DNA of 39,002 nucleotides from an uncultured Candidatus Saccharibacteria bacterium (GCA_964489785.1 CAZAZY010000001.1:1255-40256); one strand, 5' to 3'; positions 1 through 39,002 are shown, counted from the first letter of the stretch. Program-made: numbers and translations. The notes: generated from the sequence alone by a model not told the origin.

Positions 1-1000
1 TTCCCACTGATGGATTGTTTGTTGTTACTTGGGGTGGTAGTTGGGTTGGGGGTTGATTTATCTGTGCAGAAAAAGGAATTACCGATCCACAGTTTTGTCC
101 CACAGAGTTAGACCCACAAGCCTTGTAATAATACGTCACTCCTGATTGTAATCCAGACAATGATGCACTGAAATCTCCGGCTTGATTTGTTGTGCCTGGA
201 ACATTTAGCACTGTTGTAGGATTAGGAGTGGTTCCCCATGCAAACCATCGTGTAACATTTCCTGAAACTGGTGATTGCAATGTTCCTGACAATACTGCAT
301 TCGTTTGTGAAACTGAAGAAGGTTGATTTGTTGTAACAGTTGGTGATTGAACTTGTGGCACCTGATTCATTTGCGTTGAGAAGGGTAAAATATTACCACA
401 AATCTGCCCCACATTGTTCGAAGCACATGCTCGGTAATAATACGTCACCCCTGATTGTAATCCAGAGATTTGTGAAGTGAACTGTCCTGGTTGGTTTTGT
501 GTTCCAAAGATTGAAACTATTGTTCCCAAAGAAGTTGTCTGCCCCCATTCAAACCATCGTGTAGAAGTTGATGATCCAGAAGATACTAATGTTCCTGATA
601 GTGTTGCATTAGTTGTTCCCACTGATGGATTGTTTGTTGTTACTTGGGGTGGTAGTTGGGTTGGGGGTTGCACAGGTGGTTGCTGAGTTGTCTGAGTCAT
701 AAAAGAAACCCACGCTCCACAAGCTTGCACGCCCTGATTCGAAGCACACGCTCGATATGAATAACTAACACCCGGTGAAAGATTCTGTTTTGTATACTGG
801 AATGCATTTGATGGATTATTTCCTTGGTTTGTTCCACCAAAAGAATTACCTTGAAATTCAAACCATGAATTTACCGATCCAACAGTTCCTGAAATAGAAT
901 AATTTCCAGAAAAACCTGCTGTGTTTTGTGTCACGAAACTAGGTGTGTTTGTTGTTACGTTTGGTGCAGAATAATTTGTTGGTGGTGGAGGCGGCGGAGG
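1..1000 (-). repeat. In-frame tandem coding repeats, period about 309 bp, within the surface-protein gene
   Basis: There is an exact 55-bp repeat at 1-55 and 616-670. A 33-bp repeat at 125-157 and 434-466 has one mismatch (offset 309 bp). Both copies of each repeat stay in the same reading frame. Confidence 0.85.
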
Positions 1001-1576
1001 TGTAGTTGTTTGACCCACCTTGAATCTCACAGTCATTGAACCTTGTGTTCCAATAACTCCATATCCAGGATTTACTGTCCCAATCGAAAAACCATTAGAA
1101 CTGAAAACATCGGCCCCATTTGGTGGATAAGTATAATTCTCAAAAGTATCAAAAAGTTTTACCGTATTTGAACCACCCATAAAATTAAGTGTTTGGGCTT
1201 GAGAAAGGTTTACTGTAGCAGTTCCTGTTGCAGTAGAGCCATTTGAAGACAAGATGCTTGCCTGCAATACATGTGTCGTGTTTGACCCAGAATTCTGAGG
1301 AGTTAATCGAAGTCGTACATTCTGAGCAGGACTGGTTCCTGTATTTTCAAAATAAATAACTGCAACGACCTCATCGCCAGGATTAGCATTTATAGACCCA
1401 TAATAATTATATGAGTTTGGATCTTGTGTATAGTTTGAAACTTCTAATACAGGATAAGCCCCACCCTGAAAAGAAACAAATGCTTCTGAGATTGCTGGTA
1501 AAAAACCAAAAACACTCATTGCAAAAATTCCAACGACTGATATTTTTTTTACTTGTGATAAAATTTTTGTAAACAT
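1..1576 (-). CDS. Secreted repeat-rich surface protein, N-terminal part only (ORF runs off the window start): signal peptide, Ig/CARDB-like beta-sandwich, poly-Pro linker, at least 4 Fn3-like repeats of about 100 aa
   Basis: ATG at 1576-1574 (minus) opens a frame with no stop down to position 1. It is absent from the ORF track because it has no stop in the window. Translation starts MFTKILSQVKKISVVGIFAMSVFGFLPAISEAF (signal peptide). It continues with NPGDEVVAVIYFENTGTSPAQNVRLRL, a TTTPPPPPPPTNY linker, then repeated modules carrying TRWFEWG / SWFEFQG and SGLQSGVTYYYRACASN..G..CG....F.T motifs. Confidence 0.75.
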   Translation of the reverse strand, partial: MFTKILSQVKKISVVGIFAMSVFGFLPAISEAFVSFQGGAYPVLEVSNYTQDPNSYNYYGSINANPGDEVVAVIYFENTGTSPAQNVRLRLTPQNSGSNTTHVLQASILSSNGSTATGTATVNLSQAQTLNFMGGSNTVKLFDTFENYTYPPNGADVFSSNGFSIGTVNPGYGVIGTQGSMTVRFKVGQTTTPPPPPPPTNYSAPNVTTNTPSFVTQNTAGFSGNYSISGTVGSVNSWFEFQGNSFGGTNQGNNPSNAFQYTKQNLSPGVSYSYRACASNQGVQACGAWVSFMTQTTQQPPVQPPTQLPPQVTTNNPSVGTTNATLSGTLVSSGSSTSTRWFEWGQTTSLGTIVSIFGTQNQPGQFTSQISGLQSGVTYYYRACASNNVGQICGNILPFSTQMNQVPQVQSPTVTTNQPSSVSQTNAVLSGTLQSPVSGNVTRWFAWGTTPNPTTVLNVPGTTNQAGDFSASLSGLQSGVTYYYKACGSNSVGQNCGSVIPFSAQINQPPTQLPPQVTTNNPSVG

Positions 1577-1619
1577 ATTGATAACGTAATAATAATTTTT
1601 AATAACAACAAATTTGAAA

Positions 1620-1676
1620 TCTGAATCGAAAATTCAGAACTCAAAAATGTGGGGGAATCTTTTTATCGACTCCCCC
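1620..1676 (-). terminator. Two tandem hairpins downstream of the collagen-like gene (candidate intrinsic terminators)
   Basis: GGGGGA (1651-1656) pairs with TCCCCC (1671-1676). TCTGAAT (1620-1626) pairs with ATTCAGA (1632-1638). On the minus strand both hairpins are followed by T-rich tracts, and they lie directly after the stop codon at 1686. Confidence 0.4.
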
Positions 1677-1685
1677 TCGTTCTAC

Positions 1686-2957
1686 TTACCATGTGACATA
1701 GTCCAACAATTCTCCCTTGTAGGTTACAATCAAAGTTCGATCAAATCTGATACGCATCATTCCATCAGATGGGATTTGAATACTTACCAATCTTTGACCC
1801 TGCACCTGAATGACTCCATTATTATGGAGAATGGTAAAACCCTGGGTTTCAAGATTTCTGAACCTGCGCTCGTATTCAGCGAGCTTGGCAGAATCTACAA
1901 AGCCCGTTGGTCCACGAGGACCAGTTTCACCTCGTTCCCCACGATCACCTTTGTCACCCTTGGATCCAGTGTCGCCTTTGGGACCTTGGATACCCTGAGG
2001 ACCAGGCGATCCATCTTTACCTGGAGCACCATCGCGACCAGGTAATCCCTGAGGACCAATCGGACCCTGAACACCATCCTTACCATCACGGCCTGGGGCA
2101 CCAGTTTCACCTCGTTCCCCACGATCACCTTTGTCACCCTTGGATCCAGTGTCGCCTTTGGGACCTTGGATACCCTGAACACCATCCTTACCATCACGGC
2201 CGTCTTTTCCATCGCGCCCATCTTTACCTTTTTCACCCATGGGTGGATTAGGTACATCATAGGCATCTTCTGGAATTTTTAGGTCTGGGGTTTTTGGCTC
2301 GCGGGCCACATAGGGAACCTCCTTGCTTTGACCAGACATCATTTTGCCCGTGGGAACATCTTGATATCCAGATTTCAAAGGATTATCCTTGTCAAAGAGT
2401 GGACTATTCATTCCCACTGGCGAACCATTTGCCAATAATAAAATAATCTTACCTTTGTACACCAAAACTTTTTCACCACGAAGGTCACTAAGTTTGGTCT
2501 TCTTGGGTTTTGAGAAATTATCATACACCCAAACAAAAATACCTGGGTTTTGACGAATAAGGCTTTCATTAATGACAATTTCTCGAGAATCCTCGAGAAT
2601 TTTCCTGGCTTCAATGATATCCCACATACTTTCGCGTGTAGTATATATATTGAAACCAACATCACCTCGATAGCCATAATAAAAAATTTGCCCTAAAAAA
2701 AGACAAATCACATCTCCAATGTTTGAAACACTGGCAGTACCAGCAATAGAATCTTGAAATGTAGATGGACTCATCTTGCGATATTCTGGACGAACCAATT
2801 TTCGATCGCCAGAAAATACACCATTTATCCAACCCCAGCGATTCTCTGCTGAATATGTGAACCCGGATTCCTCTGGGTTATATTTTTGGGCCCAACCTTC
2901 AAACGAAGGCAGAACCCCCAGTATGCACACAGCACACATGACAAAGAACTGTTTCAT
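1686..2957 (-). CDS. Secreted bacterial collagen-like protein: signal peptide, about 215-aa N-terminal globular region, 37 uninterrupted Gly-X-Y triplets, 71-aa C-terminal domain
   Basis: The 423-aa ORF starts MKQFFVMCAVCILGVLPSFEGWAQ (signal peptide). Residues 241-352 (nt about 1902-2237) read GEKGKDGRDGKDGRDGKDGVQGIQGPKGDTG...GETGPRGPTG with Gly at every third position. Confidence 0.85.
   Translation of the reverse strand: MKQFFVMCAVCILGVLPSFEGWAQKYNPEESGFTYSAENRWGWINGVFSGDRKLVRPEYRKMSPSTFQDSIAGTASVSNIGDVICLFLGQIFYYGYRGDVGFNIYTTRESMWDIIEARKILEDSREIVINESLIRQNPGIFVWVYDNFSKPKKTKLSDLRGEKVLVYKGKIILLLANGSPVGMNSPLFDKDNPLKSGYQDVPTGKMMSGQSKEVPYVAREPKTPDLKIPEDAYDVPNPPMGEKGKDGRDGKDGRDGKDGVQGIQGPKGDTGSKGDKGDRGERGETGAPGRDGKDGVQGPIGPQGLPGRDGAPGKDGSPGPQGIQGPKGDTGSKGDKGDRGERGETGPRGPTGFVDSAKLAEYERRFRNLETQGFTILHNNGVIQVQGQRLVSIQIPSDGMMRIRFDRTLIVTYKGELLDYVTW
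1921..2178 (-). repeat. Exact 78-bp direct duplication inside the collagen stalk, copies 180 bp apart
   Basis: Positions 1921-1998 are identical to 2101-2178. The 180-bp offset equals 20 Gly-X-Y triplets. A further 27-bp repeat lies at 2066-2092 and 2175-2201. Confidence 0.9.
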
Positions 2958-3014
2958 TGTGTAAGGTTTAAAGGTTCGTATTTCTGAATGAAAACCACAC
3001 GGTCTCTAAATATA

Positions 3015-3043
3015 AGCTTAGCATAGTTTTACTTTTTTGTCAA
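3015..3043 (-). promoter_or_regulatory. Candidate sigma70-type promoter of the collagen-like gene
   Basis: The minus strand reads TTGACA (3043-3038), a 17-nt spacer ending in TGC, then TAAGCT (3020-3015). The architecture closely matches the promoter candidate at 4415-4443 (shared TATGCTAnnCT). Confidence 0.35.
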
Positions 3044-3100
3044 CATGTTGCTTTATCCCTTTCTCTACTTTTTTAAAACTTCTTTTCTATGAAAAATCTT

Positions 3101-3139
3101 AAAAAAATAGAGGAGGTTCGCAAGTTTGCAAACCTCCTC
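3101..3139 (-). terminator. Rho-independent terminator of the 382-aa gene
   Basis: GAGGAGGTT (3110-3118) pairs with AACCTCCTC (3131-3139), with an inner GCAA/TTGC extension. On the minus strand the hairpin is followed by a T-run (plus-strand A7 at 3101-3107). It lies 7 nt after the stop at 3146. Confidence 0.8.
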
Positions 3140-3145
3140 ATTTAA

Positions 3146-4294
3146 TTACCAACCATTACCACCACGTGTTGGTCGACCACCTTGAATAGGTGAGACAACC
3201 GGGGCTGGTTGATATCCAGGTTGAACTTGTCTCCCGGGCCGATAATTGGGTGGAAAGTATCCAGGAACACCACCGCCACCAAAATTCAGTGACAGACCGG
3301 CATTCACGTTTGTGACACCACCCATTCCATGAGCACAGTATCCAGGATTACAACCGCAAGCAGTTCCACCTCCACCCTGAACATAGACAACGCGACTTCC
3401 ATCACCATCATGATGAGTGTATTCGTTATTACTACGTTCTTGCTTTTGGTCATCACAACAGCGTGACTTTTCCACCAGAGCATCCATAGCCTTGTCTTGG
3501 TTCCGAATATTACTTTCCCCTTGTTTTACACGCAGGTACTCGTCATTCATTCTTGCCAAGTCTCGGTCACGCACACTCAGGTACTGCTCCACCTCGTCAT
3601 AGTGACTCCTGACGATCTTCTTTCGAACACCGTCACAATCGTCACCATAACAGTCTGAAGATGATCTCGAGGATGAACTCGCATGCGAGCTTGAACTCTG
3701 TTGATCATTCTGGCGAACCTGTTGATTACCAACAGGCACTGGAGCTGGCTGAGGCCTGGTGTCGATTTCCACCTGCTGAGGTGCAGGAGTAGGATTATCA
3801 GCTGTAGAATAACCACTGAGATCTTGTGTCGGATCAGCAATCCAATCACTGGGTTCAATCACAGGGTTAATACATTGACATCCAGCAAGAACTTTACCCG
3901 ATGGTTCGTGTACTAACAGCTGTTCACCAGAGCGAAGACCTCGGGTATTACCCATCTTGGTCATCTTACCCCTTACCTGACCCCATAACCGATACTGATG
4001 GGCCATCATGGCTTTGGTTGGTTCCTTGCACACCGAAGCGTTCAAGACATCCATCCAATTCTGTCCTGGAACAGCGCGCTCCACAACATCTCTGATGACC
4101 GGCTCGAGGTCTTTAAAATCTACCCCAAGTGTATAACCCGGAGGATTAACACCAGCCGTCAATGCGTTAATAACATCAACGGTTGCGTGAGATTTCCCCT
4201 CTGGAAATTTGCAGATGGGATCAACTTTTTGGGCAAAGCCCTGGAGTGTTGTCATAATGGCAACCACCGTGATGGAAAAGAACTTGGTTTTCAT
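3146..4294 (-). CDS. Secreted Cys-, Ser- and Gly-rich hypothetical protein
   Basis: The 382-aa ORF starts with the signal peptide MKTKFFSITVVAIMTTLQGFAQ. It has a Ser-rich tract SSSSHASSSSRSSSD, a Cys cluster GGGGTACGCNPGYCAHG, and a Gly/Pro/Tyr-rich C-terminus ending GGNGW. I recognise no family. Confidence 0.7.
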   Translation of the reverse strand: MKTKFFSITVVAIMTTLQGFAQKVDPICKFPEGKSHATVDVINALTAGVNPPGYTLGVDFKDLEPVIRDVVERAVPGQNWMDVLNASVCKEPTKAMMAHQYRLWGQVRGKMTKMGNTRGLRSGEQLLVHEPSGKVLAGCQCINPVIEPSDWIADPTQDLSGYSTADNPTPAPQQVEIDTRPQPAPVPVGNQQVRQNDQQSSSSHASSSSRSSSDCYGDDCDGVRKKIVRSHYDEVEQYLSVRDRDLARMNDEYLRVKQGESNIRNQDKAMDALVEKSRCCDDQKQERSNNEYTHHDGDGSRVVYVQGGGGTACGCNPGYCAHGMGGVTNVNAGLSLNFGGGGVPGYFPPNYRPGRQVQPGYQPAPVVSPIQGGRPTRGGNGW

Positions 4295-4320
4295 GGTATC
4301 TGGATTTAAGTGAAACTTGG

Positions 4321-4379
4321 TTTGAATTGATTATTTTTTTATACAATTTTTATTGCGCTAAAAAAATAATCAATTCAAA
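4321..4379. promoter_or_regulatory. Perfect 20-bp inverted repeat (19-nt spacer) in the predicted 5' UTR of the 382-aa gene
   Basis: TTTGAATTGATTATTTTTTT (4321-4340) is the exact reverse complement of AAAAAAATAATCAATTCAAA (4360-4379). It lies 27 nt upstream of the ATG at 4294 and downstream of the promoter candidate at 4415-4443. Confidence 0.6.
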
Positions 4380-4414
4380 AAAGTAACTCCTCAATCCAAA
4401 GACCTTCATATACA

Positions 4415-4443
4415 AGTCTAGCATATAAATAACAATATGTCAA
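4415..4443 (-). promoter_or_regulatory. Candidate sigma70-type promoter of the 382-aa secreted-protein gene
   Basis: The minus strand reads TTGACA (4443-4438), a 17-nt spacer ending in TGC, then TAGACT (4420-4415). This is the same layout as 3015-3043. Confidence 0.4.
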
Positions 4444-4474
4444 TACCCCATAGGTAGGTATTTTATTGGTTTTT

Positions 4475-4483
4475 TGGTACAAT
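4475..4483 (+). promoter_or_regulatory. Extended -10 element (TGGTACAAT) upstream of pilB
   Basis: A TGnTAnAAT match lies 54 nt upstream of the pilB ATG, in the divergent intergenic region. Confidence 0.3.
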
Positions 4484-4536
4484 ACAACGGTATAACTATT
4501 CCCTCTTCATAGTATTTTCTTTTTTTACACTTATTT

Positions 4537-6729
4537 ATGTCATCAACATTTCAAGAAGACGATCAAATAAAAACCCTCGAAGAGCTTCGCCGCAAAGAAG
4601 AAGAATCTTTGGTGCAGATGTTGGCATCAAAAAACAACATGGCGTATGTGGATTTGACTGGAATGAGTATTGATAACGATGCTCTTATTCTTGTTTCCGA
4701 AGAAGAAGCTCGCGCATGTGAAATTGCACCATTTAAAATTGTCGGCAAGGAATTACAAATCGCTGTACGCTCACCTCATGCGCAAAAAGTAAAAGATAAA
4801 ATTGCAGAACTAGAGAAAAAAGAATACCAAATTACCACCCATCTTGCATCATGGAAAAGCCTTGAAAAAGCTTGGTCTAGATACAAAGACATAAACCAAA
4901 CAACTGCAACCCGAGGTGGATTCGTTGATATTTCTTCAGAAACTTTGGAAAAAATTGCTTCCCGGGTAAAAACCAACAATGATATTAAAAAACTGATTGA
5001 CGAAGCCATTGAAACTGATCCAGGACATATCGTTTCTCGAGTTCTTGAAATTACTCTTGCAGGAGGTATCTCTACAGGATCATCAGATATTCACCTAGAA
5101 GCCCAGGAAGAGCACGCCCTCATCAGATTGCGCCAGGATGGTGTATTACAAGATGTTGCCATTATTTCTACAGAAATCTATAACAAGATTACGTCTCGAT
5201 TGAAGTTGCTTTCTCAAATGAAATTAACCACAACTGCCGGAGCACAAGATGGACGTTTTACTATTGAATACCAAGGAACAGAAATTGAAATTCGTAATTC
5301 TATTATTCCTAGTTCATATGGAGAAGGTTTTGTTATGCGTATTTTGGATCCAAAAGGTTTAACTCGCGGGTTTAATGAATTAGGTATCGAACCAAAACTA
5401 CTTTCTATTTTAGATAAAGAAATCAGAAAACCAAACGGATTACTGTTGACCACTGGCCCAACAGGTTCTGGTAAAACAACCACCCTATATTCATTCTTGA
5501 AAGAATTATATTCTCCTGAAATTAAAATATTAACTATCGAAGACCCTATTGAATACCATCTTCCAGGTATTACCCAAACACAAACCAACCATGAAAAAGG
5601 GTATGATTTTTTGGCGGGTCTTCGTGCTGCATTGCGACAAGACCCCGATATTGTGATGGTCGGTGAAATTCGAGATGCAGAAACTACAAAGATTGCTATC
5701 AATGCGTCTCTGACTGGACACTTTGTGATTTCTACATTGCACACAAACAATGCTGCGGGTGCTATTCCTCGTCTTTTGGATCTTGGTGCCAGCGCGCAGG
5801 TATTAGGGTCTGCCCTATCTGTTGTCATGGCGCAACGTTTGATTCGTCGTGTATGTAAAGATTGCAAAAAAGAAGAACCCCCTACCCCCGAAGAAGAAAT
5901 GTTGATTGATAATCTTATCGCTGGTATTCAGTCAAAAAATATTGATATGGAAAAAGAATACGGGTTGGTATACAAAAAAGGCGAAACAAAAATTGTACGC
6001 GCTGTTGGATGTGAAAAATGTAACAACACGGGATACAAAGGTCGTGTCGGTTTATATGAAGCAATTCTTATGGATAAAAAGATGGAAGAGTTATTGTATG
6101 TACGACCCAGCGAACGTGAAGTTATGAAAACTGCACAATCACAAGGTTTGTTTAATATGCAAGAAGACGGATTATTAAAAATCCTTCGAGGAGAAACAAC
6201 CTTCGAAGAAGTTGGCAGTGCTGTTGATATGGAAGAATGGTTTGATCTTAATCAAGGTGGCGTTCCAAAAGAAACACCCACACAACAACCAGAAACAATT
6301 TCACAACCAATCGTTACTGAAAAAAAAACCGAACCAAAAATACCTAACCCTACTGGAATTAACTTTAATCCAACAGAAAAACCCTTGCGTGACCAAGAGT
6401 TATCATTGTTAGTTGATTATCTACAAACATTAGAACAAGATTACACACAACGCCCAGAAGAATCATTAGCACGAAAAATACAAACAGCAAGAAATACTAT
6501 TTTAGAAATTGTAAAAAATCGCTTTACAGACAACGAAGATAATACTCTTCATGAACAAGAAAAATTAAAGAATGAAATTCACACCATTGTAGAAGAACTT
6601 CAAAACTTAGAGAAAACTTCTCTTGATGTGGGGTCGTTACCTACGACAGTAAATCAATTAACTACAATACGAGGCATCGTAGAAAAAATTCGGCAACAAA
6701 AAACCCCGAGTACACAAATCTCTCAATAA
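4537..6729 (+). CDS. pilB: Type IV pilus / type II secretion assembly ATPase (PilB/GspE family) with an extra C-terminal extension of about 165 aa
   Basis: It has Walker A GPTGSGKTTT, Walker B/Asp box DPDIVMVGEIRD and His box TGHFVISTLHTNNA. A tetra-Cys motif reads CKDCKKE...CEKCNNTGYKGR. The N-terminus resembles a GspE_N domain. Confidence 0.93.
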   Translation: MSSTFQEDDQIKTLEELRRKEEESLVQMLASKNNMAYVDLTGMSIDNDALILVSEEEARACEIAPFKIVGKELQIAVRSPHAQKVKDKIAELEKKEYQITTHLASWKSLEKAWSRYKDINQTTATRGGFVDISSETLEKIASRVKTNNDIKKLIDEAIETDPGHIVSRVLEITLAGGISTGSSDIHLEAQEEHALIRLRQDGVLQDVAIISTEIYNKITSRLKLLSQMKLTTTAGAQDGRFTIEYQGTEIEIRNSIIPSSYGEGFVMRILDPKGLTRGFNELGIEPKLLSILDKEIRKPNGLLLTTGPTGSGKTTTLYSFLKELYSPEIKILTIEDPIEYHLPGITQTQTNHEKGYDFLAGLRAALRQDPDIVMVGEIRDAETTKIAINASLTGHFVISTLHTNNAAGAIPRLLDLGASAQVLGSALSVVMAQRLIRRVCKDCKKEEPPTPEEEMLIDNLIAGIQSKNIDMEKEYGLVYKKGETKIVRAVGCEKCNNTGYKGRVGLYEAILMDKKMEELLYVRPSEREVMKTAQSQGLFNMQEDGLLKILRGETTFEEVGSAVDMEEWFDLNQGGVPKETPTQQPETISQPIVTEKKTEPKIPNPTGINFNPTEKPLRDQELSLLVDYLQTLEQDYTQRPEESLARKIQTARNTILEIVKNRFTDNEDNTLHEQEKLKNEIHTIVEELQNLEKTSLDVGSLPTTVNQLTTIRGIVEKIRQQKTPSTQISQ

Positions 6730-6875
6730 TCCTTTTAATAAAACTTACCAAAAGTTCCATACCTTACCAAGGATGGTCCTCGCTAACTGAATAAACAGGT
6801 AGCCAAGACGTCCTTCTTAAAGCATCAATAAGACCATGCGGTCCGATTACTGAGAGATTTATAAACTCGGGGATG

Positions 6876-6884
6876 TGCTATAAT
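6876..6884 (+). promoter_or_regulatory. Extended -10 promoter element TGCTATAAT upstream of ruvB
   Basis: A perfect TGnTATAAT lies 61 nt upstream of the ruvB ATG. Confidence 0.45.
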
Positions 6885-6944
6885 CCAAAAGCGCTCTTAT
6901 TCAATTATTCAAGTACCTAGAGAGTTTAGCATAATTAAAAATAT

Positions 6945-7922
6945 ATGTCAACCCCCCTAAAAAACACCCCTGATACCAATCTAGATCAAACATTGCGTCC
7001 AACAACGTGGGATGAATATATTGGACAGACGACTATAAAACAAAATGTTCGTATTTTATTACAAGCAGCTGACCAAAGAAACCACCCTGCTGAACATATT
7101 TTATTTTACGGCCCACCCGGACTTGGGAAAACAACTCTTGCACACCTGATTGCACGAGAAACAAAAAGACAAATTAAAATAACTTCTGGTCCAGCAATAG
7201 AAAAAGTTGGAGACCTGGCATCGATACTCACCAATCTTTCTCCAGGAGACATTGTATTTATAGATGAGATCCACCGATTAAATAAAATGATTGAAGAAGT
7301 TCTCTACCCTGCGATGGAATCTGGTGTATTAGATATTATTATTGGAAAAGGTCCCTCTGCACGAACTATTCAGCTGGAATTACCTCCGTTTACATTGATT
7401 GCTGCGACGACGAGAATCTCTTTACTGTCTGCTCCATTACGATCTCGTTTTTCTGGTGGTGTTTTTCGACTAGAATTTTATTCTGAAAAAGAGATCGAAG
7501 AAATAATAAAAAGAAGTGCAAAGGTTTTACAAATAGAGATAGCCCCCGAAGCAATTACAGAAATTGCAAAACGTTCCCGATTTACTCCACGAACTGCGAA
7601 TTATTTCCTGAAACGATGTCGAGATTACGCACAAGTACATAATCAACCATTGGATAAAAAAACTGTTTTTCTTGCTTTGTCTCTTCTTGGAATTGATGAA
7701 TTAGGATTATCTGACAATGATCGGATGATATTAGAAACTCTTATTGAAAAATTCAAAGGCGGACCGGTTGGATTAGGAACACTCTCTGCATCAACCAACG
7801 AAGAAGCGGCAACCATAGAAGAAGTTGTGGAGCCTTACCTTCTTCAACAAGGACTCCTGGAGCGAACTGCAAAGGGGCGCGTGGCAACCCAAAAGGCAAA
7901 GGATCACCTTGGTTTTTCATAG
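6945..7922 (+). CDS. ruvB: Holliday junction branch migration helicase RuvB
   Basis: The ORF has LRPTTWDEYIGQ, Walker A GPPGLGKTTLA, Walker B IVFIDEIHRL, and a C-terminal winged helix EPYLLQQGLLERTAKGR. Confidence 0.97.
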   Translation: MSTPLKNTPDTNLDQTLRPTTWDEYIGQTTIKQNVRILLQAADQRNHPAEHILFYGPPGLGKTTLAHLIARETKRQIKITSGPAIEKVGDLASILTNLSPGDIVFIDEIHRLNKMIEEVLYPAMESGVLDIIIGKGPSARTIQLELPPFTLIAATTRISLLSAPLRSRFSGGVFRLEFYSEKEIEEIIKRSAKVLQIEIAPEAITEIAKRSRFTPRTANYFLKRCRDYAQVHNQPLDKKTVFLALSLLGIDELGLSDNDRMILETLIEKFKGGPVGLGTLSASTNEEAATIEEVVEPYLLQQGLLERTAKGRVATQKAKDHLGFS

Positions 7923-7930
7923 TTTTTTCG

Positions 7931-7939
7931 TGCTATACT
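7931..7939 (+). promoter_or_regulatory. Extended -10 element TGCTATACT 6 nt upstream of the ruvC ATG (leaderless-type promoter)
   Basis: TGCTATACT is at 7931-7939, followed by TTTTTT and then the ATG at 7946. Confidence 0.45.
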
Positions 7940-7945
7940 TTTTTT

Positions 7946-8449
7946 ATGAGAATAATTTCACTTGACCCAGGATTTGATCGTGTCGGAGTTGCGATTCTAG
8001 AACAGAATAACGGATCAGCGCCAACATTAGTATTTTCTGAATGCATCACCACAAATGCAAAAGATTCTTTTGTATTAAGAATCTTTTTAGTATGCCAAAG
8101 AGTTCGTGAAATTATAGCTGAATTTAATCCTGTTTTTTTTATTATTGAAAACCTTTTTTTTGCTACCAATAAAAAAACCGCCATGCGTGTCTCCGAAGCG
8201 CGCGGGGCACTGTTATACGTAGCACAATTGTGTAATCTTGAAATACATGAATACACCCCCATCGAAATCAAGGTTGCCATCACTGGTTATGGTAAAGCTA
8301 CAAAAGATGACATTCTTTTTATGACAAAAAAACTTATTCCTCTTTTGGATTCTAAAAAATATGGAGATGACGAGATTGATGCCATCGCTGTTGGTCTGAC
8401 CTTTTTTGCGAGATACAAAATAGACACCCTTTTATCCACAAAAAAATAA
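7946..8449 (+). CDS. ruvC: Crossover junction endodeoxyribonuclease RuvC
   Basis: The ORF has MRIISLDPGFDRVGVAILE, IIENLFFATNKKTAMRVSEARG, EYTPIEIKVAITGYGKATKDD and DDEIDAIAVGL, which include the conserved acidic catalytic residues. Confidence 0.93.
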   Translation: MRIISLDPGFDRVGVAILEQNNGSAPTLVFSECITTNAKDSFVLRIFLVCQRVREIIAEFNPVFFIIENLFFATNKKTAMRVSEARGALLYVAQLCNLEIHEYTPIEIKVAITGYGKATKDDILFMTKKLIPLLDSKKYGDDEIDAIAVGLTFFARYKIDTLLSTKK

Positions 8450-8526
8450 AAAAGAGCTTGCCTGTATTTCATAATTCTGGTATTAATAAACCATTAACAC
8501 TTACACAAAAACAATTTTTATAATTT

Positions 8527-8727
8527 ATGCACAACGAAGAAGAAAAAGAAGTAGCTTTGGGCGAAGTAATCCTTGATGACGAGGCCATATTAGAAGATGT
8601 TCTTTTGGAAGATGACGAAGTTGATGAGTTGCTAGGCGAGGAAGACATGATCGATGAAGAATCAGAAGAAGATCTAGTAGACGAAGATGAAATTGATCTA
8701 GATATCGCATGGAAAGACGACTATTAA
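8527..8727 (+). CDS. Hyper-acidic small hypothetical protein (66 aa, roughly half Asp/Glu)
   Basis: An ORF fills the ruvC-PBP gap. The sequence is MHNEEEKEVALGEVILDDEAILEDVLLEDDEVDELLGEEDMIDEESEEDLVDEDEIDLDIAWKDDY. It is low-complexity, so coding status is uncertain. Confidence 0.4.
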   Translation: MHNEEEKEVALGEVILDDEAILEDVLLEDDEVDELLGEEDMIDEESEEDLVDEDEIDLDIAWKDDY

Positions 8728-8768
8728 CATCTACTGACAAAAATCACTTCTTCCTATAAGATGTAGTC

Positions 8769-11243
8769 ATGAAGAACAACCACAAAAAAATATTTACGAC
8801 CCATTTGCAAAATATCATTCTCGCATCTTTTGCTTTGGTTTTTTTTGTTTTTGGTATATTTATACTTTGGGCGGCAAGTTTAAAATTACCAACCATTACC
8901 TCTTTTGAGGAAAGGAAAATTGCAAATTCTACCAAGATTTACGACAGAACTGGAGAAATTGTTCTTTTTGATATTAACCAGGATATAAAAAGAACCATCG
9001 TTCAATATCAAGACATTAATGTGTACGCAAAAAATGCAATTGTGGCGATAGAAGATGATGAATTTTATAATCACAAAGGTATTCGCGTCAAAGCATTATT
9101 ACGAGCCATTGTAGCCAACCTGCAAAGCGGTAAGGTTTCTCAAGGAGGATCCACTCTTACCCAACAGGTAGTCAAGAACACACTTTTAGTTGCGGATAAA
9201 AAAATATCTCGAAAAATAAAAGAATGGGTTCTTGCCATAAAAATGGAAAAAGTGTTTTCTAAAGATGAAATATTAGCATTGTATCTTAATGAAGCACCCT
9301 ATGGTGGTGTTATCTATGGAATTCAAGAGGCCAGTAAATCTTTTTTTAACAAAGATGCAATAGATTTAACTTTGGCAGAATCTGCATATCTGGCAGCCAT
9401 ACCAAATGCCCCTTCTTTTTATTCCCCTTTTGGTAAAAACAAAGAAGCCCTAGACGAACGAAAAAATCTTGTATTACAAAAAATGTACGAACTGGAATTT
9501 ATTACAGAAGAAGAATACATAAATGCAAAAGATGAGGTTGTAGAATTTAGACCTCAAGAACAAAACAGGTCAAAAGCGATTCATTTTGTACAATTTGTGA
9601 CAGAACAACTAGAGAAAAAATACGGGTCAGATGTACTGGCCAGTGGAGGGTTACAAGTTATCACCACATTGGATTACGAACTACAGGAATATTCTGAAAC
9701 CATTGCACGAGAACATGCACTAAAAAACGAAGCCGAATGGAATGCATCTAATATAGGTATAGTAGCTCTTGATCCAACAAATGGAGAAATACTGACCATG
9801 GTTGGATCTCGTGGATACAGTGATCCACTGATTGATGGAAAATTCAATATCGCAACTGCAAAAAGACAACCGGGCTCTGCATTTAAACCCTTTATTTATG
9901 CCCTTGCTTTTGAAAAAGGATACACTGACTCTACAATTCTTTTTGATACCCAAACTCAATTTAATCAAAGCTGTGGGGCTTTTGTATTTAACAGCAACAA
10001 TAATTGTTATTCTCCTTCAAACTATGATGGAGAATACAAAGGCCCAATAACCCTACGAAATGCATTGGCTCAATCAAGAAACATTCCTGCAGTAAAATTA
10101 CTCTATCTGGTTGGAATCCAAGATGCTATTAATTTTGCACGATCATTAGGAATATCTTCTCTGCAAAATGCTAACCAATATGGACTTACTCTTGTTCTTG
10201 GGGGTGGCGAAGTTTCATTACTGGAAATGACTTCAGCTTATGGGGTATTTGCAAATGATGGTATTCAATCAAAACCCATAAGTATACTGCGTATAGAAAA
10301 ACAAGATGGAACAATACTAGAAGAATATACTCCTCAGCAAAACCAAATTGTTTCACCTAATAGTGCCAGAATAGTAAACAGTATTCTATCCGATAATACT
10401 GCGAGAACCCCTCTATTTGGCTCGACATCGTTTCTTTCTTTCCCAGGTAGGGATGTTGCTGGAAAGACAGGAACAACAAATGATAACCGCGATGCATGGC
10501 TTGTAGGATATACTCCAAATATTGCCGTAGGGGTTTGGTCTGGGAACAATGACAACTCTTCTATGAAAAAGGGATCCGCAATATCTGGCCCACCATGGAG
10601 AGACGTGATGTCAAAAGCAATGGAAACACGAGAGCCTGCAAAATTTATACAGCCCGAAGAACTAAAAAAAGATCTACCACCCATATTCCGAGGAATCTGG
10701 AAAGGAAACGAATCTGTTTTTATTGATTCTATTTCAAAAAAACGAGCAACTGAATTTACACCAAAAGAAACACTAGAAGAAATTGTTATCCCTAACCCTC
10801 ATTCAATTTTGTATTGGATAGATAAAGAGGATCCTCTGGGTGAACAACCTGAAAACCCAAACAAAGATCTTCAATTTAAGAACTGGGAAGCATCCGTTCT
10901 TAGTTGGGTACAAAGAAATTCCCATCTTATTCCCCAGGTATATATTCCTTCTGATTTTGATAACATTCACACAGAAGCAACTCAACCATCAGGAGAAATC
11001 ATAGTACCAGATCCTCTACCTTCATCAGCAAATATCCCATTGCAAATTAATTACTCTGGGGCATACCCTCTTAAATCAATCAATGTATTTATTAATTCTG
11101 ATTTTATTGGATCAAGCGAAAATAATTCTTTTACCATTTCGCGAGATCAAATCCCGACAGAAGGAGGTGAATATGAAATTCGTGTAATTATACAAGATAG
11201 CGTATTTAATCAAACAGAACTATCAAAAAAAATCACCCCCTAG
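8769..11243 (+). CDS. Class A penicillin-binding protein (glycosyltransferase GT51 + transpeptidase) with a C-terminal extension
   Basis: There is an N-terminal TM segment. GT51 motifs are EDDEFYNHKGI and GGSTLTQQ. Transpeptidase motifs are SAFKPF (SxxK), SRN and KTGTT. About 180 extra C-terminal residues follow. Confidence 0.95.
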   Translation: MKNNHKKIFTTHLQNIILASFALVFFVFGIFILWAASLKLPTITSFEERKIANSTKIYDRTGEIVLFDINQDIKRTIVQYQDINVYAKNAIVAIEDDEFYNHKGIRVKALLRAIVANLQSGKVSQGGSTLTQQVVKNTLLVADKKISRKIKEWVLAIKMEKVFSKDEILALYLNEAPYGGVIYGIQEASKSFFNKDAIDLTLAESAYLAAIPNAPSFYSPFGKNKEALDERKNLVLQKMYELEFITEEEYINAKDEVVEFRPQEQNRSKAIHFVQFVTEQLEKKYGSDVLASGGLQVITTLDYELQEYSETIAREHALKNEAEWNASNIGIVALDPTNGEILTMVGSRGYSDPLIDGKFNIATAKRQPGSAFKPFIYALAFEKGYTDSTILFDTQTQFNQSCGAFVFNSNNNCYSPSNYDGEYKGPITLRNALAQSRNIPAVKLLYLVGIQDAINFARSLGISSLQNANQYGLTLVLGGGEVSLLEMTSAYGVFANDGIQSKPISILRIEKQDGTILEEYTPQQNQIVSPNSARIVNSILSDNTARTPLFGSTSFLSFPGRDVAGKTGTTNDNRDAWLVGYTPNIAVGVWSGNNDNSSMKKGSAISGPPWRDVMSKAMETREPAKFIQPEELKKDLPPIFRGIWKGNESVFIDSISKKRATEFTPKETLEEIVIPNPHSILYWIDKEDPLGEQPENPNKDLQFKNWEASVLSWVQRNSHLIPQVYIPSDFDNIHTEATQPSGEIIVPDPLPSSANIPLQINYSGAYPLKSINVFINSDFIGSSENNSFTISRDQIPTEGGEYEIRVIIQDSVFNQTELSKKITP

Positions 11244-11262
11244 CGGAGGGTGATTTTTTTTT
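11225..11262. terminator. Bidirectional intrinsic terminator between the convergent PBP and DUF721-like genes
   Basis: A8TCACCC (11225-11238) pairs with GGGTGAT9 (11248-11262) to give a 14-bp stem and 9-nt loop. An A-tract and a T-tract flank the GC core. The hairpin overlaps both stop codons. Confidence 0.75.
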
Positions 11263-11491
11263 GAAAAAGATCTGATAATCTTTTTTCTATTTCTTCTTTA
11301 CGAAGAATAATTTTTGATTTTAAAAAAGGGTTTGGATTTATCACCACAAGAGAATCTTTTATCGTAAACATTGTCTCGTCGATAGGAACTCCAAGGATTT
11401 CTTCTAATATCACAGCTACTTCTTTTTTTCTATCCAATAGTTTTGAATATTGATTATGTATCGATCTAAAAAAATCACTAGCATTTTGCAT
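11240..11491 (-). CDS. Small DUF721/DciA-like protein downstream of dnaN
   Basis: The 83-aa ORF starts 9 nt after the dnaN stop. The C-terminal half (FTIKDSLVVINPNPFLKSKIILRKEEIEKRL) resembles the DUF721 pattern. A position after dnaA-dnaN is typical for this family. Confidence 0.5.
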   Translation of the reverse strand: MQNASDFFRSIHNQYSKLLDRKKEVAVILEEILGVPIDETMFTIKDSLVVINPNPFLKSKIILRKEEIEKRLSDLFQKKITLR

Positions 11492-11500
11492 AAGAATTCA

Positions 11501-12601
11501 TTAACGACTCATTGGCATAATAAGATAGGTAAAAGAAGTGTCATGCCCACCCTGAATTACTAATGGCTTTTTAACATCTTCTAATTGTAAAACAACGGTA
11601 TCATCAACGAAAGACCCCAGACATTCTGCAATATATCTATGATTAAGAGACAAAATACAATCATTACCCGTAAACGAAACAGGGGTTTTACAAGAAGTTT
11701 CCCCGACATCTTTATTTGAAGAAGTACACACTATTTCATTATGTTCAGAAGAAAATTGTAATTCAATATAATGAAATTTATCAGTAAATAATTGAGTTAT
11801 TTTCATTGCTTTTTTAAAGTCATTCAAAAGAACTCTTGCTTGAGTAGTAAAAACCACCGGAATAATTCTTTTATAATCAGGAAAAGATCCTTGTACTAAT
11901 CTCGAAGTGATATAAGTATTTCTTGTTTTTAGCACAATTTGATTATCAGAAAATCCAATATACAATTTTTCATCCTCTTCATCATCAGAAATTATTCGAC
12001 TAATATCTAAAGCATTTTTAATAGGTAGTATTATACCTTCACAGTCACCTGAAACTTTTACTATTTTCTTTTCTGCTAACCTAAATGAATCAGTACTCAC
12101 AAAAATAAGATTAGTATCATCTGTGTACATGTATACCGATGATATTTCAGGTTTTATATCAGACAAAGCAGCTGCATAAGAAACAGATCTTATTCCTTCT
12201 ATAAAAGATTTTATAGAAACAATCAAAGAGTGATCCTCTATGGTTTTTGGTATTACAGGAAAATCATCAGCTGTTTGAGTATGTAATTTTGTTGTATTCT
12301 GTTCCGTTTCTAAAACCAATAACTGACCCTCGGTATATATTTTAATAGACTCGCCTTTTAATTGAGATACAGTCTGATTTAATACCTGCGCTGAAACAAT
12401 AACAACACCTTCGTTTTCCACCTTTGCATCCAACATGGTTTCAATCCCAATGTTTAAATTTGTTCCCACAAGAGTAAGTTTATTTTCTTTCGCTTCTAGC
12501 TTTAAACAGGCAAGCACGGGTAAAGTTAAATTTCTACCAGAAGCCTTTTCTGCTTTTGATACTCCTTGAATAAATTGCTGTAGAGATAATTCTATATTCA
12601 T
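11501..12601 (-). CDS. dnaN: DNA polymerase III beta sliding clamp
   Basis: The 366-aa ORF has an N-terminus MNIELSLQQFIQGVSKAEKASGRNLTLPVLACLKLEA that is typical of DnaN. Its length suits three domains, and it lies immediately downstream of dnaA. Confidence 0.93.
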   Translation of the reverse strand: MNIELSLQQFIQGVSKAEKASGRNLTLPVLACLKLEAKENKLTLVGTNLNIGIETMLDAKVENEGVVIVSAQVLNQTVSQLKGESIKIYTEGQLLVLETEQNTTKLHTQTADDFPVIPKTIEDHSLIVSIKSFIEGIRSVSYAAALSDIKPEISSVYMYTDDTNLIFVSTDSFRLAEKKIVKVSGDCEGIILPIKNALDISRIISDDEEDEKLYIGFSDNQIVLKTRNTYITSRLVQGSFPDYKRIIPVVFTTQARVLLNDFKKAMKITQLFTDKFHYIELQFSSEHNEIVCTSSNKDVGETSCKTPVSFTGNDCILSLNHRYIAECLGSFVDDTVVLQLEDVKKPLVIQGGHDTSFTYLIMPMSR

Positions 12602-12814
12602 ATTAATTATAATTTATATTTATAATATACCCTGTGGAAATGTGGAAAACTTTTTTCGTCTTTATTTTATAACCTGAATTCATATTGAGTGTCTTTTTCT
12701 AATGTTAATAACTTTCGGGTACCTGTTAGTAATCAGTGCGGGCTGTCTGGGTATGTGTACTTGGTGTGTATAAGTGATTGTTGCATAAGACGATTATCTA
12801 CAGGTTGTACACAG
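12602..12814. other. Candidate oriC: dnaA-dnaN intergenic region with DnaA boxes and an AT-rich unwinding segment
   Basis: Near-consensus DnaA boxes (TTATCCACA / TGTGGATAA) are TGTGGAAAT at 12633-12641, TGTGGAAAA at 12641-12649, TGTGTATAA at 12765-12773, TTATCTACA at 12794-12802 and TTGTACACA at 12805-12813. An almost pure A/T stretch lies at 12601-12630. Confidence 0.6.
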
Positions 12815-14167
12815 TTATATACTCAGAAGTGAACGTATCTTTTCTATCTCATTATGTATCTCTGGATCATTTTTTAATTCCTCTTTTACTTTTAAACAAG
12901 AATGAATTACCGTTGTATGATCTTTTCCACCCATTTTTCTTCCAATAAGAGGATATGAGATACTAAAATCTTCTCTTAATATATACATCGCAACTTGTCT
13001 TGAGCGAACCACTTCCTTCCTTCTTGTTTTTTCGTAAAGCGTTTCTTCTTCTAGATTATAGAATTCAGCTATTATTTTAATAATATCTTTGATGGAAATA
13101 TTTTTCTTTGATTTTCCTGTTGATTTTATTAAACTTTGAATTTCTTGTTGTGATAATTGTTTTTGTTTTAGCTGTATTTGGCACATTACGGTATTAAGAG
13201 CACCCTCTAGTTCTCGTACGTTCCCTTGCACGTGGGTTGCAATATATTCAAGAGATTTAGGATGAATATTTAAATGTTGACGTTCAGCTTTTGTTTTTAG
13301 GATCGCAAAACGAGATTCGTAATCTGGTTGACTGATATCTACAACCATACCGGCACTGAATCGTGATCGTAATCGATCTTCTAATCCTTGGATAAAATGG
13401 GGATGTTTATCAGAAGAAAAGAGGATCTGCTTGTTATTGTCGTATAAAGTATTAAAGACATGAAATAGTTCTTCTTGTGTTTTTTCCTTTCCAGATAAAA
13501 ATTGGATGTCGTCCATAATAAGAAGATCATATTTTCGGTATTTTTCTTTAAATGGATTTACTTTGTTTGTTTGTACTGCATTTACATAATCCATGGAAAA
13601 TTGTTCTGAGGTTACATAAAAAACCTTTACACCAGGATGTTTTTGTTTATAGGTGTTCCCTACCGCCTGGATAAGGTGGGTTTTACCTAGTCCGGTTCCT
13701 CCATAGATAAAAAGAGGGTTATATACTGTTGGCCGATTAATAATAGCCTGAGAAGCTGAATATGCCAGTTCATTAAATGGACCAATAACAAAAGTATCAA
13801 ACGTATATTTGGGATTAAGATTATCTTCTTTACTAACAGAGAGCTCTAATAATGGTTGTTCATTTGGTTTCTCTTCTTTTTGTTGTTGGATTTGTTTTTG
13901 TTGCTGAGCTGCCTGTTCAGGTTTTGTTATTACGTATTCTACTGCACGCACAGATTCATCTCGGTCGCGTAATGCCTTTACTATTGCTTTGTGATATTTT
14001 GTTAATAACCATTCTTTTACGAATTCATTTGGAACGCCAACCACGATAGTCCCCTGGTCATGTTTAATGATAATAGTGTTCTTGAACCAAGTGTTAAAAT
14101 TGGCTCTTGATGTCTGGCTCGCGATTTCTTGAAGTGTATTTTCCCACAACATGGTATTATCTTGCAT
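12815..14167 (-). CDS. dnaA: Chromosomal replication initiator DnaA
   Basis: It has Walker A GGTGLGKTHL, Walker B LLIMDDIQF, sensor motifs VRELEGAL, and a C-terminal DNA-binding helix-turn-helix GGKDHTTVIHSC. Confidence 0.97.
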   Translation of the reverse strand: MQDNTMLWENTLQEIASQTSRANFNTWFKNTIIIKHDQGTIVVGVPNEFVKEWLLTKYHKAIVKALRDRDESVRAVEYVITKPEQAAQQQKQIQQQKEEKPNEQPLLELSVSKEDNLNPKYTFDTFVIGPFNELAYSASQAIINRPTVYNPLFIYGGTGLGKTHLIQAVGNTYKQKHPGVKVFYVTSEQFSMDYVNAVQTNKVNPFKEKYRKYDLLIMDDIQFLSGKEKTQEELFHVFNTLYDNNKQILFSSDKHPHFIQGLEDRLRSRFSAGMVVDISQPDYESRFAILKTKAERQHLNIHPKSLEYIATHVQGNVRELEGALNTVMCQIQLKQKQLSQQEIQSLIKSTGKSKKNISIKDIIKIIAEFYNLEEETLYEKTRRKEVVRSRQVAMYILREDFSISYPLIGRKMGGKDHTTVIHSCLKVKEELKNDPEIHNEIEKIRSLLSI

Positions 14168-14203
14168 ATATTTTATTATTATACTATGTTTTTGGTTTTA
14201 TAT

Positions 14204-14256
14204 TTATACACACCATACGCATAACCCTGTGTAAAATCTGTGGATTGTGTGCATAA
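14204..14256. promoter_or_regulatory. DnaA-box cluster in the dnaA / rpmH divergent promoter region
   Basis: Boxes are TTATACACA at 14204-14212, TGTGTAAAA at 14228-14236, TGTGGATTG at 14239-14247 and TGTGCATAA at 14248-14256. Each has 1-2 mismatches to the consensus. Confidence 0.5.
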
Positions 14257-14358
14257 CTTAATTTGCTTTAAAACACTTGCTTTTTTGTTTATTATAGGTA
14301 TACTACATAACAACAAGAATCAGGGTTAATAAATATTCACTCGAATTTTGTCTTATAT

Positions 14359-14493
14359 ATGTCTGTAACATACCAACCAAAAAAGAAAAAAAGAGCTCGA
14401 AAACACGGTTTTCTTTCTCGATCTGAAACACCTTCAGGTAAGAAGATTTTGTTATCTCGACGAAGAAAAGGTCGAGAAAAGCTTTCTGTATAA
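14359..14493 (+). CDS. rpmH: 50S ribosomal protein L34
   Basis: This 44-aa ORF is below the ORF-track size cutoff. It translates as MSVTYQPKKKKRARKHGFLSRSETPSGKKILLSRRRKGREKLSV. It sits directly upstream of rnpA, as in the canonical rpmH-rnpA operon. Confidence 0.93.
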   Translation: MSVTYQPKKKKRARKHGFLSRSETPSGKKILLSRRRKGREKLSV

Positions 14494-14499
14494 CAATAA

Positions 14500-14829
14500 A
14501 TGAAAAAGTCTCCTAAAAGCCTTTCTTTTGTTGATTTTAAAAAAATACAGGGAAAACGACCACTGTCTGTAAAAAGGGGTCGTTTTTTTAGTATTGCATT
14601 TTTTCCTGATGAAAATATGCGCTTTTCCTTTGTGGTTTCAAAGAAAAAGACAAAAAAAGCAGTCTCAAGAAACAGGATCAAGAGAAAATCAAAGGCTTGT
14701 TTGTTGGAAATCCTCCAGTCTGGTGAACCCAAAACAGGTTTTTATGTTATTAATGCAATTATTTCAGGTATTGAAGATGTCACACACGAAGAGCTTTTAC
14801 AAGAGATTAAAAGCCTCTTATCCCTATGA
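14500..14829 (+). CDS. rnpA: Ribonuclease P protein component
   Basis: The 109-aa basic protein carries the motif [14 protein letters not shown]. It lies between rpmH and yidD. Confidence 0.9.
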
Positions 14830-15038
14830 AAAAGGCTTTAATTGTGCTTATTTCTCTGTATCAGCGTTTTATATCTCCTCTTTTTAGTAGATCATGTGTG
14901 TTTCATCCAACTTGTTCGGAGTATATGAAAAAATCTATTGAATATAATGGTTTTTTAGGATTCTTGATGGGAATAAAAAGAATCCTTCGATGTCATCCCT
15001 GGCAACAACCCCAGATAGATTTTCCAGAAAAAAGATAA
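14826..15038 (+). CDS. yidD: Membrane protein insertion efficiency factor YidD
   Basis: The ORF has [28 protein letters not shown]...RILRCHPW. It overlaps rnpA by 4 nt (ATGA). Confidence 0.9.
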
Positions 15039-15061
15039 AAGATTGAAAAAACTACAATTTC

Positions 15062-15070
15062 TGGTACACT
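15062..15070 (+). promoter_or_regulatory. Extended -10 element TGGTACACT 7 nt upstream of the yidC ATG
   Basis: TGGTACACT is at 15062-15070 and the ATG is at 15078. Confidence 0.35.
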
Positions 15071-15077
15071 GTCTGTA

Positions 15078-15800
15078 ATGATTATCGATATTTGGAATAC
15101 TATTTTTTATGAACCACTGTATAATGCACTTGTTGTAATTGTATCTTTTTCTCCTGGTGCCAGTTTGGCTATTGCAGTGATTTTACTAACGTTGTTGGTA
15201 AAGCTTGTTTTATCACCCCTTTCTTACAAAACATTCATGGGGCAAATGAAGCAAAAAGAACTTCAACCTTTAATTCAAGACATCAAGAAGAAATACAAAG
15301 ATCAAACTGAACAATCAAAAGCAATCTTTGCTTTGTATAAAGAACATAATGCTAATCCATTTTCGGGTTGTCTTACGCTATTATTGCAGTTCCCTATTAT
15401 TATTGGGTTGTATCAGGTTTTTCTCAAAGGTGTAGAATATTCACAAGAGAAAATGTATTCCTTTGTTTCTTTGCCAGAACAAGTAAATTATTTCTTCTTT
15501 GGAATTGATTTACACGAAAAAAGCATTATTCTCGCTATTCTTGCTGGGATTTTCCAATTTGTGCAAATGTATTATTCTCCTGCGATGAAGCAATCGGCGA
15601 ATGCAGACGCTGTTTTAACCGATCAAGAACGTATGGCATCAGCCCTTCAGAATAATATGAAATATATGATGCCCGTGATGGTTGGATTTTTTGCCGCCGT
15701 TGTTCCTGCTGCGGTTGCTCTGTATTGGGTTGTGAATAATATCTTTATGATCGGCCAAGAGATGTTTATCTGGAAACGATATCAAAAAAAGATAGTATAA
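15078..15800 (+). CDS. yidC: YidC/Oxa1-family membrane protein insertase (short form)
   Basis: The 240-aa polytopic protein has LPLLVKLVLSPLSYK-type TM1, CLTLLLQFPIIIGLYQV, and a C-terminal AAVALYWVVNNIFMIGQ. It lies in the operon position after yidD. Confidence 0.92.
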   Translation: MIIDIWNTIFYEPLYNALVVIVSFSPGASLAIAVILLTLLVKLVLSPLSYKTFMGQMKQKELQPLIQDIKKKYKDQTEQSKAIFALYKEHNANPFSGCLTLLLQFPIIIGLYQVFLKGVEYSQEKMYSFVSLPEQVNYFFFGIDLHEKSIILAILAGIFQFVQMYYSPAMKQSANADAVLTDQERMASALQNNMKYMMPVMVGFFAAVVPAAVALYWVVNNIFMIGQEMFIWKRYQKKIV

Positions 15801-15807
15801 AAATCAT

Positions 15808-16266
15808 ATGAAAACAGAAGACATATTACAAACCACAAAAAAAATTCTAGAACTTGTTGGTTTCCAATGTCTTTCTGTCTCTGGCGAATTCGATAATTCG
15901 CTAAACCTATATGTCTGTAATGTTGCTGTAGAGGATTCTCCTCTCGTTACGGTGGATGTTATTACTTCAGTGCATCATTTGGTAGGAAGAATATTATACG
16001 CGCAAGATGAAGCTGCTATTCCCTCGTTTGTTGTTGATATTAATAATATTCAGCGAAATCAGATTGAAAAAATAAAAATGCAGGCTGACGTGCTTATGGA
16101 GAGGGCAAAATCTTTTGGTCTTTCAGTTCCATTTCCACCGATGTCTGCATATGAAAGATTACTGGTCCATACGTATATTGCTTCTCATGATAATTTTACA
16201 ACAGAATCAGAAGGTGAAGGTGTCGAAAGGCATATTATTGTTTCCTATAATCAAAAAACACTATAG
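15808..16266 (+). CDS. jag: Jag/KhpB-like RNA-binding protein (KH + R3H domains)
   Basis: The 152-aa ORF follows yidC. An R3H-like segment reads MSAYERLLVHTYIASHDNFTTESEGEGVERHIIV. Confidence 0.8.
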   Translation: MKTEDILQTTKKILELVGFQCLSVSGEFDNSLNLYVCNVAVEDSPLVTVDVITSVHHLVGRILYAQDEAAIPSFVVDINNIQRNQIEKIKMQADVLMERAKSFGLSVPFPPMSAYERLLVHTYIASHDNFTTESEGEGVERHIIVSYNQKTL

Positions 16267-16287
16267 AAAATTCTACAGTGTTTTTTG
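16252..16287. terminator. Bidirectional terminator hairpin between convergent jag and the 533-aa gene
   Basis: CAAAAAACACTATAG (16252-16266) pairs with CTACAGTGTTTTTTG (16273-16287) at 14 of 15 positions. A-tract and T-tract arms are present. The hairpin overlaps the jag stop codon. Confidence 0.7.
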
Positions 16288-16296
16288 ATTATGTTG

Positions 16297-17898
16297 TTAT
16301 TGTATTACTTCAATTGGATCTACCTCTTCGGTTTCTTTATTGAGATCGGCGTAGAATTCTTCATCACTTCGAAGATCTAATAACCATAATGTTTCGTCTT
16401 CTTTGTTGATTATGGACATCCATTTTTCATCTGTACTTATTTCTGTTGACCAGATATCTATGAGCTCTCCTCTTTCTAACATTGGCTGGCTGATAAGCGA
16501 TTTTTCACCTGTGGTTGATATAAACCAAATGTCATCAAAAAATCTCGTCATTCCTTGGTACCATAAATCTGGTTGTTGTTCTGGGGTGTCTATGGTTGCT
16601 GGGATACCGCAATAAAATCCATTATCTTTATTACTCCAGACACATTTGTCAGGTAATGTTGGTGGAATAACATCGATTATTTTTTGTGTTGGAATATGAA
16701 GAATCTGGGTTTTTAATTCGTCATTTTGAATAAAGGATACTATTGCATGTTCTCCATCTCCCGCCAATAATGTTGTTAATCCGAATCGATTTCGAATAAA
16801 TCGTGAAAAATGGAAATCAAGAGTGTTTACTAAATAGCCAAATCCCTGAACTTCAAAGCTTGGTTTTGTAGTTACGGTTATAATATTTTCTTTTTGCCAT
16901 AATGCTTTCCATTCAGAAAAACTTGATTCAAAACTTTGTCTTACAGAATTTGTTGCTCGAGTTAGTACATATCCTGTAGATCCTGTCGCTGTTTCTAGAA
17001 TATAAAAGAGTTTTGTTTTATCAGGTGACGCGGCAATACTGGTAATATTATCTGGCATCAATGGGCCACGGACTTCAAACTGGTTTAATTCACCGGATTC
17101 TAATGATCGTGCAGTTTCAAAAATAGATCGGCAGGTTGTCTGTAGTTGATTAATTAATGATTCATCCCATAATGCTCCAGATTCACCCATAATCATTGTC
17201 CTAAACGATCCTAGGGCTGTTAACGTTGATGTATCTAATGATCCTGTTAATACAATTTCTGTTTCTGTTGCTATTGAAAGAAATGATTGAAGAGATTTTA
17301 TTGCCTCTTCCCCTGATTCTGTGGTTACGTTTGTTGTTGGATACGGCGCTTCACATATTTGAATGTTTTTTGGTAAATCAGGATATTGATCCTCTAATTT
17401 CCCAAGAAGAGTTTGAATTTTTTTATTTGAGCTATTCCAAAATCGTGCAATTAATGTTTCGTTTGACAGAAAAGAAACTTCTTCCATAGAGGGAAGATTA
17501 ATCCCTGTTAGTTTTTTTGATGTAGGTAGTTGTTGTACGGGTGCCTGATGGATTAACCCGGTTTCTTTTTCTAGAAAACGTACACTAAATCCCCCCATTG
17601 AATCCGTGTCTGGTGCTACCCAAGAACCTCTAGATGGAAATGATGTTATTTTAAACAGTCTTTCACGCACCCCTTCTTCCACATCGAAATATACATCTTC
17701 CGGTGTTGCTGGTATTTCTTCCGATTGAGGTTGTCCTGGCGTTGTTTGTCCACTAAAAAGACCAAAAAAAGGAGCTAAAAATCCTTCTTCCGAAGATGGA
17801 TCTTTTTTAGAGTCAGATAATAACAAGAACAAAATACCGATAACCAGTATGCTGGCGATAATAACGAGGGCTATGAATTTTTTCTTGTCTTTTTGCAT
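16297..17898 (-). CDS. Signal-anchored hypothetical protein (last gene of the T4SS-like locus)
   Basis: The 533-aa ORF has an N-terminal TM segment FIALVIIASILVIGILFLLL and a Pro/Glu-rich linker, followed by a domain of about 450 aa with no family I recognise. It starts 3 nt after the upstream gene's stop, consistent with translational coupling. Confidence 0.7.
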   Translation of the reverse strand: MQKDKKKFIALVIIASILVIGILFLLLSDSKKDPSSEEGFLAPFFGLFSGQTTPGQPQSEEIPATPEDVYFDVEEGVRERLFKITSFPSRGSWVAPDTDSMGGFSVRFLEKETGLIHQAPVQQLPTSKKLTGINLPSMEEVSFLSNETLIARFWNSSNKKIQTLLGKLEDQYPDLPKNIQICEAPYPTTNVTTESGEEAIKSLQSFLSIATETEIVLTGSLDTSTLTALGSFRTMIMGESGALWDESLINQLQTTCRSIFETARSLESGELNQFEVRGPLMPDNITSIAASPDKTKLFYILETATGSTGYVLTRATNSVRQSFESSFSEWKALWQKENIITVTTKPSFEVQGFGYLVNTLDFHFSRFIRNRFGLTTLLAGDGEHAIVSFIQNDELKTQILHIPTQKIIDVIPPTLPDKCVWSNKDNGFYCGIPATIDTPEQQPDLWYQGMTRFFDDIWFISTTGEKSLISQPMLERGELIDIWSTEISTDEKWMSIINKEDETLWLLDLRSDEEFYADLNKETEEVDPIEVIQ

Positions 17899-17901
17899 AT
17901 A

Positions 17902-19458
17902 TTAAGGTGTTCTTTTTACGTATTTTAGACTGTCTTTTTTAGAATGGTCTTTCAGCGGTGTCGTTAAGAGTGCATTTCCTGGTTGTCTCCCTTCTCCTCC
18001 GCGTGATTCAATAACATTTCCACTTCCAATATATAATAATACATGACCAACAGAATTTCCGCCCTCCCCTGCCTTCCATCCAAGAATATCACCAGGTTTA
18101 AGAAGAATATTATTTACTGATAAACCATTTGCCGATATTGTCGAGATGGATTCTGCATTTGCGAACATTCCACTGGTTCCGGTATTGTGTGTTGGCATAC
18201 CTGCACAACGAAGAGCATAATCAACAAAACCAGAACAATCTAAACATACGGTATTATTAGGACACGTTAGTTTACAAAGACCCGCTGGGTCAGTACACAT
18301 TTTTGTGTCTGCGGGGTATGGTGGTGGCCCACCCTTACCTCCAAAACGATACGTCACCTTTCCTTCAAGGCTGGCAATAACCTGGGGTAATACATTTGAT
18401 CCTCCTGCTTTTGGACAAAATACTTGTGGTGGTACGTAGGGACTACTTGCCAACGGTGCGCTCACGTCCCCTTCTAATTCTAGGGTGAGTGTTTTGATTC
18501 CTGGGTCTAGATTAAGTATGTTTGGGTTGATGGTGTTTAATATTACATACGTTGCAAAAGCAAGAATAAGACCCAATACTGCATTAGTCATTTTTGAAAT
18601 ACCTTCTGATTTTTGGGTAAAAGCATCGGTTGTCATATACTGTACACCCCCAACAACAATCATTAACACCGCCAGCAATGTCGCCACGGCAAGTAATAAT
18701 CGTATAATCGTATTTACATAACCCCCAATTCCCTGTGTCTCTGCATCAAAAACTGGGTCCAAAAATGGTTGGATGGGTTCCAATAATTTATAACATCCTG
18801 GGCGTAAATTCCCTTGGGCATCCTGACATTCTGGTGGGATTTCATTTAGGTCACTTAATCCTGCTCCGGCTAGATCCTCTTCAGTTGTTGAAAGGACAGA
18901 AAATAATATATTTTGGTCGCAATTTGTAGTTGTACTTACTGGTGGATAACAATTATAATCAACGTTGTTTGAAATTGTTGATGTTTCAACAATTTCATCA
19001 TTTCCATCCATGACACGAAGATATAATTCACAGTTTTCTATCCCAAATGCCATGTCGCATTCTTTTTCTCCAAGTTTATAGTCTACGATAATGCGGCTAA
19101 TTTGGTTTTGTATTGCATGTGTACTTGATGCAACCATTTCGTCCTCTTCAATAACTCCAGTTAGTTGTGATACCCCTATAGGTACATCATTTTCCCATAA
19201 TTGAAAAGATAATGTTTTTCCTATACAATCTTTCACTCTGAATGTTGCCCTAAGAACAACATTATTACCACGTATATAAGTTGCTCCTGTGGGCAATATT
19301 TCTTGCTTGATTCCGTAATCCTCAATGGTACACTCTTCAGCGGCATCAGCCTTTTGCGGTGCAGAAACCAAAGAAACAATTGATCCACCTAATACTATTT
19401 GAAATACAAAAAGACCAAGGGATATTTTTTTAATAAAATTGTGCAAGGTTTTCTTCAT
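17902..19458 (-). CDS. Tri-modular T4SS-associated protein: signal peptide + Cys-containing N-domain, VirB2/TrbC-like pilin hairpin, C-terminal NlpC/P60 peptidoglycan hydrolase
   Basis: The signal peptide ends ...APQKADA/AEE. Residues about 211-318 read CQDAQGNLRPGCYKLLEPI..., followed by two hydrophobic helices (LLLAVATLLAVLMIVVGGVQYM and AVLGLILAFATYVILNTINPNIL). Residues about 345-505 carry the NlpC/P60 signature DCSGF (Cys408, nt 18235-18237) and GHVLLYIG (His471). Confidence 0.75.
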   Translation of the reverse strand: MKKTLHNFIKKISLGLFVFQIVLGGSIVSLVSAPQKADAAEECTIEDYGIKQEILPTGATYIRGNNVVLRATFRVKDCIGKTLSFQLWENDVPIGVSQLTGVIEEDEMVASSTHAIQNQISRIIVDYKLGEKECDMAFGIENCELYLRVMDGNDEIVETSTISNNVDYNCYPPVSTTTNCDQNILFSVLSTTEEDLAGAGLSDLNEIPPECQDAQGNLRPGCYKLLEPIQPFLDPVFDAETQGIGGYVNTIIRLLLAVATLLAVLMIVVGGVQYMTTDAFTQKSEGISKMTNAVLGLILAFATYVILNTINPNILNLDPGIKTLTLELEGDVSAPLASSPYVPPQVFCPKAGGSNVLPQVIASLEGKVTYRFGGKGGPPPYPADTKMCTDPAGLCKLTCPNNTVCLDCSGFVDYALRCAGMPTHNTGTSGMFANAESISTISANGLSVNNILLKPGDILGWKAGEGGNSVGHVLLYIGSGNVIESRGGEGRQPGNALLTTPLKDHSKKDSLKYVKRTP

Positions 19459-19461
19459 ATA

Positions 19462-20487
19462 TTATTGAATAAATCGTATTTGAGTATTTGTGGTTGCTTC
19501 TTGAAATAACCATTTGTCGTTTTGTGCAGATACTGAAATGGGCGTGTTTCCTGATTTGTATGCAGTTAATAACATAGTGTCAGCGGTTTCCTTGTTTAAT
19601 GCTGGTATAATTTCTTTGCCTACCTTCCATTCATAGCTCATTGAACCTAATTTTCCAGCTGGATCAATTGCAAAAAAATAAGGGACAGCCTTGATACCAA
19701 GGTTTAATTTTTGTGTTTGATGTCCAGTATTTAAAGATTGTAGATAATTCGTGACACCCTCGTTTTCTGGATAGAGGAGAATTTTGGGTTCAAAAATAGG
19801 AATTGTTATTGCCCCTGATCCTGTATACCCATCCTGAGATGTAATATCTACAATAATCTCCTCGTCCCGATTTAGCATAAGATTGCGAAATAGATAACCT
19901 GTTTTTCCAAATCCAGAATCATTTTGGGCAACCTTGCGGTCACGTTTCCATGTATAAGAAAGATTATTATGTCGCAATGTTTCTCCTGCACGGTTTTTAA
20001 TCACGGGAATTGCTGTGGCTCGGATCTGGCTTTCTCTTGTTGGTAGTGCTTTTCCTCGATAAAATGGTGGAACATATGCGTCAGGTGATTCCCAGAGAAT
20101 ATCTATGTCAGAGGGTGAAATTGAGATGCTTTTTCGCATAATGTCATATCCTGCAATAGTAATAATTGCTTCGATTTCGGTTCTCTCGCCTACCCCACCA
20201 GTTCTTGTTTTATATGTAGTAACACCAGGACCTCCTGATTTTCGTGATCCGTTTTCCATCCAAATAATATTTGCCAAATCCATACGAAAGAAAAAAGATT
20301 CTAATTTTACCGTAATATCGGTATATGGGCTGGGATGTTCGGGGGTTAATGCAATATTAATATTATTAGGGCCGGCTGTAGGTATTACCTGGGCGTTCGC
20401 CTTCCCTGCACCAAAAATATATCCTACACAGAGTAATGTAATGATAAACAAAGCTATTGGTATCGATCGAATCTGCGATACTGTCAT
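19462..20487 (-). CDS. Signal-anchored hypothetical protein, probably beta-rich and extracytoplasmic
   Basis: The 341-aa ORF has an N-terminal TM/signal segment IPIALFIITLLCVGYIFGAGKANAQ. I recognise no family. It lies between virB4 and the pilin-hydrolase gene. Confidence 0.7.
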   Translation of the reverse strand: MTVSQIRSIPIALFIITLLCVGYIFGAGKANAQVIPTAGPNNINIALTPEHPSPYTDITVKLESFFFRMDLANIIWMENGSRKSGGPGVTTYKTRTGGVGERTEIEAIITIAGYDIMRKSISISPSDIDILWESPDAYVPPFYRGKALPTRESQIRATAIPVIKNRAGETLRHNNLSYTWKRDRKVAQNDSGFGKTGYLFRNLMLNRDEEIIVDITSQDGYTGSGAITIPIFEPKILLYPENEGVTNYLQSLNTGHQTQKLNLGIKAVPYFFAIDPAGKLGSMSYEWKVGKEIIPALNKETADTMLLTAYKSGNTPISVSAQNDKWLFQEATTNTQIRFIQ

Positions 20488-20494
20488 GTTATAT

Positions 20495-20503
20495 AGTATA
20501 CCA
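20495..20503 (-). promoter_or_regulatory. Extended -10 element TGGTATACT 7 nt upstream of the 341-aa gene ATG (leaderless-type)
   Basis: Plus-strand AGTATACCA at 20495-20503 is the reverse complement of TGGTATACT. The ATG is at 20487. A possible -35 TTGTAA lies at 20524-20519. Confidence 0.5.
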
Positions 20504-20513
20504 GAAAAACAAA

Positions 20514-22352
20514 TTAATTTACAAACCCTGCATTGGATGCAGATGCTAATTCATCTTTTGCTTTCTTGATAGACAATATTTGAGATGGGTCCGATGTAAC
20601 TATCTGGTCTTCTGTATAGGATGCAACTATTTTAATAGCAACGTGTTTCATTCCAGCAAAGAAAATACCTTCTCCTACCCCAGATTCCAATAGAGTGTAT
20701 TTTTCCTCATCAGTAAGGTTAAAGGTTTTTTGTACTACATCAATAGATGATGCGGATTGTTTTAATAGCATCTGTAGAGATGAGTTGGTTACAATAGCAA
20801 TTCCATATTTAGAGCTCATGAAATCGTCCACGTTCTGGCTAATCGTTGCCAGACCAAGATAGTATTTACGACATCGTTTTGCGATACCAAACAAGAATGA
20901 CGCAGTATCTTCGGATTGCATCATCACCCAAGCTTCATCCACCAACAATAGTCGTTTCTTTTTCTCTCGACGGATTGCACCCCAGATAAAGTGCGTTACG
21001 ATATACATCGCTGCGGCTTTTAGTTCGTCTTCCATGTCTCGAATAGAAAAAACCACTAATTTTTTATTGATATCAACATTGGTTGGTTTATTCAAAAATC
21101 CTGCCCATGTTCCTCGTGTGAATTTTGCAAGACGTTGTAATAATGATTCGCTTCCCTCCATCGAAGCCAATACCATTTCAAAGTCAGATAATAATGGTGG
21201 TTCAATAGTAGAAAAATCAGAATCAGGGGTAATGTCTTTTAATGAATAGGTTTCTGCAATTGCGCGGTCAACAATAGAATCTTCTTCGGGACTCAGCCCC
21301 CCCAGTAAAATACGAAACAGTCCAACCAACTGAATAATGTTTGAACGTAAAATATCCCCCGGAGATTCATCTTCTTGTGGTGGTGGAAGATCAAAAGGAT
21401 TAATGTGGTGAGGTGATGACAATGAAATATTAAAATATCTTCCTCCTACTGCTTCCGCCAGGTATTCGTATTCTCGTTCTGGGTCAATAACAATAACTTC
21501 GGTTTCGAACATCATTGTCCGTAGGATTTCTAATTTTAATGCGTATGATTTCCCAGAACCAGATTTTGCGAACATAACTGAATTGTAGTTTTCCAAAGAA
21601 AATCGGTCAAAAATAATCAAACTGGAATTATGACGATTGATGCCATACAAAATCCCCTTTTCATCAGTCAGGTCAAAAGAAACAAAAGGAAAAAAAGATG
21701 ACAATGGTGCTGTGTTCATTTTGAAATCAACACCAATAAGATCTTGCCCTGTAGGCAATGTGCTTTTGAATGTATCTTCTTGTTGGAACATTGCTGGTTT
21801 CAAATAAATCATTCTTGATTCCAATAATGAACGAATTTCATTTTCCACCTTGAACAGTTCGTTCTCTGTATCTGCATACAATGTCATATATAATCCCACA
21901 TCAAACATTTTTTCTGTTGCTTGTTGCAGATTGTCGCGTAAATTTTCAAGATCTTGATATGCGGTATCCAATAATGGGTCTCGAACCATACCTTGGGATT
22001 CTCGGATATGAATCTGGCTTTGTACCTCGGCTACTTTTTTCTGGAATTTCTTTAGAATACTAGCTGTTTCAATGGGGTGTACATGGATTGCGATATCAAA
22101 AATTTTGTCCATGTTGATAATCGGAGCAAGCCAGCTGTCCGAAATAAAACGTGGATACGAGATAACATAAAAACTTCGTGACACTTTATCTCCGATTTTT
22201 ATTGATTTTGCCTGAACCTCAACAGCGGCAGGAGCGATGATGTCTTGTAATTCTAACTGACCCGCCTGATAAATATCTTCGGGTAAAATAGAAGATACAG
22301 ATGTTGCTGATGAAGTTTTTTTTGTTCCAAAGAGTGAATCAATAATTCCCAT
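20514..22352 (-). CDS. virB4: VirB4/TrsE-family type IV secretion ATPase
   Basis: The 612-aa ORF has Walker A FAKSGSGKSY and Walker B RLLLVDEAW. Its N-terminal region (IIAPAAVEVQAKSIKIGDKVSRSFYVISYPRFISDSWL) follows the Gram-positive VirB4 pattern. Confidence 0.88.
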   Translation of the reverse strand: MGIIDSLFGTKKTSSATSVSSILPEDIYQAGQLELQDIIAPAAVEVQAKSIKIGDKVSRSFYVISYPRFISDSWLAPIINMDKIFDIAIHVHPIETASILKKFQKKVAEVQSQIHIRESQGMVRDPLLDTAYQDLENLRDNLQQATEKMFDVGLYMTLYADTENELFKVENEIRSLLESRMIYLKPAMFQQEDTFKSTLPTGQDLIGVDFKMNTAPLSSFFPFVSFDLTDEKGILYGINRHNSSLIIFDRFSLENYNSVMFAKSGSGKSYALKLEILRTMMFETEVIVIDPEREYEYLAEAVGGRYFNISLSSPHHINPFDLPPPQEDESPGDILRSNIIQLVGLFRILLGGLSPEEDSIVDRAIAETYSLKDITPDSDFSTIEPPLLSDFEMVLASMEGSESLLQRLAKFTRGTWAGFLNKPTNVDINKKLVVFSIRDMEDELKAAAMYIVTHFIWGAIRREKKKRLLLVDEAWVMMQSEDTASFLFGIAKRCRKYYLGLATISQNVDDFMSSKYGIAIVTNSSLQMLLKQSASSIDVVQKTFNLTDEEKYTLLESGVGEGIFFAGMKHVAIKIVASYTEDQIVTSDPSQILSIKKAKDELASASNAGFVN

Positions 22353-22358
22353 GGTATT

Positions 22359-22387
22359 AGTATATCAAAAAAAGCACCAAGTAGTAA
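22359..22387 (-). promoter_or_regulatory. Promoter of virB4: -35 TTACTA, 17-nt spacer, extended -10 TGATATACT, 6 nt before the ATG
   Basis: On the minus strand TTACTA is at 22387-22382 and TGATATACT at 22367-22359. The ATG is at 22352. It shares the 11-mer CTTACTACTTG and the overall layout with 23040-23068. Confidence 0.55.
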
Positions 22388-22398
22388 GTATGTGTATC

Positions 22399-23031
22399 TT
22401 ATGAATGCTCGCCTTCTATTTTCATTGCCTTTTGAGCATCTCCTGGATTAAAGGTTCCATGGAAAAGTTCGATAATTTCTTGGGTCCCTAATTGTTTTGT
22501 TTTTACTCCAACTTGGTTTAATCCCGAAGCAACCAATGCAATACGTTGTTCCAACTGAGATCGAGTTTCCTCGAACCGTTCTTCGGATTTTTCCGCTGTT
22601 GTCTGTTGTCCAGATTTTTTTGTTGCAGATTGTGCCATGCTTTGCGCAAAAGGAACTACAACAAAAAAGTGTTTTTTCATAATATTTACTTTTTCTGTAA
22701 ACGTACGAATGAATTCTATGTATTCTCGGGTTTGTACGCGAAGTAGTTCTTCCTTTTGGACTTTAAGTTTTTCTTCTAAGGTCATTAAATAAGGGCGGAT
22801 ATCATGTTTTCGGGATTGCACGACTATTTGAATAGAAAAATCCAGTGAATTAAAAAACGCCTGAAATTGGGCAATGGTTGCACGCTGTTCTTCTTCGGAT
22901 TTTAACGCAAGATTAACTGATGAAGCCAACAATATAGATCGGATTCCCCCATCTTTGAGAATTAATACTCCATCACGAATTTCTTTGATGGGTACAAAAT
23001 TTTGACTAGGAGTTCCTGTGCTGTTTAACAT
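22399..23031 (-). CDS. Hypothetical protein resembling a detached VirB4 N-terminal module
   Basis: The 210-aa ORF lies directly upstream of virB4. The segment QNFVPIKEIRDGVLILKDGGIRSILLASSVNLALKSEEEQRATIAQFQAFFNSLDFSIQIVVQS matches, from memory, the N-terminal pattern of long (about 800 aa) Firmicute VirB4-like ATPases. Confidence 0.5.
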   Translation of the reverse strand: MLNSTGTPSQNFVPIKEIRDGVLILKDGGIRSILLASSVNLALKSEEEQRATIAQFQAFFNSLDFSIQIVVQSRKHDIRPYLMTLEEKLKVQKEELLRVQTREYIEFIRTFTEKVNIMKKHFFVVVPFAQSMAQSATKKSGQQTTAEKSEERFEETRSQLEQRIALVASGLNQVGVKTKQLGTQEIIELFHGTFNPGDAQKAMKIEGEHS

Positions 23032-23039
23032 ATAGAATC

Positions 23040-23068
23040 AGTATAACAAAAAAAATAACAAGTAGTAA
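23040..23068 (-). promoter_or_regulatory. Promoter of the 210-aa gene: -35 TTACTA, 17-nt spacer, extended -10 TGTTATACT, 8 nt before the ATG
   Basis: On the minus strand TTACTA is at 23068-23063 and TGTTATACT at 23048-23040. The ATG is at 23031. It is a paralogue of the virB4 promoter. Confidence 0.55.
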
Positions 23069-23094
23069 GGGTTATATTGTACCTACACAATTAT

Positions 23095-23126
23095 TATGAA
23101 TATAGTATACTGTAATTATATTCATA
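23095..23126. promoter_or_regulatory. 10-bp perfect inverted repeat over the -35 region of the PrgI-like gene (candidate operator)
   Basis: TATGAATATA (23095-23104) and TATATTCATA (23117-23126) are separated by 12 nt containing the palindrome GTATAC. TATAAT at 23133-23138 follows, 10 nt before the ATG at 23149. Confidence 0.3.
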
Positions 23127-23148
23127 TAGAAATATAATTTCATCCCCT

Positions 23149-23559
23149 ATGCAATTTCAAATGCCACAATTTATTGATGTTGAAGACAAAATTTTTGGAC
23201 CTCTTACGTTCAAACAATTCGTGTACGTAGCAGGAGGTATTGGTTTGGGATATGTGTCATATCGATTCTTGCCTATTTTCCTTGGGATTCCTATAGCTCT
23301 GGTTGTTGCTGGGTTGGGTGTATTGTTGGCATTTTATCAATACAATCAAAGACCCTTTATCGATATATTGCAGGCATGGGTTGGCTTTACCGTCAGTAAA
23401 AAATTGTATCTATGGAAAAGAGAGCCCGTTCGACAGGCAGATAAAACAAAACAACAGTCACGTCAGGGCCCTGAAACTATGGTGCAGCAAAGAATGGTTT
23501 CCAGTGAATCTATTTCTCAGATATCTCGCAATTTGGATCTTTTTGATAAGAAACAATAA
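23149..23559 (+). CDS. PrgI-family (VirB3-like) small membrane protein
   Basis: The 136-aa ORF starts MQFQMPQFIDVEDKIFGPLTFKQFVYVAGGIGLGYVSYRFL, followed by a second TM segment IPIALVVAGLGVLLAF. This is the PrgI pattern of Gram-positive T4SSs. It is divergent from the virB4 operon. Confidence 0.7.
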   Translation: MQFQMPQFIDVEDKIFGPLTFKQFVYVAGGIGLGYVSYRFLPIFLGIPIALVVAGLGVLLAFYQYNQRPFIDILQAWVGFTVSKKLYLWKREPVRQADKTKQQSRQGPETMVQQRMVSSESISQISRNLDLFDKKQ

Positions 23560-23581
23560 CCCCCTCTTATGGCGGAATCTA

Positions 23582-23612
23582 AAACACCTCAATATTTCAT
23601 ATTGAGGTGTTT
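23582..23612. terminator. Perfect 14-bp-stem hairpin between the convergent PrgI-like and 217-aa genes (bidirectional terminator)
   Basis: AAACACCTCAATAT (23582-23595) and ATATTGAGGTGTTT (23599-23612) flank a TTC loop. Confidence 0.75.
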
Positions 23613-23615
23613 GTC

Positions 23616-24269
23616 TTATATAATAGGCTCTCTGTATGGGTCGTGTGAAACGACTTCTGGTTTTTTAGGAATCATGGGTATATCAGCTGCATCACTGCTG
23701 TGATTTGATGTTACCTGTGTTGCAGTGTGTAATCCAGACATTTTTTGTTCGATGCTGTTTTTTACAGGCATAGGGGGTAGATCTGCATCTTCCCCTATTT
23801 TTATTTCAATGACAGGATCTTTTTTGGGTGTTTCTGGTTCTGTGCCTGATGTCACTTCCCCCACCTGATTATCATCTACAATAGTAGATGATTCTGTATC
23901 TTCACCAATATGAATACCGGCATCCCGTAACGTTGCATGTTGGTCACGATCTTCTTCTGCATATTGCAAAACCAAATCCCGAAGAGGCATAAAGATTTTT
24001 TGATTTGCGTCTTCAACTATTTGTGATGCTGCTGTTGTGCTAATTTCCAAACGTTTTTTTAATTCAGAAACATAACTACTGGCAGGAACTAATCCAACTA
24101 ATACTAGTGTTGTTTCTTGTTCTAATGTATCTAATTGATCCAGGTTCAAATCGTAGGTCTTTCCAATAGCCAAGATTTGTGTTTTCCAATCAAAATCATG
24201 TAATGCGCGCTGAGTTACCGACGGCAATTTTTTTATTTGTTCTTCAATTTTTTGTGTTAATGGGTCCAT
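23616..24269 (-). CDS. Hypothetical soluble protein with an acidic C-terminal half
   Basis: The 217-aa ORF has no TM segment and lies 13 nt downstream of the VirB6-like gene. I recognise no family. Confidence 0.65.
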   Translation of the reverse strand: MDPLTQKIEEQIKKLPSVTQRALHDFDWKTQILAIGKTYDLNLDQLDTLEQETTLVLVGLVPASSYVSELKKRLEISTTAASQIVEDANQKIFMPLRDLVLQYAEEDRDQHATLRDAGIHIGEDTESSTIVDDNQVGEVTSGTEPETPKKDPVIEIKIGEDADLPPMPVKNSIEQKMSGLHTATQVTSNHSSDAADIPMIPKKPEVVSHDPYREPII

Positions 24270-24282
24270 AAAAATGATGTGG

Positions 24283-39002: not shown

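What the first reader, a model, noticed from the sequence alone, without database searches (positions are those of the whole stretch)
17902..19458. Single polypeptide fusing a VirB2-like pilin hairpin to an NlpC/P60 cell-wall hydrolase
After a signal peptide and a Cys-containing domain of about 160 aa comes the pilin-like region, residues about 211-318 (nt 18505-18828). It reads CQDAQGNLRPGCYKLLEPI and is followed by two hydrophobic helices joined by a short polar loop and ending in INPNILNL. This is the topology of TrbC/VirB2-type T4SS pilins. Residues about 345-505 (nt 17944-18426) carry the NlpC/P60 catalytic signature DCSGF (Cys408) and GHVLLYIG (His471). In characterised systems the pilin and the peptidoglycan hydrolase (VirB1, PrgK, CwlT, TcpG) are separate proteins. 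A covalent fusion would place wall-cutting activity exactly at the membrane channel or pilus. Alternatively it could be a precursor that is cleaved into three products.
Basis: partly seen in the sequence, partly recalled or inferred. Interest (0 to 1): 0.7.

Follow-up and report, generated by a model that had tools for sequence, protein, structure and literature searches.

The report
Pilin-anchored cell-wall hydrolase of Patescibacteria T4SS
This is a real, conserved gene in an ultra-small (Patescibacteria) bacterium. It joins a secretion-system pilin-like membrane hairpin to a cell-wall-cutting enzyme in one protein. The design is widespread in this group but has not been discussed in the literature I could search.

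Summary
ORF 17902-19458(-) encodes 518 aa with these parts:
- a signal peptide;
- a variable Ig-like beta-sandwich;
- a two-helix hydrophobic hairpin;
- a flexible linker;
- an NlpC/P60 domain (Cys408, His472, Glu484).

**The hairpin is a pilin module.** It belongs to the Patescibacteria T4SS_pilin family (PF18895). Pfam scores it E 1.2e-5, just under the cut-off. Profile-profile comparison with stand-alone pilins gives 99.9 % probability, E 3.6e-32.

**The hairpin is the most constrained part.** It is 99 % identical to a 72 % orthologue, against 75 % for the enzyme domain.

**The fusion is not an artefact.**
- The exact ORF recurs in an independent assembly.
- An orthologue recurs on 11 contigs.
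- In 28 of 28 Patescibacteria genomes carrying this NlpC/P60 subtype, the hydrolase is fused to the pilin module.

**Locus.** The gene sits in a chromosomal monoderm-type T4SS locus (PrgI, TrsD, VirB4) next to dnaA.

**Other fusions.** The same module is also fused to VanY, YkuD, M15, M23, SLT, 3D and CHAP domains, and it occurs as tandem poly-pilins.

**Most likely role.** It is probably a pilin-tethered, VirB1-like wall hydrolase of the T4SS. Display on a pilus or proteolytic processing remain open.

**Verdict.** A new variant of a known kind. Interest 0.6.

The parts
17902..19458 (-). Whole gene: a 518-aa tripartite envelope protein (signal peptide, Ig-like domain, pilin-family hairpin, NlpC/P60).
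   Evidence: ORF listing and translation. Pfam hits. The exact protein recurs in an independent assembly.
19342..19458 (-). Residues 1-39: Sec-type signal peptide with a Lys-rich n-region, a hydrophobic core at 12-33, and ADA|AEE as the putative signal peptidase I site.
   Evidence: Hydropathy and sequence. AF2 predicts helix 2-27 followed by a low-confidence stretch at 28-39. Cleavage is inferred, not shown.
18847..19341 (-). Residues 40-204: variable Ig/Fn3-like beta-sandwich with 6 Cys, predicted to be extracytoplasmic.
   Evidence: AF2 strands 44-195. Foldseek matches Fn3-like domains of GH3 enzymes and Ig-like ASF1 and PA1606 folds at E about 3e-3 to 3e-2. It is only 60 % identical to the 72 % orthologue. 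It is found only in the close relatives P0002/P0003 and, by overall alignment, in P0022. Other family members carry DUF5018, Fn3-like or TIG N-terminal domains.
18745..18846 (-). Residues 205-238: pre-helix segment with the Cys211...Cys222 loop and the conserved Y-x-L-L-x-P-(I/L)-P motif (YKLLEPIQP).
   Evidence: Alignments A2, A3 and A4. The same motif lies near the mature N-terminus of stand-alone pilins and precedes every repeat in poly-pilin proteins.
18505..18744 (-). Residues 239-318: VirB2-family (PF18895 T4SS_pilin) helical hairpin. It comprises TM1, a short K-x-x-G-(K) loop predicted to be cytoplasmic, TM2, and the NTINPN motif.
   Evidence: Pfam T4SS_pilin E 1.2e-5 and TrbC E 0.008. 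hhalign to stand-alone pilins gives 99.9 %, E 3.6e-32. AF2 predicts helices 239-276 and 280-310 with pLDDT about 90-95. The segment is 99 % identical to the orthologue despite 48 % synonymous codon differences. There is a weak NCBIfam hit to the Mbov_0395 pilin-like conjugal transfer protein.
18424..18504 (-). Residues 319-345: flexible linker, followed by the invariant Asp331.
   Evidence: AF2 pLDDT is below 50 for residues 319-329. The linker is 70 % identical to the orthologue. D331 is invariant in 19 fusions.
17905..18423 (-). Residues 346-518: NlpC/P60 (C40) peptidoglycan peptidase domain with Cys408, His472, Glu484 and six further conserved Cys.
   Evidence: Pfam NLPC_P60 29.2 bits against a cut-off of 23. 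C408 and H472 are invariant in 19 homologues. phmmer against PDB finds 3H41, 7CFL, RipB 3PBI and CwlO; Glu484 aligns with the third catalytic His of 3H41. The top Foldseek hit is endolysin Lys2972, E 3.6e-4.
19462..20487 (-). Upstream partner gene (341 aa, signal peptide, no family hit), separated from the fusion gene by 3 nt (TAA-TAT-ATG).
   Evidence: Syntenic in 7 other genomes.
16297..17898 (-). Downstream partner gene (533 aa, one N-terminal TM segment, no family hit), also separated by TAA-TAT-ATG.
   Evidence: Syntenic. A related gene in L038 has faint beta-propeller hits.
20514..22352 (-). VirB4-like T4SS ATPase, CD1110 (monoderm conjugation) family.
   Evidence: Pfam P-loop_TraG 92 bits. 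NCBIfam conju_CD1110 372 bits against a cut-off of 325.
22399..23031 (-). TrsD-like protein, which corresponds to a split-off VirB4 N-terminal domain.
   Evidence: NCBIfam TrsD, plus matches to the N-terminal parts of the VirB4 models. The orthologue carries Pfam TraC-like.
23149..23559 (+). PrgI (VirB3-like) protein.
   Evidence: Pfam PrgI 45.3 bits against a cut-off of 27.
24283..26418 (-). Polytopic membrane protein (about 7 hydrophobic segments), a putative VirB6 analogue.
   Evidence: Hydropathy and synteny. There is no family hit, so the label is an inference.

Best explanation
The gene encodes the cell-wall hydrolase of a chromosomal, monoderm-type (MPF-FATA-like) type IV secretion system of a Patescibacteria (Paceibacteria-like) bacterium. 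The hydrolase is built onto a pilin-family module instead of an ordinary anchor.

**Proposed mechanism.**
1. After Sec export and probable signal-peptide removal, the VirB2-family hairpin sits in the membrane with both ends outside.
2. The variable Ig-like domain and the NlpC/P60 domain therefore both face the wall. The NlpC/P60 domain is on a roughly 25-residue flexible tether.
3. Because the anchor is itself a pilin-type unit, it can pack with other pilin subunits or dock on the pilin-handling platform (VirB6-like, PrgI, VirB4).
4. Peptide-stem cleavage of peptidoglycan is thus confined to the site where the machine crosses the wall. This is the job done by VirB1, PrgK, CwlT, TcpG or Orf14 elsewhere.

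**Shown here.** The ORF is real. Both domains are homologous to their families. The catalytic residues are conserved. The hairpin is under very strong constraint. The fusion is conserved. The gene lies two genes downstream of virB4.

**Inferred.** Signal-peptide cleavage, the N-out/C-out topology, the bond that is cleaved, docking to the T4SS, and whether the target is the cell's own wall, the host's wall or both.
For: **Domain identities.**
- Pfam hits to NLPC_P60, T4SS_pilin and TrbC.
- The fused-module profile retrieves stand-alone pilins.
- hhalign to stand-alone pilins gives 99.9 %, E 3.6e-32.
- The NlpC/P60 domain matches solved NlpC/P60 enzymes.

**Catalytic residues.** Cys408 and His472 are invariant, and residue 484 is polar (E/Q/N/D) in 19 homologues.

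**Topology.**
- All 15 Cys lie in the predicted outside segments and none in the hairpin.
- The inter-helix loop carries the conserved Lys residues.

**Constraint on the hairpin.** It is 99 % identical to the orthologue, against 75 % for the enzyme domain and 60 % for the N-terminal domain. G271, A293, G296, L297, L307, N311 and P312 are nearly invariant across 60 proteins with different enzyme domains.

**Locus.**
- The window order is VirB6-like, PrgI, TrsD, VirB4, g341, fusion, g533, then jag, yidC and dnaA.
- The same order is found in 7 species genomes and in orthologue contigs.
- The junctions on both sides of the gene are 3 nt long.
- No other pilin-module ORF exists in the 39-kb window.
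- No relaxase or coupling protein was detected in the window.

**Literature.**
- T4SS-linked hydrolases are essential in S. epibionticum.
- Patescibacteria genomes with VirB2 mostly appear to lack VirB1.
- In that survey's Table S3, a protein two genes after VirB4 is listed as VirB2 with PF00877.
Against: - **Many loci lack virB4 nearby.** Of the 28 Patescibacteria loci, 7 share the immediate synteny, 2 have virB4 about 6-7 kb away, and 19 have no virB4 within the sequence held (up to 10 kb flanks). In those 19 the fusion sits alone or in arrays of pilin-module genes.
- **Formal pilin membership is marginal.** The PF18895 score of this protein is 0.8 bit under Pfam's cut-off, and PF04956 is far under.
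- **Structure comparison does not help.** The isolated hairpin model has no Foldseek hit better than E = 2. The hairpin profile has no PDB sequence hit.
- **The pilus itself is unproven.** No PF18895 protein has been shown to form a pilus.
- **The N-terminal domain is unexplained.** A simple VirB1-like role does not account for the 165-aa variable Ig-like domain.
- **Poly-pilin proteins point elsewhere.** Proteins with 4 to 11 hairpins in one chain suggest concatenated assembly or processing. That would fit the rival explanations at least as well.
Confidence: 0.5

Rival explanations
1. Armed pilus. The protein is a minor pilin subunit that is incorporated into, or at the tip or base of, a VirB2-type filament built mainly from stand-alone pilins encoded elsewhere. 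The Ig-like domain and the hydrolase are displayed on the outside of the filament. They bind and locally digest the wall of the host bacterium on which the epibiont lives.
For: - The hairpin is fully homologous to stand-alone pilins and is extremely conserved.
- Both termini of the module are predicted to be outside, so extra domains are topologically tolerated.
- Arrays mix stand-alone pilins with pilin-enzyme fusions, for example L019, L022 and L024.
- The fused enzymes together cover most bonds of peptidoglycan: NlpC/P60, CHAP, M23, VanY/M15, YkuD, SLT and 3D.
- The N-terminal domain is variable, as expected for a host-contact surface.
- Pilins and the T4SS are essential for epibiotic growth in Saccharibacteria.
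Against: - No pilus has been seen for any Patescibacteria T4SS.
- Two domains of about 20 kDa on each subunit would crowd a VirB2-type filament (inference from known pilus geometry, my own knowledge).
- No stand-alone pilin gene lies in the window or within 10 kb in the seven syntenic genomes.
Confidence: 0.2
2. Polyprotein precursor. The chain is cleaved outside the membrane into an Ig-like fragment, a mature pilin of about 90-110 aa, and a free NlpC/P60 enzyme.
For: - A disordered linker follows the hairpin.
- The Y-x-L-L-x-P-L-P motif sits near the mature N-terminus of stand-alone pilins. It recurs before each hairpin in poly-pilin chains such as P0112, which has 4 hairpins plus SLT in a continuous ORF.
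- Canonical TrbC, VirB2 and TraA pilins are matured by N- and C-terminal processing (my own knowledge).
- A TraX homologue lies at the head of the cluster. In plasmid F, TraX acetylates the pilin N-terminus (my own knowledge).
Against: - No conserved cleavage motif was found in the linkers.
- No TraF/LepB-like or other candidate protease was detected in the window.
- TM2 is a full-length transmembrane helix without a small-x-small site after it (inference).
- The fusion persists across distant classes, with at least ten enzyme families and variable linkers. That pattern is more typical of a functional tether.
Confidence: 0.15
3. Housekeeping wall enzyme. The hairpin is simply the way Patescibacteria anchor peptidoglycan-remodelling enzymes in the membrane. 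The protein serves growth and division, not secretion.
For: - Most family members found are not next to virB4.
- The fused domains include biosynthetic or remodelling types such as YkuD L,D-transpeptidase and VanY carboxypeptidase.
- The family is very large, with 85,899 representative clusters at E <= 1e-3.
Against: - The module is homologous to bona fide T4SS-cluster pilins.
- In the window's lineage the gene is locked into the virB4 operon in all syntenic genomes.
- The hairpin is more conserved than the catalytic domain, which a passive anchor would not need.
- Elsewhere the genes sit in arrays with stand-alone pilins.
Confidence: 0.12
4. Artefact. Two genes were joined by an assembly error or frameshift, or the hairpin plus lysin comes from a phage lysis module.
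For: None was found. A two-TM segment followed by a lysin superficially resembles a holin-endolysin pair.
Against: - The identical ORF is present in an independent assembly.
- The orthologue is intact on 11 contigs.
- 28 of 28 genomes are fused.
- Purifying selection acts along the whole ORF.
- There is no relative in 2.9 million viral contigs.
Confidence: 0.01

Closest known systems
Patescibacteria/CPR chromosomal T4SS with VirB2-like pilins (Wang et al. 2023, PMC10633639; Quinonero-Coronel et al. 2025, PMC12102498)
   Same: - The component set matches: VirB4 of the monoderm family, TrsD, PrgI, a large polytopic protein and a PF18895 pilin module.
- No relaxase or coupling protein is present in the locus.
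- The locus lies next to dnaA, dnaN, rnpA-yidC-jag and ksgA.
   Different: - In S. epibionticum the pilins are small stand-alone proteins in an array, and the hydrolases are separate genes.
- Here the only pilin-type module in 39 kb is fused to the hydrolase.
- The published survey lists such proteins as 'VirB2'. One row carries PF00877 two genes after VirB4. The text does not discuss a fusion.
Cell-wall hydrolases of Gram-positive conjugation systems: PrgK (pCF10), TraG (pIP501), CwlT (ICEBs1), TcpG (pCW3), Orf14/CD419 (Tn916-like)
   Same: - A membrane-tethered peptidoglycan hydrolase with an NlpC/P60 or CHAP-type Cys peptidase domain.
- It is encoded in the T4SS cluster close to virB4 and is presumed to open the wall for the machine (my own knowledge for the individual proteins).
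   Different: - Those enzymes use an N-terminal signal or TM segment and usually add a glycosidase domain.
- None carries a VirB2-family hairpin.
- Here the anchor is an internal pilin module flanked by an extra Ig-like domain.
VirB2/TrbC/TraA conjugative pilins (PF04956) and T4SS_pilin (PF18895)
   Same: - A signal peptide followed by two hydrophobic helices joined by a short basic loop.
- The predicted topology has both ends outside.
- Profile-level homology to stand-alone PF18895/PF04956 proteins.
   Different: - Canonical pilins are about 70-120 aa when mature, with no extra domains.
- This protein has about 200 aa on each side of the hairpin.
- Its own PF04956 score is far below threshold.
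Agrobacterium VirB1 / VirB1*
   Same: A functional link between a T4SS wall hydrolase and pilus biogenesis (my own knowledge).
   Different: - VirB1 is a soluble periplasmic lytic transglycosylase of a diderm system.
- It is a separate gene product and is unrelated in fold to NlpC/P60.

Membership tests
NlpC/P60 (Pfam PF00877, MEROPS C40) | Profile score above the curated cut-off | tested here: met
   29.2 bits against a cut-off of 23, residues 378-489. Homologues score 28-42 bits.
NlpC/P60 (Pfam PF00877, MEROPS C40) | Catalytic Cys (in D-C-S-G), His and a third polar residue | tested here: met
   Cys408 and His472 are invariant in 19 homologues. Residue 484 is E/Q/N/D. Glu484 aligns with the third His of 3H41.
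NlpC/P60 (Pfam PF00877, MEROPS C40) | Papain-like alpha+beta fold | tested here: met
   The AF2 domain has pLDDT mostly above 90. The best Foldseek hit of the whole model is endolysin Lys2972 (8TW1), E 3.6e-4. Sequence hits include 3H41, 7CFL, RipB and CwlO.
NlpC/P60 (Pfam PF00877, MEROPS C40) | Hydrolysis of peptidoglycan peptide stems | not testable with these tools
   This needs the purified domain, a zymogram and muropeptide analysis.
T4SS_pilin (PF18895) / VirB2 superfamily | Pfam PF18895 score above the curated cut-off for this sequence | tested here: not met
   25.8 bits against a cut-off of 26.6, E 1.2e-5, near full-length model coverage at 5-71 of 71. The miss is 0.8 bit.
T4SS_pilin (PF18895) / VirB2 superfamily | Homology to accepted family members at profile level | tested here: met
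   - The fused-module profile finds stand-alone PF18895 pilins at E down to 6e-31.
- hhalign gives 99.9 %, E 3.6e-32.
- All 70 related representatives hit PF18895, with best E 1.3e-12.
T4SS_pilin (PF18895) / VirB2 superfamily | TrbC/VirB2 PF04956 score above cut-off | tested here: not met
   16.8 bits against a cut-off of 27.9. Ten of 70 relatives and several stand-alone relatives do hit PF04956.
T4SS_pilin (PF18895) / VirB2 superfamily | Two hydrophobic helices with a short basic loop, placed after a signal peptide | tested here: met
   Hydropathy. AF2 predicts helices 239-276 and 280-310. The topology itself is inferred.
T4SS_pilin (PF18895) / VirB2 superfamily | Structural match to solved conjugative pilins | tested here: inconclusive
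   Foldseek with the hairpin model gives no hit better than E = 2. The hairpin profile has no PDB sequence hit. A bare helical hairpin is too simple to be diagnostic.
T4SS_pilin (PF18895) / VirB2 superfamily | Small mature protein without additional domains | tested here: not met
   The protein is 518 aa, with about 200 aa of folded domain on each side of the hairpin.
T4SS_pilin (PF18895) / VirB2 superfamily | Polymerises into an extracellular pilus | not testable with these tools
   No pilus has yet been shown for any Patescibacteria T4SS.
Monoderm T4SS wall hydrolases (VirB1-like: PrgK, TraG, CwlT, TcpG, Orf14/CD419) | Peptidoglycan hydrolase encoded inside the T4SS cluster near virB4 | tested here: met
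   The gene lies two genes downstream of virB4 with 3-nt junctions. It is syntenic in 7 genomes.
Monoderm T4SS wall hydrolases (VirB1-like: PrgK, TraG, CwlT, TcpG, Orf14/CD419) | Match to the CONJScan CD419 or TrsG profiles used to define VirB1 in monoderms | not tested
   Those profiles are not available here. The published survey reports that VirB1 hits are associated with virB4 only in Paceibacteria.
Monoderm T4SS wall hydrolases (VirB1-like: PrgK, TraG, CwlT, TcpG, Orf14/CD419) | Required for T4SS function | not testable with these tools
   This needs genetics. T4SS-linked hydrolases are essential in S. epibionticum.
Patescibacteria MPF-FATA-like T4SS locus | VirB4 of the monoderm clade plus TrsD and PrgI, near dnaA, without relaxase or T4CP | tested here: met
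   - conju_CD1110 scores 372 bits against a cut-off of 325; TrsD is also detected.
- PrgI scores 45.3 bits.
- dnaA, dnaN, yidC and jag are adjacent.
- No relaxase or T4CP is present among the ORFs scanned.

The most novel reading that the evidence does not exclude
In Patescibacteria the VirB2-type pilin module may be a general carrier. It would display a complete peptidoglycan-degrading toolkit (endopeptidases, carboxypeptidases, lytic transglycosylases, L,D-transpeptidase-like domains), together with variable Ig-like binding domains, on or at a T4SS filament. Some of these carriers would be covalently concatenated poly-pilins. This 'armed pilus' would be the device with which these epibionts breach the wall of their host cell to feed.
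Probability: 0.15. Interest if true: 0.85.

Novelty: new variant of a known kind. Interest (0 to 1): 0.6.

Why it matters
**The open question.** The T4SS of Patescibacteria is essential for the epibiotic life of the only member tested genetically. What it moves, and how it crosses two cell walls, is unknown.

**What this finding changes.**
- The published survey concluded that most genomes with VirB2 lack VirB1, so pilus biogenesis may not need a hydrolase. In a large part of the phylum, however, the 'VirB2' protein itself carries the hydrolase.
- Many 'pilin arrays' are really arrays of pilin-enzyme fusions.
- This changes how those counts should be read.
- It gives a concrete, testable handle on where wall cutting is coupled to the machine.
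- It suggests that the pilin hairpin is a portable targeting or assembly unit.

If the enzymes act on the host wall, these proteins would be direct effectors of parasitism.

Tried and rejected
1. **Sequence search of the hairpin profile against all PDB chains.** No hit even at E 10.
2. **Foldseek of a hairpin-only AF2 model against PDB.** Only generic helical hairpins came up, at E >= 2, and no conjugative pilin. Fold comparison therefore cannot settle pilin membership.
3. **First attempt to scan genomes with the 60-sequence alignment.** It failed because no stretch was conserved enough. It was repeated with 19 closer sequences.
4. **Search of IMG/VR viral contigs, to test a phage lysis-module origin.** No relatives were found.
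5. **Attempts to extend beyond the window, to look for stand-alone pilins on the same contig.** Three edge proteins were not on record, and one was only on short contigs.
6. **Last protein-database search, using the NlpC/P60 domain alone to look for split forms.** It returned nothing, with only 81 candidates, and is uninformative.
7. **An apparent 776-aa ORF in L014 with two pilin modules.** It turned out to span a masked run of N. It is most likely two adjacent fusion genes, pilin-M23 and pilin-NlpC/P60.
8. **Search for a protease that could process the protein.** None was found among the window's ORFs.
9. **Literature searches for any description of a pilin-hydrolase fusion.** Nothing was found beyond the two T4SS papers and a review.
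Full report
**1. The observation.**

The minus-strand ORF 17902-19458 is real: ATG start, 518 codons, no internal stop.
- CQDAQ...EPI at 211-229;
- INPNILNL at 310-317;
- DCSGF at 407-411;
- GHVLLYIG at 471-478. The catalytic His is therefore 472, not 471.

Hydropathy gives an N-terminal signal-like segment, with ADA|AEE at residues 37-39/40. It also gives two long hydrophobic segments at about 244-280 and 289-315.

Pfam reports three relevant hits:
- NLPC_P60 above its cut-off (29.2 against 23);
- T4SS_pilin PF18895 just below its cut-off (25.8 against 26.6, E 1.2e-5, almost full model coverage);
- a weak TrbC/VirB2 hit (E 0.008).

**2. Anatomy.**

An AlphaFold2 model made with 60 homologues has mean pLDDT 80.6. 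It shows:
- a beta-sandwich over residues 44-195;
- two long helices, 239-276 and 280-310;
- a disordered stretch at 319-329;
- a very confident NlpC/P60 domain.

Foldseek matches the C-terminal domain to a streptococcal phage endolysin. It matches the N-terminal domain to Fn3/Ig-like modules.

The enzyme domain matches solved NlpC/P60 endopeptidases by sequence: 3H41, 7CFL, RipB and CwlO. Glu484 sits where 3H41 has its third catalytic His. Cys408 and His472 are invariant in 19 homologues.

All 15 cysteines lie in the segments predicted to be outside the membrane, and none lies in the hairpin. The conserved lysines are in the inter-helix loop. This fits a topology with both large domains outside. 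That topology is inferred.

**3. Is the hairpin a pilin module or a generic anchor?**

Four lines of evidence point to a pilin module.
- A profile of 34 such modules, searched against 5.8 billion proteins, retrieved stand-alone proteins of 97-228 aa annotated PF18895. Some also carry PF04956, and one is named 'pilin' by NCBI. E-values go down to 6e-31.
- hhalign between the fused-module profile and a profile of these stand-alone pilins gives 99.9 % probability, E 3.6e-32.
- Against a 72 % identical orthologue the hairpin is 79/80 identical, although 48 % of those codons differ at the DNA level. The enzyme domain is 75 % identical and the N-terminal domain 60 %.
- Across 60 proteins with different catalytic domains, seven hairpin positions are nearly invariant.

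A passive anchor would not be the most constrained part of the protein.

Structure comparison could not add anything. The hairpin-only model has no Foldseek hit better than E = 2. The profile has no PDB sequence hit.

**4. Is the fusion real?**

- The identical protein is encoded on an independent Logan assembly of run SRR14492199.
- The orthologue P0002 is intact on 11 contigs from several JGI and ENA samples, with identical neighbours.
- Of 66 database homologues, 45 have the pilin module followed by NlpC/P60 in the same order by phmmer. One more has it by precomputed Pfam.
- A scan of one genome per GTDB species, using motifs from the enzyme domain, found 28 Patescibacteria loci (Nomura-, Paceibacterota, Parcu-, Uhr-, Falkow-, Buchananbacteria and others). 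In all 28 the same ORF also carries the pilin module.
- No relative exists in 2.9 million viral contigs.

**5. Context.**

The gene lies in a tight minus-strand block: TrsD-like (22399-23031), VirB4 (20514-22352), a 341-aa secreted protein, the fusion, and a 533-aa single-pass protein. The junctions on both sides of the fusion gene are TAA-TAT-ATG.

- VirB4 passes NCBIfam's cut-off for the CD1110 monoderm conjugation family (372 against 325). The TrsD-like protein matches the N-terminal part of VirB4 models.
- PrgI/VirB3 is encoded at 23149-23559(+).
- A seven-segment polytopic protein (24283-26418) is a likely VirB6 analogue by inference.
- jag, yidC, dnaA and dnaN follow on one side. TraX, ksgA and uvrD lie on the other.
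- No relaxase, coupling protein or second pilin-type ORF is in the window.
- The same gene order is found in seven other species genomes.

This is the Patescibacteria T4SS described by Wang et al. 2023 and Quinonero-Coronel et al. 2025, in the arrangement typical of Paceibacteria near dnaA.

**6. The wider family.**

The same hairpin is fused to many other wall-active domains.
- Among the first homologues these are SLT, YkuD, VanY, M15_4 and M23.
- Some arrays carry several fusions. L024 encodes pilin-NlpC/P60, pilin-3D and pilin-M23 in a row. L019 encodes two stand-alone pilins followed by pilin-NlpC/P60, pilin-unknown and pilin-VanY.
- A profile search of 1.84 billion representatives gave 85,899 hits at E <= 1e-3. 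The best 150 are mostly 250-1775 aa long.
- Of 70 single-module representatives, all hit PF18895. Their other domains are VanY (9), YkuD (6), M15_4 (4), NlpC/P60 (3), SLT-type (5), M15 (2) and CHAP (1). Several have Ig/Fn3-like N-terminal domains.
- Some proteins contain several hairpins in one chain. P0112 has four hairpins and an SLT domain in a continuous ORF. It sits at the position syntenic with the window's gene, directly after a pilin-NlpC/P60 gene.

By contrast, in S. epibionticum the T4SS-linked hydrolases and the six pilins are separate genes.

**7. Mechanism.**

The best-supported reading is a pilin-tethered, VirB1-like wall hydrolase of the T4SS (confidence 0.5). The enzyme is held on a short flexible tether next to a module that can pack with pilin subunits or dock on the pilin-handling platform. 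Wall cutting is thereby confined to the machine.

Rival explanations:
- display on a filament to attack the host's wall (0.2);
- a precursor cleaved into pilin and free enzyme (0.15);
- a housekeeping wall enzyme that merely uses this anchor (0.12);
- an artefact (0.01).

The main evidence against the preferred reading:
- Of the 28 loci, 19 have no virB4 within the flanks held.
- No pilus has been shown for any PF18895 protein.
- The variable Ig-like domain is unexplained.
- The poly-pilin chains hint at concatenated assembly or processing.

**8. Novelty.**

The T4SS, its VirB2-like pilins and its position near dnaA are known. The fused architecture is present in databases, where it is annotated 'C40 family peptidase' or 'NlpC/P60 protein'. 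It also appears in the published survey's Table S3: a protein two genes after VirB4 is listed as VirB2 with PF00877.

I found no text describing or interpreting the fusion in any of these sources:
- that survey;
- Wang et al. 2023;
- the 2025 T4SS review;
- the full-text searches.

The survey in fact infers that VirB1 is dispensable because most VirB2-bearing genomes lack it. The fusions qualify that conclusion.

I rate this as a new variant of a known kind, with interest 0.6.

Noticed in passing
window 30738-31457 (-): A TraX-family protein (Pfam 145.6 bits) is encoded at the upstream end of the T4SS block. In plasmid F, TraX acetylates the pilin N-terminus (my own knowledge). The word TraX does not occur in the published Patescibacteria T4SS survey. 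Its synteny could not be checked because it lies beyond the 10-kb flanks of the fetched loci.
   Followed up: partly
L038:1361-3217 (+); proteins P0112, P0113, P0114, P0111: Poly-pilin proteins exist. P0112 has four pilin hairpins plus an SLT domain in one continuous ORF (checked, no stops). It sits directly after a pilin-NlpC/P60 gene and before g533-like, jag, yidC and rnpA. P0114 (1147 aa) has 11 T4SS_pilin repeats, and P0111 (1775 aa) has 17 matched stretches. These two were not checked for gene-calling artefacts.
   Followed up: partly
window 18772-18798 (-), residues 221-229; alignments A3, A4: A conserved motif Y-x-L-L-x-P-(I/L)-P-(G) lies about 15-25 residues before the first helix, outside the Pfam model. 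In stand-alone pilins it sits near the mature N-terminus. In poly-pilins it precedes each repeat (F/YQLEMPLG). Its role is unknown; it could be a processing, sorting or packing element.
   Followed up: partly
window 22399-23031 (-) and 20514-22352 (-): The 210-aa TrsD-like protein matches the N-terminal part of full-length VirB4 models (Mbov_0397 positions 99-283, CD1110 positions 2-171). The 612-aa VirB4 starts at model position about 183. VirB4 is therefore split into two genes here.
   Followed up: partly
window 19462-20487 (-) and 16297-17898 (-): Two proteins flank the fusion gene: 341 aa with a signal peptide, and 533 aa with one N-terminal TM segment. Neither has a family hit. They flank the fusion gene in all seven syntenic genomes. 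Both junctions read TAA-TAT-ATG, which suggests translational coupling. A related downstream gene in L038 has faint beta-propeller hits.
   Followed up: partly
window 26418-29798 (-), 29868-30710 (-), 23616-24269 (-), 34173-36371 (-): Large ORFs of 1126, 280, 217 and 732 aa lie in or next to the T4SS block and have no Pfam or NCBIfam hit. The 1126-aa protein has a signal-like N-terminus and is weakly conserved in L005.
   Followed up: no
window 1686-2957 (-): A 423-aa protein with collagen triple-helix repeats (Pfam 76 bits) lies in the most GC-rich part of the window (0.449 against about 0.37).
   Followed up: no
window 4537-6729 (+): A PilB/GspE-type ATPase (T2SSE 369 bits plus an MshEN domain), which is a type IV pilus or type II secretion motor, is encoded about 11 kb from the T4SS block.
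   Followed up: no
window 17902-19458 (-), residues 242-310: There is a weak NCBIfam hit (E 0.005) to the Mbov_0395 family 'pilin-like conjugal transfer protein' of Mycoplasma ICEs. This hints that pilin-like hairpins may be native to monoderm MPF-FATA systems rather than borrowed from diderm systems.
   Followed up: no
L014:9257-11584: An apparent 776-aa ORF with the order pilin, M23, pilin, NlpC/P60 spans a masked run of N. It is most likely two adjacent fusion genes. This is a caution for automated architecture counts.
   Followed up: yes
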